Part shown: one piece after another, positions 1 through 64,000 of the stretch
How the letters are laid out: each line of letters opens with the position of its first letter
Numbering within the stretch: position 1 is the stretch's first letter
Source of the DNA: an uncultured Candidatus Actinomarina sp.
GTDB taxonomy: Bacteria > Actinomycetota > Acidimicrobiia > Actinomarinales > Actinomarinaceae
Length of the DNA: 64,000 nucleotides
Assembly (NCBI GenBank): GCA_902578135.1
Contig: CACHBU010000001.1
Location: forward strand, 125,286 to 189,285
Direction: 5' to 3'
Notes under the pieces: generated by a model
Databases searched by the model: none
The model's input: the letters and a program-made list of their open reading frames with translations, nothing else
What the model was told of the DNA's origin: nothing
Program-made: the position numbers and the translations under genes

Positions 1-843
1 ATGCTGTTTTCTTTAGGTTTTATTGGAATGTTTGTTATTGGTGGATTAAGTGGTGTTACACATTCAGTAGTGCCTGCTGATACACAGCAAACTGATACTT
101 ATTACATTGTTGCACATTTTCATTATGTACTTTTTGGAGGAGCATTATTTGGAATCTTTTCAGGACTTTACTACTGGTTTCCAAAAGTTTGGGGCAAAAT
201 GTATAACGAAACTCTCGGAAAAATTCATTTTTGGTTAATGTTAATTGGATTTAATCTTACCTTTGGACCTATGCACTGGCTAGGTCTTCAAGGCCAGGTC
301 AGAAGAACATGGGTTTATGCTGAAGAAACTAATCTTCAATTTTGGAATATTATTGTGACAATCGGTGCTTTTATAATTGCCGTTTCAATAATTGTATTCA
401 TGATTAATTGGATTTTTTCAAAAAGAAACGGAGAAAAAGCTCCATTTGATCCTTGGGATGCAAGAACGATAGAGTGGACTATCCCATCGCCAACACCTGT
501 ATGGAACTTTTCAAAAGCTCCAGATGTGAAATCATTAGATGATTTTTGGCATTCAAAATATGATGAAGACGAGGATGGAAGAGCCGTAAGGAAAGAGTCC
601 GCCGACCAAATGCTTATTGATCTTGAAGAAGAGGGTCTAAATCCATCAGAAAATATTGTATTGCCTAATCCTTCATATTTCCCTATTTTACTTGCTGCTG
701 GTCTGCCATTTTTAGGTTACGCAGTAATTTATAAATCCATTCCCCTTGCCTTGGTTGGCACTTTATTTCTTCTAATTGGAGGTTTTGGGTGGGGAACGGA
801 ACCACTAGAAGAAGAGGTTGAAGAAAATTTAGAGCATGAGTAG
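1..843 (+). CDS. ctaD: cytochrome c oxidase subunit I, C-terminal part (5' end outside window)
   Basis: ORF translation HFHYVLFGGALFGIF...WFPK is a canonical COX1 core with a C-terminal hydrophilic extension; the ORF runs from the window edge. Confidence 0.9.
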   Translation: MLFSLGFIGMFVIGGLSGVTHSVVPADTQQTDTYYIVAHFHYVLFGGALFGIFSGLYYWFPKVWGKMYNETLGKIHFWLMLIGFNLTFGPMHWLGLQGQVRRTWVYAEETNLQFWNIIVTIGAFIIAVSIIVFMINWIFSKRNGEKAPFDPWDARTIEWTIPSPTPVWNFSKAPDVKSLDDFWHSKYDEDEDGRAVRKESADQMLIDLEEEGLNPSENIVLPNPSYFPILLAAGLPFLGYAVIYKSIPLALVGTLFLLIGGFGWGTEPLEEEVEENLEHE

Positions 844-1420
844 TTCTCATTCGTATCCACATGAACCCACAGGAGTAGAAACCAGAAAACTTGGAATGTG
901 GGTATTTCTTTCTACCGAAATACTTTTTTTTGGAACTTTAATTACTACCTTTATGATTTTTAAAGGAAGAGACTTTCCAGGCATCAAATTAACAGACGTC
1001 TACGACATACCATTTACTTCAATTAGCTCTTTTATACTTCTCATGAGTTCTCTGACTATGGTTTTGGCTCACAATGCTCTAGAAGCAAACGATCAAGAAA
1101 AAACAAGAGTTTGGCTTTTAGCAACCGCGATGTTAGGTGCGGTATTTTTAGCAGGACAAATTTACGAATTCACAGAGTTTTACCATAAAGGTTTCGAGCT
1201 TTCTACAAATATATTCAGTTCAACTTTTTATGTTCTTACTGGTTTTCACGGACTTCATGTATTCATTGGCGTGGTCCTCCTCCTTGCTCTTTGGGGTATT
1301 GGACAAAGACAAAAAGGCCTTACTTTAGAGGGTGGTATGAATCTTGAGTTTGTAGCCCTTTACTGGCACTTTGTTGATATTGTCTGGATAGTATTGTTTA
1401 CAGTAGTATATTTGATTTAA
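836..1420 (+). CDS. ctaE: cytochrome c oxidase subunit III
   Basis: 194 aa polytopic protein; the motifs WVFLSTEILFFG and HVFIGVVLL are typical of COX3; it overlaps the ctaD stop (operon). Confidence 0.85.
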   Translation: MSSSHSYPHEPTGVETRKLGMWVFLSTEILFFGTLITTFMIFKGRDFPGIKLTDVYDIPFTSISSFILLMSSLTMVLAHNALEANDQEKTRVWLLATAMLGAVFLAGQIYEFTEFYHKGFELSTNIFSSTFYVLTGFHGLHVFIGVVLLLALWGIGQRQKGLTLEGGMNLEFVALYWHFVDIVWIVLFTVVYLI

Positions 1421-1421
1421 A

Positions 1422-1721
1422 ATGTCCGAAAATCACATAGATCATCCCACTCCAAAAAAATATGTACAAATTGCAATTATTCTTGGAATACTAACCGCAA
1501 TTGAAATAGCATTATATTATACAGAGGATATTGTTGGGGTTTTTACTGATCCTATATTAATAATTCTAGCTGTTGGAAAATTCATAATTGTTGTCGGATG
1601 GTTTATGCACCTTAGATTTGAAAATAAAATGGTCAACAGATTCTTTACTGGTGGGATGATATTGGCTTTAGTCTTATTTGCAATTGTAATGATAGAGCGT
1701 GCATCAGCTAACTTTTCTTAA
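1422..1721 (+). CDS. ctaF: cytochrome c oxidase subunit IV, Bacillus CtaF/COX4_pro-like
   Basis: 99 aa, 3 TM segments, His-rich N-terminus; FMHLRFEN resembles the FMHM region of Bacillus CtaF; position immediately after ctaE. Confidence 0.6.
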   Translation: MSENHIDHPTPKKYVQIAIILGILTAIEIALYYTEDIVGVFTDPILIILAVGKFIIVVGWFMHLRFENKMVNRFFTGGMILALVLFAIVMIERASANFS

Positions 1722-1727
1722 AATATT

Positions 1728-2507
1728 ATGGAAAATTTACCATTTCATCCACATTATGATGTTTGGGCATTGATAGTTTCATTAGTTATATTTTTTGAAC
1801 TATCAACTGAAGACAAAACAATAAAAAAAGATAAAAGAAAGTTGTGGTATTCAGGTTTACTAATTCTTTGGGCTTTCACAGATTACCCTATTCACGACAT
1901 TGGTGAAAGATATTTGTTTTCTGTTCATTCAGCTGAACACTTAGTCTTAGCTCTTGTATCTCCACCTTTATTGCTTATGGGTATGCATAAAGAAATGAAA
2001 AAATTAGTGTCTGTTAAACCACTTGTATCAGTACTTAAAATAACTGCAAAACCTGTCGTTGCATTTTTCTTGTTCAATTTTGTAATGGTTGGAATGCATT
2101 GGTCTACAGTTGTAAATCTGATGGTAACAAATACGTTATTCCATTTTTTAATACACTCTGTGATGCTTCTGGTCTCGCTGAACATGTGGATTCCTGTTAT
2201 CGGTTTTAATGATGAAATTAAACCAATGAATTCAGCTGCAAAAATAGGATACTTGTTTCTTCAATCACTGCTTCCAACAATCCCCGCAAGTTTTCTTGCT
2301 TTTGGTACAGAGCCACTTTACAGTGCTTATGTAAATGTCGAAAATATTTACAACATATCTGTCATTAACGATCAAACACTTGCAGGATTAATACTCAAAC
2401 TTGGAGGAGGCACAATACTCTGGATTTCTATTTTAGTTATATGGATGAAATGGTATCAAAATGAAAAAACGTTTGATGATGTCGTAAGAAATAGTTCAAC
2501 TGATTAG
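1728..2507 (+). CDS. caa3-type oxidase assembly factor CtaG-like membrane protein
   Basis: 259 aa polytopic protein following ctaDEF; the FSVHSAEHLVLALVSPPLLLMG segment resembles the Caa3_CtaG family; assignment from synteny plus motif. Confidence 0.5.
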   Translation: MENLPFHPHYDVWALIVSLVIFFELSTEDKTIKKDKRKLWYSGLLILWAFTDYPIHDIGERYLFSVHSAEHLVLALVSPPLLLMGMHKEMKKLVSVKPLVSVLKITAKPVVAFFLFNFVMVGMHWSTVVNLMVTNTLFHFLIHSVMLLVSLNMWIPVIGFNDEIKPMNSAAKIGYLFLQSLLPTIPASFLAFGTEPLYSAYVNVENIYNISVINDQTLAGLILKLGGGTILWISILVIWMKWYQNEKTFDDVVRNSSTD

Positions 2508-2524
2508 AATTATATAGATTTATT

Positions 2525-3640
2525 ATGGATGGACAAAAATTAGAACAGCTTAGTAGCTCCAGTGGTATACCACTAGATCTTTTATCTAGATCTATTCAAG
2601 CTAGGGCAGAAGCAACTGGCGTCTCTTCAGATGATATATTAAATAACTGGAGTGGTGGTGATTCAATACCGACGCCTATTTCAGAAGTAACTACCGTTGA
2701 AAAAACAGAGGTAGCTGTTGAAAAACAAGTTATCGAAAATGAAACAGAAGAGATTGTTGAAGAAACACCACTTGAAATACCAGCTAAAGAAATCAGTGCT
2801 ATAGCAACTGTTATAGTTGACGATGCACCTCCACCCGTTTCTATAAGTCAAAAAATTTTAAAGTCTATAAAGTATGGACTCAGTTTTGGAGTTTTAGCAG
2901 GGTTCATTCAAGGACTGCTTGCAAGTTCTTTTCTTTATGATGGTTTAATTTTAGAAGCTGAAACCCAAAAACTAACTGCAGAATATAGCACTGTTTCTTT
3001 TGTACTTATTGTTTCATTAACAACTGCATTTATTGGAGCATTAAATTCCTTAAATATCAAAAAATTTCTAGAAACTAATTATGAAGGTTTTGGGGTGCTT
3101 ACAAATGATAGGGAATCTATATACACCGGTGTCGGACTAGGTCTTGTCTTTGGATCCTCATCAGCTTTTTATATTGTAAATAGTGTCGGTCAAACAATCT
3201 TAGGAATTTTACCCGAAGATCCTGTCACAAACCTTATTAGTGTTGGAGGAGCATTTTGGAGAATAGTGATTTTGTCAACATTCATACAAGCGGCAATTTC
3301 TGTACTTTCAATGATTTTAGGAGTCCCTAAAGGACTAGAAAGTGATGAAAATACCGAAGCTAATAAAATTAGAAATAGAATTGTTGGTTCTATTGTTATT
3401 CCATTGGGGGCTATTGTTGTAGGTGGAGTCATATCCGTTGCGATTGCTCAAGTTTTCCTTAACTATCATGATTACGCACCTTTGTTTGCCTTAATAATTT
3501 CAGCAGCAATACTTTTATTTGCGAGTGTGATGAGCTCAGCGCCTAAAATAAAAATTACCAGAAATGAAGTTTTAATTGCATCCGCAGGTGTGATAACTTT
3601 AATAGTTATCATAGCAAGTGTTGCAGCAAGCCAAAATTAA
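2525..3640 (+). CDS. hypothetical membrane protein (acidic N-terminal domain + ~6 TM)
   Basis: 371 aa; N-terminal 110 aa is Glu/Thr/Val-rich and soluble, the rest is hydrophobic helices; no family recognised. Confidence 0.5.
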   Translation: MDGQKLEQLSSSSGIPLDLLSRSIQARAEATGVSSDDILNNWSGGDSIPTPISEVTTVEKTEVAVEKQVIENETEEIVEETPLEIPAKEISAIATVIVDDAPPPVSISQKILKSIKYGLSFGVLAGFIQGLLASSFLYDGLILEAETQKLTAEYSTVSFVLIVSLTTAFIGALNSLNIKKFLETNYEGFGVLTNDRESIYTGVGLGLVFGSSSAFYIVNSVGQTILGILPEDPVTNLISVGGAFWRIVILSTFIQAAISVLSMILGVPKGLESDENTEANKIRNRIVGSIVIPLGAIVVGGVISVAIAQVFLNYHDYAPLFALIISAAILLFASVMSSAPKIKITRNEVLIASAGVITLIVIIASVAASQN

Positions 3641-3756
3641 TAGAAAAGCCAATCTTTTAATCGAGTAAAATTAAATATTTAACTATAGGTACCTTAAGGA
3701 ATGTACTTTCCATAAAAGACTCTACAGAAATTACGCATTTTTAATAGAATATACAA

Positions 3757-4605
3757 ATGACATACTTTAAAAATAAAACAATAATTATGAGCGGAGGCTC
3801 TCGTGGAGTTGGTCTTGAGATTGCAAAAGCGCTTGGCAAAGACGGAGCAAATGTTGCAATTCTAGCGAAAACTACAGAACCACATCCAACACTACCAGGA
3901 ACAATCTTTACAGCTGCAGATGAAATTAAGCAAGTTGGAGGCAATCCACTTCCAATAGTTTGTGATATTAGATTTGAAGATCAAGTAGAGGCAGCTGTTG
4001 AGGAAACAGCAAGTAAATTTGGTGGTATAGATATATGTATCAATAACGCAAGTGCCATACATTTAACTGATACTGTTAATACGCCTATGAAAAGATATGA
4101 CTTGATGCATAACATTAATGTGCGTGGTACTTTTATGCTTAGCCAAAAATGTATACCTCATCTTATTAAAGGAGATAACTCACACATTTTGACGCTTTCA
4201 CCGCCTTTAGATATAGCGAGAAAGTGGTTTGGTATGACTCTTGCTTATACAACTGCAAAGTATGGAATGTCACTTGTTGCACATGGTCTGGCTGAAGAAC
4301 TTGGAAAGCACAATGTTGCATCTAATTGTCTGTGGCCAAGAACTTCACTTGATACCGCAGCTGTAAGAAATGTAATTGGAGAAGAGCTAGTAAAAGGTTC
4401 CAGAAAGCCATCAATATATGCTGATGCCGCATATGCAGTATTAAAAAGAGACTCTTCGTCATGTACCGGTAATTTCTTTTTAGACCAAGATGTACTTGAG
4501 GAAGAAGGCGTTACAGATTTTGATCAGTACGCAATAGACCCAGAGGCAAAGCTAGTATCAGACTTTTTTGTCGATGACAATCCTGATGATTGGATTCAGG
4601 CTTAG
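3757..4605 (+). CDS. short-chain dehydrogenase/reductase, HSDL2-like
   Basis: TIIMSGGSRGVGLEIAKALGKDGANVAILAKT, NNASAI, YTTAKYGMS (Y-x3-K) and a C-terminal FDQYAIDP region; strong resemblance to the hydroxysteroid dehydrogenase-like 2 SDR domain. Confidence 0.8.
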   Translation: MTYFKNKTIIMSGGSRGVGLEIAKALGKDGANVAILAKTTEPHPTLPGTIFTAADEIKQVGGNPLPIVCDIRFEDQVEAAVEETASKFGGIDICINNASAIHLTDTVNTPMKRYDLMHNINVRGTFMLSQKCIPHLIKGDNSHILTLSPPLDIARKWFGMTLAYTTAKYGMSLVAHGLAEELGKHNVASNCLWPRTSLDTAAVRNVIGEELVKGSRKPSIYADAAYAVLKRDSSSCTGNFFLDQDVLEEEGVTDFDQYAIDPEAKLVSDFFVDDNPDDWIQA

Positions 4606-4883
4606 TTACCTAAAAAGTCTATTACGCTTTCCCAGCCTTTTGATTTACCTCTGTAAAACTCTGTATAGTTGCATTCAGAACATGAAATTGCAGTAAATTT
4701 TCTATTCTGGATATTCATAAATCTTGACCAGCTCTTTCCAGTCATAGTAACTACGTCTTCAGAAAAATTAGAAATATCACAATTGTCTTCATTGCAAAAC
4801 ATAGGTTTTTTAAAAGAAGGTATATTTCCTATGGGTTTATTGTCTTTGGATTCATTTTGTTTAGGGTATCTATCTTCATTCAT
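4602..4883 (-). CDS. small Zn-ribbon protein (DUF2082/Zn_ribbon_13-like)
   Basis: 93 aa with two Cys pairs (CNEDNC ... CSECNYTEFYRG); the CxxC-NYTEFY pattern matches predicted nucleic-acid-binding Zn-ribbon proteins. Confidence 0.45.
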   Translation of the reverse strand: MNEDRYPKQNESKDNKPIGNIPSFKKPMFCNEDNCDISNFSEDVVTMTGKSWSRFMNIQNRKFTAISCSECNYTEFYRGKSKGWESVIDFLGN

Positions 4884-4946
4884 ATTCTTATATTAACTTA
4901 TTTTTAATTGGTTGGAATCTGAAATAATGCGAAGGTAAAATTTAGT

Positions 4947-6914
4947 ATGGGCAAGTTGTACAAAATAGTTTTACTTTCATCTTTTTTGTTACTATTTGCC
5001 TGCAGCTCTGAAGAAGCTACAGATCTTAATCCACAAATTGTAAGAGTAGTCGATGATGAGTTTTCACCTAAAGTAATAAGAATTGAGCCTGGTACTACAG
5101 TAATTTGGGAATCTGGTGGAGCAAATGATCATAATGTAATTGCAAGTGACGGTTCGTGGCAAGCCATATCGTCAGACTATTTTGAATATGGAATTATTAC
5201 AAAAGGCGATCAGTATGAACACACATTTAATGAACCAGGAGTTTACGATTATTACTGTCCATATCATGGAACTAATAACAAAGGTATGGTCGGGACAGTT
5301 ATTGTAGGAAATGTTGAATATGCAGTTGAGCCTGAAAAAGTAATCGTCAGTTTAAGTGAAAATGTTTTGAGTGTTGGTCAAGGTGAAAAATTTACAAAAA
5401 TTCAAGACGCTGTTGATGTTGCACAAGAAGGAGATTTGATTCTAATTTACCCAGGAGTTTATAACGAAAGTATAACTGTGACTACTTCATATTTAACACT
5501 GAGGGGCACTGATAGAAACAAAGTGATAATAGATGGTCAGTTTATGAGTGAAAACGGAATACAGATTTACGAAACAGACGGAGTAACAGTTGAGAATTTA
5601 TCTGTAAGAAACTTTACATTAAATGGGGTATATTGGAATACAGCAAAAGGGTTTAAAGGTTCTTATTTAACTGTTTACAACAATGGAGATTACGGTGTTT
5701 ATGCATTTAACTCAACTGATGGAGTATTTGATAATGTATATGCATCTGGACACCCAGATAGTGGAATTTACATTGGACAGTGTTATCCGTGTAATTCTTT
5801 AATCTACGATAATGTAGTTGAGGGCAATGCATTAGGGTATTCGGGAACTAATGCAGGAGGTCACCTGTATTTATATAACAATATATGGCGCGATAATATG
5901 TCAGGTATTGTTCCAAATACTCTTGACTCTGAGCTCAATCCTCCTGGCAGGGAAACAACAATTGTAGGAAATCTTGTGATTAATAATAATAACTACGAAG
6001 CACCTACAAACCGATTTGGCGTTGTAGCTAAAGGTATGGGAATTGTTGTTCCGGGAAGGGTTGGAGATGTAATTGAAAAAAATTTAGTAATTAATCATGA
6101 TCGTTATGGAATTGTCGCAAGCCCGATGCTTGATGCAAATTTATACTTTTCGCAACATGTAAGTGTTGTTGATAATGTTGTTTTAGATTCTGGTTATACG
6201 GATTTGGCCTTAGCGGGTCCTTGGGGTCCTGGAAACTGTTTTGAAAATAATGTTTACCAAACAAGCACACCTCCATTACTTGAGCAAGTACATAACTGTA
6301 GTTCTATAAATTCAACTAATATACTTGCTAGGTTTCCACTACAAGGTGACCCTTCGGGGCTTATGATGCTTGCTGGATTTTTTGCTGATGCACAAACTAC
6401 TGATTTAGACAAAAATAGATACAAAGAATACCCTTGGCCTAAAGAACAAGCAAATATGGAGTTTTCTGATATTAATAAGCCGTCTCCAGCAATAAATTTA
6501 TTTTATGTACCAAACCTAGAAGAGATAAATGTACCTACAAACTTACTTAATGAGGATTTAGAAAATTACTACAATGCTGAAAAGGAGATAATTATGAGCG
6601 GAGTTCCAATTTCAAGCCCAACATTATGGCAGCTGTTATTTCAACTATACGGATACTTAATGCCGTTTGTGTTGTACGCTGCTTGGGCTGCTTTAGCAAT
6701 AAAAGATATTGACTCTAACGACAAAGTAAATGGAAGTATGAAATATGTGTGGTTGGGGGTGGTTTATCTGGTACCGTTTTTTGGTGTTCTTGTTTACCAT
6801 CTTGCTGGACCAAGTGCTATATCACGCAGCATGAAGCTAGCAGCTATAGTTGGTGGTCTATTTAGTTATATTGCAATACTTGTTGCTGGCGCAGTAATTA
6901 GTGGTTTAGTTTAA
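4947..6914 (+). CDS. lipoprotein: N-terminal cupredoxin (type-1 Cu) domain + right-handed parallel beta-helix (NosD/pectin-lyase-like) + C-terminal PLDc_N-type membrane anchor
   Basis: Lipobox LLFAC; His in NDHN plus YYCPYHGTNNKGM gives His/Cys/His/Met blue-copper ligands; Asn/Gly-rich beta-helix repeats (NNNNYEAP, GNALGYSGTNAGG); C-terminus AAWAALAIKDID...KYVWLGVVYLVPFFGVLVYHLAG matches the PLDc_N small membrane domain. Confidence 0.6.
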   Translation: MGKLYKIVLLSSFLLLFACSSEEATDLNPQIVRVVDDEFSPKVIRIEPGTTVIWESGGANDHNVIASDGSWQAISSDYFEYGIITKGDQYEHTFNEPGVYDYYCPYHGTNNKGMVGTVIVGNVEYAVEPEKVIVSLSENVLSVGQGEKFTKIQDAVDVAQEGDLILIYPGVYNESITVTTSYLTLRGTDRNKVIIDGQFMSENGIQIYETDGVTVENLSVRNFTLNGVYWNTAKGFKGSYLTVYNNGDYGVYAFNSTDGVFDNVYASGHPDSGIYIGQCYPCNSLIYDNVVEGNALGYSGTNAGGHLYLYNNIWRDNMSGIVPNTLDSELNPPGRETTIVGNLVINNNNYEAPTNRFGVVAKGMGIVVPGRVGDVIEKNLVINHDRYGIVASPMLDANLYFSQHVSVVDNVVLDSGYTDLALAGPWGPGNCFENNVYQTSTPPLLEQVHNCSSINSTNILARFPLQGDPSGLMMLAGFFADAQTTDLDKNRYKEYPWPKEQANMEFSDINKPSPAINLFYVPNLEEINVPTNLLNEDLENYYNAEKEIIMSGVPISSPTLWQLLFQLYGYLMPFVLYAAWAALAIKDIDSNDKVNGSMKYVWLGVVYLVPFFGVLVYHLAGPSAISRSMKLAAIVGGLFSYIAILVAGAVISGLV

Positions 6915-6935
6915 AGTAAAGCTTAAATTTAATTT

Positions 6936-7787
6936 ATGTCTTTCGAAAAGATACTCTGCTTTGGATCATTAAACCCTGATTTAATTTACTTTGTTGATAA
7001 AATACCAAAAAAAGGTGACGATATCAGAAGTTCAGATTCGCTTATCAGAGCGGGTGGTACAGCAATTAATTGTGCTGAAAAAATTGTTCTTTGGAACAAA
7101 TCTGTTCATGTAAGAGGAAATAGCATTGGTAATGATCCTTTAGGAGAATATTTAGTAAACTATCTCAAGTCAAAAAACATTAATCATGATGATTTAATAA
7201 TCGATAAAGGCATCACACCTACTTGCTCAATCTTTGTAGACAAAACTGGAGAGAGAACTATTGTTTCTTCAGGGTACCAAAAGTCAAGTTGGAACAACTT
7301 TGATAATATAGATTCATATGACTCACTAATGTTGGATCGATATTCAATTGAATTTGTAAAAGAAGACCTTATTAAAATTCAAAAAAATAAAAATTTGTTT
7401 GTTAGCCAAGCGGGATATGAACACAAGATTGATTACAAATTAGATTTTTTAACCGTAAGTAAGGATGAAATTACCGTGAATGAAGCAAATGATTTAGTGG
7501 AATCAAAAACTGTAAGATATATTTTATTAACATCGTCAAATCTACCAGCAAGATTAATTAGTCTTGAAGGAGCAATAGAGATTGTTCCTCCTGATTTTAA
7601 AACAATAAATGCAAATGGGGCTGGTGATACAACAGCTGCTTATATTGCTGCGTTTGGTGTTGAAGATTTGATTCCCAACATCAAAAAAGCTTGCGCAGCT
7701 GGTGCAATTGTGGCTGGAACTAATGATGAACCTAGAATTGAAAAAATAGAAGAAATTTCTGAGCTTGTTGAGGTAAACCCACGATAG
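6936..7787 (+). CDS. PfkB-family carbohydrate/ribokinase-like kinase
   Basis: GGTAINCA near the N-terminus and NANGAGDTTAAYIAAF (GAGD anion-hole motif) near the C-terminus. Confidence 0.75.
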   Translation: MSFEKILCFGSLNPDLIYFVDKIPKKGDDIRSSDSLIRAGGTAINCAEKIVLWNKSVHVRGNSIGNDPLGEYLVNYLKSKNINHDDLIIDKGITPTCSIFVDKTGERTIVSSGYQKSSWNNFDNIDSYDSLMLDRYSIEFVKEDLIKIQKNKNLFVSQAGYEHKIDYKLDFLTVSKDEITVNEANDLVESKTVRYILLTSSNLPARLISLEGAIEIVPPDFKTINANGAGDTTAAYIAAFGVEDLIPNIKKACAAGAIVAGTNDEPRIEKIEEISELVEVNPR

Positions 7788-7829
7788 CGATTTATACTTT
7801 TTCAAAAAAATCTACTAATATAAATTACT

Positions 7830-9617
7830 ATGGCAGTTCCCTATAAAGCACCCGTCAAAGACATTGTTTTTGGCTACGAAGTTATTGATTCTTATAATGT
7901 ATTAAACAAAATATCTGAGTTTAGTGATTTTTCTGAAGATATTGTAATTCCAACTATGGAAGAATGTGCAAAATTTTCTGAAGAAGTACTGGCTCCCATT
8001 AATGCTATAGGTGACCAACAAGGTGCGACCATTGAAAATGGCAATGTAACAATGCCCGAGGAATTCGTTGATGCATATAAAAAATTTGCTGAAGCTGGAT
8101 GGGCATCTATATCACTACCTGAAGAAATAGGTGGAGGAGGGATGCCAATAACTCTTTCCGGTGGTACGTTAGAGATTTTAAGTACTGCTAATTTATCATT
8201 TGGATTGGCTCCCGGATTAAGTGCCGGGGCAATATCTGCAATCAACTTTCATGGAAATCAAGAACAGAAAGATAAATTTCTTCCAAAGCTTGTTTCTGGA
8301 GAATGGACAGGAACGATGAACTTAAGTGAACCTCAATCAGGTTCTGATTTGGGAACTATAACAACAAAAGCAGAAAAACAAGATGATGGTACATATAAGG
8401 TTACTGGTACGAAAGTTTGGATTACTTTTGGTGAACATAATATGACTGAAAATATAATCCACTTAGTTCTTGCAAAAGTACCTGGTTCTCCGGAAGGAAC
8501 TAAAGGCATTTCTATGTTTATTGTTCCAAAAGTTATGGTTAACGACGATGGTTCGTTGGGTGACAATAATAATGTGTCTTGTATATCCATAGAAGAAAAA
8601 CTTGGTATACATGCTAGTCCTACATGTGTAATGGAATACGATGGTTCAGTAGGCTATTTAGTTGGTGAAGAAAATAGAGGGCTAAACTACATGTTTACCA
8701 TGATGAATGAGGCAAGAGTTTGGGTAGGCGGTCAAGGTTTGGCTTGTGCATCTGGTGCACTACAAGGAGCATCTCAATATGCTCGAGACAGAGTTCAGGG
8801 AAGACCAGTCGGAATGTCTAAAGAGGACGCCAAAAAATCAACAATTATTGATCATGCGGATGTAAGAAGAATGCTTATAACAATAAAATCTTATGTAGAT
8901 GCTATGAGATACCTAATGTATGATAACCAATTAATGCTTGACTTAGAGTACTTCGCAGAAGGAGAACTTAAAGAGTTTGGTGAAGAGAGATGCGGTATTC
9001 TTACACCTATAACTAAAGCCTGGATATCAGATTTAGGTGTTGAATTATCTTCTATTGCTATTCAAGTATATGGAGGAATGGGCTATGTAGAAGAAACTGG
9101 TGTGGCTCAATACTTAAGAGATTCTCGTATTGCTCCCATTTATGAAGGAACCAATGGTATTCAAGCATTAGACCTTATGTTTAGAAAGCTTCCCCTTGAC
9201 AATGGGCAGGCAATGCAAAGGTTGCTAGCTGATGTAAATAAAGTTATCGATGAAATGAATGAAGGTGGAGAAGTGTTATCAGACCTGGCACAAAAATTAA
9301 AAGTTGAGGTTGATAGACTTTCAGAAGTCACTTTATGGTTAGGTTCAAAAATGCTTGAAGGTGAACTTGTAGATGCAAGTGCCGGTGCAACCCCGTATTT
9401 GAAGATGTTTGGACAAGTTCTTGGAGGCTATTACATGGGCAAAGCAGCAATTTTAGCTACTAAGAAACTTGAAGAAACAGGTGATGAATTTTACAACGAT
9501 AAAATCACATTATCAAAGTTTTATATTGAACAACTTCTGCCTTTAGCATCTGGTTATGCTGCTTCCGTCACTGCTGGCAAAGATGATTTGTTCAATATAA
9601 AAGCTGAAAGCTTTTAA
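7830..9617 (+). CDS. acyl-CoA dehydrogenase (long, ~600 aa form)
   Basis: 595 aa; ACAD N/M/C-domain pattern (GGGGMPITLSGG, YGGMGYVEETGVAQYLRDSRIAPIYEGTNGIQ) plus a C-terminal extension. Confidence 0.8.
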   Translation: MAVPYKAPVKDIVFGYEVIDSYNVLNKISEFSDFSEDIVIPTMEECAKFSEEVLAPINAIGDQQGATIENGNVTMPEEFVDAYKKFAEAGWASISLPEEIGGGGMPITLSGGTLEILSTANLSFGLAPGLSAGAISAINFHGNQEQKDKFLPKLVSGEWTGTMNLSEPQSGSDLGTITTKAEKQDDGTYKVTGTKVWITFGEHNMTENIIHLVLAKVPGSPEGTKGISMFIVPKVMVNDDGSLGDNNNVSCISIEEKLGIHASPTCVMEYDGSVGYLVGEENRGLNYMFTMMNEARVWVGGQGLACASGALQGASQYARDRVQGRPVGMSKEDAKKSTIIDHADVRRMLITIKSYVDAMRYLMYDNQLMLDLEYFAEGELKEFGEERCGILTPITKAWISDLGVELSSIAIQVYGGMGYVEETGVAQYLRDSRIAPIYEGTNGIQALDLMFRKLPLDNGQAMQRLLADVNKVIDEMNEGGEVLSDLAQKLKVEVDRLSEVTLWLGSKMLEGELVDASAGATPYLKMFGQVLGGYYMGKAAILATKKLEETGDEFYNDKITLSKFYIEQLLPLASGYAASVTAGKDDLFNIKAESF

Positions 9618-10010
9618 TTGCTTGATACTTTAAAAAATAAAAACAATCTCATAGCTTTAGTTGGTGCAAGCAATGATCCAAAAAAATATGGCAATAAAAT
9701 TTTACTAGATCTTATTTCGAAAGGATATAACGTCGCTCCAATTAATAACAAGGAGGAAATGATATCTGGCATTAAATCATATAAAAATGTTATGGATCTT
9801 GAATTATCTCCTTCAATAATTAACTTTGTAGTACCTCCAAATGTTGGGTTTGAAATTACAAAAGAATTAGTAAGTAATAAGTATGACAATTTTTGGTATC
9901 AACCGGGTGCTGAAAGTCAAAAAATTTCCACTTATCTAAATGAAAACAATAAAAATTTTATCGATGACAAATGCATTATGGTCGTTACAAGATTGTCAGA
10001 ACACTACTAA
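9618..10010 (+). CDS. CoA-binding domain protein (YccU-like)
   Basis: NLIALVGASNDPKKYGNKILLDLISKGYNVAPIN is a typical CoA_binding_2 N-terminus; TTG start abutting the ACAD stop. Confidence 0.7.
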   Translation: MLDTLKNKNNLIALVGASNDPKKYGNKILLDLISKGYNVAPINNKEEMISGIKSYKNVMDLELSPSIINFVVPPNVGFEITKELVSNKYDNFWYQPGAESQKISTYLNENNKNFIDDKCIMVVTRLSEHY

Positions 10011-11029
10011 TTTTCAGAAGATTTATTTACCTCATCTAATTCATCAAAAGACTTTTCTAACTTGTTAACTCTTGTTGTTTTTAATACTTCAAATGATTGA
10101 ACAGTTTGGTCTAATCGCTTAGTTACATCGTCGAAAGAATCTATAAACTTTCTAACTTCATTCTTAACCTTTTGGTGAGTAATTAAAATATTTTTGGTAT
10201 CAGTTTGTAAACTGAATAATTTCATGGAGTGTCTAATTGTTTCTAAATAAGCCATTAAAGTTTGGGGGCTAACAAGAATTACTTTTTTTGAAAAAGCGTA
10301 TTGAATTACTGGCGTTTTGTTCGAGCCTATGACTGAAGTAAGTAGGAAATGATAAAGGTTTTCAAGTGGAATATACATGAGAACAAAATCAACTGTACCC
10401 TCTTCAGACGAAATATAACCTTCCCTGCTTGAAGTTTCATCAATTTTAGTTTTTATAGCCTTATCTAAAAATTCTTTGTTCTTGTTTTTAATTAAATCAT
10501 TTATTTCTTTTCTTGAAATTTGATCAAGAGTCTCATCATCTAAGTCACGATTTAACTTGGCTATTTCCATGTAATTTGTTAGTGGAAATTTTGAATCCAT
10601 ATTAATTGTTTTATTATCAGGAAGATAAAAAGTAAAGTCTGGTTTAGTTCCACTTTTCATTATTTTTTGCGTTTCATAATGGATGCCGTCTTTATATTCC
10701 ATTATTCCCAAAAGATCTTCTACTTGAAACTCAGCCCACTGACCTCTGCTTTGATTGTTGTTAAGAACTGAAATTAAATTTCGCGTTTGCTGATCAACAC
10801 CCGTTATAGAGCTTTTGATTTCACCAGTTTTTTCAATGAAATCTTTTACTGTTTGATCAGATTTATTAAGTAGTTTATATATCTGTGATTCTTCATTTTC
10901 AATAATTTCACTTACAATTCCTTTGATCAAATACTCATCTTCTTTTTTGCCTTCATCTTTTTTTCTTGATACAAAATACAAGTTCATACAAAGGAGAAAA
11001 ACTATTAACACATAAAATATAATTTCCAT
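10007..11029 (-). CDS. rmuC: DNA recombination protein RmuC
   Basis: N-terminal TM + coiled coil; the SRGQWAEFQVEDLL motif corresponds to the RmuC RGNWGE region. Confidence 0.7.
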   Translation of the reverse strand: MEIIFYVLIVFLLCMNLYFVSRKKDEGKKEDEYLIKGIVSEIIENEESQIYKLLNKSDQTVKDFIEKTGEIKSSITGVDQQTRNLISVLNNNQSRGQWAEFQVEDLLGIMEYKDGIHYETQKIMKSGTKPDFTFYLPDNKTINMDSKFPLTNYMEIAKLNRDLDDETLDQISRKEINDLIKNKNKEFLDKAIKTKIDETSSREGYISSEEGTVDFVLMYIPLENLYHFLLTSVIGSNKTPVIQYAFSKKVILVSPQTLMAYLETIRHSMKLFSLQTDTKNILITHQKVKNEVRKFIDSFDDVTKRLDQTVQSFEVLKTTRVNKLEKSFDELDEVNKSSEN

Positions 11030-11086
11030 GCCTTAAGAATAGCAATAAAGGCAGACAATTTAATCATTGGGTTAAGTAAAGCTAAA

Positions 11087-12220
11087 TTATGTAGAGACTA
11101 AGTCAATTAGTTTTTTGTAACCAAACTCGAAATTGGCAACACTTTGGTTTTCTTTAACAAAGTCTTTAGAATTCAATCCTGTTTGTAAAGCACTTTCATA
11201 ATTGTTCATAATGTGTTGAATTTTGTTTGATAAATCATTTTTATTGTTGTTTTCAAATATATAACCAGTTTCATTTTCAATAATTAAATCTACCATTCCG
11301 GTGTTACTTGAAACTAAGACAGGACACGCTGTGGATTGTGCTTCAATTATTACCCTACCTAGTCCTTCAGATTTTGAAGGTAAAATAAATAAATTTGCTG
11401 ATGAATACTTTGAAATTAGTTCTTCAGCTTTGATAAAAGGTGTCGTAGTTATGTTTTCTGCATGCTTAGAACTAGAAATGAGGTTGTTTAATTCTTTTAG
11501 ATATTTTAAATTAGGTGTTTGTCCAATTATTTCCAATGAAACATTCCCATCAATTGTCTCAAGTGACTCAATGATTATCTTTGGATTCTTTCTTTCTGTA
11601 ACACTTCCTACAAATATTATTTTAAAGGTATCTGAGTATGATCTTTTAATATCAGCATTTAGATAATTATCAATATTTATCCATGCAGGGAAACGAACAA
11701 ATAAACCTTGATATCCAAAATTCAAAACTTGTTTTTCCGTAAAGTCGGAAATAGATCTAATTAAATCTGCTTTTTTGATTGAATATTTTGCTAGATAGCT
11801 AAATAGTAAAGTATAAAATTTTGGTAGTAATAAATTTTTTTCTAATCCAATCGTATCGATAAAATCTCCATGAGTTTCGACTACAATTTTTACAGGTAAT
11901 TTTCTAATCTTTAAAGAAAAGATTGTAAAGAAACCAGTAATAGGGTCTTGCAAGCAAACAATATCTATATTTTGTTCTTTTACAATTTTTGGGATTTTGA
12001 AAAAGAATAGAAATATAATTTTAAGATAATTTAAAAACCTATTTTTATTCTTTTTATTAAAAATAGCCTCAACACCTTCAACACTAGAAGTAAACTTTTC
12101 CTCACTGAATGCATAAACTATAGGATTGCAAACATTAGAAAGAGATTGAAATTTTTTTTGAATATCTTTTGTTAAAGGATTGGAGTAAACAGTTGGAGAA
12201 ACAAATAAAACTTTATTCAT
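11087..12220 (-). CDS. glycosyltransferase family 4 (GT-B)
   Basis: EX7E-type motif SKSEGLGRVIIEAQSTACPVLVSSNTG in the C-terminal half; overlaps the upstream hydrolase gene by 8 nt. Confidence 0.75.
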   Translation of the reverse strand: MNKVLFVSPTVYSNPLTKDIQKKFQSLSNVCNPIVYAFSEEKFTSSVEGVEAIFNKKNKNRFLNYLKIIFLFFFKIPKIVKEQNIDIVCLQDPITGFFTIFSLKIRKLPVKIVVETHGDFIDTIGLEKNLLLPKFYTLLFSYLAKYSIKKADLIRSISDFTEKQVLNFGYQGLFVRFPAWINIDNYLNADIKRSYSDTFKIIFVGSVTERKNPKIIIESLETIDGNVSLEIIGQTPNLKYLKELNNLISSSKHAENITTTPFIKAEELISKYSSANLFILPSKSEGLGRVIIEAQSTACPVLVSSNTGMVDLIIENETGYIFENNNKNDLSNKIQHIMNNYESALQTGLNSKDFVKENQSVANFEFGYKKLIDLVST

Positions 12221-13136
12221 TGTTTAAAAAGCTATTAATCTCTTCTAATAGTTCATCTGCGTGAGTCCACGGAACAGAATGACCGGCATCATTAATAACT
12301 TTCGATTTAACAGTATTTAAACGGTTTATGACTTCATTAGATGTTTCTTCAGGGACTAATTTGTCTTTACCACCAGTAATAACCAATGTGTCAGAATGTA
12401 TTTCATGAATCCAAGGTCTTGCATCATAAGGAACAACAAACCTTCCTCCGTCACCATATATAAAGTCATCTTTTGACCTATGTAAATTATTCCATGCCCA
12501 CTCTGTATACTCATCTTCAATAGATTGGGATTTCCTTAAGAAAGAAAATTTTGATTGAGGATTAAAATTTGGAAAAAGTCTTTCTCGAATTCTTACAAAA
12601 CTTATAAATACCTTAAATGCTATTTTGTCACTATAAACAGCGCCCCCCAGCCAACTAAATGGGGTTATTAAAACTAATTTTCTAATCAAGGATTGTTTTT
12701 TTCTAGCAACAGACATCCCAACAGCGCTTCCCATCGACCAACCAACAATGTCACACTCTTCTATGCCAAGTTTTTCTAGAATGCTTATAACCAGATCAGC
12801 ATTTTCGTCTACATCCCATCTTTTCCAACTTGAATCTGACTTCCCATGATTTCTTAAATCAATTGCAATAAATGAATTTTTATTTTTAATTTTTGGCAAT
12901 ACTTTAAACCAACTACCTAATGAATCAGACCCCCAGCTATGTAGAAAAACAATAGGGGTTGTTCCATCTACGTATGATTCTCTAATAAAGTATTCTTTTT
13001 CCCTTACAAAAATAGTTCTGCCAGGAAACTTACTTGGATGAATTTGAGTATTACCAGAAATATCTCCTTTTTTTGTTTCAAGCAAGTTTTTCAAAATTGT
13101 TGCAAAAGCAAAAAATTTAGTAATTGTTTTTATCAT
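12213..13136 (-). CDS. alpha/beta-fold hydrolase
   Basis: HSWGSDSLGSW oxyanion region, GWSMGSAVG nucleophile elbow (GxSxG), C-terminal His. Confidence 0.7.
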   Translation of the reverse strand: MIKTITKFFAFATILKNLLETKKGDISGNTQIHPSKFPGRTIFVREKEYFIRESYVDGTTPIVFLHSWGSDSLGSWFKVLPKIKNKNSFIAIDLRNHGKSDSSWKRWDVDENADLVISILEKLGIEECDIVGWSMGSAVGMSVARKKQSLIRKLVLITPFSWLGGAVYSDKIAFKVFISFVRIRERLFPNFNPQSKFSFLRKSQSIEDEYTEWAWNNLHRSKDDFIYGDGGRFVVPYDARPWIHEIHSDTLVITGGKDKLVPEETSNEVINRLNTVKSKVINDAGHSVPWTHADELLEEINSFLNNE

Positions 13137-14173
13137 TTGCTATTAATGATATTGGCTTTATTTTTATATCTAGAAACAATATCTCCAATTTCCCATATAT
13201 TTAATCCAAGTCTGTCAGATATATCATCTAAATCAATTGAATTATCATTTGGTGCTGAAATTAGTAAACCACCACTTGTTTGAGCATCTGATAAAATTTT
13301 TACAAAAGATTCTTGATCGTCGCTATAAATTATATTTTCTTTAGCTGAATCAAAATTTCTTTTAGACCCAGAAGGATAAACTCCATTATTCAAATATTCT
13401 TTTGCATGTTCAATAACAGGTACATTATCTAAATAAATATTTACTGTCACTTCAGAATCTCCAATCATTTCTATTAAGTGCCCTAATAATCCAAAACCTG
13501 TGACATCTGTTATTGCATTTGCATTTAATTCTTTGGCAGCTTCCAATGCTTTGTCATTCAATGTTGTCATTACTTCAGTTACTTCAGATATTGCTTTTTC
13601 ACTTGCTATATTCTTTTTTATAGCAGAAGAGATGATTCCAGAACCTAAAGGTTTAGTCAAAAAAAGTTTATCGCCTACTTGAAGATTTCTTTTTTTATAA
13701 ATAGCATCATTAATTATTCCTGTTACAGCAAAACCATACTTTGGCTCTTTGTCGTCGATACTGTGTCCTCCAATGATGCTACAACCAGCACTTTGCATGA
13801 TCTCTAAACCGCCTTTTAAAACCTCAGACAATATTTCAAAACTTAAATCTTCTCTTGGCCATGAAACAAGCTGTAAGGAAGATATTGGGGTTCCGCCCAT
13901 TGCATAAATATCAGATAATGCGTTAGCTGCTGCAACTTTTCCCCAATCAAACGGGTTATCTAATATAGGAGTAAAAAAATCTACAGTCTGAACCACTCTG
14001 ATTCCATTACCAATATCAATTACACCTCCATCATCAGGCGAATCTAGACCGACCAATATTTTTGAAGTATCGGAATTATTTTGTTGTTTAAAATGCGTCA
14101 GTACCTGAGCAAGCTCTTTTTGTGAGAGTTTACATGCTCAACCAGCACCATGTGAGTACTCAGTTAATCTCAT
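13133..14173 (-). CDS. selD: selenophosphate synthetase (selenide, water dikinase), Sec-containing; in-frame UGA at 14138-14140 recoded as selenocysteine
   Basis: The ORF track truncates the gene at TTG (MVGLD...). Reading upstream in the same frame gives ATG(14173) MRLTEYSHGAG-TGA-ACKLSQKELAQVL..., which aligns residue-for-residue with E. coli SelD [25 protein letters not shown] (TGA at the Cys17 position). A GGAGG RBS lies 6 nt upstream. Downstream: VQTVDFFTPILDNPFDWGKVAAANALSDIYAMGG and the AIR-synthase-like fold. Confidence 0.85.
14106..14140 (-). promoter_or_regulatory. SECIS-like hairpin beginning at the selD UGA
   Basis: mRNA UGAGCAUGUAAACUCUCACAAAAAGAGCUUGCUCA: a 6-bp outer stem UGAGCA/UGCUCA and a 4-bp inner stem CUCU/AGAG, starting at the UGA codon itself. 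Confidence 0.45.
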
Positions 14174-14184
14174 TCCACCTCCTT

Positions 14185-15000
14185 TTAAGAGCGCTCAATA
14201 TTTACTTCGTTTTTAAAAGTTTCTTGAATTTCATTAATTAAGGGGTGGTGAAAATAGTCTATTTCATTTATTTTAGAAACAGGTATCGCATGTTTTGCGG
14301 TAGATAATACAAAACCACATTGTATAGTTTCTAATTCATCTTCAACTAAACGTCCAATAGATACATCTAATTTTTTTTCTTCTCCAAAGCGAATTAAATA
14401 TTTTCGAGTTATTGAATCTAGGATTCCAAGATCTAGGTCTGGTACGTGTATTTTATCATTCAATATCCACCCAAAAGTCCAAGTAGGACCTTCAAGAATG
14501 ATGTTTTCTCTATTAACTAATAAAGCATCCGTATACCCGTTTAATTCAGCTTGTCTTGTGTGACTTATATTCATTGCGTAAGATGTAGATTTTGTACCAA
14601 CATTGAATACATCTTGCTCAATAAAGTCTCCACCACTCTGCCAGTAGGCTTTTTGAGTTTGTAAAGTAAAATACGCTGGTACATCTATAGGTGGCTGATA
14701 AAAGCAAAATACATTAAATGAATCTTTTTCATTTCTTAAAATTAACGTCCTCACATATCCATTTTGAAAATTTTCTGCCACCAGTAAAATATCTTTTTTT
14801 ATCTTTTCAAAATTTATATCGTCAAAAAATACCTTGGATGCAGATTTTTTGAATCTTTCAATGTGTAAGTCTATTCCAAACGGATAACCTTCGTGAATTC
14901 TGATTGCTTCAAAAATTCCATCGCCTCTCCATACTCCAATATTTTCTACAGGAAGAATGAAATCTTCTTTTTCAACTTGGACCCCATCAATTAAATACAT
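14185..15000 (-). CDS. aminotransferase class IV (branched-chain aa aminotransferase / aminodeoxychorismate lyase-like)
   Basis: 271 aa; GVWRGDGIFEAIRI N-terminal signature of PLP fold-type IV enzymes. Confidence 0.6.
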   Translation of the reverse strand: MYLIDGVQVEKEDFILPVENIGVWRGDGIFEAIRIHEGYPFGIDLHIERFKKSASKVFFDDINFEKIKKDILLVAENFQNGYVRTLILRNEKDSFNVFCFYQPPIDVPAYFTLQTQKAYWQSGGDFIEQDVFNVGTKSTSYAMNISHTRQAELNGYTDALLVNRENIILEGPTWTFGWILNDKIHVPDLDLGILDSITRKYLIRFGEEKKLDVSIGRLVEDELETIQCGFVLSTAKHAIPVSKINEIDYFHHPLINEIQETFKNEVNIERS

Positions 15001-15001
15001 T

Positions 15002-16708
15002 TTATTCCTTTTGTCTTATGTATGTGTTTGTAATAGGCATTCTCCTGTCCTTTCCAAAAGCTTTTTGAGTGAGCTTTACTCCAGGCGCAACTTGTTTTCT
15101 TTTGTATTCATTTCTGTCTACTTTTTCAAGAACATCAAATACTAAATTTGGATCAACTCCTGAAGCGATAATTTTTTCAGATGAACTATCTTCCTCAATA
15201 TAAAGATTCAATATTTTATCGAGTACTTCATAATCTGGAAGCGAATCACTATCAAACTGATTAGGGCGAAGTTCTGCGCTTGGCTCTTTAGTGATAATGT
15301 TTTTTGGTATAGCATCAGAAATTGAATTTATGTAGTTTGATAATTCATAAACTTTAGTTTTATATAAATCCTTTATCAATGCGAATCCACCAGCAAGATC
15401 GCCATAAAGAGTAGAGTAGCCAACTGCCATTTCTGATTTATTACCAGTAGAAACAACCATTGCACCAGTTTGGTTAGATAATCCCATTAAAATATTACCT
15501 CTAATTCTTGATTGAATATTTTCATCAGTTATTTGACTAAGATCTTCGTTGAGAGAATTCGTAAGAGTTTCTCTAAAATCATCTACTAGTTTTTCGATCT
15601 CAATTGTTTTTAGAGTTATTCCTAAATTATCTGATAGTTTAATTGCATCGTCTAAAGAGTCTTTAGAATTGTATTTAGAGGGCATAGCTACTCCAATTAC
15701 ATTTTCTGCGCCTAATGCATCAACACAAATTGCAGCAGTTAGAGCTGAATCAATTCCACCTGAAATGCCTATTAATACTTTTGTGAATTTATTCTTCCTT
15801 ACATAGTCTTTAAGTCCTAATTTTAACGCAGAATAAATAGATTCATTCTTACTCAATGAAGCCTTACTTTCAACATCTTTCAATTCAATTGTTTTTGGCC
15901 TGATTATTAGAGGGGATTTGTCATTTTGTTTATTAGTTTTTAAATCAATATCTAAGTGGAATACTTCTTCTTTGAAACTTGAGGCCTGGTAGATAATTTC
16001 ACCAAGGTCATTTACAACAAACGAACCTCCGTCAAAAACTAGTTCATCCTGACCTCCCACCATGTTCAAATATATTATTGGTACATTTAGTTTCAATGCC
16101 TTTTTCATAACTAGTTCTTTTCGAGTTTCGCTTTTATGAATATCATAAGGTGATGCATTTATATTTATAATTAGTGATGCACCTTGTTTCACTTGCTCTT
16201 CTGCTGGTCCGTCTTCAATCCAAATATCTTCACAAATATTAACCCCAATAGCAATGTCGTCATACCAAAATAGAGTATTCGGTTCTGTGCCTTTGGAAAA
16301 ATATCTAGCTTCATCAAAAACTGAATAATTTGGTAAAAATGATTTATGATATATTCCTCTAACGTCTCCATTCTGTACAATTGCAGCAGCATTGGCTATC
16401 GTCCGCTTATTATTGTCTTGATTACGGGAATCGTTCTTTCTATCAACAAAACCAATAACTCCACTTGTGTGAGATGAAAAAGCTGCTATTTCCTCCAGTA
16501 CTGCAAAATTTTTACCAATAAAACTTTCTCGAAGTAACAAATCTTCTGGTGGGTATCCTGTAATTGCTAGCTCTGGAAAAATAACGATGTCTGATTCTAC
16601 TGATTCAGCTTCTTCAAAACAATTGAGTATAGTTTCTTTGTTTTCTTGAATAGCACCCACTGAAAAAGAACACTGAGCACCTGTTATTCTTATAGTTTTT
16701 TTATCCAC
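15002..16708 (-). CDS. nadE: glutamine-dependent NAD+ synthetase
   Basis: N-terminal CN-hydrolase domain (FPELAITGYPPEDL) + C-terminal PP-loop ISGGIDSALTAAICVDALG. Confidence 0.85.
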   Translation of the reverse strand: MDKKTIRITGAQCSFSVGAIQENKETILNCFEEAESVESDIVIFPELAITGYPPEDLLLRESFIGKNFAVLEEIAAFSSHTSGVIGFVDRKNDSRNQDNNKRTIANAAAIVQNGDVRGIYHKSFLPNYSVFDEARYFSKGTEPNTLFWYDDIAIGVNICEDIWIEDGPAEEQVKQGASLIININASPYDIHKSETRKELVMKKALKLNVPIIYLNMVGGQDELVFDGGSFVVNDLGEIIYQASSFKEEVFHLDIDLKTNKQNDKSPLIIRPKTIELKDVESKASLSKNESIYSALKLGLKDYVRKNKFTKVLIGISGGIDSALTAAICVDALGAENVIGVAMPSKYNSKDSLDDAIKLSDNLGITLKTIEIEKLVDDFRETLTNSLNEDLSQITDENIQSRIRGNILMGLSNQTGAMVVSTGNKSEMAVGYSTLYGDLAGGFALIKDLYKTKVYELSNYINSISDAIPKNIITKEPSAELRPNQFDSDSLPDYEVLDKILNLYIEEDSSSEKIIASGVDPNLVFDVLEKVDRNEYKRKQVAPGVKLTQKAFGKDRRMPITNTYIRQKE

Positions 16709-16734
16709 ACTTTAATGATAGATTCTTGTTGTTA

Positions 16735-17139
16735 TTAAGAAGAAACCTTAATTTCTATATGCTGAGAATCTTCTATCCATCTATAAACTCTTTTAATTGA
16801 AGGCATTCTTTCAACAATTTTGGCTTTAATATTTATTTTTTGCATTGATTCATGCAATGATTCAGGGTTACGTCTTCTTAATTCAGAAACGCTTTCAACA
16901 CCAACTGCTTCTAGTAAGTCAGCATAATCTCTACCCAGGTCTTTAATTTTCATAAGTTCAGCTCTTCTTGCCCAGTGAAGAAGCTTTGGTGAGCTAATCC
17001 CTGTCTCTTTTGTCAATAAAGCCCTGCCAGATCTAGATGAAGCTATCTGAAGGAATGTTGTTGTTGTTCTGACTCTTGCTCTTCTTAATTTTGTTGCCTC
17101 AGTATGAGTCATGCCATTTATCGAATCAATTGAATTCAT
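16735..17139 (-). CDS. DUF4332 domain protein
   Basis: GISSPKLLHWARRAELMKIKDLGRDYADLLEAVGVESVSELRRRNPESL matches the DUF4332 HhH-like pattern. Confidence 0.5.
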   Translation of the reverse strand: MNSIDSINGMTHTEATKLRRARVRTTTTFLQIASSRSGRALLTKETGISSPKLLHWARRAELMKIKDLGRDYADLLEAVGVESVSELRRRNPESLHESMQKINIKAKIVERMPSIKRVYRWIEDSQHIEIKVSS

Positions 17140-17202
17140 GTTTTTGATTTTACAAAATTTATTTTATAAACAAATGCTTTTTTTTAAGAGATTTTCCCAC
17201 TC

Positions 17203-17811
17203 TCAAAAATCTTTTTCTTCGTCATAATCAGTTGGACCAAGAAAATTAAAATTAAGTTTTTCAATTTTTACCTCAGATGAAATAAAATAATCAATTAGAT
17301 CAAAATCTTTGTATGCTGATATTTCAAATTCACCAGGGTCATCTTGTGTCAACAATTCTAACTTTGACCAAAATGGACGCGGGACTAAAACTGGAAAACC
17401 CAACTTATATCTATATTGAGGAATTAATATTTTTGAGTTGTCTACTTCATTATTTTCTAGAGCAATGATGACTTCATCCCTTACTTCAGGTTGGTCTCCC
17501 AAAAAAAATACAAGATTTTCTATTTGCTTTTGTTCTTGATAAAAAAATAGAGCTGTTCTAATTGATGAAACTATTCCTTCTTCCCAGTTTTCATTTATTA
17601 AAATATTTGAATTATAAAAATTTATTTTTTCTTCAATAATTTCATTTTCGAACCCCAGAACTACAGTCGATGACTCAAAGTAGGAGTTTACTTTTTCAAT
17701 CACAAGTTCTAGTAATGGTTTGTCTTTAACTTCAGCAAGCTGCTTTGGAAATCCCATTCTTGTTGAGTCACCAGCTGCGAGTATAACTCCTGCATTCATT
17801 CTATGCACCAC
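17203..17811 (-). CDS. MobA-like NTP-transferase (nucleotidyltransferase family)
   Basis: MNAGVILAAGDSTRMGFPKQLAEVKDKPLLE N-terminal NTP_transf_3 signature; the true start is probably the MNAGV Met, a few codons inside the ORF. Confidence 0.6.
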   Translation of the reverse strand: MVHRMNAGVILAAGDSTRMGFPKQLAEVKDKPLLELVIEKVNSYFESSTVVLGFENEIIEEKINFYNSNILINENWEEGIVSSIRTALFFYQEQKQIENLVFFLGDQPEVRDEVIIALENNEVDNSKILIPQYRYKLGFPVLVPRPFWSKLELLTQDDPGEFEISAYKDFDLIDYFISSEVKIEKLNFNFLGPTDYDEEKDF

Positions 17812-18427
17812 CTAAAATACTTGTCCCAAACGTTAATGAAACGATCAGTAGTATGACTTCAATATTTCTCAACATATAAACTTGTTTAAGCCCTGAACCG
17901 AAAGAAACAATTGAATATATTGAGACTATCAAAATTAAAAAACCTTGAAGAAAAAGCGATGAGACAAATAGTGCGGGTACAACAAGCAAGCATGGAGTTG
18001 ATGCAAAAAAATTAATCATTAGAAGATCTTTAGGAATTGGCTCTTTCCTGAAAAGAAATCTGAGTATTAAGTAAATTATCACTAATCCTATAACCGTGGC
18101 AACGAGAGACGAGAAGGCCGAAGAAAATAATGAAGTAGTAGTGTCTGAAGAGTTTATAAAAGTTTGCAACTCTTCTATCAATGATTGAAACAAATTAAAT
18201 TCTTCTGGAGAAAATTCTTGTTGAAACTCCTGTTGAAACAAAATTAAGTTTTCTTGTAAATAATCTAACAAACCTGAAATAAATCTAAATCCACTCATAG
18301 TTACTAAAATTGTCGTGCTTACAAAGATGGCAATGGATTTTTGAAAAGCTCCATCTTGAACCAGAAGCTCGTTATAAATCTCTTTATCAAGACGTAATAT
18401 GCGGGATATTATTTTTTTATCATTCAT
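17801..18427 (-). CDS. Yip1-like integral membrane protein
   Basis: 208 aa, 5 TM; N-terminal soluble segment then hydrophobic repeats; weak resemblance to the Yip1 domain. Confidence 0.4.
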   Translation of the reverse strand: MNDKKIISRILRLDKEIYNELLVQDGAFQKSIAIFVSTTILVTMSGFRFISGLLDYLQENLILFQQEFQQEFSPEEFNLFQSLIEELQTFINSSDTTTSLFSSAFSSLVATVIGLVIIYLILRFLFRKEPIPKDLLMINFFASTPCLLVVPALFVSSLFLQGFLILIVSIYSIVSFGSGLKQVYMLRNIEVILLIVSLTFGTSILGGA

Positions 18428-18454
18428 TTTTTTAATTTAATTAAAATCTACTTA

Positions 18455-18772
18455 ATGACTATAACAAAATTAATTTCATACGTTATAAGTGTCTCAATGA
18501 TATGGGTAATAATTTGGGCACAAAACCAAGTTTCATTATTTGACTCACCTATTCCAGATTTACCATGGGGTATAGTTTCCCTTGTAGATCTCTACGGTGG
18601 GTTTATTCTAGTTTGCTTGTGGATTGCCTATAAAGAGTCGTTGTCTGCAACAATTATATGGTCATTTTTTGTTTTAATTTTGGGCAACCTTACTACTGCA
18701 ATATACGTGATTTATAGCATTAATAAATCAAATGGGGATATTGCATATTTCTTTATGGGAAAAAATTCCTAG
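18455..18772 (+). CDS. small membrane protein (3 TM), unknown function
   Basis: 105 aa ORF with clear TM helices; convergent with the Fe-S reductase gene. Confidence 0.4.
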   Translation: MTITKLISYVISVSMIWVIIWAQNQVSLFDSPIPDLPWGIVSLVDLYGGFILVCLWIAYKESLSATIIWSFFVLILGNLTTAIYVIYSINKSNGDIAYFFMGKNS

Positions 18773-20925
18773 TCTTTTTTAAGGTTGTCTAAAAGTATTA
18801 AAGAAACGTCTCTAACTCTTACATTATCCCCATAGCCAAGTTCTTTAACGCCGTCATCCATCATTATGTAACAAAATGGGCAAGCAACTGCGACTTCATC
18901 AGCGCCGGTCTCAATTGCTTCTTGGGATCTTTCAATGTTTACTTTTTTGCCAACAGACTCTTCCATCCACATTCTTCCACCGCCAGCACCACAGCAAAAG
19001 CTCTGAGTTCCTTGGCGCTTCATTTCTCTAATTTCTATTCCACCAATTGAGCCAACGATTTCTCTCGGTGCTGTATAAATGTCATTATGTCTACCTAAGT
19101 AACATGAGTCGTGATATGTAATTTTGTAAGGCTTGTCACTTGTTCCAACTTCTATTCTCCCAGACTGAACAAGTTCTGTTAATAATTGACTGTGATGAAT
19201 AACTTTATACTCGCCCCCGAGTTGAGGATATTCATTTGCAATAGTATTAAAACAGTGTGGACACTGTGTAATAATCTTATCTACTTTCAGATTGTTCATG
19301 TTTTCAATATTTTGTATCGCAAGTTGTTGAAAAACAAATTCATTACCTGTTCTTCGTGCAGAATCTCCTGTACAAACTTCCTTGGGCCCCAAAACTGCGT
19401 AAGATACTCCAGCTCGCTTTAAAAGTGTTGCAACAGCTTTTGTCACAGGTACATTTCTATCGTCGAAAGCTCCGGCACATCCGATCCAGTATAAATAATC
19501 GTATTCTTCAGAGTTCGATTCATCAATGACAGGTACCTCAAAATCAAGATCTTCCGTCCACTTCAAACGATCGTTTTGTGATGCCCCCCAAGGGTTAGAT
19601 GAATTCTCCATTGCAACATAAGCTTTACCAAGTTCTGATGGAAAATCTGATTCCATCAAAGCTAGATGTCTTCTCATATCAAGTATCTTGTCCAAAATTT
19701 CTATATTTACAGGACATATTTCATCACAAGCTCTACACGAAGTACAGGCCCAGACTTCTTCTGAGGTTATTCTTTCAAAAACATTTGATGAATTTACTTT
19801 TAGGGGTCCTGGCGTGCTGATGGTTGCTGGAACAGCAGGATCTCCAGATTCAGACATTACTTGCCCTACTTTTAAGATTATCTCTCTTGGATCAAGAGAT
19901 TTACCTGTTTGATTTGCTGGACATACTGAAGTACATCTTCCACAAACTGTGCAAGCATCTAAGTCCATAAGTTGTTTCCAAGTGAAATGGTCAATTATTT
20001 CTGTGCCAACATTATCAATATCTTCTGCTTCTAGTAAGTTTCCAATATCTCTCATAGCGCCTTTATGTCTCTCTTTAGGTGACATAAACATGTTTATTGG
20101 TGATGTAATAATATGTCGTAACTTAGAAATAGGTAATGCAATCAAAAACACGAAGAAAGAAACAACGTGCAAAACCCAGGAAACCCTATGAAACAGCTCA
20201 GGGTTTGATAGATTTAAGAAATCAGCTACAAAATATCCAATAAATGACCACTTCTCGTAATTTGGAAAATTTTCAAGTGCAATTCTTCCAGCTTCTGTAG
20301 TAACACCTGATATGCCAATAAAAATTAACAAAGATAACGTTAGATAATCATCAACTGTAGTCTTTGTTTGTATTCGGTATTCTGCGCCTCTTAATCTTCT
20401 TATTAAGGCCCAGAAAAGACCGATTAGATAAGCTATAGTTGCTAACTCCAGAAGGAATGAATAAACAATATATGTAGTTCCTTGTAGAAACTTCCATTTA
20501 GGAGGCATTAAATGATGAATTTCAAGAGTAATAGTCCCAGCAAACAAACCAAGAAAACCAATATATATTAAAGAATGCATCAGTCCGGCAGCTTTAAACC
20601 TAAGCACTGTTCTCATTGTTATTCCATCAAAAAAGCTCCAAAGACGAGCAGAAAATTTTACATTTCTTTTTTCTTCTTTACCTCTTGTCCAGTTTTTAAC
20701 TCTAAGAGAAAGTAAATAACCAGACAGGTAGATAGTAGAAGCACTTAATACATAAAATATATATTGAAGGACTTTAGGAATATTTTCAAAAACACGTCTT
20801 CCTTCAATTATCTCTCCTTCAGGAAAAATATAGCTAGCTCCCCAAAGAAATAATGTACCAAGAGAAGCTCCTGCAGATAGAAGTAGAACATAATCATTAC
20901 CCTTTAGGCTTTTTAATTTATTCAT
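18769..20925 (-). CDS. membrane-bound (Fe-S)-binding reductase, Rv0338c/HdrD-DsrK-like (N-terminal NarI/DsrM-like TM domain fused to 2x[4Fe-4S] + 2 CCG domains)
   Basis: N-terminal ~280 aa polytopic; CTVCGRCTSVCP and CTSCRACDEICP ferredoxin motifs; CCG cysteine-rich domains (CPHCFN..., CCGAGGG). Confidence 0.75.
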   Translation of the reverse strand: MNKLKSLKGNDYVLLLSAGASLGTLFLWGASYIFPEGEIIEGRRVFENIPKVLQYIFYVLSASTIYLSGYLLSLRVKNWTRGKEEKRNVKFSARLWSFFDGITMRTVLRFKAAGLMHSLIYIGFLGLFAGTITLEIHHLMPPKWKFLQGTTYIVYSFLLELATIAYLIGLFWALIRRLRGAEYRIQTKTTVDDYLTLSLLIFIGISGVTTEAGRIALENFPNYEKWSFIGYFVADFLNLSNPELFHRVSWVLHVVSFFVFLIALPISKLRHIITSPINMFMSPKERHKGAMRDIGNLLEAEDIDNVGTEIIDHFTWKQLMDLDACTVCGRCTSVCPANQTGKSLDPREIILKVGQVMSESGDPAVPATISTPGPLKVNSSNVFERITSEEVWACTSCRACDEICPVNIEILDKILDMRRHLALMESDFPSELGKAYVAMENSSNPWGASQNDRLKWTEDLDFEVPVIDESNSEEYDYLYWIGCAGAFDDRNVPVTKAVATLLKRAGVSYAVLGPKEVCTGDSARRTGNEFVFQQLAIQNIENMNNLKVDKIITQCPHCFNTIANEYPQLGGEYKVIHHSQLLTELVQSGRIEVGTSDKPYKITYHDSCYLGRHNDIYTAPREIVGSIGGIEIREMKRQGTQSFCCGAGGGRMWMEESVGKKVNIERSQEAIETGADEVAVACPFCYIMMDDGVKELGYGDNVRVRDVSLILLDNLKKD

Positions 20926-21712
20926 TTTTTAATTCAGCTGATATCTCAATTGATCTATTTGTTGCCTGTTGAATTGCATTGAAAATTATTGTATCAAAGG
21001 AATTATCAATAAGCGAATCAAGACCTGCCTCTGTAGTCCCTTTTGGTGATTTCACTTTATTTACCAACTCAGTAAAAGAATCCTCTGCACTAATTAAGTT
21101 TGGTAAAGCTTTAATTAATTCTTTAACTAATTCTTCAGCATCATATTCATTCATGCCTAATTGAGTAGCTGAATTTGTAAGTTGCCTTGAAAGCTCATAG
21201 AACCAAGCCGGGCCACTTCCTGATAATGCTGTAACAAGTGGGAACAATTTCTCAGTAAATTCTCTCGTAAGCCCCAAAGAAGATAATGCTATTTCTATAA
21301 AACTTAAGTAATCATCATCATAATTTTTTACAAATGGAATAAATCCATTGTTTTTTCTAATTAATAGATTAGGCATTATTCTAATAACTCTATTTTTAAC
21401 ATATTTGTTTATCGTTTCAATTTCTAAGCCAGCAACTGGTGAGCAAATAAGGACATCTTTCTCAATGTTTTTAGTAAACGATTCAAAGAAATTATTTATA
21501 TTTTGTGGCTTAATGCAAAGTATTAAAACTCCTGAATCAAGAGTGTTAATATGCGGAGAAGTTATTACATTATGTAATTTGGCGAAATCATTTCTAATTT
21601 TTTCATTTTCTTCATAAAAATAAAGATTGAGGTTTTTATTTTTTTGTAAGCCCTCAAAAAAAGCTGTTCCTAAGTTTCCAAGCCCTAAGATATTGATATC
21701 TATCTTTTTCAT
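20918..21712 (-). CDS. proC: pyrroline-5-carboxylate reductase
   Basis: N-terminal Rossmann INILGLGNLGTAF; C-terminal SPKGTTEAGLDSL P5CR dimerisation motif; overlaps the downstream reductase gene start. Confidence 0.75.
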   Translation of the reverse strand: MKKIDINILGLGNLGTAFFEGLQKNKNLNLYFYEENEKIRNDFAKLHNVITSPHINTLDSGVLILCIKPQNINNFFESFTKNIEKDVLICSPVAGLEIETINKYVKNRVIRIMPNLLIRKNNGFIPFVKNYDDDYLSFIEIALSSLGLTREFTEKLFPLVTALSGSGPAWFYELSRQLTNSATQLGMNEYDAEELVKELIKALPNLISAEDSFTELVNKVKSPKGTTEAGLDSLIDNSFDTIIFNAIQQATNRSIEISAELKNE

Positions 21713-21817
21713 TATTCAATATTATCAGGTGGTTTAATAATTACTAAAATTGCTTATTTTTTATCTTTTTTAATAAATTTTTTGCATTAAATTGCCAATA
21801 TGATATATTAATTACAT

Positions 21818-21839
21818 ATCTAAGTAAATATACTTAGAT
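21818..21839. promoter_or_regulatory. 9-4-9 perfect palindrome ATCTAAGTA-AATA-TACTTAGAT upstream of small protein A/dnaK operon; followed by an (ATTAG)x3 tandem at 21851-21865
   Basis: Read directly; the position ~40-60 nt upstream of the 21877 start suggests an operator (HAIR-like layout but a different sequence). Confidence 0.4.
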
Positions 21840-21876
21840 TATATATCAAAATTAGATTAGATTAGGAAGGTTAAGA

Positions 21877-22077
21877 ATGAGTGGAACATTAACAGCATCA
21901 CAAGTTAAGCCAGGTGTTAGAAGATCAAAAAAATACACCACTGGTAGAGTTTGCGCATTTGAAACTTGTGAGACCGTAATTAGCGTTTATAACAAAAAGA
22001 AATTTTGTTTTCTACATGCTCCTATCTCCTATCCAAGGGTAAGAGGTCATTTGCCAAGAGAACAAGAACCAATTTAA
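21877..22077 (+). CDS. small Cys3His protein, paralog A (unknown function), first gene of dnaK operon
   Basis: 66 aa; RBS AGGAAGG; roughly half of positions identical to the ORF at 46098-46292, with shared blocks GRVC, YNK, CF-HAP, YPRVRG; no terminator before dnaK (27-nt gap). Confidence 0.6.
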   Translation: MSGTLTASQVKPGVRRSKKYTTGRVCAFETCETVISVYNKKKFCFLHAPISYPRVRGHLPREQEPI

Positions 22078-22104
22078 TAATTTTTACGAAAGGAAATACA
22101 CAAA

Positions 22105-23913
22105 ATGGGTAAAGCTGTAGGAATAGATTTGGGAACAACAAACAGTGTTGTAGCAGTTTTAGAAGGTGGAGAGCCTTCTGTTATTGCAAATGCTGAAGGA
22201 AATAGAACAACCCCTTCTATTGTTGCATTTAAATCTGAAGAAGTGCTTGTAGGAGAGCTTGCAAAAAGACAGGCTATCACCAATCCCGACAATACAGTAA
22301 GGTCTATTAAAAGACATATTGGGACTGATTGGAAAGAAAAATTTGAAGATAAAGAGTACACACCTCAAGAGATTTCTGCACGAATTTTACAAAAATTAAA
22401 GCGAGACGCTGAAGCTTACTTGGGAGATGATGTTACCGAGGCCGTAATTACAGTACCAGCCTATTTTAATGATGCAGAAAGGCAAGCAACAAAGGAAGCT
22501 GGACAAATTGCTGGTCTGAATGTCCTAAGAATAATTAATGAACCAACAGCTGCATCATTAGCTTATGGTCTAGAAAATAATGAAGATCAAAAAATTTTAG
22601 TATTTGACTTAGGTGGAGGTACTTTTGATGTTTCAATACTTGAAATCTCAGAAGGTGTGTTTGAAGTTAAATCTACTTCTGGCGACTCAAAACTTGGCGG
22701 GGATGATTGGGATCAACGAGTTATGGACTGGTTGATAGATAAGTTCAAATCATCCACAGGGATAGATTTGTCAAAAGATAAAATGGCAGTTCAAAGAATT
22801 CAAGAAGGTGCTGAAAAAGCCAAAATTGAACTATCTTCAACAAGTGAAACAGAAATAAATTTACCTTTTATTACCGCAAACGATGCTGGGCCTCAACACT
22901 TGCTTGAAAAATTAAGTAGATCAGAATTTGAAAAAATAACAGCTGACTTAGTTGAACGAACTAAAGCACCTGTAGAGAACGCATTGTCTGATGCAGGTAT
23001 GCAATATTCTGATATTGATCACATTATTTTAGTTGGTGGCTCAACACGTATGCCATCTGTTCAACAACTTGTAAAAACTTTAACTGGAAAAGATCCACAT
23101 AAGGGAGTTAACCCAGACGAAGTTGTAGCCTCAGGAGCAGCTATTCAAGCTGGTGTCCTTAAAGGTGATGTAAAAGATGTTCTTTTGTTAGACGTTACAC
23201 CTCTTACTTTAGGTGTTGAAACAAAAGGTGGAATAATGACAAAAATGATTGAGAGAAATACAACTATTCCTACCAAACGATCAGAGGTTTTCAGCACAGC
23301 AGAAAATAATCAAACTCAAGTTGAAATTCATATTTTGCAAGGTGAAAGGGAAATGGCAGCTGGCAATAAATCCCTAGGTAGATTCACCCTTACAGATATT
23401 CCTGCTGCGATGGCTGGGACTCCACAAATTGAAGTAACGTTTGATATTGATGCCAATGGAATCGTAAATGTTAATGCCAAAGATCTTGGTACTGGAAAAG
23501 AACAAGCTATAACTATTACTGGTGGAACTGCACTTGAAGATGATGAAATCGACAGAATGATAAAAGATGCTGAACAACATGCCAATGAAGATGCTAAAAA
23601 GAAAGAGCTTGTTGAAACAAGAAATATGGCAGAAGGTATGGTTACCTCGACTGAAAAAATGCTCGATGAAAATAAAGATAAAGCTACCGAAGAAGAAGTT
23701 GCAGCAATCACTGATGCAAATGATAAATTAAAAAAACTCCTTGAAAACGAAGATTTATCTGTAGATGATCTAAAAAATGGAATTGATGAGTTAGCTAAAG
23801 CAAGTCAGTCTTTTGCAGAAAAACTTTACGCTGAAGCCCAAAACGATGCACCAGACTCACCTGATGATGTTTCAGAAGATGTAGTCGAAGGTGAAGTTGT
23901 AGAGGATGAATAA
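22105..23913 (+). CDS. dnaK: molecular chaperone DnaK (Hsp70)
   Basis: [16 protein letters not shown], complete Hsp70 architecture, 602 aa. Confidence 0.97.
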
Positions 23914-24397
23914 GGAAGAACCCTCTATTGATGAAGTAGACAAAACTTCAGATACAGCAGTTAATGAAAAATCTGAAGAATCAACTGTCTCTCTGTCACA
24001 ATACGAAAAAATAAAAGACGACTATTTAAGACTTGCTGCTGATTTTGACAATTACAAAAAAAGAGCTGAAAAAGAGAAAGAAAACATTGGAGCTGCTTCA
24101 GTAGCTTACTTCGTTAATGCTATTTTTCCACTCATTGATAATTTTGAAATGGCTATGGCGCAAGAAAAAGTAGCTAAAGAAGTAGAAGCACTTAATAGTA
24201 TACTTACCTCAGTTCTCCAGAACTTACAAGTTGAAGAAGTAGGAGAAATTGGAGAAAATTTTGATCCATCTCTACATGAAGCTGTTGAACATTCTGGTGA
24301 AGGTGATTCTCAGATAATCGATGCGGTTTTACGCAAAGGATATCTATTTCAGGGTAGTTTGATTCGCCCTGCAATGGTAAAAGTGAAAAGTGAGTAG
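23906..24397 (+). CDS. grpE: nucleotide exchange factor GrpE
   Basis: 163 aa; [16 protein letters not shown] is the GrpE signature; overlaps the dnaK stop. Confidence 0.9.
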
Positions 24398-25475
24398 AGA
24401 CTGGTTAGACAAAGACTTTTACGCCACCCTGGGCGTAACAAAAGAGGCAAGTACTGAAGAAATAAAAAAAGCGTATAAGAAGCTTGCAAGAGAAAATCAT
24501 CCAGACTTAAACCCAGGAGATACTGAAGCTGAAAAAAAATTCAAAGAAATTTCAGAAGCTAGCTCGGTTCTCGGTGATGAAAAGAAAAGACAAGAGTATG
24601 ACCAGGTTCGTGCAATGGGTGCTTCAGGGTTTGGAGGATTTGGCGGACAAGGGTTTAATGTAGAGGATTTTGGTGATTTATTTGGAAATCTCGGAGATAT
24701 ATTTGGATTCGGAGGTGCTGGGGGAAGAAGAAAAGGCCAGACTTATCAAACAAATATTAATATATCTTTTAATGATGCGGCTTCAGGAGTAGAAAGTGTA
24801 GTTCCTCTCAGAAAGGAAGTAGTTTGTTCTTACTGTAAAGGAACCGGAGCAGATAAAGGTGAAGCTTTCCATAGGTGTAATATTTGTAATGGAAGTGGAC
24901 AGACAGCTTCAAATCAAGGATTTTTTTCTTTTGCTCAAACATGTTCAGCTTGCAAAGGGCAGGGAAATATTATTGATAAAGCGTGTAAAACTTGTAGAAG
25001 TTCTGGCTCTGTAATAGAGAATGAGTCAATAAAAGTAAAAGTTCCTGCCGGAGTAGATAATGGTACAGTTATTAGATTACGGGGAAGAGGCGGTCCTGGT
25101 GATGCAGGCGCACCAGATGGAGATTTATTAGTTCAAGTTGCCGTTGAACCACACAAATTCTTTAGAAGAAACAATAGCGATCTTATTCTAGAAATTCCTT
25201 TACTATTTACAGAGGCAGCTCTTGGTGCAAGTGTAAAGATACCAACGCTTAAGAAATCAGTAACATTAAAAATTCCTGCGGGTACTCCAAGTGGAAAAAC
25301 TTTCAAAATAAAAGGTGAGGGAATTGCTCCACAAGGTAGAAGGCCAGGAGATTTATTTATAAAAGTTTTCATAACCCCTCCAACAAATTTATCAAGATCT
25401 GCAAAAAAACATTTGGAAAACTATAGAGATCAATTTGAGTCTGGAGACTCTCCGAGGGATTATTTATATGAATAA
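24390..25475 (+). CDS. dnaJ: chaperone DnaJ
   Basis: J-domain (HPD within NHPDLNP), G/F region, four CxxCxGxG zinc-finger repeats; GTG start. Confidence 0.92.
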   Translation: MSRDWLDKDFYATLGVTKEASTEEIKKAYKKLARENHPDLNPGDTEAEKKFKEISEASSVLGDEKKRQEYDQVRAMGASGFGGFGGQGFNVEDFGDLFGNLGDIFGFGGAGGRRKGQTYQTNINISFNDAASGVESVVPLRKEVVCSYCKGTGADKGEAFHRCNICNGSGQTASNQGFFSFAQTCSACKGQGNIIDKACKTCRSSGSVIENESIKVKVPAGVDNGTVIRLRGRGGPGDAGAPDGDLLVQVAVEPHKFFRRNNSDLILEIPLLFTEAALGASVKIPTLKKSVTLKIPAGTPSGKTFKIKGEGIAPQGRRPGDLFIKVFITPPTNLSRSAKKHLENYRDQFESGDSPRDYLYE

Positions 25476-25857
25476 TGAAGACTCGAAAGCAATATATTTT
25501 ATTTCTGTAGCATCAACTCTCTCAGGAATCCATCAACAAACAATAAGAACATACGAACAAAAAGGTTTAATTAAACCGTTTAGAACAGGTGGAGGAACAA
25601 GAAGATATTCACAGGAAGACATAGATAAATTGATTCAGATTCAAAATCTTTCTCAGAGAGGTATAAATTTAGATGGAATAAAAATCATATATGAAATGAA
25701 AGACAAAATAGAAGAATTACAGAGTAAAATAATCTCTTTAGAAGATGAAATGTCTACTCAAAAAGTTGATTCAAGAAATAAAGAACGAGAAATACACAAA
25801 AGTTACAAAAATGAAATTGTTAAAAAAACTAACAAATCAATTAAAAAAACAAATTAA
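25468..25857 (+). CDS. hspR: heat-shock repressor HspR (MerR family)
   Basis: MerR HTH (IYFISVASTLSGIHQQTIRTYEQKGLIKP) + coiled-coil tail; ATG at 25468 overlaps the dnaJ stop; dnaK-grpE-dnaJ-hspR is the actinobacterial order. Confidence 0.85.
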   Translation: MNNEDSKAIYFISVASTLSGIHQQTIRTYEQKGLIKPFRTGGGTRRYSQEDIDKLIQIQNLSQRGINLDGIKIIYEMKDKIEELQSKIISLEDEMSTQKVDSRNKEREIHKSYKNEIVKKTNKSIKKTN

Positions 25858-25867
25858 GATAAGCTAG

Positions 25868-26086
25868 ATGGATACAGGCAACATAATTCTTTTTTTAAAA
25901 AAGTTTAGTTTTATCAGATTAGTTGGAACCGGAATAGTTCTAAGAGTATTTATTGCAATCATTGACGGTATTTTTGGGTTACAAATTAATGAAGTTGAGA
26001 ACTTCAATTTCTATATTTTCGGTCTTGCTCTGGCGTACACAATCTTATGGATGTTTAATAAAAGCTACTCTGAAGAAGAAGAGTAA
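25868..26086 (+). CDS. small hydrophobic protein, unknown
   Basis: 72 aa, 2 TM, acidic tail; the only support is ORF plus position between hspR and the DUF418 gene. Confidence 0.3.
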   Translation: MDTGNIILFLKKFSFIRLVGTGIVLRVFIAIIDGIFGLQINEVENFNFYIFGLALAYTILWMFNKSYSEEEE

Positions 26087-26098
26087 TATAAATTTTTA

Positions 26099-27241
26099 AT
26101 GAACTCTGCTCAGAGAATTACAAATTTAGATTTTATTAGAGGTTTTGCTCTACTCGGAATACTTGTAATAAACGTTATAGCATTTGGCCTTCCGCTTACT
26201 GCAACTACAAATCAGTCAACATACGGAATCGATAATACTCTTGATTGGATAGTTTTGGTAATTTCATCAGTGTTTTTTGAACAAAAAATGATGGGTTTAT
26301 TTTCTATGCTTTTTGGTGTTGGCATAATGATATTTTTAGATAATGCAGAAAAAAAGACTTCAAAACCAAAAATACTAGCTATTTGGAGAAATTTTTTATT
26401 ATTTTGTTTTGGGCTAATTCACTTATCAATTTGGGAAGGTGATGTACTTGCACCATATGCAATTTGTGCATTTTTGCTAATCATATTTCCCAAAGTTGAA
26501 AATCCGAAATTCATATTTGCCGCAATAGTTTTTTTGATGACAGCATTTACTTTAATAACAAACTATTTCTCTTCGTTATACGATACAAGTGGAAACTTGA
26601 TTTCACAGGAAGAGTGGGTTCTTTTAGCTAGTGAAGGCGGTGCATTATCATATGGTAAGTTTTGGTTTCCAGATTCAGAATCTTGGGGCAATCTTGTTGC
26701 CATGTGGTGGTATATCGGAGCATTTTTTAGAGCAATATCTTTAATGCTATTTGGTTTTTTGTTATACAAATTAAACATAATTCAAGGTAAAAAAGAAATT
26801 TCATATTATAAAAAAATGTCTCTTTTTGGATTTTCAATAGGCTTACCCTTGGCTGTCTTTAGTATCTATTTGCTCATTAGTTCAAACTATGATCCATCTG
26901 TCCTTTTCATCAGCAATATTTTTAACACTCTATCAGTCATACCAATGGTTTTAGGATATACAGGACTTTTGACAATTCTTAATTTGAAACTAAAAGATTC
27001 TATAAGTGAAAGATTGCGAGCATGCGGTAAGTTGGCATTTACAAATTATATTATTCAGACGGTCTTTGGAGTTTTTATCTTAGGTGCATTTGGTTTAGAT
27101 ACGTTTTCAAGATCACAGTTAATAGTCTATGTATTTACAGTTTGGATGATTCAAATATCTTGGTCAAAACCAATTTTAGATAAATTTAATTATGGACCTC
27201 TAGAATGGTTTTGGAGAAAACTAACTTATCTTTTTGTTTAA
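26099..27241 (+). CDS. DUF418 family membrane protein (YeiB-like)
   Basis: ITNLDFIRGFALLGILVINV N-terminus and ~10 TM are typical of DUF418. Confidence 0.65.
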   Translation: MNSAQRITNLDFIRGFALLGILVINVIAFGLPLTATTNQSTYGIDNTLDWIVLVISSVFFEQKMMGLFSMLFGVGIMIFLDNAEKKTSKPKILAIWRNFLLFCFGLIHLSIWEGDVLAPYAICAFLLIIFPKVENPKFIFAAIVFLMTAFTLITNYFSSLYDTSGNLISQEEWVLLASEGGALSYGKFWFPDSESWGNLVAMWWYIGAFFRAISLMLFGFLLYKLNIIQGKKEISYYKKMSLFGFSIGLPLAVFSIYLLISSNYDPSVLFISNIFNTLSVIPMVLGYTGLLTILNLKLKDSISERLRACGKLAFTNYIIQTVFGVFILGAFGLDTFSRSQLIVYVFTVWMIQISWSKPILDKFNYGPLEWFWRKLTYLFV

Positions 27242-28929
27242 CTTTTATATTTTGCAATAAAAGAGTTAATCTTATTTTCTAAAATAGGAAGAGTAATTCC
27301 CCCGTCGCATAGAACTTCATCGTGGAAGTATCTAATGTCGAACTTATCTCCTAGTTCGTTTTCAGCTTTTCTACGTAATTCTTCGATCTTTAACTGACCC
27401 ATTTTATATGAACATGCTTGTCCCGGCCAAGCAATATATCGATCTGTCTCGATTTCAGCATTTATAGCTTCAATTGGAGAATTTGCTTTGAAAAAATTAA
27501 TTGCGTTATCTCTTGACCAACCCATGCCATGCATGCCTGTATCAAGAACAAGACGACAAGCTCTCCATGCATCATTTCCAAGTCTTCCTAGCTGTTGTAC
27601 ATCATTGGAGTATAAACCCATTTCATTAGCTAATTGCTCTGAATAGAGTCCCCACCCCTCAACAAATGCCGTGGAAGCAACATACTTTTGAAAATCTGGT
27701 ACGTCTTGAAGCTCAACTGCAATAGTTCTATCAAGGTGATGTCCCGGTATAGCCTCATGAAAAGCAACAGATTCAGCCTCAAATATACTTTTTGTTTCTG
27801 CTTTATATGTATTAAGAAAATACGTACCATCTCTTGAACCATCTGGTAAAGGAGGGTAGTAATAAGCAGGAGGAGCATGTTGCTCAGATTCAGCAGGTAC
27901 CGGAAGAACTTTACATGGAGATTTTGGAAACACTGTGAACCACTCATCTAAAGGCTTATAGGATCTTTCTATGGTATCAATTGCTAACTGTAACATCTGC
28001 TCTTTGCTTTCATATCTCATTGATGGTTCTGTTTGCATTTTGTGTATTACATCTTCAGGAGTATCAACTCCATCAAATACATTTTTTCCAATTTCAAAAA
28101 ATTCTTTTTTTAATCTCTCTATTTCTGATAGACCTATTTCATGAACTTCTTTTACAGTTATTTCTTTGTGTCCTGTGTATTTTCTTAATGATCTTAAATA
28201 AGACTCTTCTCCACCATCAATCCACATAATCCCACAATTGTCATCTCCTCGCCCTTTAGGAAGATGCTCAGTTTTTAATTGATCTAAGTAAGCTGATACA
28301 GTTGGCCTAATATTTACTTCAATAATGTTTTTTGCTTTATCTTTCCATTCAGATATTTCTGAATCTGAAATCTCTGGTGAGAAGTTGACTAAAAGCAATG
28401 GATCCTGATCCAAAGAAGAAGCTAGGTAGTTTTCTAATTGATTAATAGTTCTTAATAGGTTTCTTTCTGTTGCAACTCTATTATTATTTAGACCCACTTT
28501 TTGAACGTCGGCAATTTGAGTGTACAGTCTCTTGTATAATTCGAGTCTTTTTAACATCATGTCTGCTGATTCAGAATCAGGTACAAACATTTGTTGATTG
28601 TAATCAATTAAGAATCCTGTAAAACCCGCTACTCCAGCTCCAAATTCCCAACTTCTATCAAGAAGTGAGTCTTTGTTTGAACTAAGAGCAAATTCCAACA
28701 TTCCATGAGTTACTTTTTCTCTACTTGTTAAATTATCTTTCTCAATAGCGTTTAAACGCTGAATAAATGTATCAACTATATCTTTTTCTTTTTGGAATTG
28801 CTCTTCTGTGAGTTCTTCTATTTGATCAAAATATTTTTTATGCCCTCGCATAATTGCTGATGTTGGTGAAGAATCTAAAGAATTTTGAAAAAAATCTTTA
28901 GCTAGACCGACTAGTTGACTATCTGACAT
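27238..28929 (-). CDS. DUF885 family protein (putative metallopeptidase-like)
   Basis: 563 aa; the HEAIPGHHLD motif is diagnostic of DUF885. Confidence 0.7.
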   Translation of the reverse strand: MSDSQLVGLAKDFFQNSLDSSPTSAIMRGHKKYFDQIEELTEEQFQKEKDIVDTFIQRLNAIEKDNLTSREKVTHGMLEFALSSNKDSLLDRSWEFGAGVAGFTGFLIDYNQQMFVPDSESADMMLKRLELYKRLYTQIADVQKVGLNNNRVATERNLLRTINQLENYLASSLDQDPLLLVNFSPEISDSEISEWKDKAKNIIEVNIRPTVSAYLDQLKTEHLPKGRGDDNCGIMWIDGGEESYLRSLRKYTGHKEITVKEVHEIGLSEIERLKKEFFEIGKNVFDGVDTPEDVIHKMQTEPSMRYESKEQMLQLAIDTIERSYKPLDEWFTVFPKSPCKVLPVPAESEQHAPPAYYYPPLPDGSRDGTYFLNTYKAETKSIFEAESVAFHEAIPGHHLDRTIAVELQDVPDFQKYVASTAFVEGWGLYSEQLANEMGLYSNDVQQLGRLGNDAWRACRLVLDTGMHGMGWSRDNAINFFKANSPIEAINAEIETDRYIAWPGQACSYKMGQLKIEELRRKAENELGDKFDIRYFHDEVLCDGGITLPILENKINSFIAKYKS

Positions 28930-29040
28930 TGAGAGCTCCTCTTAAATAAAAAATAAATTACATTATTAAGTTTATCTTTTATTTCTATTTTTAATTGCCT
29001 AACTTTTGGATATTTTAATAAGACACCTTAATATGAAACT

Positions 29041-30330
29041 ATGAACAGGGTAGTTTTTATATTTTTATCTATTTTATTAATTGTTTTTCCACTTACTATT
29101 GAGAATTTTGAAAATGAAAATATTAACTATTTAGAACTTGTAAAAAATATAAAAACTGAGTTAATTCATACCGTAGTTAAAGCTCAAGTAAAAAATCCAG
29201 ATGAAATTAGTTTGACTAATGACCAAGCAGCTCTTCTTAAAATCAAATTAGACGAACTAGAGGTAGCTGATTTAGAGTTTCAAAATAATTTAATTAAAAG
29301 TTACGAAAACTCAATTATTCAAATTAACAAAGAAGTGAATAAAAAACTAGCAATTTATAAATATAGAGAATTTGTTAATGAATTTGGTGGAATCAAAGGA
29401 ATTTATTTAAATAGCTATGACTTTTTAAATTCAGAGAAAATGTCATCTATTAAAACAATAATTGACGAAACAGTTGTGAACACTCTAGTTATTGATGTTA
29501 AAACAGACCACGGTCACTTAATGTACGACAGCAATGTTCAAGAAAGCTATGAAGTTAATATTGAAAGAGTAAAATTTAACAAAGCATCTCTGGTAGAGCT
29601 TAAAACGAATCACAATTTATATTTAATTGGAAGAGTTGTTGCGTTCCAAGATCCTTTATTTGCAAAAACATACGAAGAATCATCTGTATTTAACTCTATA
29701 ACTAATTCTATTTTTTCAAAAAATGGACAATATTTTCTTGATCCAAGTGATCAAAAAAGTAGAAATTATGTATTAAATATTGCAATAGAAGCATGCCATT
29801 TAGGTTTTGACGAGATTCAATTTGATTATATTAGATACCCAGATGCAATGAATCACCATCTAGTTTATGAAGAAGAAAGTAATTTTGAAAATAGAACACG
29901 CAATATAAATTCATTTTTACATGAGGCAACAAAAATACTTCATGGAGAAGGCTGTTTAGTGTCTGCAGACATATTTGGATATGTTTTGCAATCTGAGTCT
30001 GATAATGGAATTGGTCAACATTTGGAAACTATTGTTAAATCAGTAGATTTTATATCACCAATGGTTTATCCGTCTCATTACTCAAATGGATCCTTCGGTT
30101 ATAAATATCCAAACAGACATCCCTATGAAGTTGTTACTGCTGCACTCAGCGATGGGCTGTACAGAGGGACTAAGGTTGAACAGTTGAGGCCTTATTTGCA
30201 AGGATTTTGGCATACTACAGAAGATGTAAGATTAAATATAAAAGCTGCAGAAGATATGGGACTTGATTGGATAATCTGGAACAATTCCAGTGTGTATGAT
30301 GCAAATTATTTTACTAAAATTGAATCATGA
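29041..30330 (+). CDS. DUF4015 putative glycoside hydrolase (TIM barrel), secreted
   Basis: N-terminal signal/TM; HLGFDEIQFDYIRYP motif characteristic of the GHL/DUF4015 family. Confidence 0.6.
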   Translation: MNRVVFIFLSILLIVFPLTIENFENENINYLELVKNIKTELIHTVVKAQVKNPDEISLTNDQAALLKIKLDELEVADLEFQNNLIKSYENSIIQINKEVNKKLAIYKYREFVNEFGGIKGIYLNSYDFLNSEKMSSIKTIIDETVVNTLVIDVKTDHGHLMYDSNVQESYEVNIERVKFNKASLVELKTNHNLYLIGRVVAFQDPLFAKTYEESSVFNSITNSIFSKNGQYFLDPSDQKSRNYVLNIAIEACHLGFDEIQFDYIRYPDAMNHHLVYEEESNFENRTRNINSFLHEATKILHGEGCLVSADIFGYVLQSESDNGIGQHLETIVKSVDFISPMVYPSHYSNGSFGYKYPNRHPYEVVTAALSDGLYRGTKVEQLRPYLQGFWHTTEDVRLNIKAAEDMGLDWIIWNNSSVYDANYFTKIES

Positions 30331-31469
30331 CTAATAAAGAAAAGTTCAGAGATACTCTAGATAGTCTTCACAAAGAACTTTGTGATGTAAGTGATTGGAT
30401 GTACCACAACCCAGAACTAGGATTTGAGGAATATGAAACTTCAAAATACTTAGTAAATTTTATTGAGAGCAAGAATGCAAAAGTTAATTATCCTTCACAT
30501 AATCTTGATACGGCTTTTGATGTAACTTTTGGAGATTCTGGACCCCTTGTTGTGTTGTGCGTTGAATATGATGCTCTACCAGAAATTGGACATGCATGTG
30601 GACATAATATCATTGCAACTGCATCAATTGGTGCTGGTTTAGGCCTGCAAGATTTAGCGGATGATTTAGGTATTAGAGTCAAACTTCTTGGAACTCCAGC
30701 TGAAGAAGGTGGTGGAGGAAAAATTATTTTACTTGATAATGGAGCTTTTGAGGATGCTAAATGTTCAATGATGATTCATCCAGGATACGAAAATGTAGTT
30801 AATCCTACTTTTACAACCATACAGCAATACACTGTTGAGTTTTTTGGTAAAGATGCTCATGCTGCTGGAGCACCCCAAGAAGGAATAAATGCTTTAGATG
30901 CACAAATCCAACTTTTTGTAAATGCTTCAACCTATAGACAGCAAATGGTACAGAGCAACAGAATGCACGGTGTTATCAAAGATGGAGGATTTAAGCCAAA
31001 TATAATCCCTTCATACACAAAGTCTGAATGGTATTTGAGATCATTAAATAAAGAGGGGCTAGGCAAACTTGAAAGTGATTTTTACAATTTTGCTAATGCA
31101 GCAGCTATGTCTACAAAGTGTGAAGTAAAAATAACTTTTCCTGATTACCGCTATGAAGAAATTGATAATAATAAAACAATGTATGAACTATACGTTGCTA
31201 ATTCTGCTGATATAGATCGAAAAATGATTTTACAAAAAGACGCTACAAGCCCTGGTTTAGGATCAACAGATATGGGAAATATTTCTCAAGTATTCCCTTC
31301 AATTCACCCTATGTTGTCTATAGATGCTAAAAACGCCGTAAACCATCAACCAGAATATGCCGCTGCAACTATAACTCCAGGTGGCCACAAAGCTATATAT
31401 GATGGTGCTTATGCCATGGGGACAACAATTATTGATTTAGCTGAAAAAAATCTATGGGATAATCTCTAG
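30327..31469 (+). CDS. M20D family amidohydrolase (aminoacylase/hippurate hydrolase-like)
   Basis: HACGHN motif, [12 protein letters not shown]20 dimerisation insert; 380 aa. Confidence 0.75.
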
Positions 31470-32194
31470 AGAATTTGACTCAAAAATAGCTTAGTTCTGT
31501 CACTCTCAGGATTATTAAAGAATTCTTCAGGAGTATTTTCCTCTACAAGTTGACCTTCGTCAAATAACATGACTCTATCTGCGACTTCTTTTGCAAAACC
31601 CATTTCATGAGTAACCACAATCATTGTCATACCAGATTGTGCTAATTCTTTCATAACATCTAATACTTCTTTAATCATTTCAGGATCTAATGCAGAAGTA
31701 GGTTCGTCAAAAAGCATAATCTTTGGTTCCATAGCTAGTGCTCTTGCAATTGCTACTCTTTGTTGCTGACCGCCAGAGAGCTGTCCCGGAAACTTTTGAG
31801 CTTGTTCTGGAATTCCAACTCTTTCGAGAAGCTCCATTGCTTTTTCTTCAGCTTCTGCCCTATTCTTTTTTCTAACCCATATCTGGGCAAGGGTAATATT
31901 CTGCATAACTGTTAAATGTGGGAAAAGATTAAAGCTCTGAAAAACCATTCCAACTTCAGATCTAATAGCTTCTATGTTCTTCAAATCATTTGTAAGCTCT
32001 ATACCATCAACAATTATTTGACCTTCTTGATGTTGTTCAAGCCTGTTAATGCATCGTATGAATGTAGATTTACCTGAACCTGATGGACCACAGATTACAA
32101 GAACCTCTCCTTCTGCAACGTCCATGCTTATACCTTTTAATGCTTGAAAATCTCCAAACCATTTTTTAACATCTTTTGTTTGAATTATGCTCAT
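31466..32194 (-). CDS. aapP: amino-acid ABC transporter ATP-binding protein
   Basis: Walker [25 protein letters not shown] signature, Walker [11 protein letters not shown]. Confidence 0.9.
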
Positions 32195-32200
32195 ACGCTA

Positions 32201-34003
32201 TTACCTCTCTCCTAATCCTAACTTCTTTTCAACTTTCATGCTTCTTCTAGAAAGCGTAAAAGTAAATATCCAATATACAATTGCTACAAAAATTAAATTC
32301 TCTCTGTCATGACCAACAAAGTTTACAGGTATTGATTGATTTCCGATAACAGTTTTTCCAATAGTGAGGAAATCAAATAACCCAATAATTGTCACAAGAC
32401 TTGAGTCTTTAAAAGCTGTAATAGCACTGCTAACAAGAGTAGGTATAACTGCTCTTAGAGCCTGTGGCATAATAATTAGAGAAATCTTTTGGAATGGGCT
32501 CATTCCTATTGCATCAGCCGCTTCATATTGTCCTTTTGGAATAGATTGGAGACCACCTCTAATATTCTCTGCAAAGTAAGCACCACTGAAAAAAGCTGTC
32601 ACCATCAATACTCTAACTATTAAGTTGAACTCAACTCCTGCGGGTAGAAATACGGCTAACGTGACGCTTGCAAAAAATAACCATGTGATATATGGCACAG
32701 ACCTAGTTAATTCAATAATTCCAGTACAGACAATTCTAATTATTGGTAGTTTTGAGTTTCTCCCTAGTGCCAGTAAGACTCCAAGTGGGAAAGAAACATA
32801 TGTTCCAAATATGGCCAGTAACCATGTTAAAGAAAAACCTCCAAAGATACTTGAACCCGGAACAACTATACCAGTATCTGATGCTCCCCCTCTTAGTAAA
32901 AAGGTAAGAGTAACCAATGCAACTGCCCACACGATTAAAAGACTTCTTTTACCCTGCGACGAAGTTGATACAGCTGGCACCACAACCGAGAATAATGCTA
33001 TCAAGAGTAAGCAAGTTTTGGCCAACATTGGTAAACTGGAAAACACACCAACAAGTGTTAATAGGAAAGTTAGTCCTAAGTAAGTTGAGTAATATTTTTT
33101 AAATATAGAGTTATTAACAAAAGTAATTACTAAAAAACCCCAAAGTAAGAAAGCACCAAATATAGGAAGGTCACTGCCAAGCACGACTGACATATCAATT
33201 TGTGGTTTTTTGAAAATCCAAGAAAAAATTAAAAGAGGTAATAAAAACCATGATAAAGACATGATTGACTTAATACTTTTTATATTTTTAAGATACATCC
33301 CAATAAAATAGCTAACCAAGAATGATACAAAGATAACTGTCCAAGGAATCTTTGTGGTATTAGCTATTGGCATTACAGGGTCAGGAATAATTCTTTCATT
33401 ATTTTGATCCAGTTGAATAGTGGGTAGCTTTATAAACCAAAGAAGTGCGACAGGGATGAATAAATAAAAGAAAACCATGTCAGAGCTATTTATCGTGAAG
33501 TTGATATTTATAAATCGGATACTGAAAAATATTACACAGAAAATAGCAACTGGAATTAATATTCCTAATCTTGTTTCCATAGAAAAAACTTCTTCTGTTA
33601 TAACCGACCCGTCATTTCCCATAAAGCTTGAATTTGTTGGAGCAATAATTGTAAAGAACAATACACCTAAGCCGCCTTTAAAAAAGGAGTTAAATACCTG
33701 AGAACTTTTTACCCTATCATCACTTCTCCAAATGCCAATTGATAATCCTGCAAGGACAAAAGTAAGTCCAACTGATAACCAGACTCTAATAAAATCTTCC
33801 TCTGGATATGCTTGAACCATGTATAGCTGCATATTGTTTAATACAGCCAGCCAATCTTTATCTGACGTTAATGCAAAACCAAGCATTCCTCTGAAAAAGT
33901 TAATTACAAGATACGTTGTAGCAATAGTTAAAGCTGCAGATCCGACAGACGAAAATAAGCTCTCTTGTAATGACTTTGCATTCTTTTTAATTAAATCAAC
34001 CAT
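32201..34003 (-). CDS. aapM: amino-acid ABC transporter permease (AapM-like) with ~380-aa extra N-terminal polytopic region
   Basis: C-terminal EAADAIGMSPFQKISLIIMPQALRAVIPT (EAA loop); 600 aa versus ~380 aa typical. Confidence 0.75.
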   Translation of the reverse strand: MVDLIKKNAKSLQESLFSSVGSAALTIATTYLVINFFRGMLGFALTSDKDWLAVLNNMQLYMVQAYPEEDFIRVWLSVGLTFVLAGLSIGIWRSDDRVKSSQVFNSFFKGGLGVLFFTIIAPTNSSFMGNDGSVITEEVFSMETRLGILIPVAIFCVIFFSIRFININFTINSSDMVFFYLFIPVALLWFIKLPTIQLDQNNERIIPDPVMPIANTTKIPWTVIFVSFLVSYFIGMYLKNIKSIKSIMSLSWFLLPLLIFSWIFKKPQIDMSVVLGSDLPIFGAFLLWGFLVITFVNNSIFKKYYSTYLGLTFLLTLVGVFSSLPMLAKTCLLLIALFSVVVPAVSTSSQGKRSLLIVWAVALVTLTFLLRGGASDTGIVVPGSSIFGGFSLTWLLAIFGTYVSFPLGVLLALGRNSKLPIIRIVCTGIIELTRSVPYITWLFFASVTLAVFLPAGVEFNLIVRVLMVTAFFSGAYFAENIRGGLQSIPKGQYEAADAIGMSPFQKISLIIMPQALRAVIPTLVSSAITAFKDSSLVTIIGLFDFLTIGKTVIGNQSIPVNFVGHDRENLIFVAIVYWIFTFTLSRRSMKVEKKLGLGER

Positions 34004-35802
34004 TACCTCTCCACTATTTTCATTTTTCTATTGTAATAATTAATTATTGTTGAAATAGTCAAGCTTACTGTACTGTAAAACGCCATCCAGATTAAAAATA
34101 CCGGTAAGGTTTGACCTTCTTGGTTATAAAGGGTTTGCCCTACAGCAACAATTTCTGGATATGCAACAGCTATACCTAAAGATGTGTTCTTTGCAAGGTT
34201 TAGATACTGATTACCCATAGGTGGAAGCATTACCCTGATTGCCTGTGGTAAGACTATTAATCTTAGTAGTGCACCTCGGCCTAGCCCAAGAGAAAGACCT
34301 GCTTCAGACTGTCCTTTTGAAACTGCCATTATTCCAGCTCTAACAACTTCAGAAATGAATATTGCTGTATACAGAACAACTCCAAGCCAAATAGCAAAAT
34401 AGCCTACCGAGAGACTCTTACCAAACCCATCAGCATATCTTTTAAACTTAGTAGTACCAATTTGTTCTATTCTTGGTCTTGACAGTTCTAATGGTTTACT
34501 GTCTGTTACTCGAATATCGTATGTTTTTTCGTTTATTTTTACAGTATCTCCATTAGACACAAAAACCTCTTCGATTACACCTGTATATTTTGCATAAATG
34601 GATATCTCTTGATTCAAATCGCCCTTTAAGTCTTTTGCTGTAGCTCTTGCAACAACATCACCTTTTGTTACTTCTGTGCCGGGTACAGCAATCCAATCTA
34701 TAATATCTGCTCTCTTCATGCCATCCAGTTGTGCGTCTAATACAATTTTTGCCTCTGGATTCCAATATAGTTTATTATTAACACCGTCAAAAAATTGAGG
34801 AACCCCCCAGTCTGCTTTAAAAACTATTTCATCACCAACTAGAAAGTTAGAAAGTCCCAACCCTACAGAGGAAAACATTAAGACAACGACTAACAATACA
34901 ACTATGACATTTAATATTATTTTAAAGTAATCATCATCATTGTAAATTCCCTGGGCTTCTTCTGATTTTTTGCTATCTATAAACTTCTTTGTAGATCTAT
35001 AACCAATAAATACTGCAATTGAAGAGAAGAGTATTTGATAAAAAATTGCAGGCAAAAGGTCAACTCCTGTTGAAATATATCCGGCTAAGAATCCTATAAC
35101 GCCCATGACTCGATATCCTCCATACCAGCCAGCGACTAATAATCCAAAAAAGATACCAACTGACCAAAGAAAAGGCCTTGTTTCTCTACCCTCTCTTTCG
35201 AGAATTTGTACTCTCCACTTATAAATTTTGTTAGCCAAAATTAAAATGGCTAACAAATAAACCCAGAATAAATATGCTGTAGGTTGTCTGTTTAACCAAG
35301 GAAAGGCAATACCTTTTGCACTTACATGAAGATTGTAAGTTCCTACATCAAAGACTTCTAATCTAGGAAAAGTTAATACGAAAGCTTGGAAAAAGAAAAT
35401 TTGTACTAACAGAGGAACATTACGAACAACTTCTAGCAAACCTGTTGAAGTTTTTTCTACTATATAGTTTTTTGATAAACGGGCAATACCAAGAAATGTA
35501 CCCAAAAATGTTGCTGCAAATATACCCGTTACTGTGACCCTTAGCATATTTAGCATCCCGACTTGGATCATCTGTCGACCTGAATTAGGGAGAGTATACA
35601 TTCCTTCTGCGATCGAAACACCTGGAGTTTCTCCTAGCCATCCCCATGAGAAAGCAATATTAGTTTGTTCAAGATTAACAACTGCATTTTGGATATAGCT
35701 CCAGATAATATATAAAAGTCCTACTAAAAATACTATTTGTGAAGCCCACTTAAGAAATACTACGTTCCTAAAAAACGAGAGCGTCTTAAGTGCATTTTTC
35801 AT
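34003..35802 (-). CDS. aapQ: amino-acid ABC transporter permease (AapQ-like) with inserted soluble barrel-sandwich-like domain
   Basis: SEAGLSLGLGRGALLRLIVLPQAIRVMLPPM EAA loop; ~130-aa insert (AVPGTEVTKGDVVARATAKDLKGDLNQEISIYAKYTGVIEEVFVSNGDTVKIN) with a biotinyl/lipoyl-like hybrid motif pattern. Confidence 0.7.
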   Translation of the reverse strand: MKNALKTLSFFRNVVFLKWASQIVFLVGLLYIIWSYIQNAVVNLEQTNIAFSWGWLGETPGVSIAEGMYTLPNSGRQMIQVGMLNMLRVTVTGIFAATFLGTFLGIARLSKNYIVEKTSTGLLEVVRNVPLLVQIFFFQAFVLTFPRLEVFDVGTYNLHVSAKGIAFPWLNRQPTAYLFWVYLLAILILANKIYKWRVQILEREGRETRPFLWSVGIFFGLLVAGWYGGYRVMGVIGFLAGYISTGVDLLPAIFYQILFSSIAVFIGYRSTKKFIDSKKSEEAQGIYNDDDYFKIILNVIVVLLVVVLMFSSVGLGLSNFLVGDEIVFKADWGVPQFFDGVNNKLYWNPEAKIVLDAQLDGMKRADIIDWIAVPGTEVTKGDVVARATAKDLKGDLNQEISIYAKYTGVIEEVFVSNGDTVKINEKTYDIRVTDSKPLELSRPRIEQIGTTKFKRYADGFGKSLSVGYFAIWLGVVLYTAIFISEVVRAGIMAVSKGQSEAGLSLGLGRGALLRLIVLPQAIRVMLPPMGNQYLNLAKNTSLGIAVAYPEIVAVGQTLYNQEGQTLPVFLIWMAFYSTVSLTISTIINYYNRKMKIVER

Positions 35803-35840
35803 AAATAAATCCTATCAGAAATATTTTTCTTATTCAAAGT

Positions 35841-35863
35841 AAAAGGGGCTAAAAGCCCCTTTT
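35841..35863 (-). terminator. intra-operon hairpin (attenuator/partial terminator) between aapJ and aapQ
   Basis: AAAAGGGGC-UAAAA-GCCCCUUUU perfect hairpin with flanking A/U runs. Confidence 0.5.
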
Positions 35864-35885
35864 ACTAATTATAAATAGGTAAAAA

Positions 35886-36965
35886 TTACCTTGCTGGTGG
35901 TGCGTAAACTAATCCGCCTTCTGTCCAGCGAGCGTTAGCTCCACCTTCTCTATAGAGACCTAATGGATTTAGGTTTCTTGAGAAGATTTCATCGTAGTTA
36001 CCAATTTGTTTTACAACGTTGTAATACGCATCGGCACTAAGACCCATCTTTGTTTGAAGCTCTCCGTCATTCTTACCAAATAATCTACCCATTTCTGGTG
36101 CAGCGTCATAGTCAAATGAATCGATGTTAGCTCTTGTAACTCCGTACTCATCTGCAATGATTGTTGCATAAACAGTCCAGTTAATGATGTCAGCCCATTG
36201 GCTATCATTTGATCTGTATGTTGGACCTAATGGTTCTTTTGAAATTGGTGATTGTGGGAAAATTGCCCAGTCATTAAGAGCGTCATTGACTGCTCTTCTA
36301 CCAACTAATCCTGAACCGTCAGTTGTAACAATATCACACTCACCAGCAATGAACTTGTCAATTGCCTCTGAGAATGCTTCAACTGTTACGAGCTCAATTG
36401 TAGCTCCTACAAGTCCAGCACCTTCTGTAATATTCTTTTCTGTGGTTGTACCAGCATTTGTACATACTCTTAGTCCGTCAATATCAGCAAGAGTTGAAGA
36501 TGATGAAAGTCCATCAGAAACTCTTCCCATTAATTGCTGACCGTCAAAGTAAGTTGTTGGTCCAAAATCGTTACCAAGCTCTGTGTCTCGGCTTTGAGTC
36601 CAAGTTGTGTTTCTTATTAACACATCAACTTCTCCAGCGCTAAGTGCTGTAAATCTTTCAGCTGCAGTAAGTTGTTTAAATTCAACTTTACTGTAATCAC
36701 CGAAGATAGCAGCAGCAACTGCATAACAGTAGTCAACGTCGAATCCTGAATAAGAACCGTCGTCCCCTACTTCAGTAAATCCAGTTGCACCTGTGCTAAC
36801 ACCGCACTTAAGGAAGCCTCTTTCTTGAACTTGTTCAAGCGTTGACTCGCCTTCGTGGTCATGTTCTTCTTCAGTAGCCTCAACAGCTGCTTCGTCAGTT
36901 GTGTCTCCACAAGCAACGATAACCATTGCGAATACTAAAAGAAAAACAATTGCTTTTTTATTCAA
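35886..36965 (-). CDS. aapJ: amino-acid ABC transporter substrate-binding lipoprotein (general L-amino acid, AapJ-like)
   Basis: Signal peptide + lipobox VIVAC; periplasmic binding protein type 3 pattern. Confidence 0.8.
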   Translation of the reverse strand: MNKKAIVFLLVFAMVIVACGDTTDEAAVEATEEEHDHEGESTLEQVQERGFLKCGVSTGATGFTEVGDDGSYSGFDVDYCYAVAAAIFGDYSKVEFKQLTAAERFTALSAGEVDVLIRNTTWTQSRDTELGNDFGPTTYFDGQQLMGRVSDGLSSSSTLADIDGLRVCTNAGTTTEKNITEGAGLVGATIELVTVEAFSEAIDKFIAGECDIVTTDGSGLVGRRAVNDALNDWAIFPQSPISKEPLGPTYRSNDSQWADIINWTVYATIIADEYGVTRANIDSFDYDAAPEMGRLFGKNDGELQTKMGLSADAYYNVVKQIGNYDEIFSRNLNPLGLYREGGANARWTEGGLVYAPPAR

Positions 36966-37165
36966 TGTTTATCTCCTTTTAATTAAAAGTAGACAGCCTC
37001 TTTAGAGGCCGTATGTATATAAATCTAATATAGTTAGGATTTTGTATCAATGAAAAATACCTTAAAAATACAAAAAATTTGCAATTTAAGTGGAATTCGC
37101 TAAGAAACTTGTTCTTATTAATAAAAACTTAGGTTATCATTTTATGTTGTATCTAAGGAGAAAAA

Positions 37166-38437
37166 TTGTCCACTACCGTAGTTCTCGGAGCCCAGTGGGG
37201 AGATGAAGGTAAGGGTAAAGTCACAGATTTTTTTGCTTCAACAGCTGATTTTGTCGTTAGATTTCAAGGTGGAAACAATGCTGGTCATACAATTGTGGTT
37301 GGGGATGACAAAATTGCATTATCCCTAACACCATCAGGGGTTCTTTATCCTGAGTGCACCCCGGTTATCGGCTCGGGTTGTGTTGTTGATCTTGGGTTCT
37401 TAAAAAAAGAACTTGAAATGCTAAACAAAAAAAATATTAATACGGATAAATTAGTGATTTCTCCAAATGCACATGTAATAATGCCATACCATAAACTACT
37501 CGATGAGTTAATAGAAGAAAGTTTAGGAGAAAACAAAATCGGAACAACAAAAAAAGGGATTGGACCGTGTTATGCCGATAAAATTCAAAGAAAAGGAATA
37601 AGAATTCAAGATCTATTAGATAAAACGAATTTAGAAATAAAAGTTAGAAATAATGTAGAAGATGTAAACCTAACTCTTACAAAAATTTATAACCGGCCTC
37701 CAATAATAGTTGATGAGATTATTGACCAGTTCAGTACCTATAAAGATATTGTAACTAGTCATGTTGCAGATACATCTTTATTGATCGCAAATGCAATAAA
37801 AAATAAAAAAACAATTTTATTTGAGGGAGCGCAAGGAGCTTTATTAGACATTGATCATGGAACGTATCCTTTTGTAACAAGCTCAAATACTTCTTCTGGC
37901 AATGCAGCTATTGGCTCAGGCATAGGTCCTAAAAATCTAGATAAAATAGTTGGTGTAACAAAAGCATATATTTCTCGTGTTGGTAGTGGTCCTTTTATTA
38001 CAGAGCAAAAAAACAAAATTGGCGACTATTTAATAGAAAAGGGAGCAGAGTTTGGAGTTGTTACTGGTAGAAAGAGAAGATGTGGATGGCTTGATTTAAT
38101 CTCTCTAAAATACTCAGCAAGAGTTAACTCTTTAACGGAACTTTTTATAACTAAACTTGACGTGCTTTCAGGCCTTGAAGAAATTAAACTTTGTGTAGGT
38201 TACAAAAACAACGGCGAAATTATCACTGACTATCCATATGATCAAAAAATCTTAAATTCAGCTGAGCCAGTTTATGAAACATTTGATGGTTGGATGGATG
38301 ATATTTCAGCAATTAAATCTTTTGAAGATTTACCAGATAATGCTCAAAGTTATATAAAGGCAATTGAAACCTTTATAGAAGTACCCATTACGTTTATCTC
38401 TGTTGGACCAGAGAGAACAGAAAATATAATAATTTAA
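37166..38437 (+). CDS. purA: adenylosuccinate synthetase
   Basis: GAQWGDEGKGK P-loop, GGNNAGHT; TTG start with AAGGAG RBS. Confidence 0.95.
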   Translation: MSTTVVLGAQWGDEGKGKVTDFFASTADFVVRFQGGNNAGHTIVVGDDKIALSLTPSGVLYPECTPVIGSGCVVDLGFLKKELEMLNKKNINTDKLVISPNAHVIMPYHKLLDELIEESLGENKIGTTKKGIGPCYADKIQRKGIRIQDLLDKTNLEIKVRNNVEDVNLTLTKIYNRPPIIVDEIIDQFSTYKDIVTSHVADTSLLIANAIKNKKTILFEGAQGALLDIDHGTYPFVTSSNTSSGNAAIGSGIGPKNLDKIVGVTKAYISRVGSGPFITEQKNKIGDYLIEKGAEFGVVTGRKRRCGWLDLISLKYSARVNSLTELFITKLDVLSGLEEIKLCVGYKNNGEIITDYPYDQKILNSAEPVYETFDGWMDDISAIKSFEDLPDNAQSYIKAIETFIEVPITFISVGPERTENIII

Positions 38438-39700
38438 ATGATTGAAAGATACATAAATAATAGAGTTAATGCAATTTGGAATGATCAAAATAGATTTGAT
38501 ACATGGAAACTCATACAGGAGAAATATGTTGAAACTCTTGAACAACTAAAAATAGCAGAAGCTGGTATTGCAAAAAAAATTCGAGAGGCTGAAGTTTCAA
38601 AAGAAGAAGTATATAAACAAGAGAAGGTTACAAATCATGATTTAGCCTCATTTGTAGATATACTTCAAAAAAAAGTTGGTGAGGGTTCGAATTGGATTCA
38701 CTATGGTCTTACTAGTTCAGATATTGTAGATAGTGCTAATAGTTTACTCATATTACAATCTATAGAAATAGCTCAAGAGTTGATTCTTGATTTGCTTAAA
38801 GAACTCAAATTAAAAGCAAAAAAAAATAAAGATACCAAAATTATTGGCAGAACTCATGGAGTATATGCTGAAGAAACCTTTCTTGGTAATATATTTGGAA
38901 ACTGGTATCTAGAAATTAAAAGGTCTCTTGATAGAGTTGAAAGGGCAAAAGTTTCAATTTCTTATGGAAAACTAAGTGGCCCTGTTGGTAACCACACAGT
39001 TGTTACAGAAGAAATGGAAAAAATAACACTTGAAAAACTTGGACTCAAACCTGAAATATTTGCAAGTCAAATAGTGAGCAGAGATAGATACGCTGAGGTA
39101 TTTACTTCTCTTTCTATTCTGGCTTCAACCTACGAGAGAATCTCAACTAATTTAAGAAGTTATCAAAGATCAGAAATTTCTGAAATGTATGAACCATTTA
39201 AAGATGGGCAAAAAGGCTCTTCTGCAATGCCTCATAAAAAAAATCCTATAGGCAGTGAGAGAATTACTGGACTTGCAAGAATTGTCAGGGGATACACATT
39301 AAGTGGTTTAGAGAATATGGTACTTTGGAATGAAAGAGATATATCTAATTCTTCAGTAGAAAGAATTGCGCTACCAGATTGTTTTAATTTAATTTGCTTC
39401 ATGACTTCAGAACTAACATCGATTATTAGTGACCTTGTCATTAATTATGAACAAATTGAAATCAATTTAAATAATGCTAAAAGTAAAACAATGAGTCAAC
39501 AAATACTATCTCATCTTGTAAGCGTTGGCGTTAATAGAGAAGAGGCTTATGAGGTAATTCAGGAAGAAACATTTAAAAACTTAAGTCCAGATGAATTAAA
39601 AACCAACCTCGAAAAACATTTTAGTGTTGAATTTCCTGATTTTGACACTCTTGATAGCCAAAACATCAGTAAAGAATCTTTTGAGGATAAATTAACTTAA
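38438..39700 (+). CDS. purB: adenylosuccinate lyase
   Basis: Fumarate-lyase signature GSSAMPHKKNP; 420 aa. Confidence 0.9.
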   Translation: MIERYINNRVNAIWNDQNRFDTWKLIQEKYVETLEQLKIAEAGIAKKIREAEVSKEEVYKQEKVTNHDLASFVDILQKKVGEGSNWIHYGLTSSDIVDSANSLLILQSIEIAQELILDLLKELKLKAKKNKDTKIIGRTHGVYAEETFLGNIFGNWYLEIKRSLDRVERAKVSISYGKLSGPVGNHTVVTEEMEKITLEKLGLKPEIFASQIVSRDRYAEVFTSLSILASTYERISTNLRSYQRSEISEMYEPFKDGQKGSSAMPHKKNPIGSERITGLARIVRGYTLSGLENMVLWNERDISNSSVERIALPDCFNLICFMTSELTSIISDLVINYEQIEINLNNAKSKTMSQQILSHLVSVGVNREEAYEVIQEETFKNLSPDELKTNLEKHFSVEFPDFDTLDSQNISKESFEDKLT

Positions 39701-39701
39701 T

Positions 39702-40382
39702 TTGGAAAATTTTAAAAACAAATTCATAGAGATTAAAGATGAAATTAAAAATCTCAATCCTAACAATGAATCAGTTACAGATTCAATAATTGCGCCAATA
39801 TTTTTTGTTATAAGTGCTAATTTTTTAGAATTGAATCAAGCGATATACAGTACAGCAGCATTATTATCTGCATTTCTTTTTTACAGGGTATTCAAAAAAC
39901 AAAATTTAAAATATGTATTTTATGGATTCATCGGATCTTTAATTGCTTTATTTCTTGCCAGAATACAAGGAAGTGCATCTGGATTTTTTCTGCCAGGAAT
40001 TATTAGAGATGGCGCAATAGCTTTTGTAGGAGTTGTGTCAATCATAGTAGGTAGGCCTTTTACAATATATAGTTCAAAAGCTTTTAGAAATTGGCCAAAA
40101 GAATGGTACTTGCATAAAAAAGTAAAGCCAGCATACACTTTGGTAGCTATTATCTGGACATTGTATCTTTTAATAAAGGCAGGTCTACAGATTTACTTTT
40201 ACAACACCCCAGAAATTCTTATAGTAATAAAGCTTGCAACTTCTAATCAAAGCACTCTAATTTTGTTAGTTGTTACATATATTGTAGGTCAAAAAAGACT
40301 ACAGAAATTAAATGGGCCAAGTGTGGAAGAATTCCTAAACAACACACCTGAGCCATGGACAAGTCAACAAAAAGGATTTTAA
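39702..40382 (+). CDS. hypothetical membrane protein (4-5 TM)
   Basis: 226 aa hydrophobic ORF; possibly a DUF3159-type actinobacterial family, unverified. Confidence 0.4.
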   Translation: MENFKNKFIEIKDEIKNLNPNNESVTDSIIAPIFFVISANFLELNQAIYSTAALLSAFLFYRVFKKQNLKYVFYGFIGSLIALFLARIQGSASGFFLPGIIRDGAIAFVGVVSIIVGRPFTIYSSKAFRNWPKEWYLHKKVKPAYTLVAIIWTLYLLIKAGLQIYFYNTPEILIVIKLATSNQSTLILLVVTYIVGQKRLQKLNGPSVEEFLNNTPEPWTSQQKGF

Positions 40383-40397
40383 GGTTATTATTAAATT

Positions 40398-41618
40398 ATG
40401 GATAATTTACTAAATTCAGATGCAACAACCGCCTTAATTCTATTAGGGATATTGATTGTTTCTTATGGAATTTTAAGATCTATTTTTTTTCCAGCTGTAA
40501 AAAAATTAGCAAATAGGACATCGACGTTTATTGATGATTTATTTCTTGATAAAAAATTTTTAAATAGGCTCTCCTATGTTGTAGTTTTTATCGTCTTCAA
40601 TATATTGACCGCAACGCCAGAATTTAGTATTGACCTATTTAGCAATGTTATTGTTTCAAGACTAATAGATGCTGCATTTGCACTATTAGTCGGATTGACG
40701 ATTTTAGAAGTCTTAAGCGTTTTCAATAAAATTTCTGAAAAAATTGATGTTTTAAAAGATAGACCAATAAAAGGTTATATACAAATTTTAAAAATTATTA
40801 TCTCTGCTTTTGTGGTGATTATTATTTTCGCAATTGTAACTGGACAGTCTGTAGCTTATTACATAAGTGGACTTGGCGCTCTTACAGCTGTTTTACTATT
40901 AGTTTTTCAAGATACAATTTTGTCATTTGTAGCTTCAGTTCAAATAGGTCAAAATGACATAATAAAAATTGGAGACTGGATTGAAGTTCCGGAATTTGGA
41001 GCAGATGGTGATGTAGTAGATATTGCTCTTCATACTGTAAAAGTTCAGAACTGGGATAAAACAATAACAACAATTCCGACATCAAAAATTGTAAACACTT
41101 CTGTTAAGAATTGGAGGGCAATGTCTGAGTATGGTGGAAGAAGAATTAAAAGATCTTTACTTATAGATATTTCAAGTATCAAATTTTTAACGGCCAAAGA
41201 AATTTCGGAATTAGAAAAATTAGCACCATTAAAGGATTACATATCTTTTAAAAATAACGAATTATCTGAATTTAATGCTTCTATTGAAAATCCTGATAAC
41301 AATATTGAAACTAGAAAATTGACGAATATAGGTACATACAGAGCTTATGTTGAAAGCTATTTGAAACAAAATTCAAACTTAAATACTGAAACTATGACTT
41401 TCCTTGTTAGGCAACTTCCATCCTCTCCAGAAGGTGTGCCATTAGAAATCTATACATTCACAAATACGACTGAGTGGGAGGCGTATGAAAAAATTCAGTC
41501 TGATATCTTTGATCACTTATTTGCTATTCTTCCAAAATTTGGCCTAAGAGTTTTTCAGAATGGACTGCTTGAAGCAGTAGCTGTTAAAAATTTACCCTTT
41601 AATCAGTTGGACGAATAA
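40398..41618 (+). CDS. mechanosensitive ion channel, MscS family
   Basis: TM region followed by DVVDIALHTVKVQNWDKTITTIPTSKIVN, the MscS beta-domain signature. Confidence 0.75.
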   Translation: MDNLLNSDATTALILLGILIVSYGILRSIFFPAVKKLANRTSTFIDDLFLDKKFLNRLSYVVVFIVFNILTATPEFSIDLFSNVIVSRLIDAAFALLVGLTILEVLSVFNKISEKIDVLKDRPIKGYIQILKIIISAFVVIIIFAIVTGQSVAYYISGLGALTAVLLLVFQDTILSFVASVQIGQNDIIKIGDWIEVPEFGADGDVVDIALHTVKVQNWDKTITTIPTSKIVNTSVKNWRAMSEYGGRRIKRSLLIDISSIKFLTAKEISELEKLAPLKDYISFKNNELSEFNASIENPDNNIETRKLTNIGTYRAYVESYLKQNSNLNTETMTFLVRQLPSSPEGVPLEIYTFTNTTEWEAYEKIQSDIFDHLFAILPKFGLRVFQNGLLEAVAVKNLPFNQLDE

Positions 41619-43092
41619 ATTTTTTACTAAAAACAATGACCCCAAATAATATAAAAATATAATTTAAATAACTTCCATATCTGCTGTAAGGTGTTTCTTT
41701 CTGTTTTGCCTCAAGTTTTTCAGTAAGTACTCCTGTTTCAAATAATTTAGTTTTAGCAATCACTTTTCCGTTATGATCTATAAATGCTGATTTACCAGTT
41801 ATAGCTGCATGTACAATCGGCCTCCCGTTTGAAATTGCGTTTGCCCTAGACATTAATATAAATTGATCTGACATGCCGCTTTCTCCATAACTTGCTTGGT
41901 TAGTAAGTATTACAACTAATTCTGCACCATCCTGAACACTATTCCTGATATATCTTTGGAACGATCCTTCAAATGAGATAACAGTTGAAATTTTCGTATT
42001 GTTTACCATAAATATTTTTTGACCATCACCCCTGATCATGTCACGTGGAACTAGTGCTAACGGAGGAATCCAGTCTAAATATTTTCTAAATGGAATATAC
42101 TCTCCAAAGGGCACCGGGTGCTGTTTTAAATATTGATCTATAATCTCACCATCTTTGTTTATAAAGACTCCATAATTTTCAAAATATTGATTTTGTATAG
42201 GTCTGTCTCCTCCTATTAAAAAATATGAATCTAGCCTCAAAGCTTCGTTAGCAATATCGTTTTGAACTCTACTATGTATTCCAGGGTCATTGTTAAATCC
42301 TGTTGAGCTCTCGGGCCAAACTACAAGGTCAAAATTTCCGTCAAGAGATTGTGTTTGAGTTAAATGGCTATCGTATATTTTTTGTCTTTCATTACTACAT
42401 CTATTTTTGGCACCAGGACATGGGCTGTTTCCTTGAATGATTGCGATGTTTAGTTCTGAAGCTCCTAATTGAGCATCATCGTAATCAGTATTAATAATTA
42501 CAAGACTGAAAACGTATATTGAAAAAACTACTAATGAAAATATCATATAATTTTTAAAATAATTTTTTTGTTTGTTTTTTGAAAAGACACCGAGTGCAAT
42601 TATTAAAGAAAAGGATTGTAGTAAAAGAGAAGATCCCGTTGGTCCAAAGCCTTCAAAAGATACACGAGCATCTAGCATGAACCAACTGTCTATAGGACCA
42701 ATTAATAAAACCGTTGAGGGAAAACCCCAAGGAAAACCGCCAAATGGAAAATATGCTCTAATCAAATCAAAAATTGCTATAGCTGACAACAATACATAGA
42801 AATTGTTATCAGATTTTGTATTTAGATAAGAAAACAGTTTTGCGAATATTCCATACATCAATCCCATTAAAATTGTTAATGGAATCCATGCTTCAAGTCC
42901 TATTGATTGAATTCCTAATAAAATTACACCATAGGTGACACTCCCAAATATAAACCCTGTTAAAAAAGATTTTTCATCCGATAACAACGAATAGTAAAAA
43001 AAATACAATGCTGGAAAAATTAAGAACCAAAAGTCAAAAGGAGGAAAGCTTAAAAAATATAGTACCCCTGCTAAGGATGCTCGTATTAACAT
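41599..43092 (-). CDS. lnt: apolipoprotein N-acyltransferase
   Basis: N-terminal polytopic domain + CN-hydrolase domain with LVVWPESS; 497 aa. Confidence 0.75.
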   Translation of the reverse strand: MLIRASLAGVLYFLSFPPFDFWFLIFPALYFFYYSLLSDEKSFLTGFIFGSVTYGVILLGIQSIGLEAWIPLTILMGLMYGIFAKLFSYLNTKSDNNFYVLLSAIAIFDLIRAYFPFGGFPWGFPSTVLLIGPIDSWFMLDARVSFEGFGPTGSSLLLQSFSLIIALGVFSKNKQKNYFKNYMIFSLVVFSIYVFSLVIINTDYDDAQLGASELNIAIIQGNSPCPGAKNRCSNERQKIYDSHLTQTQSLDGNFDLVVWPESSTGFNNDPGIHSRVQNDIANEALRLDSYFLIGGDRPIQNQYFENYGVFINKDGEIIDQYLKQHPVPFGEYIPFRKYLDWIPPLALVPRDMIRGDGQKIFMVNNTKISTVISFEGSFQRYIRNSVQDGAELVVILTNQASYGESGMSDQFILMSRANAISNGRPIVHAAITGKSAFIDHNGKVIAKTKLFETGVLTEKLEAKQKETPYSRYGSYLNYIFILFGVIVFSKKFIRPTD

Positions 43093-43129
43093 ATCTTTTT
43101 ATGTTAATAATTAGACCTCATGAAATAAA

Positions 43130-43864
43130 CTAATTTATATTTCTTAATATCACATATAAACCAGAAAAAATAGAAAAATAAGTCACTGACGCAGACAGAA
43201 AACTCTGAGAAACTTTAGAAAAAATTAAGCTTGATAGTCTAATTCCTAAAAAAACAAATGGAATATTGATCAATAATAAATAAATGTGATCAATGTAGAT
43301 TCTTCCAGTAAAGGCAAGCAAAGACAAAGTGATTAGTATTCCAATTATAAAAACACTATTTAATGATGGTCTGAATTCGTCTGGATCGGCATCTCGATAC
43401 AGAAGAGCAATTGGAGGGCCTCCTATTGCGGCAATCATTCCAAAAATTCCAGAAAATGTACCTGCAATGAAAGAATTGGTTTTGTTTCTTTTAATTACCC
43501 ATCCAAAAAAAGAAGCTATTCCAGCTAAAAAAACTATTAAACCTACAGAAATAGAAAGATATTTTTCATTTAATATTGATAAAAACAACAAGCCGATTGG
43601 TCCCCCAACAAACCTGCCAGCAACTAAAGGTTTTACTGAACTTAAATCAACTTTATTTCTTTCTCTTATAAATACTCGAATTGCTAATGGTAAACCCAAT
43701 AGTGATAAGAGTTGAGGAACTAACAGTGCTTCAATTTGTACAACTATAGGTGATGCTATAACAGCAAATCCAAATCCTAGTATTCCTTGAACTGATGATC
43801 CTATAAAGATTAATAGAGCAATAAAGATTAATTCAAAAAGGGTTAGGTCAAAAGGTAGACTCAA
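43130..43864 (-). CDS. TSUP/TauE-SafE family membrane transporter
   Basis: 244 aa, 7-8 TM with the internal repeat typical of TauE; TTG start overlapping the selW-like stop (TTGA). Confidence 0.6.
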   Translation of the reverse strand: MSLPFDLTLFELIFIALLIFIGSSVQGILGFGFAVIASPIVVQIEALLVPQLLSLLGLPLAIRVFIRERNKVDLSSVKPLVAGRFVGGPIGLLFLSILNEKYLSISVGLIVFLAGIASFFGWVIKRNKTNSFIAGTFSGIFGMIAAIGGPPIALLYRDADPDEFRPSLNSVFIIGILITLSLLAFTGRIYIDHIYLLLINIPFVFLGIRLSSLIFSKVSQSFLSASVTYFSIFSGLYVILRNIN

Positions 43865-44097
43865 TCAAGCGCTTCTTCTATGAGCTTAAGAATCTCACCG
43901 TCCTCAGTATGTCTACCTAGTTCTTTTTTTGAAAATAATAAATTGTCATCTAGATGGAACTCAAATACTCCTCCACCACTTGGAATTAAATTAATCGAAG
44001 TTACTTTGTTTCCGTAAATTTCTAAGATGTCTTCTATCGTACTAACTGCACGAGGGGTGTAGTTTCAGACTACACAAAACTCTAATTTTATTTCCAT
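43861..44097 (-). CDS. selW: SelW/Rdx-family selenoprotein (CxxU), in-frame UGA at 44065-44067; not in ORF track
   Basis: Minus-strand translation MEIKLEFCVV-U-NYTPRAVSTIEDILEIYGNKVTSINLIPSGGGVFEFHLDDNLLFSKKELGRHTEDGEILKLIEEALD*; a single in-frame TGA at codon 11 inside the diagnostic Rdx CxxU motif; GG-VFE...LLFSKKELG matches the SelW core. Confidence 0.8.
44037..44075 (-). promoter_or_regulatory. candidate SECIS structures for selW-like gene
   Basis: Hairpin GUGUAGU-CUGAA-ACUACAC with the UGA in its loop (44057-44075), then a second hairpin UCGUG-CAGUUAG-UACGA starting ~12 nt after the UGA (44037-44053). Confidence 0.35.
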
Positions 44098-44133
44098 AAT
44101 TTAATAGTATCATAACTTAGATTAAGGAGGCTT

Positions 44134-46032
44134 ATGTTTAACTATTCTAAGGCAAACTTAGAGAGCTTGAATAATGATTTGGATAGCACTTTAGAAGAAT
44201 GTAAAAAATTAGTTGAAAACATAAAGTCATCAACAAACGTTAATTTAAATGATTTTAATGATTTAGAAAGTACAGTTTATGACGTTTCAGGAAGGGTTGC
44301 TTTTCTTGGAGATGTACACCCAGAAGAAAAGATTAGAGATTTTGGAAATGAAGCAGATTCTAAAATACAAAATTTTGCACTTGAACTATTTAATGATGAT
44401 GATCTTTACAAAAAATATAATGAAATTGATATTTCAGATGCAGATAAAGAGAGTATTGAGTTTCACAAAGATTTAGGTATAGATTTTAAAAATGCTGGTC
44501 ATGGTTTGTCAGATGAAAACAGAAATAGGTTAATAGAAATTGATAAAAGGCTTATAGAGCTTGGTATCGCTTTTTCAGAAAATATAGCAAAAGATAAAAC
44601 AGAGCTTAAATTTTCAGAGGTTGAATTACGCGGTTTAAGCAAAAATGAACTTAACAACTTAAAAAAAGATGAAGAAAAATTTATTATTACAATGGCATAT
44701 CCTGATGTAAATGCAATATCTGAGAACTGTAATGTCAGGAACACAAGAGAAATAGTTTGGAAAGCTTTTAATAATCGGGCTGTAGAAAATAATATTCCAA
44801 TCCTTAAAGAAGCTGTTTTGCTAAGAAATGAAAAATCTAAATTGTTTGGATTTGAAACATGGGCTGAATATAGATTGCAAAACAGAATGGCAAAAAATCC
44901 AAAAAATGTTGATGCTATGTATAAAGATTTAATTCCTAAGTTACAAAAAGCTGCTGAGAAAGAAAAAAAAGACCTTGTAATAGATGATATTGAAATTAAT
45001 GATATCTCACCATGGGATATTCGATACTTTATTTCATCAAAAAGAAGCAAAACTAGCAATATAGAAAATAGTGAACTAAAAAAATATTTTTTTATTCATG
45101 ATGTAAAAAATGAAATGTTCAAAGTTTGTGAAGAAGTTTTTGATTTAGAAATTAAGTCAGAATCAAATGAAACTGCGTGGCATGAAGATGTTGAACTTTG
45201 GTCTTTGTGGGAAAAAAATGGTGAGCAACTAGCTTACTTTTATTTAGACCTCTATCCAAGAGAAGGAAAGTTTACCCATGCAGCAGTATTTGATATTTCT
45301 TCTGGTGGTTCCGAAAGGCAAGAGCTACCAGTATGTTCAATGGTCGCAAATTTTCCAAATCCTAATACAGGAGATGGACTTATGACTTTTGATGAAGTTG
45401 AAACCTTGTTTCATGAATTTGGTCATGTCTTACATAATGGAATTGGTAAATCAAAATATACAAGGTTTGTGGGTGCAAATTGTGAGTGGGATTTTGTGGA
45501 AGCTCCTAGTCAGATTATGGAGCACTGGGTTTGGAAAGTAGAGTGCTTAAAAAGGATTTCAAAACATATTGAAACTTCAGAACCATTGTCTGAACAACTA
45601 TGTAAAAAGCTAAACGAATCAAAAAACATTGGAGTTAGTTTGTTGGCATTAAGGCAAGTATCTTTTGGACTTGCTGATCAACATATGCATGGTGAGAATT
45701 TCAATGATGACCTTTTACAAATCGAACAAGCTTCTCAGTTAGTAACTAATATCACCTACCCCAAAGATACAAATCATTTGGCAGCATTTGGTCATTTACT
45801 TGGTGGATATGATGCTGCTTACTATGGATACTTATGGGCAGAAATTATTGGTGATGACTTGTTCAGCAGATTTGAAAATGAAGGAGTGCTTTCAAATTCA
45901 GTAGGTGTTGATTACAAAAATAAGATTCTCAAGCCCGGAGGTACTATTCCTGCAGAAAATATGGTGCAAAGCTTCCTAGGTAGAAAGTGGGATGATGAAG
46001 CTTTTTTATTTCAAAAGAACTTGCTTATTTAA
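44134..46032 (+). CDS. M3 family metallopeptidase (oligopeptidase A / peptidyl-dipeptidase Dcp-like)
   Basis: HEFGHVLHN zinc motif, 632 aa, thimet-oligopeptidase-like architecture; AAGGAGG RBS. Confidence 0.8.
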   Translation: MFNYSKANLESLNNDLDSTLEECKKLVENIKSSTNVNLNDFNDLESTVYDVSGRVAFLGDVHPEEKIRDFGNEADSKIQNFALELFNDDDLYKKYNEIDISDADKESIEFHKDLGIDFKNAGHGLSDENRNRLIEIDKRLIELGIAFSENIAKDKTELKFSEVELRGLSKNELNNLKKDEEKFIITMAYPDVNAISENCNVRNTREIVWKAFNNRAVENNIPILKEAVLLRNEKSKLFGFETWAEYRLQNRMAKNPKNVDAMYKDLIPKLQKAAEKEKKDLVIDDIEINDISPWDIRYFISSKRSKTSNIENSELKKYFFIHDVKNEMFKVCEEVFDLEIKSESNETAWHEDVELWSLWEKNGEQLAYFYLDLYPREGKFTHAAVFDISSGGSERQELPVCSMVANFPNPNTGDGLMTFDEVETLFHEFGHVLHNGIGKSKYTRFVGANCEWDFVEAPSQIMEHWVWKVECLKRISKHIETSEPLSEQLCKKLNESKNIGVSLLALRQVSFGLADQHMHGENFNDDLLQIEQASQLVTNITYPKDTNHLAAFGHLLGGYDAAYYGYLWAEIIGDDLFSRFENEGVLSNSVGVDYKNKILKPGGTIPAENMVQSFLGRKWDDEAFLFQKNLLI

Positions 46033-46061
46033 AATTGTATTCTAAAATATTTATGTTAAGC

Positions 46062-46079
46062 TTGTGAATATATTCACAA
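46062..46079. promoter_or_regulatory. perfect 18-bp palindrome TTGTGAATATATTCACAA = CRP/GlxR-type TGTGA-N6-TCACA site
   Basis: Read directly; centre ~28 bp upstream of the 46098 start codon. Confidence 0.5.
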
Positions 46080-46097
46080 AGTATATAAAGGAATGAA

Positions 46098-46292
46098 ATG
46101 ACAGACGGATTAAAAGCGAGTCAAATAAAGGGCGGAATTAGGCCATCAAAGAGTTTTGACCAGGGCAGAGTGTGCAAAGATGAATCTTGTAGTACTCAAT
46201 TAAGTATTTATAACAAAAGAGATCACTGCTTCAATCATGCTCCTGTGAAATATCCTAGAGTTAGAGGCAGAATTCTACAAGAAACTGCTTAA
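46098..46292 (+). CDS. small Cys3His protein, paralog B (unknown function), upstream of copZ-copA
   Basis: 64 aa; aligns along its full length with paralog A (GRVC, YNK, CF-HAP, YPRVRG blocks). Confidence 0.6.
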   Translation: MTDGLKASQIKGGIRPSKSFDQGRVCKDESCSTQLSIYNKRDHCFNHAPVKYPRVRGRILQETA

Positions 46293-46311
46293 ATTTTAAA
46301 GACCCCCTAAC

Positions 46312-46367
46312 GAAATCTCCCCCAAGAGATTTCTTATAAGCCCCTAAGAAATTAGGGGCTTATTTAT
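46312..46367 (+). terminator. two tandem hairpins after paralog B; the second is a rho-independent terminator
   Basis: GAAATCTC-CCCCAA-GAGATTTC (46312-46333), then AAGCCCCTAA-GAAA-TTAGGGGCTT followed by ATTTAT (46338-46367). Confidence 0.6.
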
Positions 46368-46386
46368 AGCCCGCCGAGTATTAATA

Positions 46387-46605
46387 TTGATAATTATGAA
46401 TGTTTTATTTACAGTTCCTGAAATCAGTTGTGGTCATTGTAAGGATACGATTGAATCTACATTAAATAATGTTGAATCAATAGAAAGCGTTTCAGTTGAT
46501 ATTGAGAAAAAATCAGTTGAAGTTATCTCATCTTCTGATTTAGACATGATGAATGTTTCTCAACTGTTAGATGAACAAGGCTACACAGTTGTCCAGTCAG
46601 AATAA
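46387..46605 (+). CDS. copZ: copper chaperone CopZ-like (HMA domain)
   Basis: 72 aa ferredoxin-like HMA fold with an N-terminal CGHC metal-binding pair. Confidence 0.65.
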   Translation: MIIMNVLFTVPEISCGHCKDTIESTLNNVESIESVSVDIEKKSVEVISSSDLDMMNVSQLLDEQGYTVVQSE

Positions 46606-48661
46606 TACTTTAAATTTAGACATCGAAGGCATGACATGTGCTGCATGTGCTGCACGGATAGAACGAGTAATTTCAAAACAAGAAGATGTCTTAGACGTAT
46701 CTGTAAGCTTTCCTTTAAAGTCTGCAATTGTTGACATTAAAAATAATGACGAATTTGATGTTGATAATTTAATTAAAAAAGTAAACACTATTGGCTATAA
46801 GGCAAAAGAAGCAGACAGCCTTAGTTCAGGAAGTAAAGTTAGATTTAAATTTTTAATACCTTTATTTTCATTGTTTCTTACTTACATTCTCAGATTTACA
46901 TTTGAGGCTGGGCTAGATATCTTATCTTATGCAATAGGCACTTTTGTTATCTTGATACTTGGTAGAAATTTTCATATTTCTTCTTTTAAAAAAATTAAGT
47001 TTCTTGATTTTAATATGGATACTCTAATTTCAATCGGTAGCTTGAGTGCGCTTATTATTTCATTGTTACCAAGCACTGTTCTTAGCTCTGATTTATCAAT
47101 CACAAATAATAAAATGTTCCTAGATACCGGAGCTTTCATAGTTTCATTTATCTTAATTGGTAAAGCAATAGAAGATAAGGTTATAGAGGAATCCGTAAAT
47201 GAATCTGAATCAATAAAAAGCAGAATGCCTAAAACCTTAATTGTGGAAAGAGGTGGGGAGCATCTTGAAGTACCTATTAAAGAGGTTACAATTGGTGATT
47301 TATTCAAAGTAAGCCCCGGAGAGATTATTCCTGTTGATGGTGTTGTTTTAGAAGGTTCAACGACTGTTGATGAAAGTTTATTAACTGGAGAGTCAATTCC
47401 TCTAGTTAAAAATCCTGGGGACTTAGTTGTAGGTGGAAGTATAAATTTAGATGGTGCATTAAAGATCTCTGTCCAAGAGTCTTATCAAAAATCTACCTAC
47501 AACATAATTGAAGAATTAATTAGAACGGCTCAAGCAACTAAACCAGAGATTCAAAAATCATTGGACAAAGTAACTCAATACTTCGTTCCAGTTGTTCTTT
47601 TTATTAGTCTTCTAACTTTCCTGTTTAGACTCTTTATAAGCGATTTCACATTATTAGATGCCTTAAAAAATTCAATAGCAGTTTTGGTGATTGCATGTCC
47701 TTGTGCATTAGGCTTAGCAACTCCAATAGTTTTGTTTAAGACTGCAACTCTCAGTAAAAAACAGGGATACTTATTCAAAAATTTTGATATTTTGCAAAAA
47801 TTTGGTGATATAAATACTCTTATTTTTGATAAAACAGGTACCCTTTCTTCTGGTATTTTTAAAATATCAAAGATCGACAATAATACATCTCTAACGGAAA
47901 ATACAATTTTACAAATTATTGCAAGTCTTGAAAGCTATTCTCAGCATCCGATTGCAAGAAGTATTGTTTATGAAGCAGAATTACGAGATTTGAAATTGCT
48001 TAAAGCTGATAATGTCAAGGAAGTTCCTGGCTTAGGGATACAAGGTATAGTTGATGAGAAAAAAGTTTTAATTGAAAAAAATGAAGACTCTAACGAGTCT
48101 TCAATCATTGTTAAAATTGACGAGCAAAAAATTGATCTCTACTTAGAAGAAGAGGTATCCGTATCGTCAAATTTCTTAAATATACTGAAAAATGAAAAAG
48201 AAATAATTATTCTCTCAGGAGATAAAGAAGTAAATGTTGAAAAGTTTGCTAAAAGTATTGGGGTGGACAAATATCATTCAAATAAATCTCCAGAAGAAAA
48301 GTTAGACTTTATTAAAAATAAACAACTAGAAGAAAAAGTTATTTATGTTGGAGATGGAGTAAATGATTCCCCTTCAATAAAACAAGCGGATATTGGTATA
48401 ACTACATCTAGTAGTAGTCAAATAGCACAAGTAGCTGGTGATATTTTAATTCACAAGGGCGGTTTAGATACAATTTCTGAAATTTTTAAATTATCAAAAA
48501 AATCTAAAAGTAGAATTTATCAAAATCTATTCCTTGCTTTTGTTTACAACACCTCAATGATTCCATTGGCTGTGTCTGGGGTAATTACTCCAAATTTAGC
48601 AGCTTTGGCCATGGCACTATCAAGCATTTCAGTAGTTTTGAATTCATCAAGAAAACTATAA
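46571..48661 (+). CDS. copA: copper-translocating P1B-type ATPase
   Basis: N-terminal HMA GMTCAACAARIE; TM CPC motif (IACPCALGLATP); DKTGTLS phosphorylation site; GDGVNDSP. Confidence 0.9.
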   Translation: MNKATQLSSQNNTLNLDIEGMTCAACAARIERVISKQEDVLDVSVSFPLKSAIVDIKNNDEFDVDNLIKKVNTIGYKAKEADSLSSGSKVRFKFLIPLFSLFLTYILRFTFEAGLDILSYAIGTFVILILGRNFHISSFKKIKFLDFNMDTLISIGSLSALIISLLPSTVLSSDLSITNNKMFLDTGAFIVSFILIGKAIEDKVIEESVNESESIKSRMPKTLIVERGGEHLEVPIKEVTIGDLFKVSPGEIIPVDGVVLEGSTTVDESLLTGESIPLVKNPGDLVVGGSINLDGALKISVQESYQKSTYNIIEELIRTAQATKPEIQKSLDKVTQYFVPVVLFISLLTFLFRLFISDFTLLDALKNSIAVLVIACPCALGLATPIVLFKTATLSKKQGYLFKNFDILQKFGDINTLIFDKTGTLSSGIFKISKIDNNTSLTENTILQIIASLESYSQHPIARSIVYEAELRDLKLLKADNVKEVPGLGIQGIVDEKKVLIEKNEDSNESSIIVKIDEQKIDLYLEEEVSVSSNFLNILKNEKEIIILSGDKEVNVEKFAKSIGVDKYHSNKSPEEKLDFIKNKQLEEKVIYVGDGVNDSPSIKQADIGITTSSSSQIAQVAGDILIHKGGLDTISEIFKLSKKSKSRIYQNLFLAFVYNTSMIPLAVSGVITPNLAALAMALSSISVVLNSSRKL

Positions 48662-48704
48662 AAATTTATATTAAATAAATCTATTAAAACATTAATCTTT
48701 CATT

Positions 48705-49553
48705 ATGGAAGATGTAGTTTGGTATAGAAAGCCACTTTTATCAGAACCTGTAGCAATACTTGCCTTTGAAGGGTGGAGTGATGCAGGCAATACAGCTACT
48801 GGATGTGTTGAAAATTTAAGCTGCACATATGACGTAGATCCTTTTGCTGAGCTAGATTCCGATTCTTACTATAACTATCAAATGAGAAGGCCAATTGTTG
48901 AGGTTAAAGACTTTGGTGAAAGAAACTTTCATTGGCCTCAAACTTCTTTCTATTCAATTGAGGATTACAAACTCAAAAGTGATCTAATTTTGGTATTCGG
49001 AGAAGAGCCATCAATGAGATGGAAAGAATATTCAAAAAATATAACAGAAACCCTTTTAGAGCTAGGTGTCAAAAAAGCTGTTACCTTAGGAGCTTTTTTT
49101 GGACAAGTAGCACATACTCTTCCTGTTCCAATTTTCGGCGTTAGTGGAGATCCTACATTTCACTCTCGCTTTAATGTTCTCAATCCTAATTACTCAGGAC
49201 CAACAGGCATAACAAGTGTTGTTGGACAATCTTTAAGAGATAATGGAATTGAGACTTCTGGTCTTTGGGCTGCTGTTCCGCATTACTTAAGTAGTGGTGG
49301 ATACCCTAAAGGAATGAGCGCACTTTTAAACAAAACTTCTGAGATATTAAAAATTGATATTGATGACTCTGGCATACAAAGTGAAGGTCAGCAGTTTGAA
49401 CTGAAAATAAGTAAAGCTATGGAGAACTCTCAAGACCTAGCTGACTATGTTTCTAAGCTTGAGGAAGCCGAAGTTAGTATTGAAGACAACTTCTCTGAAG
49501 ACAATTTAGTCCAGCAGATTGAAGACTTTTTAAATGAAGAGAGAGAACTCTAG
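48705..49553 (+). CDS. PAC2 (proteasome assembly chaperone 2-like) family protein
   Basis: The N-terminal AILAFEGWSDAGNTATG motif is characteristic of the actinobacterial PAC2 family. Confidence 0.65.
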   Translation: MEDVVWYRKPLLSEPVAILAFEGWSDAGNTATGCVENLSCTYDVDPFAELDSDSYYNYQMRRPIVEVKDFGERNFHWPQTSFYSIEDYKLKSDLILVFGEEPSMRWKEYSKNITETLLELGVKKAVTLGAFFGQVAHTLPVPIFGVSGDPTFHSRFNVLNPNYSGPTGITSVVGQSLRDNGIETSGLWAAVPHYLSSGGYPKGMSALLNKTSEILKIDIDDSGIQSEGQQFELKISKAMENSQDLADYVSKLEEAEVSIEDNFSEDNLVQQIEDFLNEEREL

Positions 49554-49649
49554 CTAGACGCTTTTCTTCTTATGTCTATTTGATTTACGACGTTTACGAT
49601 ATTTATGTTTTGACATTTTCTTACGTCTTTTTTTGATCAAAGATCCCAT
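49554..49649 (-). CDS. bS22-like highly basic 31-aa micro-protein (actinobacterial small ribosomal protein), not in ORF track
   Basis: Minus-strand ATG(49649) MGSLIKKRRKKMSKHKYRKRRKSNRHKKKSV TAG; MGS-IKKRRKRM is the conserved N-terminus of mycobacterial bS22. Confidence 0.5.
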   Translation of the reverse strand: MGSLIKKRRKKMSKHKYRKRRKSNRHKKKSV

Positions 49650-49720
49650 AAATTAAATTTTTTTCCTTTTTTCCTAACTGCGAAATTCTAACCGATTTTC
49701 ACCATTAACTGAAAATCTTT

Positions 49721-50578
49721 TCAAAGTTTTTTAATTTTGCTTAATTTTATTGCATTATTTATTGCCATTAAGCCATCATTATCATTTGGAGACCTTCTTA
49801 ACGCCCATAGGCCCCAAGTAATCATAGAGAGCATTTCAAAGTACTCAAATTTTTCAATATCTTCGTCAGACTCTATCCCTATTTCTATTAATGAACTTTT
49901 TTTAAATTCGTCGTTATGATCAAATTCATTTTGCCAAAATAAGTCTGAATAATCAAAGTAGCTATCTCCCATAGATGAGTATTCCCAATCAATTAGAATT
50001 GTTTTATTTTCATAGATTACGAAATTTGCATAGTAAAGATCTTGGTGACACGGTACATTTTTGATTCCAATTTCGTTTATCTTTTTTATAACATTTGAAG
50101 CAACTTCAATAGCTTCTTTTTCTACTGAGTGAGAAGCATCTGCAATATTATGAAAAACTTTTAGAGGTGAAAAATTTTCTTCAAGTACCAAATCTGAATT
50201 GTGCAATTCATTTAATATATAAAATGCATTCATCCGCATTTCTTTATTGTTAAAATCTTGTTGCTTGTATGTATATATATCGAAATATTCTGAAATTTTA
50301 ATTCCAGTAATTTCATCAAAAAGTATAAACGGAAGCGTTAATCCAGCCTCATAAGCTCTAATAGAATTAAGTTTTTCAGATTTTCTATTTATAACGTCTG
50401 GATTTTTTCCGGGAATTCTCAAGACAAACTTTTTATTATCTACGCCTACAACAAGTGTATTATTTGTTATTCCATCTAACGGTGAGATGGTGTATTTTTT
50501 TTCATCTTTAATATTAGAAATTTCATAATCTAAAAATATTTTTACTACTTCACTAGATTCGATCATATTCATTATCAT
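49721..50578 (-). CDS. choline/ethanolamine kinase-like phosphotransferase (APH superfamily)
   Basis: HQDLYYANFVI catalytic loop and LIDWEYSSMGDSYFDYSDLF (ChoK-like DFEYSSYN motif); the ORF-track 5' extension to 50692 is probably spurious, and the start is set at the MIMNMIESS Met. Confidence 0.65.
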   Translation of the reverse strand: MIMNMIESSEVVKIFLDYEISNIKDEKKYTISPLDGITNNTLVVGVDNKKFVLRIPGKNPDVINRKSEKLNSIRAYEAGLTLPFILFDEITGIKISEYFDIYTYKQQDFNNKEMRMNAFYILNELHNSDLVLEENFSPLKVFHNIADASHSVEKEAIEVASNVIKKINEIGIKNVPCHQDLYYANFVIYENKTILIDWEYSSMGDSYFDYSDLFWQNEFDHNDEFKKSSLIEIGIESDEDIEKFEYFEMLSMITWGLWALRRSPNDNDGLMAINNAIKLSKIKKL

Positions 50579-50588
50579 AATATAAGTT

Positions 50589-50789
50589 ATGAATGATCCA
50601 TTTGCACTAGATTTAACAATAATTCTTCTTCTTCTTGGTGTTGGAGCAGCAATGGTAGCTGGAAATATTGCGGCGTTGCTCAAATCAAACAAAGAGGGTG
50701 CTGAAATTTTCTTTACACGAACAATTTTTTTAACAATTGTTGGTCTTGTAATTACTATCTGGTCAATTGCTTCATTAATAAACAGATAA
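50589..50789 (+). CDS. small 2-TM membrane protein, unknown
   Basis: 66 aa ORF in an otherwise empty divergent intergenic region; clean hydrophobic hairpin topology. Confidence 0.35.
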   Translation: MNDPFALDLTIILLLLGVGAAMVAGNIAALLKSNKEGAEIFFTRTIFLTIVGLVITIWSIASLINR

Positions 50790-50834
50790 AAATACTAAAA
50801 ATAGGTTATGATATTCAAAGAACTAAAGGTTTAA

Positions 50835-51401
50835 ATGTTATCAGACAAAGACATAAAAATATCATTAGAGAATAAAGAGATAGAGATCTCTCCTTTAGAC
50901 GAGGCTTACATTCAGCCTTCAAGTTTAGATCTAAGAGTTGGAAATGAATTTAGAGTATTTGAAAATCATAAATACTCTCATATAGATCCAAAAGCAGAGC
51001 AAGAAGATTTAACTACTCTGGTTACTGCAACAATTGATGAACCGTTTGTTCTCCATCCAGGGGAATTTGTTCTTGGAACTACATTTGAAAAAGTGACTTT
51101 ATCAAATAAAGTAGTTGCAAGGCTAGAAGGAAAAAGTTCTCTAGGTAGAATTGGGCTATTAATTCACTCAACAGCAGGATTCGTAGACCCTGGTTTTTCA
51201 GGTTATCTAACACTTGAGCTTTCAAATGTAGCAAATTTACCAATCAAAATTTACCCTGAAATGAAAATAGGTCAGATATCTTTCTATTACTTAAATTCTC
51301 CTTCTGAATCCGAATATGGTTCAGGAGTATACGGAAGCAAATATCAGGGACAAGAGGGGCCTACTCCAAGCCGTAGCCATAACGATTTTAAAAATAAATG
51401 A
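50835..51401 (+). CDS. dcd: dCTP deaminase
   Basis: [22 protein letters not shown] and a C-terminal tail typical of the Dcd/dUTPase trimer fold; 188 aa. Confidence 0.85.
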
Positions 51402-52081
51402 TTCCAGGTATTGGTACCCTAATAAATTCTTTTGCAGTAATGGGTGTAGGCCTATTAAGTAGATTTTTTATTAAAAAGGAAATTAAAAACTTTGAAAATA
51501 ACTTACTGCCTCTTGGTTTGTTGGTATTAACTTTGGGAATTAGAGAATCGCTAAAAAGTCCTGAATTTTTAGTTACACTTTTTGCTGTTTTAATTGGTGC
51601 AATTATTGGTACATATTTAAAAATTGAAGAAAGAATTAAAAGCTTTGGAGAATATCTTCATAAAAAATTTGAAAAAGGAGAAGGAGAAAAAAATAAGTTT
51701 ATTGAAAGTTACTTAACTGCTTCATTAATAGTGGTTACTGGTCCACTGGCAATTGTGGGTCCATTCTTAGATGTAGTTGAGGGAAACATTGAGCTTTTGT
51801 TAATCAAAACTGCACTTGATTGCTTCTTAGTTTTGTTTTTAACTTCGAGTGGTGGTAAAGGAGCAGGCTATTCGGGGATTTCCATCTTGATATACCAAGG
51901 CTTCTTTACTTTATGCGCTTTAGCTATTGGTGGATCGATCGACCAGGCTATGTCTGATTCTATAGCCGGGGTTGGTGGTGTATTGTTGGTAGGAGTTGGA
52001 ATTAATTTACTTGGAATCAAACAAATTCCTGTTGGAAATTATATCTTGAGTTTGTTTATTCCATTTTTTCTAGCATTTTAA
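51398..52081 (+). CDS. DUF554 family membrane protein
   Basis: N-terminus [21 protein letters not shown] and 6 TM are typical of DUF554. Confidence 0.6.
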
Positions 52082-52721
52082 ATGTTCTAGTTGCTCCCTC
52101 AACTCCCTCAAATTGATCAATTAGCTTTTGAGATTCTTCCGCAAACGTACCTTTTACAAAATAATGTTGTCTTATTGAAAAACAGCGATTTTTGAAATCT
52201 ATAGCTATAGGCACAAGAGGTATGTTTAGGCCTTTTGCTAGATAGTAAAAACCGCTTCTAAACTCAGATACTGGCTCTGTACCCGCTTCAGGTGCAATAA
52301 CTAAAATAAAGTTATCTATCTTTTTAAACTCTTCGACTGCTCCATAAATTAATCCTTTTGAATTAACTCTATATACAGGAATTCCGCCCAGTTTTAATAA
52401 AAGATATTTCTGTAACCACCAAAATGGCCACGGTATACCGAGCTTGTCTAAATTTTTTGAGATAGTAAACAAGCTAGGTAATCGTGTAAATATCCATGCA
52501 GCACCAAAAAAATTAATTTTTAAATCTAAAGACCATACTGCTAAAAGAGCATACCAAGCATCTCTCATTGCTGTATGAGGTAAACCAATAAGAATCATTT
52601 TGCTTAAATCTGGAATTTCGCCCTTAATCTCCCATCTAAATAGTTTCATTAAAAGCCTTCCAAAGGGGCCAAGAATTCTTCTTTTTTTAGTTGCTAGGTT
52701 TTTATAATTTGCTTCGCTCAT
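52056..52721 (-). CDS. PlsC-family lysophospholipid acyltransferase
   Basis: H-x4-D (PHTAMRD) and APEAGTE acyltransferase motifs. Confidence 0.65.
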   Translation of the reverse strand: MSEANYKNLATKKRRILGPFGRLLMKLFRWEIKGEIPDLSKMILIGLPHTAMRDAWYALLAVWSLDLKINFFGAAWIFTRLPSLFTISKNLDKLGIPWPFWWLQKYLLLKLGGIPVYRVNSKGLIYGAVEEFKKIDNFILVIAPEAGTEPVSEFRSGFYYLAKGLNIPLVPIAIDFKNRCFSIRQHYFVKGTFAEESQKLIDQFEGVEGATRTFKMLEKME

Positions 52722-53704
52722 AACTCTGAAACATATTTTGCTATTTGGACTGCATTAAGTGCTGCACCTTTAAGTAAATTATCTGAAACAACCCAGAAGT
52801 TGACTATTTTTTTTGATGAAAGACCCTCTCTCATTCTTGATACCAAAACATTATCTCTTCCCTCAGCATCAAGTGGAGTAGGTAATGGATCATCCCAATA
52901 TTCAATCCCATCAAAATTATCGATTGCATCAATTGCAGACTCTCTTGAAACTTCATTTTCAAAAACTGCTGAACAGAATGTTCCATGCCCTGTTTTTACT
53001 CCAACCCTAGCGTTCGAAGGCTCTACAATTAAGTCGCCTATAGAAAGTATCTTTCTTGATTCATTTACAAACTTCATTTCTTCGTCAGAGTATCCGTTCT
53101 CTAATAAATTTCCAGCAACTGGAATAACATTTTTTGCAATTGGTCTTGGATAAAAACCATCTGCATAATCTTCTTTCAAATCATCTCCCATTTCAATTTC
53201 TCTACTAAGAGAGTCCACCGCTTGGGTTCCTGATCCAGATACTGCTTGATATGCAACTGGCGTAATTGATTTAAGGTTAAATTTATCATGAAGAGGCTTT
53301 AAAGCCATAACTAAACCCATAGTTGTACAGTTAGGATTAGCAATTAATTTTGTGTTGCTATTTATAGTCTCTTCATTAATTCCATAAACTACTAATGGGA
53401 CTTCATCATCATGTCTGAAAGCTGATGAGTTATCAATGACATAAGCTCCATGTTCTATAAACTTCTTAGCAAATTCTTTCGATCTATCACCTCCAGCTGA
53501 AAAAAGGGCGATATCAAATTCGGATATATTTTCATCAATTAATTCTTGAACAATTAACTTATTTTTATTTATTACTAATTCAGTGCCTTTTGATTTACTT
53601 GATGCAAAAAAAGTGTAGGAAGTATCTTTCGGAAAATACTCTTCTGATAGATTTATAATTTTACGACCAACTAATCCCGTTGCCCCAATAATGGCTATTT
53701 TCAT
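52718..53704 (-). CDS. asd: aspartate-semialdehyde dehydrogenase
   Basis: MKIAIIGATGLVGRKI Rossmann; active-site NPNCTTMG. Confidence 0.9.
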   Translation of the reverse strand: MKIAIIGATGLVGRKIINLSEEYFPKDTSYTFFASSKSKGTELVINKNKLIVQELIDENISEFDIALFSAGGDRSKEFAKKFIEHGAYVIDNSSAFRHDDEVPLVVYGINEETINSNTKLIANPNCTTMGLVMALKPLHDKFNLKSITPVAYQAVSGSGTQAVDSLSREIEMGDDLKEDYADGFYPRPIAKNVIPVAGNLLENGYSDEEMKFVNESRKILSIGDLIVEPSNARVGVKTGHGTFCSAVFENEVSRESAIDAIDNFDGIEYWDDPLPTPLDAEGRDNVLVSRMREGLSSKKIVNFWVVSDNLLKGAALNAVQIAKYVSEL

Positions 53705-54921
53705 TAGTTTGTTATGAATTCTTCATGTAAGACATTAAGAGCCTTCTCAATATCATTACTACTGATAACACAGGATACTCTAATAGGAGAAGTGGATATC
53801 ATTGATATATTAATCTTATTATCTCCCAAAGTTTTAAACATTTTTGAGGCAACTCCCGATTCTGATTTCATTCCTGCTCCTATTATGGAAATTCGAGCAA
53901 TATTTTCGTCTACGTCATAACCTTTTGCATCGAGTTGTTTTGAAATGTTTTTTAAAGTATCTTCTACATCTTTTTGTTGTTCGGAGGGAGCAGTAAATGA
54001 AATATCAGTAATTGATTCTTTAGAAACGTTCTGAACAATCATATCAACATTTGTTCCAATCTCTGAAAGAGACCCAAAAACTGTACCAGCAATACCCGGC
54101 TGATCAGGAACACCAAAAAGTGTGAACTTAACTTCTTTATCATTGTGGGTTACCCCGCTTACAATTGCCTCTTCCATTGTTTTTTCTTTCACTACGGTAC
54201 CTTTGTTGTTTGTAAAAGTTGATTTTACAATTATTGGCACATTATACCTTCTACCAAATTCTACAGACCTAGCCATTAATACGCCTGCTCCTGAAGAAGA
54301 CATTTCAAGCATCTCGTCGTAAGTAATCTCATCAATTAACTTTGCTGACTCAATAATTCTCGGATCTGCAGTAAATATTCCCTCCACATCAGTAAATATT
54401 TCACACTTTTCAGCACCTAAAGCAGCTGCTAAAGCAACCGCAGTGGCATCAGATCCTCCTCTGCCTAAGGTAGTTATTTCTCTCGTGTCACGATTAAAGC
54501 CTTGGAATCCTGCAACAATAACAATGTCTCCTCTTTCAATACCTTCTCTAACTCTTTCACCTGAGATTTCTTCAATTTCTGCTTTGCCGTGTCTAGATGT
54601 AGTAATTATTCCAGCTTGAGAACCTGTAAGAGAAAATGAACTATGACCCAAACTGTTTAAATGCATTGAAAGTAGTGACATGGTTATTCTCTCGCCAGCA
54701 GATAACAACATATCCATCTCACGTGGAGTAGGTTTCTCGGAAAGCTCATTGGCTAAATCAATTAATTCATCTGTGCTGGAACCCATTGCTGAAGGCACAA
54801 CTACAACTTCATAACCTTCTTTCTTACGGTCAATTATTCTTTCCGCAACTATTTTTAACGAGCTTGTGTTAGCTACGCTAGTTCCACCAAATTTTTGTAC
54901 GATTAATTTCATTGGAAACAT
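53704..54921 (-). CDS. lysC: aspartokinase
   Basis: VQKFGGTSVAN N-terminus, amino-acid kinase fold, two C-terminal ACT domains. Confidence 0.9.
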   Translation of the reverse strand: MFPMKLIVQKFGGTSVANTSSLKIVAERIIDRKKEGYEVVVVPSAMGSSTDELIDLANELSEKPTPREMDMLLSAGERITMSLLSMHLNSLGHSSFSLTGSQAGIITTSRHGKAEIEEISGERVREGIERGDIVIVAGFQGFNRDTREITTLGRGGSDATAVALAAALGAEKCEIFTDVEGIFTADPRIIESAKLIDEITYDEMLEMSSSGAGVLMARSVEFGRRYNVPIIVKSTFTNNKGTVVKEKTMEEAIVSGVTHNDKEVKFTLFGVPDQPGIAGTVFGSLSEIGTNVDMIVQNVSKESITDISFTAPSEQQKDVEDTLKNISKQLDAKGYDVDENIARISIIGAGMKSESGVASKMFKTLGDNKINISMISTSPIRVSCVISSNDIEKALNVLHEEFITN

Positions 54922-54968
54922 TCTAATTAATTTATTAAAGAATTAAAGACCCTAGTACTCTAGTTTTT

Positions 54969-55847
54969 ATGAGTATAGATTTGCACATTCACTCAGTTAA
55001 TTCTGATGGAACCTCCTCAGTAGAGGAAATTGTCAATCTTTCTAAGGAATTACAGTTAGAAGCAATATCAATAACAGATCATGAATATTTAACTGAGGTG
55101 CCTTCCGACAATGACATAAAAATAATTAAAGGAATTGAAGTTGGTGCAGATTGGAAGGAATTAAAGTCAAAAAATCCATTTGCTGGTATTCATCTCTTAG
55201 TCTATTTTTTAGACAGAAACACAAGCTTAAACGCAAGACTTGAAGAGATTAGAAACAAGAAAAAAGAGAGAAATTACATAATTCTTGAAAGCTTGAAGAA
55301 ATCAGGCATAGATATTGAAAAATCTGAGCTAGATCTCGTAAAGACTAAGGTGCCTGGTAGACCACACATTGCACAAATAATGGTTGAGAAACAATATGTG
55401 AGTAATGTAAGTGAAGCCTTTACAAAATTTTTAAGAAATGGAATTATCCCCAATATAGATACTCATCAACTTGATATTGAAGAAATAATTCAATTATCAA
55501 AAGAATCAAAATCATTAATTTTTTTAGCACACCCTCATACACTTATGAGTAGCGAATCATACAAAAAAAATCAAAATTGGATTACTTCAGAATTTTTTGA
55601 TTATCTAAAACAAATGAAAATAATGGGATTAAGTGGTCTAGAAGTTTACTACCCAGGTTATAACAGTTCTGTAAAGGCTCGACTTATTGAAATTTGTGAA
55701 AGTTTAGATCTATTAATTTCTGGTGGGAGTGATTTTCATGGCGAAAATAAGCCAAGTAATCTACTCGGAATAGGTTATGAAAATAATCCAATAAAAGTTC
55801 CCTTAAATTTATTATCTAGAATGGAAGAAGCATATGCAAAACTATAA
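54969..55847 (+). CDS. PHP-domain phosphoesterase
   Basis: IDLHIHSVNSDGTSS PHP motif I and downstream His/Asp motifs; 292 aa. Confidence 0.75.
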   Translation: MSIDLHIHSVNSDGTSSVEEIVNLSKELQLEAISITDHEYLTEVPSDNDIKIIKGIEVGADWKELKSKNPFAGIHLLVYFLDRNTSLNARLEEIRNKKKERNYIILESLKKSGIDIEKSELDLVKTKVPGRPHIAQIMVEKQYVSNVSEAFTKFLRNGIIPNIDTHQLDIEEIIQLSKESKSLIFLAHPHTLMSSESYKKNQNWITSEFFDYLKQMKIMGLSGLEVYYPGYNSSVKARLIEICESLDLLISGGSDFHGENKPSNLLGIGYENNPIKVPLNLLSRMEEAYAKL

Positions 55848-57315
55848 AAAATTGATGGGTTCTATATCTATAGTTACAGCTTCGTATGCTGCTAGTAGAC
55901 TTTTAGGATTTTTTAGAGAGATTCTTCTAGCTAAATGGACTGGTGTTTCAGGTGCGACAGACACACTTGATTTAGCATTTATAATTCCTGATTTTTTGTT
56001 TTATCTTTCAGCTGGAGGTTACCTTGCCATAACTCTGATTCCCTTGATGAGTAGTAAGTCCGAAGAAGAATTAAATAACTATTTCTTGTCACTTTTAAAT
56101 GGGTTGTCTTTGGTGTTTATTTTGTTTTCAGCCATAGTTTTCTTGTTTAGATACCAATTGTCAGAGGTTCTAAATGTTGAGTCACCTGCATTTTTTATTG
56201 AGGTATTTACCCCAATTATATTCAGTCAAATATTCTTTTTTATAGGCGCAATTCTTATGTCTTATCAGTATTTAAAGGAAAACTTCTTATATGCATCACT
56301 TGCACCACTGGTTTACAACAGTACGATTATATTTTTTGGTTGGATCAACTCTAGCTCTCCAGAAAGTACGGTTAAAGGTTTCGCTTTAGGGACTTTAGTC
56401 GGTTCAATAATTGGCCATTTAATAATTCAGGTTATTGGTGCATCAAGGTCGGGCCTTAAATACATTTTTGTTCCTCCTCGACTGAGATATTTGAAAGAGT
56501 ATCTATTTATCTCTTTACCCCTTGTAGTTGGACAGTCAATTGCTGTAATAGATGAACAGCTTTTCAGAATTTTTGGGTCAATGCTTACTGTTGGTAGTGT
56601 TGCAACTTTTAGATACGCACGCAGAATTGCCATACTTCCAGTTGGTATAATTGCTCAAGCAATTGGTGTTGCAAGTTATCCATTGCTTGCAAGATTATTC
56701 AAAGCAGACGAAATAGAAGAATTAGTACTTCTAGTTAGAAAACAGCTTTCTTATCTATTTTTATTCAATGGTGCCGTTATGGTTTTCTGTCTTGCTAATG
56801 CTGAATCTATAATTTCTATAATTTACGAACGTGGAGCTTTTAATTCAACAAACACATTAACTGTGGCCAGTATATTTTCAATTGTTGTTTTTGCTATATT
56901 GCCATGGTCTATGAATCAAGTTCTTACAAGATCATATTATGTTCAAAAAATATTCTGGTTTCCTGTAATAAGCGGAACTGTTGTTTCTGTATTAACTACG
57001 ATTCTTTTGCTTGTTATAAACAATAGAGATGCACAGACTTATGCTCTACTAATAACATTGTCTTTATTTGTTTATTCAATATATTTACTGATTAATTTAA
57101 AAGTAAAAAATATAAAAATACTTAACCTATCTCTAGTTAAAGATGTTATTAAATCATGCGCAATTTTGGCACTATCATTCTTTCTTTCCGAATTGTTAGT
57201 TTTTGAAAGTACATTCATACAACTTTCAACAAGCTTTGTAAGTATTGTAGGTTTGACTTTTACTTTTCTTGTATTGCTAAAATTTGAATATATTAATATA
57301 ACGAAAAGAAACTAA
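55834..57315 (+). CDS. murJ: lipid II flippase MurJ/MviN
   Basis: N-terminal RLLGFFREILLAKWTGVSGATDTLDLAFIIPDFLF matches the MurJ signature; 14 TM. Confidence 0.75.
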   Translation: MQNYKKLMGSISIVTASYAASRLLGFFREILLAKWTGVSGATDTLDLAFIIPDFLFYLSAGGYLAITLIPLMSSKSEEELNNYFLSLLNGLSLVFILFSAIVFLFRYQLSEVLNVESPAFFIEVFTPIIFSQIFFFIGAILMSYQYLKENFLYASLAPLVYNSTIIFFGWINSSSPESTVKGFALGTLVGSIIGHLIIQVIGASRSGLKYIFVPPRLRYLKEYLFISLPLVVGQSIAVIDEQLFRIFGSMLTVGSVATFRYARRIAILPVGIIAQAIGVASYPLLARLFKADEIEELVLLVRKQLSYLFLFNGAVMVFCLANAESIISIIYERGAFNSTNTLTVASIFSIVVFAILPWSMNQVLTRSYYVQKIFWFPVISGTVVSVLTTILLLVINNRDAQTYALLITLSLFVYSIYLLINLKVKNIKILNLSLVKDVIKSCAILALSFFLSELLVFESTFIQLSTSFVSIVGLTFTFLVLLKFEYINITKRN

Positions 57316-57656
57316 TGCAAAAATTTCCATTAAAAAAAGGTCTATCCAGTGCACAAGAATTGCACGAGGAAATAAACAATTATATAGATGTGTTAATGGG
57401 GCACATTAACCCCCCTATTGCAGATGGGGTTGATACACTTTTTGAAGTTAGCAGTACATATCTGGCGAGAGCTAAAGAAATAGAGATAAAATTACTTGAA
57501 AGAGAAAGAAACACAAAAGTTGAGCCTGGAGATGAACTAAAAAAATTCAGAACTGGAGAGTTAAGAAGTTTTATAGAGTTGTGTAAAAGTGCTCAAAATC
57601 AAGGATCTCGAAGAATAACAGTCGCTTTAAGCGAATTGAATCTTAAAGAAAATTAG
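57315..57656 (+). CDS. hypothetical protein
   Basis: 113 aa soluble ORF overlapping the murJ stop; no family recognised. Confidence 0.4.
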   Translation: MQKFPLKKGLSSAQELHEEINNYIDVLMGHINPPIADGVDTLFEVSSTYLARAKEIEIKLLERERNTKVEPGDELKKFRTGELRSFIELCKSAQNQGSRRITVALSELNLKEN

Positions 57657-59182
57657 TCAATATTTTCGATATCAAAAACTTCACTAATATTTTCTTGAAC
57701 ATTGTTTTCTGTACTAGAGTTTTCCGATAAGCCTTTTGCTGCCTTTACTTGTATAGAAACTTTTAGTCCCATTATTTTTGCAATTTCTGATTCAATAAAT
57801 TCCAAAATATCTTGCGATTTTTTTAACTCAGTAATTAAATACTCATTTTCATCATCAACATAAAGAATCAGGTTTTCCTTGTCTTCTATCTGGGGGCTTA
57901 CCAAAGTAATATAGGAATATTTTCTAGGTGTAAGTGTGTTCTTTCCTTCTTGAAGTATCTTTGGCCAATATACATCAAAATTTTCTAGATCTTTTTTTGG
58001 GGCTTTAATTGTGCTTTTAGTTTTTTTTTCAGTATTTTGTTTTGGTTTAGGCGTTTGTTTTGAAGAAGGGATTTCTTTAACAAAATCTTCTTGAATGTTC
58101 TGTTCACCTTCTAAAAGGTCGACTCGTCTTGAAATTGATTTTATATCAGATGCCAGTTGGGGTTTAATTAATTTAATAAGAAATAATTCCAACTTTAGTT
58201 CTTGAGAAGGTGCGTTGACAATCGTTTGATTAAGTTCATCTAATAAATCTAAGACTCTGGATAGCTGCTTGGCTGTTATAAATTCATTCGAATGTTTTAC
58301 TAAAGCGTTTTCGCTTTCGCTAATAGCTAAAAAAGTATCATCATCAGGCAAGTATTTGAAGTAAAAAATATTCCTAAATAAATCGGTAATAGAATTTAGG
58401 ATATCTAAAGGCTGAAGGCCTTTGCTATAATTCGCTTTGAGAATATGTAGAATCTTAGATGTATCTTGTGTATTAATAGACTCAATAATTTGCTGCAAAT
58501 CAGCAATAGAGACTTTGCCAAGAATACTGTACAAGTCATCGATAGTTGCTTTATTACCAAATGTATTGTGGGTTTGTTCAAAAAGATTTATTGCATCACG
58601 CAATGAACCGTCGCTTTGATTAGCAATATAGCTTAAAACATCGTCATTAATTTTTATTTTTTCATTTTTACCAATCTCATTAAGTGTGCTTATAATTTCA
58701 TCATTCCCAATTCTTTTAAAAGCTATGTGGGTTGTTCTACTTTTAATAGTTTCTAATACTCTTTCGGGTTCTGTGGTTGCAAGTATAAATATCACGTGCT
58801 CTGGTGGTTCCTCTAAAGTTTTTAAAAATGCATTTGAAGCTGCATTAGATAACATATGCACCTCATCTAAAATAAATACTCTCTTTTTACCTGGGCTACT
58901 TGCTATAAAGTTGATACTGTCATTTAATTCTCTAATGTCATCGACTTTATTGTGGGAAGCTGCATCTATTTCAGTTATATCAAAGACCGGATCGCAACCC
59001 AAAGTAGTAGCAATTATTCTTGCCAGTGAAGTTTTGCCAACACCCCTTGGTCCAGAAAATAAATATGCATGACTTAAATTATTATTCTTTATTTGCTTTT
59101 CAATTAACGTTACAGCATCAGGTTGTCCGACTAACTTGTTTAAGCTATCAGGTCTGTATTTTCTATATAAGGCTTCTTGCAT
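57653..59182 (-). CDS. dnaX: DNA polymerase III subunits gamma/tau
   Basis: YRKYRP, Walker A GPRGVGKTS, clamp-loader sensor motifs; 509 aa. Confidence 0.9.
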   Translation of the reverse strand: MQEALYRKYRPDSLNKLVGQPDAVTLIEKQIKNNNLSHAYLFSGPRGVGKTSLARIIATTLGCDPVFDITEIDAASHNKVDDIRELNDSINFIASSPGKKRVFILDEVHMLSNAASNAFLKTLEEPPEHVIFILATTEPERVLETIKSRTTHIAFKRIGNDEIISTLNEIGKNEKIKINDDVLSYIANQSDGSLRDAINLFEQTHNTFGNKATIDDLYSILGKVSIADLQQIIESINTQDTSKILHILKANYSKGLQPLDILNSITDLFRNIFYFKYLPDDDTFLAISESENALVKHSNEFITAKQLSRVLDLLDELNQTIVNAPSQELKLELFLIKLIKPQLASDIKSISRRVDLLEGEQNIQEDFVKEIPSSKQTPKPKQNTEKKTKSTIKAPKKDLENFDVYWPKILQEGKNTLTPRKYSYITLVSPQIEDKENLILYVDDENEYLITELKKSQDILEFIESEIAKIMGLKVSIQVKAAKGLSENSSTENNVQENISEVFDIENID

Positions 59183-59190
59183 CTCTATAA

Positions 59191-59793
59191 ATGGTAATAT
59201 CTTTACTTTCTATAATGCACTATACAATTAAACTAAGTCAAATGAGAATAGGAGTTGACTTAGATGGTGTTGTTGCAAATTTTACCAAAGGCTGGACAGA
59301 ACAGTACAAAATAGAATTTGGCAAAGAAATACCTGAATCAGACATTACTAATTGGGGACTATCTAAACCTCTGACGCATTTCAATACAGAATTAGATTTT
59401 TGGAATTGGGCAAAAGACATTAATGGAAGCTCAATCTTTAGAAACTTGGAAACCTACGAAAATTCTGTAAAAGTTTTGACTGAGCTTTCCAAAAAAGGAC
59501 ATGAAGTTGTTATTTTGTCTTCGAAGCCATGGTGGTCAATACACGATACCTTGATGTGGTTAGGTGAAAATAAAATTCCTTCGAGAGAAATACATTTTAT
59601 TGAAGAAAAGTGGAAAGTTGAGTGTGACGCTTATATAGATGATGCACCACACCAAATAGAAAATTATGTAAGACAGGTTCCTGATAAATTAATTTTACGA
59701 TTTGTAAGAGAATACAACAGGCCTGTAAAAGGGGCTGTAGATATAAATAACTGGATGGAATTAACTTCTTTACTTGAAGAACACAACTTGTAA
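59191..59793 (+). CDS. 5'(3')-deoxyribonucleotidase-like HAD hydrolase
   Basis: MRIGVDLDGVVANF (DxDx[T/V] HAD motif I); the true start is probably the MRIGV Met (~59242). Confidence 0.6.
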   Translation: MVISLLSIMHYTIKLSQMRIGVDLDGVVANFTKGWTEQYKIEFGKEIPESDITNWGLSKPLTHFNTELDFWNWAKDINGSSIFRNLETYENSVKVLTELSKKGHEVVILSSKPWWSIHDTLMWLGENKIPSREIHFIEEKWKVECDAYIDDAPHQIENYVRQVPDKLILRFVREYNRPVKGAVDINNWMELTSLLEEHNL

Positions 59794-59802
59794 AGTAATT
59801 GT

Positions 59803-60784
59803 ATGAACGATTCGTTTATCTTAAGAGATAGAAAATGGAGAGAACAAAATGAACGCGTAACATTATCAAGTTACGCTACCTTCTCTGGGGATTCACTCGG
59901 AAGAAATCAAGAAGAACCTCAAGATACTTTTAGAACTTGCTTTGAAAGAGATAGAGATAGAATCATTCACTCAAAAACTTTTCGTAGATTAAAACACAAA
60001 ACACAGGTGTTTATCAATCCAGATGGAGATCATTTTATTACAAGAATGACACACACACTGAATGTCACTCAAATTGGAAGATCTATTGCGAAAACATTAG
60101 GTTTTAATCCAGATCTTACTGAAGCAATATGTTTAGGACACGATGTAGGACACTCCCCTTTTGGCCATACAGGTGAAGACGTCTTAAATGAAATACTTGA
60201 CGGAGGCTGGAGTCATTCAGAAAATTCTGTAAAAATGCTTTCTGTTATTGAGCCTTTGAATCTGACTAAAGAAACAATAGATGGTATTAAGAAACATCCG
60301 TGGAAATACGAGGAACCTCCATTTGCACCTGAAGGTATAATATGTAGGTTTTCTGATAGAATTGCTTATTTATCTCATGATGTAGAAGATGCAATCAGAG
60401 CTGGTGTTTTGACTGAGAAAGACATACCGAAAAAAATAATTTCTTCACTGGGTCCTCCAGGAAAAGCCTGGATAAATTCACTAATTTCTGGTGTGTTCAA
60501 AGGTTCCAATGGTGGAGATCTAGGAATGGACCAAGAAATACTAGACATAATGAATGAACTAAGAGAGTTCATGTTTAAAAAATGTATATCTAAGAGAGGA
60601 AACAATGCAACAGAGATCAGATGCAAAAAAAATTGTAGAAGTTCTAGTTGAGTATTTTAAAAATAATCCAGATAAGCTTCCTAGTTCTTATTCACAAGAA
60701 CAATCAGAGATTCAGAATTCTGTAGACTATGTTGCTGGAATGACTGATAGGTTTGCTATTTCAACCTATAACTCTATTCATTAA
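59803..60784 (+). pseudogene. dGTP triphosphohydrolase-like HD-domain protein, disrupted by +1 frameshift in A6 run at 60577-60582
   Basis: The N-terminal 260 aa carry HD motifs (HTLNVTQIGRSIA, GHDVGHSPFGH). Frame 1 stops at 60651 after FMFKKCISK.... Frame 2 continues NVYLREE...VEVLVEYFKNNPDKLP...VDYVAGMTDRFAISTYNSIH*, which is the conserved dGTPase C-terminus. Deleting one A restores FMFKNVYLREE. Confidence 0.7.
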
Positions 60785-61586
60785 ATTTAGGATCTCTTTT
60801 TTCAAGAAATGCCATTACGCCCTCTCTGAGGTCTTCTGAAACTAAAAATGAAGTACTCCAAAGTTTTGCGTATTCAAGTCCTTGGTCAACTGTCAAATTT
60901 GAGCTTTTTTCTAATGCTTCTTTGGTTGCCTGAACAATTCTTTTAGAGTTTGATGAAATTTCATTGGCAAGCTTTTCTCCTGCTTCAAATAACTCATCTG
61001 AATTTTCATATGCCTTACTGACAAATCTAATTTTTTCTGCATGTTCACCGTCAAAAATTCGACCTGTAAGTGCGAGTTCGTTCATGTCTCCACTTGATAC
61101 AATTTTTGGCATTCTCTGAATAACTCCTACATCAGCAACTAAACCCAGTTTTGTTTCCCCTATGGAGAATTTTGCATCTTTGGTGGCTAATCTAATGTCG
61201 CAGGCGGAAACTAAGCTAGTAGCACCGCCAATACAAAACCCATGAGCAAGTGCAATCGTTGGTATTTTAGATTTAGCTATAGTTGTAAATGCACCTTGCA
61301 TTCTTTCAACAAGGTCCATTAATTCTCGCCTGTCCTGGGGTGTAGAAGATAAGTTTTCATTTAGGTTCATATCAGACATGAACATTGTTATGTCTATACC
61401 AGCGGAAAAGCTATCTCCTTTACCAGATATGACAATACAATTAGCTTCGTTACTGTTATTTATTTCTTCAATAATTTTTGGTAGTCCAAACCAAACATCA
61501 GAATCAAGAGCATTTTTTTTATCTGGTCTATTGATCCAAATATACGCAACATTCCCATTAATTTCTTTGATTAATTTATCATCCAC
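60774..61586 (-). CDS. enoyl-CoA hydratase/isomerase (crotonase family)
   Basis: ISGKGDSFSAGIDI oxyanion-hole motif; 270 aa. Confidence 0.8.
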   Translation of the reverse strand: MDDKLIKEINGNVAYIWINRPDKKNALDSDVWFGLPKIIEEINNSNEANCIVISGKGDSFSAGIDITMFMSDMNLNENLSSTPQDRRELMDLVERMQGAFTTIAKSKIPTIALAHGFCIGGATSLVSACDIRLATKDAKFSIGETKLGLVADVGVIQRMPKIVSSGDMNELALTGRIFDGEHAEKIRFVSKAYENSDELFEAGEKLANEISSNSKRIVQATKEALEKSSNLTVDQGLEYAKLWSTSFLVSEDLREGVMAFLEKRDPKFNE

Positions 61587-61612
61587 TTAATTAATCTTAG
61601 TAAAATTGTCTG

Positions 61613-62275
61613 ATGGATGTATTCGAAGCTTTATATACAACAAGAGCAATGCGGAGAGTTAGTGAAGATCCAATCCCTGATGATGTTTTAAAACAAATGA
61701 TTGATGCTGGTATTCGTGCACCAAGTGGTTCTAATCGTCAAGGTTGGAAATTTATTGTAGTAACTGATCCAGAAATAAAAAACCAACTTGGAGATTTATA
61801 TAGAGAGGCTTGGGATTTTTATGTTAAAGAATTTTATGGAGGAACTTCTGATTTGGGGGCCTCAAATGTTCTTGATGATGAAAAATCCGAGCAGGTAGTT
61901 AGAATTACTAAATCTGCAACCTGGCTCTCTGAAAATTTTCACAAAGTTCCTGCAATGTTTGTCGTATTATCAAGAAATGATCCAACTGGTTCTTCTATAT
62001 TTCCAGCAATTTGGAGCTTAATGCTTGCTGGAAGAGCGCATGGTGTGGGCACTTGCCTAACAACAGTTCTAGGGATGTTTAAACCACAACAAGCTTTTAA
62101 AATCTTAAATATTCCAAGCGATAAAGGTTGGAAGATAGATGCAGTTGTAACTGCAGGTTATCCATTAGGCAAATGGGGTGTGGCTAAAAGAAATCCTGTG
62201 GATGAAGTTACCTACTTAAACACTTGGGGAAATGAAACTAATTGGAATTTAGAAGAACCCCTTTGGAACTATTAA
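61613..62275 (+). CDS. nitroreductase family protein
   Basis: YTTRAMRRVSEDPIPDDVLKQMIDAGIRAPSGSNRQGWKFIVV is a nitroreductase N-terminal signature. Confidence 0.75.
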   Translation: MDVFEALYTTRAMRRVSEDPIPDDVLKQMIDAGIRAPSGSNRQGWKFIVVTDPEIKNQLGDLYREAWDFYVKEFYGGTSDLGASNVLDDEKSEQVVRITKSATWLSENFHKVPAMFVVLSRNDPTGSSIFPAIWSLMLAGRAHGVGTCLTTVLGMFKPQQAFKILNIPSDKGWKIDAVVTAGYPLGKWGVAKRNPVDEVTYLNTWGNETNWNLEEPLWNY

Positions 62276-62322
62276 TTTAAAAGCAATTAGTAAAGCTATC
62301 TTCGCTCTATTAGGCTCTGATT

Positions 62323-62907
62323 ATGAAGGTATTGAATATGTCTATTTTGGTTTTCTTTTTTATATTCTTTACTAGCTGTAGCAACTCAAATGAAGATACT
62401 AGCATAAACACAACAAATGACACAGTATTAGTAGAAGTAGAAGAAACAGTTAAGGAACCTTCGAATAGTATATGGGTTTCTGCAAAAAAAGGTGACATTG
62501 AGTCTATAAAGCAACATATAGCTTTTGGCACAGATCTCAATTTAAAAGGTTCTAGTAGAGATGAAACTGCATTAATTATTGCATCTTGCCAAGGACATTA
62601 TGAAATTGTTAAATTATTGATAGATGAAGGCGCTGAATTAGATATTCAAAATAATGAAGGTGTCACTGCCCAATTCTGTGCTGTATTTTTTGGTCAAGTA
62701 GAAATAGTTCAGCTGTTAAGTGATGCAGGAGCAGATCCAGAAATTGTAAATAGTCTAGATTTAACTGCAATGGACCTTGTGTCAGTTGAATGGGATGGTA
62801 CAAGAGAGTCGGCAGTAAAATTTTATAAATTAAAATATCAAGTTGATTTTGATATAGAAGATATTAAATCCGCTCATCCATTGATAATGGAGATCTTAAA
62901 TAAATAA
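62323..62907 (+). CDS. ankyrin-repeat lipoprotein
   Basis: Signal + lipobox FFTSCSN; three ANK repeats (DETALIIASCQGHYEIVKLLIDEGAELD, NNEGVTAQFCAVFFGQVEIVQLL...). Confidence 0.7.
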   Translation: MKVLNMSILVFFFIFFTSCSNSNEDTSINTTNDTVLVEVEETVKEPSNSIWVSAKKGDIESIKQHIAFGTDLNLKGSSRDETALIIASCQGHYEIVKLLIDEGAELDIQNNEGVTAQFCAVFFGQVEIVQLLSDAGADPEIVNSLDLTAMDLVSVEWDGTRESAVKFYKLKYQVDFDIEDIKSAHPLIMEILNK

Positions 62908-62943
62908 TAAAAATTTATCATATTTATTTTGTAATAACTAGAG

Positions 62944-63017
62944 CACGCCCGGAGGGAGTCGAACCCCCAACCTTCTGATCCGTAGTCAGATGCTCTATCC
63001 AGTTAAGCTACGGGCGC
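62944..63017 (-). tRNA. tRNA-Arg(ACG)
   Basis: The reverse complement folds as a cloverleaf: acceptor GCGCCCG/CGGGCGU, anticodon loop CUACGGA, T-loop GGGGGUUCGACUCCCUC; no encoded CCA. Confidence 0.85.
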
Positions 63018-63021
63018 TTTG

Positions 63022-63108
63022 CGGAGAGGGAGGGATTCGAACCCTCGAGGGAATTGCTTCCCCACTCGCTTAGCAGGCGAGCACTTTAGGCCACTCAGTC
63101 ACCTCTCC
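63022..63108 (-). tRNA. tRNA-Ser(GCU)
   Basis: RC GGAGAGGUGACUGAGUGG...CUCGC-CUGCUAA-GCGAG...long variable arm...GGGUUCGAAUCCCUC; class II tRNA. Confidence 0.85.
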
Positions 63109-63115
63109 AAGTCAG

Positions 63116-63201
63116 CGGAGGGAGTGGGATTCGAACCCACGGTATGGAATACATACAATAGTTTTCAAGACTATCGCCTTCGTCCGCTCGGCCATCCCTC
63201 C
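63116..63201 (-). tRNA. tRNA-Ser(UGA)
   Basis: RC GGAGGGAUGGCCGAGCGGACGAAGGCGAUAGUCUUGAAAACUAU...; closely resembles E. coli tRNA-Ser(UGA) through the D and anticodon arms; anticodon UGA (reads UCN), not UCA. Confidence 0.85.
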
Positions 63202-63215
63202 AGATAGTTTTTACG

Positions 63216-63303
63216 CGGAGGGAGAGGGATTCGAACCCTCGAAGGGGATAAACCCTTACACGCTTTCCAAGCGTGCGCACTAGGCCAGACTATGCGATCC
63301 CTC
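63216..63303 (-). tRNA. tRNA-Ser(GGA)
   Basis: RC GGAGGGAUCGCAUAGUCUGGCC...ACGC-UUGGAAA-GCGU...long variable arm...GGGUUCGAAUCCCUC. Confidence 0.85.
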
Positions 63304-63329
63304 CGAATAAACCTGAGATTCTATTTTAG

Positions 63330-63788
63330 TTATCTCTTAGTTTCAAAGAAAGAGGATAATATATCTTTAGATTCATGCGAAAGAATATTATCTTTTATCT
63401 CAACAAAGTGATTTAACCTGGGATCTTGAGGTATGTTATACAATGAAAAAGCTGCACCGGCTTTTTCATTTTGAGCTCCATATATTAATTTTTTAACTCT
63501 AGATAAAGAAATAGCACCAGCACACATAGCGTCTGGTTCTAAAGTTACAGCTATTGTTGTCTCTTCAAGTCTCCAAGTACCTAAAATTTGTGAAGCTTCT
63601 TCTAAAACTAAAATTTCTGCATGCGACATTGGGTTTTGGTCTAGTTCTCTTCTATTGTGATTTGCACAAATTAAGTTATCGTCTTTATCAAATATTGCTG
63701 CACCTACAGGAACTTCATCAATGTCTAAGGCTTTTTTAGCTTCATCAAGAGCGACTCTCATCTTGTCTTCATCTGATATATATTTCAT
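63330..63788 (-). CDS. tadA: tRNA-specific adenosine deaminase
   Basis: CDA-fold zinc motifs HAEILVLEEA and PCAMCAGAI; 152 aa. Confidence 0.85.
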   Translation of the reverse strand: MKYISDEDKMRVALDEAKKALDIDEVPVGAAIFDKDDNLICANHNRRELDQNPMSHAEILVLEEASQILGTWRLEETTIAVTLEPDAMCAGAISLSRVKKLIYGAQNEKAGAAFSLYNIPQDPRLNHFVEIKDNILSHESKDILSSFFETKR

Positions 63789-63828
63789 CTTATTTAATTA
63801 TCTCAATTGTTGATGTTAATATAACCAA

Positions 63829-64000
63829 ATGTTTGAGTTTTTCATTTTTGCATTTGTAACTGCAATTACTCCTGGGCCAAACAATTCTTTGCTTATGGCC
63901 TCTGGAATAAAATTTGGTAGAAAAGCATCGATACCTCATTTTCTTGGGATTTGGCTAGGGTTCACTTTTTTATTTTTTGTAGGTGGTTTTTTACTTACCT
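63829..64000 (+). CDS. LysE/RhtB-family amino-acid exporter, N-terminal part (continues past window)
   Basis: MFEFFIFAFVTAITPGPNNSLLMASG is the canonical LysE-family N-terminus. Confidence 0.6.
   Translation, partial: MFEFFIFAFVTAITPGPNNSLLMASGIKFGRKASIPHFLGIWLGFTFLFFVGGFLLT

Follow-up and report, generated by a model that had tools for sequence, protein, structure and literature searches.

The analyzed window, that is, the whole 64,000-nt stretch of DNA studied here (GCA_902578135.1, CACHBU010000001.1 positions 125,286–189,285, forward strand, from an uncultured Candidatus Actinomarina sp.), contains a full-length selD gene interrupted by an in-frame TGA and, at a distance, a second gene with an in-frame TGA, of the SelW-like/Rdx type (Table 1). 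Mechanical ORF finding reports selD as 13133..14056, with a TTG start and a protein beginning MVGLD. Inspection of the coordinates and sequence confirmed the proposal of the preliminary description that this ORF misses the N-terminus of the protein: the true start is an ATG (14173..14171) located in frame 117 nt 5' of the TTG. The GGAGG ribosome-binding site and the 11-nt gap between the ATG and the TAA (14187..14185) that ends the class-IV aminotransferase gene upstream were both verified in the sequence, and the Shine-Dalgarno element is unchanged in an alignment of 8 Actinomarina genomes. Only the end coordinate first given, 14179, had to be corrected, as it falls within the ribosome-binding site and the coding sequence ends at 14173. 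Read from the ATG, the gene gives MRLTEYSHGAG-TGA(14140..14138)-ACKLSQKELAQVL, with U as codon 12, and its stop TGA (13135..13133) shares an ATGA with the start of the hydrolase gene downstream. A neighboring glycosyltransferase gene (11087..12220) was considered as part of a selenoneine (sen) cluster with a SenC-type SelD; it is not SenB (TIGR04348, 36 bits against a cutoff of 300), and this assignment was rejected.

Table 1. Genes and sequence elements of the two in-frame-TGA loci; hairpin columns are numbered from the U of the UGA.
Feature	Position	Strand	Details
selD (selenophosphate synthetase), full length	13133..14173	-	346 aa, predicted Sec at codon 12; TIGR00476 and E. coli SelD match
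Predicted Sec codon TGA of selD, codon 12	14138..14140	-	equivalent to E. coli Cys17 (alignment)
selD Shine-Dalgarno core GGAGG	14178..14182	-	4 nt 5' of ATG; extended match AAGGAGGTG 14184..14176
Hairpin H1 of the candidate SECIS region, CUCU[CACAAAA]AGAG	14114..14128	-	columns 13–27, begins 9 nt past UGA
Hairpin H2 of the candidate SECIS region, UGCUCAG[GUA]CUGA(C)GCA	14094..14111	-	columns 30–47, C14097 bulged, proposed SelB-binding element
5' arm UUGAGCA of alternative lower stem (contains UGA)	14135..14141	-	pairs with 14105..14111, competes with H2
SelW-like/Rdx selenoprotein gene (predicted), uncalled	43861..44097	-	78 aa, CVVU (CxxU) motif, predicted Sec TGA 44067..44065
Candidate SECIS of SelW-like gene, UCGUGC[AGUUA]GUACGA	44037..44053	-	columns 15–31 after UGA, -6.6 kcal/mol

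The full-length product was found to match the profile TIGR00476 from position 1 (377.2 bits, cutoff 125) and NF002098 with 352 bits (cutoff 299), and the AIR-synthase-like N and C domains, PF00586 and PF02769, are present on near-identical database proteins. E. coli SelD (3u0o) aligns residue by residue (E 2.5e-80), with codon 12 corresponding to Cys17 and Lys15 to Lys20, and the loop HGAG-U12-AC-K15 matching HGAG-C17-GC-K20 of 3u0o. The profile match of the 346-aa translation (377 bits) and the 3u0o alignment indicated that the N-terminal extension is homologous to SelD and that the TGA occupies the Cys17 equivalent, both as first suggested. Judged by homology, the protein is a selenophosphate synthetase SelD (TIGR00476 / EC 2.7.9.3). 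Comparison of the 8 genomes revealed that codons 1–28 carry synonymous changes only, a mark of purifying selection on both sides of the UGA, which argues that the N-terminus is translated. The TGA could nevertheless be a real stop, with selD being either a pseudogene or a truncated gene that starts at TTG 14056 or another codon; standard ORF finding yields precisely such a truncated gene, and 118 of the 150 nearest cluster representatives are also N-terminally short gene calls. Short database calls are, however, the artifact to be expected when Sec genes are called with code 11, and the truncated protein would be without the catalytic Sec/Cys and Lys loop. The 39 upstream codons in frame, behind a strong Shine-Dalgarno element and with a SelD match from the first profile position, the purely synonymous variation of codons 1–28, and the retention of the TGA and its context in 128 independent sequences likewise make a real stop highly improbable.

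The TGA at codon 12 is kept in 8/8 Actinomarina genomes (this one and 7 others; protein identity 87–99%). In near-identical metagenome variants, gene calls made with code 4 show W at position 12 in 120/120 (the best 120 listed), and the same calls end in a terminal W from reading past the real TGA stop of selD. A Cys form was found neither in the 8 genomes nor in the 120 listed variants. A sequencing or assembly error at a true TGC or TGT codon of an ordinary Cys-type SelD, which the preliminary description had itself raised, gains some ground from a likely homopolymer frameshift elsewhere in the window (A8 run 60624–60631), which indicates that the assembly is not error-free. The April 2026 preprint "Actinomarina, resolved" (bioRxiv 10.64898/2026.04.03.716425) suggested the Sec form in about half of the genomes and presumed Cys forms in about half, whereas here the TGA is present in 8/8 genomes and 120/120 listed variants. 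They include single-cell genomes and MAGs as well as at least 120 contigs from independent metagenome projects, and the same substitution error would not arise repeatedly in them. The TGA is therefore considered genuine, with a negligible chance of error.

The uninterrupted 347-aa proteins obtained where code 4 was applied to short low-GC contigs could also point to UGA being read by a non-Sec route, either by a suppressor or near-cognate tRNA (Trp or Cys) or through lineage-wide reassignment (codes 4 or 25). Analysis of the window showed that 10 of its 59 long ORFs, selD included, terminate at TGA, several within ATGA start/stop overlaps, and therefore UGA is not reassigned. The position equivalent to residue 17 of SelD needs a Cys or Sec nucleophile, which further counts against a non-Sec reading. 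A precedent for non-Sec readthrough of UGA does exist in SPS1 of Hymenoptera (PMC4561486). With a tRNA-Sec in congeners, a second gene whose UGA falls exactly at a CxxU redox motif, and structural constraint on the RNA 3' of the UGA also opposing it, a non-Sec route is very unlikely. We favor, with a probability of roughly 90%, the reading that selD is a Sec-type selenophosphate synthetase gene whose UGA codon 12 is decoded as Sec via SelB and a downstream RNA structure.

The screen of the long ORFs of the window for further in-frame-TGA genes gave selD only, and the SelW-like gene surfaced only on translating the intergenic gaps with TGA as U. Its 78-aa product matches PF10262 over the whole length (58.8 bits, cutoff 22.6), and its stop TGA (43863..43861) shares nucleotides with the TTG at which the TauE/SafE gene (43130..43864) starts. 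An identical protein with the TGA is encoded in 10 further contigs, which are nearly identical to one another (6 variable sites) and in none of which (0/10) it is called as a gene. In length and abundance it probably corresponds to the "uncharacterized 78-aa" top family of the preprint (bioRxiv 10.64898/2026.04.03.716425).

The preliminary description had further held that a Sec-containing SelD implies selA, selB, and tRNA-Sec elsewhere in the genome. The second selenoprotein gene in the window and the tRNA-Sec of congeners speak for this part, while the window itself contains none of the three. ARAGORN and Rfam searches of the 64-kb window found no tRNA-Sec, only tRNA-Arg and three tRNA-Ser, and no SelA- or SelB-like ORF was found in it. 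Nor were tRNA-Sec, selA, or selB found in ~10-kb same-species flanks (left reach -9.2 kb, with short contigs on the right), or sel genes around selD in 7 Actinomarina genomes, where its neighbors are the same in all 7. In 5 related Actinomarina contigs, from relatives ~76–77% identical at the DNA level, a tRNA-Sec was detected at a syntenic site, with the anticodon TCA (ARAGORN) and an RF01852 (Rfam) score of 70.8–75.4 bits (gathering score 47). This site corresponds to a position ~11 kb beyond the left window end and ~25 kb from selD. For the genus as a whole, we rely on the preprint for selA and selB: in 84/84 complete Actinomarina genomes it reports selA, selC, and selD together with a divergent selB, which is present but under the KofamScan threshold (bioRxiv 10.64898/2026.04.03.716425).

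Analysis of the codons after the UGA revealed a constraint beyond that of the gene as a whole. Third positions vary in only 3/19 of codons 12–30, versus 47% gene-wide (binomial P 0.005; 8 genomes), and no stretch of invariant codons in the gene is longer than codons 18–28, which enclose H2. Stem-loops lie in the region expected for a SECIS (~16–37 nt 3' of the UGA), represented by H1 in columns 13–27 and by H2, with weak energies (H2, -5.3 kcal/mol; H1 + H2, -7.2 kcal/mol) in an AT-rich genome. Single-sequence folding (MFE -10 kcal/mol, z -0.73) was no better than shuffles, and RNAalifold returned no consensus structure on 53 Sec-type SelD sequences (50 other Sec-type SelD genes compared); pair counting by explicit columns replaced it for the hairpin test. 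On this set, H1 + H2 pairing reached 85%, compared with 26–46% for slid partners, and the covariation score was 0.212 against at most 0.092 for slid partners, a value reached by 0/500 shuffles. H1 is 86.5% paired, and pair 12–28 covaries at synonymous sites (AAG..CUG, 30; AAA..UUG, 14). The H2 helix is 80–84% paired with a covariation score of 0.217, and its pair 33–43 occurs as GC, UA, and CG. The covariation signal comes from distant high-GC relatives (44–55% protein identity), about one-fifth of which are without H2 in the same register, and Actinomarina itself is nearly without variation. The alternative lower stem that contains the UGA is part of the MFE structure of the free RNA (-9.4 kcal/mol) and is less well supported than H2 (76.6% paired, covariation 0.117). 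In the H2 loop (columns 37–39), G37 and U38 are at least 90% conserved. Sec-type genes keep Q-V (CAG GUN) at this loop, while these residues are variable in Cys-type relatives, so a need of the protein does not explain the conservation. The conserved GU of H2 doubles as a Val codon. The covariation supports H1 and H2 as a putative recoding signal of selD, and from its sequence features we infer that H2 is the SelB-binding site. The preprint, in which Rfam models failed, found no SECIS (bioRxiv 10.64898/2026.04.03.716425), in contrast to the covariation-supported two-hairpin model presented here.

Comparison with the SECIS of E. coli fdhF revealed both similarities and differences. The minimal fdhF element is GGUUGCAGGUCUGCACC, located 11 nt after the UGA, in which G23 and U24 contact SelB; both nucleotides were verified in the sequence read from the genome (...GCAGGUCUGC...). 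The tip of Actinomarina H2, CAG-GU(A)-CUG, resembles GCA-GGUC-UGC of fdhF, with the apical CAG-GU similar to A21 G22 G23 U24, and the H2 of the high-GC relatives reads GCGCAGGUC(C/U)UGCGC, which is fdhF-like. By analogy, the predicted H2 resembles the SelB-binding hairpin of the fdhF type in carrying a G-U in its apical loop, unlike H1, whose loop in Actinomarina (CACAAAA) is without G or U. The SelW-like hairpin spans nt 15–31, the same as the fdhF minimal SECIS, and fits its 11-nt spacer exactly. Unlike in fdhF, H2 of selD begins 26–27 nt after the UGA (column 30–31), with H1 inserted between, and only with H1 folded would the single-stranded distance from the UGA to H2 shrink to ~10 nt, similar to the 11-nt spacing in E. 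coli. H1 may thus be a spacer that brings H2 to an E. coli-like distance.

On these data, translation would begin at ATG 14173, and the UGA at codon 12, rather than being taken as a stop, would be decoded by Sec-tRNA(Sec); the tRNA would be brought by SelB, itself recruited by an RNA structure within ~45 nt 3' of the UGA. The recoding signal would consist of two adjacent hairpins, H1 starting 9 nt after the UGA and then H2 with its apical CAG-GU. We infer Sec insertion into Actinomarina SelD itself from the sequence, and in the glycine-rich N-terminal loop HGAG-U-ACK the Sec would stand in for the catalytic residue of the E. coli enzyme, Cys17. SelD supplies Sec synthesis with its selenium donor and would therefore depend on its own product, a positive feedback as in other Sec-type SelDs. 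As long as no ribosome has reached it, the UGA region could instead be paired with the 5' arm of H2. A more speculative and rather unlikely extension is that the recoding signal in the actinobacterial SelD clade is bipartite and contains its own switch, in place of a single SECIS hairpin: the UGA would be held in a lower stem with nt 30–36 in free mRNA, melting by the ribosome would let these nucleotides refold as H2, and the looped-out H1 would set the distance. If true, this mechanism could tie SelD synthesis to the availability of ribosomes and SelB, and hence to selenium supply, in a bacterium that ranks among the most abundant of the surface ocean.

The Sec-type SelD/SPS2 was reportedly first described in Haemophilus influenzae, Methanococcus jannaschii, and mammals by Guimaraes et al. 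in 1996, and it is a well-known textbook variant. Like Actinomarina selD, genes of this type have the UGA at the Cys17 site, a SECIS that follows it closely within the coding sequence, and a dependence on their own product; nothing in Actinomarina SelD differs in kind from them, and the current understanding of Sec decoding is unchanged by it. The differences are in detail: the motif is U-A-C-K versus U-G-C-K in gamma-proteobacterial Sec-type forms, and the downstream RNA has two short predicted hairpins instead of one long hairpin. Sec is encoded by 19% of the prokaryotic SelD genes found in 223 reference genomes, always at the Cys17 position (PMC4561486). The Actinomarina case has also been published already: the April 2026 preprint, which concerns the same genus and family (MRLT* prefix, 342–346 aa, K01008), concluded that selD is a selenoprotein gene in Actinomarina (bioRxiv 10.64898/2026.04.03.716425). 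A streamlined (~1.1 Mb), very abundant marine photoheterotroph thus appears to invest in a full Sec system in which the selenium-activating enzyme is itself Sec-dependent, and Actinomarina may be behind part of the dominance that SelW-like proteins and SelD have long been known to have among ocean-metagenome selenoproteins. For annotation, standard gene callers truncate Actinomarina selD and overlook the 78-aa SelW-like gene altogether, and databases hold hundreds of wrong SelD proteins with Trp at the catalytic site because short contigs were mistranslated with code 4.

Analysis of the minus strand from 14200 to 13130 revealed the reading AAAGGAGGTGGA-ATG AGA TTA ACT GAG TAC TCA CAT GGT GCT GGT TGA GCA TGT AAA CTC..., in which the selenophosphate synthetase gene selD begins at the ATG. 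The mechanical ORF list holds selD only from a TTG at 14056, 117 nt downstream. The preliminary description had proposed this upstream ATG, a GGAGG ahead of it, an 11-nt gap from the upstream stop and a TGA at codon 12, all of which were confirmed by reading the sequence. Reading through the TGA yields a 346-aa protein. A search version with Cys at residue 12 scores 377 bits against the equivalog model TIGR00476 (cutoff 125), the match starting at profile position 1, so the N-terminal extension is homologous to SelD, and the protein aligns with E. coli SelD (PDB 3u0o, E 2.5e-80), residue 12 corresponding to Cys17 and Lys15 to Lys20. On this evidence, the earlier statements about the sequence, including the TGA at the Cys17 equivalent, are all correct. 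The own stop of selD is also TGA (13135..13133, minus strand), located where selD and the alpha/beta hydrolase gene downstream overlap by ATGA (13133-13136), and it is followed by TAA; one codon would therefore have two meanings in one mRNA, selenocysteine (Sec) when at position 12 and termination at position 347. We consider it very likely (probability about 0.9) that selD is Sec-decoded in this Actinomarina genome.

Features of the selD region, the SelW-like gene and the tRNA-Sec loci
Feature	Position	Strand	Remarks
TAA stop of upstream class-IV aminotransferase gene	14187..14185	-
GGAGG core ahead of selD ATG	14182..14178	-
selD start ATG	14173..14171	-	11 nt past the aminotransferase TAA
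In-frame TGA of selD	14140..14138	-	codon 12
H1 in Actinomarina selD	14128..14114	-	predicted hairpin, CUCU[CACAAAA]AGAG
H2 in Actinomarina selD	14111..14094	-	predicted hairpin, UGCUCAG[GUA]CUGA(C)GCA
H1, columns of alignment A2	12-17 with 23-28		pairing tested on A2
H2, columns of alignment A2	31-36 with 40-45		loop G37 U38 N39; pairing tested on A2
SelW-like/Rdx gene, uncalled	44097..43861	-	78 aa, MEIKLEFCVVU...; gap translation
Sec TGA of SelW-like gene	44067..44065	-	CVVU motif
tRNA-Sec, related contig L154	6856-6948		ARAGORN
tRNA-Sec, related contig L155	6838-6930		ARAGORN
tRNA-Sec, related contigs L157/L158/L159	6851-6943		ARAGORN

A scan of species-representative genomes gave seven loci, from 'Candidatus Actinomarina' or OCS155 single-cell genomes and MAGs, with SelD 87-99% identical and the same gene order around selD; the ATG, the TGA and the N-terminus are common to all seven. 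Of the third codon positions in selD, 47% are variable among the eight genomes, yet codons 1-28 differ only synonymously, indicating that the N-terminal extension is translated and that purifying selection acts on it. In a large protein database, the best matches listed include 120 distinct near-identical SelD proteins (96-99%, all 347 aa), every one with W as residue 12 and almost all with an extra C-terminal W. These residues come from gene callers using genetic code 4 on short low-GC contigs. Since the TGA for Sec and the genuine stop TGA (then TAA) are both translated as Trp, TGA is present in 120 of the 120 metagenome variants listed, and no Cys form of SelD was seen among these independent variants. 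That all 120 best database matches to SelD (window 13133-14173) are code-4 mistranslations reflects an artefact that affects low-GC marine contigs systematically. Global reassignment of UGA was rejected, because TGA serves as an ordinary stop in this genome, terminating 10 of the 59 long ORFs of the window, several in ATGA overlaps and selD among them.

Sec decoding has two independent signs outside selD. The first is tRNA-Sec (selC), for which the preprint 'Actinomarina, resolved' gives a distance to selD of 0.021-0.025 genome fractions (about 25 kb; Supplementary Table 8, bioRxiv 10.64898/2026.04.03.716425). The preliminary description had implied a tRNA-Sec with a UCA anticodon elsewhere; it was not found on the plus side of the window, and a leftward walk, which followed homologues of the M1 peptidase encoded ahead of the cox operon, located tRNA-SeC (anticodon TCA, ARAGORN) in five related contigs, one 1.14 Mb long, which share the window's gene order and are about 76-77% identical to it at the DNA level. 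Rfam RF01852 scored 70.8-75.4 bits in the three contigs scanned (gathering score 47). The tRNA gene is found 3.1 kb upstream of that peptidase, and the equivalent site in this genome would lie to the left of the window, about 11 kb from its start, and about 25 kb from selD, matching the preprint. The tRNA-Sec stands between a hypothetical gene adjoining ctaA and a small ORF ahead of hflX, and its sequence is nearly identical in three lineages. The second sign is a further gene with UGA at a CxxU motif, obtained when intergenic gaps of the window were translated with TGA as U. This SelW-like protein matches Pfam Rdx (PF10262, SelW/SelT family) over its whole length (58.8 bits), with Sec in the motif. 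An identical protein with TGA is encoded in ten further contigs, and the gene is called in none of the ten. The stop of the SelW-like gene and the start of a TauE/SafE transporter gene (43130..43864) share 4 nt, TTGA, an overlap that may explain the preprint's 'K07090' grouping. The predicted hairpin of the SelW-like gene, UCGUGC[AGUUA]GUACGA, extends over nucleotides 15-31 past the UGA, as does the minimal SECIS of E. coli fdhF.

The most invariant part of selD is the stretch after the TGA: the longest invariant codon run is 18-28, the 53-nt windows with at most three variable sites are all at the TGA, and codons 12-30 have just 3 variable third positions out of 19 (binomial P about 0.005). 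The single-sequence fold was unremarkable (z -0.73), and other Sec-type SelD genes were therefore gathered with the degenerate DNA pattern YSHGAG-TGA-xCK, Actinomarina codon choice being excluded. Most of the 120 loci among the matches listed are GC-rich soil sequences that carry the motif UACKLGxxELAQVLRH and share 44-55% identity with the window SelD, while a second group has a gamma-proteobacterial motif with the classical long hairpin. Alignment A2 comprises 53 distinct UACKL-type sequences, gap-free, with columns numbered from the U of UGA. In A2, the two hairpins H1 and H2, proposed as the recoding signal, are paired in 85%, against 26-46% with slid partners, and they score 0.212 for covariation, compared with at most 0.092; none of 500 shuffles reached the observed values. 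In seven pairs both bases change. Two synonymous sites covary in pair 12-28 (Lys AAG/Leu CUG 30 times, AAA/UUG 14 times), and pair 33-43 is found as G-C, U-A and C-G.

H1 and H2 together (-7.2 kcal/mol) form the MFE structure of the RNA downstream of column 12. Naked RNA favours another fold (-9.4 kcal/mol), in which columns 30-36 form a stem with the UGA region, columns 0-6. This lower stem also has some comparative support, less than H2 (76.6% paired, covariation 0.117, versus 80.3% and 0.217), and it is broken in one subclade that retains a longer H2. Since the lower stem must be open while a ribosome occupies the UGA, H1 and H2 would be the fold available for decoding. In E. coli fdhF, read from the MG1655 genome, the UGA is followed by 11 nt and then GGUUGCAGGUCUGCACC; H2 of Actinomarina, CUCAGGUACUGA, and of the high-GC relatives, GCGCAGGUC(C/U)UGCGC, looks like this SECIS tip. 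Comparison with Cys-type SelDs (nearest cluster representatives) revealed a variable x-[IVLM] where Sec-type proteins keep Q-V, coded CAG GUN, which argues that the H2 loop is constrained as RNA. Given this constraint and the fdhF-like tip, we propose H2 as a candidate SelB-binding hairpin, with H1 as a putative looped-out spacer that would leave about 10 single-stranded nt between the UGA and H2.

Sec-type SelD has reportedly been known since Guimaraes et al. in 1996. In a survey of 223 reference genomes, Sec was present in 19% of the prokaryotic SelD genes found, always at this position, and Sec-type prokaryotic SelD carries a bSECIS in the coding sequence (PMC4561486). The preprint (April 2026) reported selC, selA and selD in 84 of 84 complete Actinomarina genomes, a divergent selB, no YbbB and about five selenoproteins per genome, and named a selD family (prefix MRLT*, 342-346 aa) as a selenoprotein (bioRxiv 10.64898/2026.04.03.716425). 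The selD observation is real and correctly interpreted, and it is an already published instance of a well-known kind. Our additions are minor. The preprint's Rfam search gave no SECIS, whereas a covariation-supported two-hairpin SECIS model is provided here; for about half of the genomes the preprint presumed a Cys form, whereas TGA is present in all genomes and variants examined here. The SelW-like/Rdx protein is probably the preprint's 'uncharacterized 78-aa' most abundant selenoprotein family, judged by length and abundance only, and the code-4 artefact in protein databases is also added.

Several side observations were made. Actinomarina SelD is rather isolated, with no cluster representative above about 60% identity among the best 150 listed. 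The N-terminal catalytic motif is missing in 118 of these 150, consistent with widespread gene-caller truncation of Sec-type SelD, and one relative, P0250, is another code-4 call. A MocA/YgfJ-like nucleotidyltransferase (window 17203-17811, minus strand; TIGR03310 102 bits, below the cutoff of 186) lies 3 kb from selD, and a possible link to a selenium-dependent molybdenum cofactor trait was considered. A frameshift at an A8 run (60624..60631) interrupts a dGTPase-like HD-domain gene (window 59803-60781, plus strand), with the HD domain in one frame up to 60651 and the HD_assoc domain in the +2 frame to 60781. The shift is either genuine or an assembly error in the homopolymer. Two small paralogous ORFs, each about 65 aa long (window 21877-22077 and 46098-46292, both plus strand), neither with a Pfam match, share the Cys/His-rich, zinc-ribbon-like motif GRVCxxExCxTxxSxYNKxxxCFxHAPxxYPRVRG; dnaK lies downstream of one, and the copZ/copA genes downstream of the other.

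Follow-up and report, generated by a model that had tools for sequence, protein, structure and literature searches.

Two open reading frames of the window, the AT-rich stretch of 64,000 nt from a Candidatus Actinomarina-like genome analysed here, encode members of an undescribed, class-specific family of small Cys3His proteins of the Acidimicrobiia and their phages. We label this family of about 65 residues X, with ORF1 as X1 (21877-22077, + strand, 66 aa) and ORF2 as X2 (46098-46292, + strand, 64 aa). The X genes are real and are under very strong purifying selection. Judged by the surrounding sequence, X1 is the first gene of a predicted HspR-controlled dnaK-grpE-dnaJ-hspR operon of Actinomarinales, and X2 is probably a separately controlled gene that merely adjoins copZ-copA. 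Taken jointly, this account of the identity, family status and regulation of X is one in which we have high confidence. The function of X is a more tentative matter: the reading we prefer, as a stress-induced, zinc-stabilised binder of nucleic acid or of the transcription machinery, is given a probability of about 0.35-0.4.

X1 and X2 align without gaps over 62 residues, with 53% identity, 71% positives and an E value of 4e-26, which bears out the full-length paralogy claimed in the original prediction. Both proteins carry C-x4-C-x12-C-x2-H, the spacing that had been read from them beforehand and that is kept in 309 of the 310 family members examined. The basic tails described earlier are likewise reflected in the composition of X1 (pI 9.95, net charge +8) and X2 (pI 9.66, net charge +6). 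A strong Shine-Dalgarno sequence precedes each gene. When the family residues were back-translated into a degenerate DNA pattern, the only matches in the window were X1 and X2, against 0 expected in shuffles.

Family, distribution and selection

Neither X1 nor X2, searched singly, had a match in Pfam, NCBIfam or the PDB sequences, and searches of Pfam, NCBIfam, PHROGs and PDB with single proteins and with profiles gave nothing significant. The earlier statement that the pair falls in no recognised family thus holds against Pfam, NCBIfam and PDB. Matches to CxC6, EsV_1_7_cys, the WRKY19 zinc finger, RAR1 CHORD and SBP were non-significant and were set aside as cysteine-pattern look-alikes. The family also has a weak match to phrog_10853, a group of unknown function.

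Word-indexed searches with X1 and X2 returned close marine relatives only, and the closest database proteins are labelled 'hypothetical protein [Candidatus Actinomarina]'. A profile search of 1.84 billion representatives yielded 946 clusters at 50% identity (E<=1e-3), nearly all of 60-80 aa. A profile search of a larger collection found 388 proteins, for which the only name given was 'hypothetical protein', from Acidimicrobiia or from Actinomycetota MAGs. Among 71 diverse members, C26, C31, S36, Y38, N39, C44, H47, P53, R54, R56 and G57 never vary. The motif-anchored consensus reads R-x-[S]-K...G-R-V-C-x4-C-x-T-x-L-S-x-Y-N-x4-C-x2-H-A-P-x3-P-R-x-R-G, and R-x-C-x4-C-x-T-x-L-S-x-Y-N-x4-C-x2-H-x5-P-R-x-R-G can serve annotators as a strict recognition motif. 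The family has a median pI of 10.1 and a median net charge of +8. Relatives of 100-135 aa carry an additional C-x2-C...H...C module, for which Pfam gave no match.

The distribution of the family was scanned with a degenerate DNA pattern back-translated from the invariant residues. Species-representative genomes gave at least 120 pattern matches. Nearly all of the matches listed belong to Acidimicrobiia, with Actinomarinales, the OCS155 cluster and Microthrix among them, and the few contigs with odd labels are probably mis-binned. In IMG/VR, 33 viral contigs match the pattern, and a comparison of neighbours found none of the cellular X contexts on them. Instead, X there lies near genes for portal protein, primase, DnaB-like helicase, replication initiator, Erf, integrase and HNH endonuclease. 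No X homologue was found by tblastn in the cultured or deposited phage genomes of INPHARED. One more member sits within an island of transposase, methylase and antitoxin genes.

Selection was gauged among Actinomarinales orthologues, in which synonymous sites are near saturation for both genes. The ratio dN/dS is 0.02-0.19 for X1 and 0-0.05 for X2, far from 1, which is the signature of coding sequence. These low ratios and the conservation of the genes therefore clearly run counter to the two outcomes, dN/dS near 1 and lack of conservation, that the original prediction had named as telling against itself. The X2 protein is 100% identical in the window and in loci L050, L042 and L133 despite a pS of 0.33-0.71. 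Between the window and L050, where X2 is unchanged, identity is 69% for the M3 peptidase, 60% for CopZ, 52% for CopA and 79% for the PAC2 protein. The conservation of X1 is about that of DnaK.

Chromosomal slots and control of the X genes

We compared 131 loci by means of reference neighbour proteins and a neighbour-joining tree, and the classes of gene context coincide with clades. In class A (n=47) the order is a SigH-type ECF sigma, an RsrA-like ZAS anti-sigma, X, a small membrane/acidic protein and Zincin_2-tilS-hpt-ftsH; a further 12 loci, such as L120, share the downstream frame and lack the sigma pair. Class B (n=36) runs M3 peptidase, X, copZ-copA where present, and PAC2. Class C (n=10, including named Ca. 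Actinomarina and Actinomarinales genomes) has a divergent proC, X and dnaK-grpE-dnaJ-hspR, and class D (n=9) has Lnt, X and a CarH/LitR-like regulator. The commonest context is therefore sigH-rsrA, with X as the third gene of the locus, and linkage to dnaK is confined to Actinomarinales among the 131 loci. The class A sigma passes the NCBIfam SigH_actino model (259 and 266 bits, cut-off 251.6), and the best match of the anti-sigma is antisig_RsrA, just under the cut-off. Elsewhere X precedes either an OmpR-type regulator and its kinase or a Ser/Thr kinase, or stands divergent to a SARP regulator. An OCS155 single-cell genome has a third Actinomarinales paralogue, whose translation is coupled to that of an acidic ORF of 137 aa.

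X2 falls inside the class B clade and X1 defines class C. The two thus lie in different old clades, each with its own conserved synteny, and are therefore old paralogue lineages; a recent local duplication is ruled out on the same grounds. Of the view that they are duplicate copies, the paralogy stands, and the implied local duplication gives way to at least four old paralogue lineages of which X1 and X2 are two.

Upstream of X we scanned for the promoter motif GGAA[CT]-N16-19-GTT. It was present in 41 of 46 sigH-linked class A loci, against a background of 2.3% in random 190-nt windows of the same loci. Its position upstream of X is consistent, often within the 3' end of the anti-sigma gene. 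The motif was also found in 12 of 34 class B loci, in three of five CarH-linked loci and in 5 of the 11 loci with the class A downstream frame and no sigma pair. One class B match, in L042 of the Actinomarinales, lies at -233, an atypical position, and looks like chance. From this enrichment upstream of X it follows that X is a conserved member of a SigH/SigR-type regulon in Acidimicrobiia. The proposed link of X to stress therefore holds and is broader than was first supposed, since homologues occupy the sigH-rsrA locus behind sigmaH-type promoters. The window copies themselves show no such motif at X2, and none of the eight class C loci scanned had one, so that the tie of the window to a stress sigma factor runs through homology to other lineages.

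The upstream region of X1 has a different character. A consensus scan places a putative promoter, TTTGCA-17-TATATT with a TG upstream of the -10 box, at 21781..21809 (+ strand), and the aligned class C upstream regions have TTTGCA/TTGCAT and TATATT-like boxes at the same position. Directly downstream lies a perfect inverted repeat, ATCTAAGTA-N4-TACTTAGAT (21818..21839), with the core ATCTAAGT-N6-ACTTAGAT. The repeat is unique in the window, where 0.02 would be expected by chance, and all class C loci keep its arms while differing in the spacer. It is a probable HspR operator, similar to the Streptomyces HAIR consensus, CTTGAGT-N7-ACTCAAG, from which it differs in sequence and spacer (PMC6102357). 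A Shine-Dalgarno sequence, AGGAAGG, can be read at 21864..21870 (+ strand), 6 nt ahead of the X1 ATG.

The genes dnaK-grpE-dnaJ-hspR follow in the same direction (22105..25857, + strand) with overlapping or short junctions; they were named from the ORFs and from Pfam annotation of orthologous loci. The last of them encodes an HspR that scores 109.6 bits against NCBIfam NF047375 (cut-off 105). X1 had been described as lying 27 nt upstream of dnaK with no terminator, and this is accurate: X1 ends at 22077, the dnaK ATG is at 22105, and the gap is clear of terminator-like sites. The further suggestion that X1 is inside the HspR-regulated transcript fares equally well, since the promoter-like site and the repeat precede X1, neither occurs between X1 and dnaK, and hspR is terminal. 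With promoter and repeat upstream and hspR at the end, X1 is thus the predicted first cistron of the heat-shock operon. X1 orthologues precede dnaK in nine other Actinomarinales-type loci.

X2 lies in the class B slot. Its upstream neighbour is an M3 peptidase (44134..46032, + strand; Pfam Peptidase_M3, E 4.8e-112), and this arrangement is syntenic in most of the 36 class B loci. Between the two is a perfect palindrome (46062..46079) of half-sites TTGTGAATA and TATTCACAA, which has the CRP/GlxR-type form TGTGA-N6-TCACA. The palindrome, TTGTGAATATATTCACAA, with the CRP-type site TGTGAATATATTCACA, ends 18 nt ahead of the X2 ATG; its centre is 27 nt before the ATG, a position at which it overlaps the 5' leader or the core promoter. 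It is the sole perfect CRP-type site in the window, and its 20-mer is identical in seven Actinomarinales loci despite diverged flanks. Two terminator-like hairpins follow X2 (46312-46333 and 46336-46363, + strand), with a folding energy of -27.8 kcal/mol and a z score of -4.69, and no shuffled sequence folds as stably. UUAUUUAU follows the second hairpin, which has a G+C-rich stem of 12 bp and which a simple terminator scan of the + strand did not call. The hairpins are present only in the window and its closest relatives, L133 and L042, and are absent from L039, L050, L062 and L093. An Rfam search of both intergenic regions, at X1 and at X2, gave no known RNA elements.

Beyond the hairpins are copZ, with an HMA domain (Pfam HMA, 3e-11), and copA, for a P-type ATPase (46387..48661, + strand), both assigned by ORFs, Pfam HMA and synteny, and then a PAC2-family gene (48705..49553, + strand; Pfam PAC2, E 5e-43) that belongs to the class B downstream frame. 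PAC2 synteny persists in L060 and L069, two of the three loci (with L022) in which copZA is missing from the slot. In six other loci (L009, L025, L100, L102, L125 and L132) X is inverted relative to the M3 peptidase and copA. Sequence comparison thus gives the conserved class B frame as M3 peptidase-X-PAC2, not copZA. The hairpins between X2 and copZ therefore leave the earlier designation of X2 as first gene of a copZ-copA operon unsupported, as do its own conserved CRP-type palindrome and the variable orientation and content of the slot. Co-transcription with copZ-copA in the window is unlikely, and membership of X2 in the copper operon there was rejected for the same three reasons.

Predicted structure and likeness to known zinc proteins

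A metal-free AlphaFold model built from the 71-sequence alignment has a pLDDT of 75.9, with 83-85 in the core. It contains a single beta-hairpin (residues 24-25 and 34-35) that bears the C-x4-C knuckle; the arms have no regular secondary structure, and the only helix spans residues 61-63. The zinc-ribbon fold that had been suggested is unproven: this model shows one hairpin knuckle and extended arms and has no fold match. Foldseek retrieved nothing at E<0.1 from PDB or BFVD. Zinc binding itself is presumed from the pattern of residues. In PDB, the best hits of the X profile were RAR1 CHORD-II (E 0.65) and an SBP domain (E 1.5).

Among known proteins, RbpA invites comparison on several counts. 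RbpA is a member of the SigR regulon, and its SigR-type control has a counterpart in the SigH/SigR-type promoters of X homologues. It is also small and actinobacterial; its Streptomyces form has a Cys3His-type zinc site, and its basic tail is disordered in the free protein (PMC3675491). The order of ligands differs, however, being C-H-C-C in RbpA and C-C-C-H with fixed x4, x12 and x2 spacing in X; RbpA also has a C-terminal helical sigma-interaction domain with conserved arginines, whereas X ends about 10 residues past P-R-x-R-G. An hhalign comparison of X with S. coelicolor RbpA gave a probability of 1% over 11 N-terminal columns, and PDB searches with the full X profile or with an N-tail profile did not retrieve RbpA. 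The N-tail resemblance (MADRVLRGSRLG against MADTLKGNRLRG, hhalign E 0.055) was dismissed as chance, as the unrelated SerC outscores it PDB-wide.

Zinc finger 1 of the plant SQUAMOSA promoter-binding (SBP) proteins shares with X a Cys3His C-x4-C...C-x2-H arrangement in basic surroundings and the register R-x-C-x4-C-x3-L-[ST]. The long X relatives, moreover, have the C3H and C2HC ligand order of SBP domains. The spacer is x16 in SBP as against x12 in X, and SBP domains are eukaryotic, about 76 residues long and provided with two zinc sites, where X1 and X2 have one. Against four SBP zinc-finger-1 segments, hhalign aligned the four ligands with a 4-residue gap (pairwise P 0.004, probability 8%), and Pfam SBP had no X match at E<=1. 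The CHORD domain takes up two zinc ions, and X offers no more than four possible ligands and has no match to Pfam CHORD. The ZAS anti-sigma factors (RsrA/RshA) are zinc-thiolate proteins of the same locus and regulon, and X lies directly downstream of the RsrA-like gene. X lacks their H-x3-C-x2-C motif and helical anti-sigma domain and has no match to Pfam zf-HC2.

Function and significance of X

In the reading that we prefer, X would be produced along with the thiol-oxidative and heat-stress regulon and would act as a highly basic adaptor stabilised by zinc. The C-x4-C knuckle on the beta-hairpin and C-x2-H would together form its one metal site, presumably for zinc, with the invariant S-x-Y-N between the ligand pairs. 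The basic N-terminal arm with its conserved R-x-[SP]-K and the C-terminal arm with its invariant P-R-x-R-G would bind the transcription machinery or a nucleic acid, for which DNA is the likeliest candidate. X may thereby modulate stress gene expression, and the phage copies may do likewise to the host. The extreme conservation of the arms argues for a conserved macromolecular partner, and that both arms are conserved yet unstructured in the AlphaFold model is to be expected if they fold onto such a macromolecule. By inspection of loci, X repeatedly adjoins regulators, namely SigH/RsrA, HspR, a CarH-like protein, an OmpR-type regulator with its kinase, a Ser/Thr kinase and SARP. No significant similarity to DNA-, RNA- or RNAP-binding proteins was found by PDB profile search (E 0.65-1.5), Foldseek or hhalign. 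In its ligand pattern and its R-x-C-x4-C-x3-L-S register, X bears a weak resemblance to the Cys3His finger of SBP, which binds DNA. More speculatively, and as a reading that we consider fairly unlikely, X may be an unrecognised class-specific effector of the SigH/HspR network that docks on RNA polymerase, sigma, promoter DNA or the ribosome through its two arms. Such an effector would reprogram expression in thiol and heat stress, its paralogues would be dedicated to different regulators, and phage copies would hijack the same target.

The 3Cys-1His site could instead be a redox switch or an Fe-S site, and one account, which we consider doubtful, makes X a redox-sensitive zinc-thiolate switch or chaperone accessory. 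Stress would oxidise the site and release the zinc, and the unfolded basic protein would become a holdase or a partner of the DnaK system or of a protease, as modelled on Hsp33, mycobacterial Ruc (Rv0991c) and the Hsp70 escort Hep1. The predicted transcript shared by X1 and dnaK-grpE-dnaJ is consistent with this, as are the homologues in the SigH/RsrA thiol-stress locus with its promoter type and the arms devoid of regular secondary structure in the model. Proteostasis genes also neighbour X, namely the dnaK operon and, at other slots, M3 peptidase, PAC2 and Zincin_2-tilS-hpt-ftsH, and they would suit an accessory of chaperones or proteases just as well. The dnaK linkage, however, is found in Actinomarinales only, the phage copies lie among replication and structural genes and not chaperones, and 65 residues with near-invariant arms point to a specific binder rather than a promiscuous holdase. 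Ruc is a four-Cys zinc ribbon of the FmdB type. As a precedent, this redox-regulated chaperone of M. tuberculosis is reported to be small, with a zinc-cysteine ribbon and an unstructured tail, in a heat-shock regulon and functionally tied to the DnaK system (PMC7448276). X is half as large, far more basic, and has C-x4-C and C-x2-H instead of two CxxC knuckles, and Pfam revealed no homology of X to Ruc/FmdB, Hsp33 or DNL zinc fingers.

Association of X with the ribosome or with RNA is, in our estimation, improbable; X would then be a small, basic zinc protein restricted to its lineage, with paralogues for stress, that phages copy in the manner of bS21. Cys-rich zinc forms and paralogues are indeed known for several small ribosomal proteins, and genes for ribosomal proteins occur in marine phages. 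The size of X, its pI near 10, the extreme constraint (X2 is identical across saturated synonymous divergence), the several paralogues per lineage, the phage-borne copies and the strong Shine-Dalgarno sequences would all suit such a protein. Yet X resembles no ribosomal protein family in Pfam, NCBIfam or PDB, none of the 131 loci is in a ribosomal-protein operon, and SigH-, HspR- and CRP-type sites are atypical of core ribosomal proteins. Least credible, and very improbable, is the metal reading of the original prediction, in which X would be a copper or zinc chaperone or sensor for copZ-copA and, in duplicate, for dnaK. A site of the Cys3His type could hold Cu(I) or Zn, and throughout Acidimicrobiia many of the 36 class B loci have copZ-copA next to the X2-type gene. 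Against this stand the hairpins between X2 and copZ in the window, the six loci with X inverted to copA, the three without copZA, and a commonest context that is sigH-rsrA and not metal genes. X has, moreover, neither the HMA fold by Pfam nor an M-x-C-x-x-C motif. The palindrome upstream of X2 is of the CRP type, and CRP-type sites are unlike the known copper-repressor (CsoR or CopY) boxes. A metal-efflux role is thus not sustained, and a copper role for X is unlikely.

X is an undescribed family of a familiar general type, the small stress-induced zinc-finger protein. Ca. Actinomarina and the OCS155 cluster rank among the most abundant actinobacteria of the sea and have genomes of about 1 Mb, and it is notable that so streamlined a genome retains two or more copies of a 65-residue protein. 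Ca. Actinomarina, a member of the Acidimicrobiia, is also described as very small (PMC5069720). An X2 frozen at 100% beside neighbours down to 52%, and an X1 that heads the dnaK operon, argue for an important function. The family goes unnamed in every annotation pipeline, yet it has some 950 clusters at 50% identity, a defined regulon of SigH-type promoters and an HspR-type operator, and homologues in phages; X is therefore a candidate, open to testing, for a missing part of the stress control of actinobacteria.

Operator-like sequences upstream of the two window genes

The presumptive HspR operator of the Actinomarinales precedes ORF1, the Cys3His microprotein gene that opens the dnaK operon, and lies at window positions 21818-21839 as ATCTAAGT-N6-ACTTAGAT. 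The same repeat occurs in other loci with the X-dnaK-grpE-dnaJ-hspR arrangement (class C: L013, L028, L030, L043, L059, L085 and L135). Compared with HAIR, the Streptomyces HspR operator consensus (CTTGAGT-N7-ACTCAAG; PMC6102357), it is a variant with different arms and a spacer of 6 nt.

Directly 5' of ORF2, the paralogue adjoining copZ-copA, a perfect palindrome of the CRP/GlxR type, TGTGA-N6-TCACA, is a putative site by its sequence (window 46062-46079), and the 20-mer CTTGTGAATATATTCACAAA upstream of ORF2 is unchanged across seven Actinomarinales loci despite diverged flanks. Further downstream, the copZ start is called as TTG at 46387, with an alternative ATG at 46396, and the end of copZ overlaps the start of copA by 35 nt (46571-46605), the copA ATG being at 46571. 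Elsewhere in the window, four tRNA genes are clustered on the minus strand (62943-63304), one for arginine (Arg-ACG) and three for serine (Ser-GCT, Ser-TGA and Ser-GGA).

Family neighbors in other genomes

A third Actinomarinales paralogue was located, with an acidic ORF, in OCS155 cluster SAG AG-333-G23 (L053, 1351-1964, minus strand). Its stop codon overlaps the start of that 137-aa ORF, which has no assigned function, and its divergent neighbor encodes a 504-aa hypothetical protein. In L022, a class B (M3 peptidase-linked) locus, a MerR/HspR-like regulator replaces copZ-copA about 250 nt downstream of the family gene. MerR-family regulators are recurrent neighbors, comprising HspR, CarH-like proteins and the regulator of L022.

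Four family loci with synteny typical of Acidimicrobiia or Actinomarinales, L062 (NYXO01000052.1), L066 (CAXMPL010000119.1), L046 and L082, are on contigs whose MAG labels read Methanobacteriota, Kiloniellales and Acidobacteriota; these contigs are probably mis-binned.

Long-form relatives

Relatives of 100-135 aa (P0093, P0135, P0150, P0165, P0166, P0199, P0208, P0215 and the L140 copy) carry an added C-x2-C...H...C-E module C-terminal to P-R-x-R-G, which gives the ligand order C3H + C2HC. The only one seen in its genomic context is that of the viral contig L140 (about 4100-4482, minus strand), where the gene is upstream of a 460-aa ORF that is portal-like by eye only.

SigH-type promoters at sigH-rsrA loci

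In class A loci, where the family gene typically follows sigH and rsrA, the gene between it and Zincin_2 regularly codes for a small protein that combines an acidic stretch with a signal or transmembrane segment (L001 5275-5574; L012 5235-5576; and L120 2717-3097, a locus that shares this downstream order but lacks the sigma pair); this protein matched no family in Pfam or NCBIfam. A further SigH-type motif is located upstream of sigH (L001 4096-4121), and a SigH-type promoter, GGAACTTTTTGAC...CGTT, lies inside the rsrA-like anti-sigma gene, at its 3' end (L001 4906-4932; L012 4896-4922). Judged from its sequence, this internal promoter would give the downstream microprotein gene its own sigma-dependent transcript.

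Follow-up and report, generated by a model that had tools for sequence, protein, structure and literature searches.

SelW-like proteins are the best-known selenoprotein family of marine prokaryotes. They formed the most abundant selenoprotein family of the Sargasso Sea, with 48 genes (PMC1088965), and in 40 GOS samples their selenocysteine (Sec) forms numbered 427 against 56 cysteine (Cys) forms, with SelD the next most widespread (PMC2398784). These marine proteins (PF10262, formerly PF05169; TIGR02174) carry an N-terminal CxxU motif in a thioredoxin-like fold of about 80 aa, are encoded with a SECIS hairpin that has a G in its loop, occur more often in the Sec than in the Cys form, and come from the marine surface habitat (PMC1088965, PMC2398784). 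The bacterial SECIS is described as a stem-loop directly 3' of the UGA whose small apical loop contains a G (PMC1088965, PMC9312934).

For Actinomarina, a 2026 preprint ("Actinomarina, resolved") reported that each of 84 complete genomes carries selA, selC and selD together with a divergent selB, the selD being of the Sec form with the prefix MRLT (bioRxiv 10.64898/2026.04.03.716425). The commonest selenoprotein predicted there (deep-Sep) was an "uncharacterized" protein of 78 aa, found in 59 genomes plus 35 with a variant, and the family was left without a UniRef90 or KofamScan assignment. Another group, the third, "matches K07090", a TSUP family transporter according to the supplement, and the predictions had been mapped onto gene calls through same-strand overlap (bioRxiv 10.64898/2026.04.03.716425).

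Here we describe a locus in a 64-kb stretch of DNA from Candidatus Actinomarina (the window) for which a sequence-only reading had proposed an unannotated SelW-like selenoprotein gene. The locus very probably holds a functional, SelB/SECIS-decoded selenoprotein gene of this type, whose product would be a CxxU protein with a thioredoxin fold. It shares with the marine SelW-like genes all the features listed above and does not differ from them in kind; what is added is an Actinomarinales host and the constant 4-nt overlap that the gene has there with one for a TauE/TSUP permease. The novelty that the sequence-only reading had implied must be given up, because SelW-like proteins are so well known from the sea (PMC1088965, PMC2398784) and the 2026 preprint already lists a 78-aa Actinomarina selenoprotein.

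Results

An interrupted reading frame between a permease gene and a peptidase gene

The frame lies on the minus strand, between genes for a TauE permease and an M3 peptidase; both identities had been proposed from the letters of the sequence and were confirmed by Pfam search. The features of the locus are as follows.

43861..44097, minus strand: predicted Rdx/SelW-like selenoprotein CDS, 78 aa, with its ATG at 44097 and its terminal TGA at 43863..43861
44065..44076, minus strand: predicted CxxU redox motif, Cys8-Val-Val-Sec11, with the Sec codon UGA at 44067..44065
43130..43864, minus strand: TauE/TSUP-family permease gene (PF01925), with a TTG start that overlaps the Rdx stop (TTGA)

Translation of the window gives a frame of 78 codons from 44097 to 43861 with a TGA at codon 11, which reads MEIKLEFCVV*NYTPRAVSTIEDILEIYGNKVTSINLIPSGGGVFEFHLDDNLLFSKKELGRHTEDGEILKLIEEALD* (abbreviated MEIKLEFCVV*NYTPRAV...EEALD*). 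The ORF list of the window contains no ORF of at least 40 aa in this frame, in agreement with the earlier statement that a TGA-interrupted gene had gone uncalled. The Rdx stop (43863..43861) and the TTG of TauE at 43864 share the letters TTGA, and on the other side the divergent M3-peptidase ORF (632 aa) begins at 44134, which leaves a gap of 36 nt to the Rdx ATG. Both the shared stop and the distance to the neighbour had been noted before, and all details of that description of the sequence proved correct.

Relatives of the gene were collected by scanning one genome per species with two search patterns, one of which demanded a Cys codon at the Sec position, so that close Cys-form relatives, if they existed, would have surfaced. 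The scan found 248 relatives, and the best 80 loci were analysed: 57 from Actinomarinales (Candidatus Actinomarina / OCS155) and the rest from Gemmatimonadota and Chloroflexota. The closest Actinomarinales locus among these best 80 of 248 has 99% protein identity. TGA stands at the equivalent codon in 80 of these 80 loci, across three phyla, and is also kept in a further metagenome lineage outside them (L081). Actinomarina contigs of roughly 1 Mb on which the locus is found include JAYQSV010000001.1, JBJKUL010000001.1 and CALSSQ010000001.1.

Family assignment and modelled fold

With Cys placed at the TGA position, the read-through protein matches the Pfam Rdx profile (PF10262) with E=6e-16 and 58.8 bits, against a cut-off of 22.6, and the NCBIfam profile TIGR02174 CXXU_selWTH with 48 bits, against a curated cut-off of 34.2. 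The 67 residues 3' of the TGA match Pfam Rdx on their own (E=2.4e-10). Chance resemblance to Rdx is ruled out by these two E-values together with the TGA found in all of the best 80 loci. The profile search that the sequence-only reading had suggested for its Rdx/SelW assignment thus exceeds the curated cut-offs of both PF10262 and TIGR02174, and, judged by these matches and by the modelled fold described below, the predicted 78-residue protein is a member of the SelW-like (Rdx) family. The top-scoring NCBIfam model was NF041051 SelTWH_Campy, which covered the whole protein with 79.2 bits; as its cut-off is 88, membership of this equivalog was rejected, and the protein is therefore not of the Campylobacter-type subtype.

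An AlphaFold2 model of moderate confidence (pLDDT 71), made from database homologues that carry W at the Sec position, has strands at residues 3-9, 32-39, 45-49 and 52-56 and helices at residues 14-28 and 68-83. The modelled topology, beta1-alpha1-beta2-beta3-beta4-alpha2, corresponds to the thioredoxin fold in its Rdx variant. In this model the CxxU motif (C8-V-V-U11) sits at the end of the first strand, ahead of the first helix, and the N-terminal beta-strand ending in CxxU that had been read from the sequence is thereby recovered in the predicted structure.

When the model was compared with the PDB by Foldseek, the top 21 matches were bacterial SelW-related proteins; MIEN1, mouse SelW and thioredoxins came next. 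The fold is shared with the solved Cys-form bacterial SelW-related proteins 2fa8 (Atu0228), 3dex (SAV_2001), 2p0g, 2obk, 2ojl and 2oka, which are also the nearest sequences of solved structure, and with mouse SelW (2npb), at Foldseek E-values of 1e-5 to 3e-4 and TM-scores of about 0.57-0.6. The CxxC of these solved proteins lies at the equivalent position, and the G-G-x-F-E motif is common to both sides of the comparison. The bacterial solved entries differ in three respects: their motif is CxxC instead of CxxU, their length is about 100 aa, and their identity to the Actinomarina protein is only 19-27%. It had been anticipated that Cys-containing homologues would carry cysteine where the Actinomarina gene has TGA, and the second Cys of the CxxC in the solved homologues 2fa8 and 3dex does fall exactly at that position.

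Gene order and overlap with the permease gene

The product of the downstream gene matches the TauE profile (PF01925) with 73.7 bits, against a cut-off of 32.6, over profile positions 2-236 of 237. All 57 Actinomarinales loci share the 4-nt TTGA overlap of this gene with the Rdx gene, at TauE identities as low as 57%, and all share the order Rdx, TauE, lnt, with lnt about 40 nt beyond TauE. This order persists where the upstream M3 peptidase gene is missing, and the same Rdx-TauE arrangement is found on two metagenome contigs (L083 and L084). Outside Actinomarinales, TauE is absent from beside Rdx in Gemmatimonadota, Chloroflexota and L081; Gemmatimonadota have a pfkA-like gene downstream, Chloroflexota have a convergent NIF3-like gene, and the neighbours in L081 are unrelated. 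The permease link is therefore specific to Actinomarinales. The idea of a general functional pair of Rdx and TSUP proteins is unsupported, since the linkage is absent outside that order, and nothing relevant that links TSUP/TauE to selenite or to SelW was found in the literature.

The 36-nt intergenic region (44098..44133) holds the Shine-Dalgarno sequence of the M3 peptidase gene on one strand and a -10-like element of the Rdx gene on the other.

44104..44111, minus strand: extended -10-like element TGaTACTAT, which ends 6 nt before the Rdx ATG

Each of 36 distinct Actinomarinales upstream sequences contains TGnTAnnnT, with its end 6-7 nt ahead of the ATG; the core TANNNT occupies -12..-7 in 30 of them and lies one base away from there in the remaining 6. 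No Shine-Dalgarno sequence is present between the -10-like element and the Rdx ATG. In a scan for consensus promoters and terminators, matches were no more numerous than in shuffled sequence. Leaderless mRNAs are common in Actinobacteria, and the Rdx gene probably begins a leaderless transcript, because a conserved -10-like element adjoins its ATG with no Shine-Dalgarno sequence in between. The TTG start of the permease likewise has no evident ribosome-binding site and lies inside UUGA, an arrangement which suggests that translation of the permease is probably coupled to termination of the selenoprotein. It is more doubtful whether the putative leaderless Rdx-TSUP unit would make the permease reachable only after Sec insertion, in a selenium-dependent manner, with the two proteins sharing a role in the handling of sulfur/selenium oxyanions (e.g. 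selenite, sulfite); we hold this to be unlikely.

Predicted RNA hairpins around the UGA

Two small hairpins are predicted in the mRNA near codon 11.

44037..44053, minus strand: predicted SECIS-type minihelix UCGUGC-AGUUA-GUACGA, with a 6-bp stem and a 5-nt loop, 11 nt after the UGA
44057..44075, minus strand: predicted upstream hairpin GUGUAGU-CUGAA-ACUACAC (MFE fold), with 7 bp and the UGA in its 5-nt loop

The minihelix (44053..44037 in the direction of the mRNA) is present in the MFE fold, and RNAalifold gives it as the consensus structure for 51 distinct sequences. In a gap-free alignment (A2) of mutually related sequences, the same ones from which the structure was derived, 95.1% of the minihelix cells are standard pairs. 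The closing pair alternates between U-A (18), C-G (18) and U-G (3), and the fourth pair between U-A (31), G-C (8), G-U (7) and A-U (3); both pairs thus show compensatory change, and at the fourth pair the free third base of an Arg codon varies together with the base opposite it, the first of a Thr/Leu codon. When the 3' partners are shifted by 1-3 columns, pairing is 20-46%, as against 86.6% unshifted, with both helices counted together. The G and U at loop positions 2-3 (G34, T35) are invariant in 52 of 52 sequences of the alignment, although the minihelix lies inside the CDS and the peptide PRAV(S/G)(T/L) could account for part of its conservation. When the high-GC phyla are taken alone, RNAalifold favours a hairpin displaced by a few bases.

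The minihelix of E. coli fdhF requires a spacing of 11 nt, equal to that of the predicted Rdx minihelix. The sequence-only reading had recommended a search for a SECIS, and a SECIS-type hairpin was indeed found 3' of the UGA by both the MFE fold and RNAalifold; the features of this predicted element within the CDS fit the published description of the bacterial SECIS. Against Rfam, which has no usable bacterial SECIS model, the whole window yielded four tRNAs (three for Ser, one for Arg) and no hit to a SECIS family, a negative that carries no weight.

The upstream hairpin (helix 1) has 79% of its cells paired overall. It is kept in Actinomarinales with a swap from G-C to A-U (GTA/TAC vs ATA/TAT), and in the helix comparison it was not kept in Gemmatimonadota. 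Its loop contains the UGA, and this, together with the conserved UUGA coupling, the TTG start of the permease and the lack of a visible independent Shine-Dalgarno sequence, could also be understood if the UGA mostly terminated translation, so that the 10-codon peptide and the hairpins formed a selenium-sensing leader gating TauE/TSUP, or if the product were N-terminally truncated and started after the UGA. We consider this reading improbable, as the 67 codons after the UGA encode a well-conserved Rdx domain under purifying selection, and the same CxxU gene occurs with no TauE neighbour in Gemmatimonadota, Chloroflexota and L081. The truncated product, for its part, would miss strand beta1 and the redox motif, and a conserved start codon 3' of the UGA is absent.

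Coding selection and the genetic code

Decoding of the UGA as Sec remains the preferred reading, and the pattern of substitution in the gene bears on it directly. Across 50 distinct Actinomarinales coding sequences, no variation occurs at the ATG, at the TGA of codon 11 or at the terminal TGA, and the additional codon types in codons 1-10 comprise 11 that are synonymous as against 4 additional amino-acid types. Change in codons 1-10 is mostly synonymous, and the region 5' of the TGA is thus translated in the Rdx frame. Frameshifts are absent across the 80 related loci, and selection is purifying on both sides of the TGA. Degraded or non-coding orthologues, which the sequence-only reading had named as evidence against itself, were not seen; the orthologous loci are coding.

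The 59 ORFs of the window end in TAA (36), TAG (15) or TGA (8) and encode Trp by TGG 242 times, with codon 11 of the Rdx gene as the single in-frame TGA in a count that omitted the N-terminal region of selD, where the other in-frame TGA lies. The genetic code of the window is standard.

Most homologues in the protein databases are 84-91 aa long, read CVVW and continue past the true stop (…ALDWVYLLT). Metagenome gene callers had applied code 4 to short AT-rich contigs (proteins P0001-P0098), and these W-containing homologues are artefacts of such calls, running into the TauE gene region. Taken at face value, they would suggest that TGA encodes Trp or Gly in this organism, as in genetic codes 4 and 25, and that the residue is not Sec. 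This reading has hardly any probability left, given that the CVVW calls run through a true stop as well, that TGA ends 8 of 59 window ORFs and that Trp is TGG 242 times beside one in-frame TGA, that the high-GC Gemmatimonadota and Chloroflexota retain the same TGA, and that homologues have the catalytic Cys at its position; on the stop and Trp codon counts and the cross-phylum TGA, a reassigned TGA was rejected for the window.

Other database entries are C-terminal fragments of 42-67 aa, some of them named "selenoprotein W-related protein", and gene callers otherwise give nothing. Such fragments (among them P0103, P0113 and P0114) might be taken for the remains of an Rdx gene, once of the CxxC form, that a TGY-to-TGA nonsense mutation had turned into a decaying pseudogene, a reading that is scarcely credible and was rejected in view of the same TGA in 80 of 80 loci (the best 80 of 248) from three phyla with no frameshifts, the mainly synonymous substitutions flanking it, and the invariant ATG and stop codon.

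Actinomarina is a very abundant bacterium of the ocean, yet essentially every public record of it lacks the Rdx gene or has it shortened (42-67 aa) or mistranslated. As a separate observation, contigs of the Actinomarina type that carry Rdx-TauE (L055, L056 and that of protein P0103) were deposited under names that are unrelated, namely Methanobacteriota archaeon, Marinoscillum sp. and Flavobacteriaceae bacterium TMED206; mis-binning of these MAG contigs is the probable reason.

selD and other small genes of the window

The sequence-only reading had counted the Rdx codon as the second independent Sec codon of the window, and the other one was located in selD, about 30 kb from the Rdx gene.

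13133..14173, minus strand: selD (selenophosphate synthetase), Sec-encoding, with Sec codon 12 at 14140..14138 (MRLTEYSHGAG-U-ACK)

From its start at 14173, selD reads through the TGA into an ORF at 14056..13133, and ORF calling shows only the 307-aa part after the TGA. That part scores 332 bits against the selD profile TIGR00476, and the first 80 aa of the protein align with positions 1-79 of the profile. The predicted hairpin of selD is long, with the UGA at its base and the apical loop CACAAAA, in which no GU is obvious; a SelB-binding motif common to both Sec sites is thus not seen.

ARAGORN found no tRNA-Sec in the 64-kb window, and a Pfam scan of its 55 ORFs found selD, with no selA or selB; that Actinomarina has these three is known from the preprint cited above. 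The scan of all frames for other ORFs readable through a single TGA gave noisy output. The intergenic gaps at 4.6, 21.8 and 46.1-46.6 kb contain no further selenoprotein, and small Cys-rich and CopZ-like ORFs were found there instead.

Two of these ORFs are Cys-rich paralogues, at 21877..22077 (plus strand, 66 aa) and 46098..46292 (plus strand, 64 aa), and share the motif ASQ[IV]K.G[IV]R.SK…GRVC..E.C.T..S[IV]YNK…CF.HAP..YPRVRG. One precedes a dnaK-grpE-dnaJ-merR operon, the other precedes copZ-copA, and they may be small zinc-ribbon regulators. The ORF at 46387..46605 (plus strand, 72 aa) is CopZ-like (CGHC) and occupies an otherwise empty gap right before the P-type ATPase gene. Another gap that is otherwise empty holds the ORF at 4602..4883 (minus strand), which encodes 93 aa with two CxxC-type pairs and is zinc-ribbon-like.

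Discussion

If the Rdx gene follows the established bacterial Sec pathway, the UGA of codon 11 would be read as Sec: SelB with Sec-tRNA(Sec) would bind the small hairpin 11 nt past the UGA, which has GU in its apical loop, and Sec would be delivered to the ribosome. The product would be a minimal thioredoxin-fold protein, with Cys8-x-x-Sec11 placed between the modelled strand beta1 and helix alpha1. By comparison with its family, the Cys8/Sec11 pair would be expected to cycle between the selenol/thiol and the selenenylsulfide state, and the protein would thereby act as a thiol-dependent oxidoreductase. At the level of expression, the Rdx gene would start a leaderless transcript in which the UUGA overlap would couple translation of the TauE/TSUP permease, with lnt as the next gene.

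Length and abundance make it almost certain that the 78-aa family of the preprint is the Rdx gene described here: the organism group, the length of 78 aa and the single Sec all agree. What is defined here in addition is its Rdx/SelW-like placement, its predicted SECIS hairpin and its gene context. The preprint's K07090 group may in turn be a mapping artefact, in which the Rdx ORF was assigned to the overlapping permease; we suspect this because the TauE/TSUP ORF (43130..43864) contains no in-frame TGA and the predictions were mapped through same-strand overlap.

For marine selenoproteomics the gene is an ordinary one, a host-assigned addition to the long-known SelW-like family. It leaves the understanding of selenoprotein mechanism unchanged, and the one lead that is new comes from its overlap with the TSUP permease gene, which is strictly conserved. 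Its placement gives the commonest "uncharacterized" selenoprotein of Actinomarina a name, as SelW-like, and some of the SelW-like and SelD signal that dominated the selenoproteomes of the Sargasso Sea and GOS may come from Actinomarinales.
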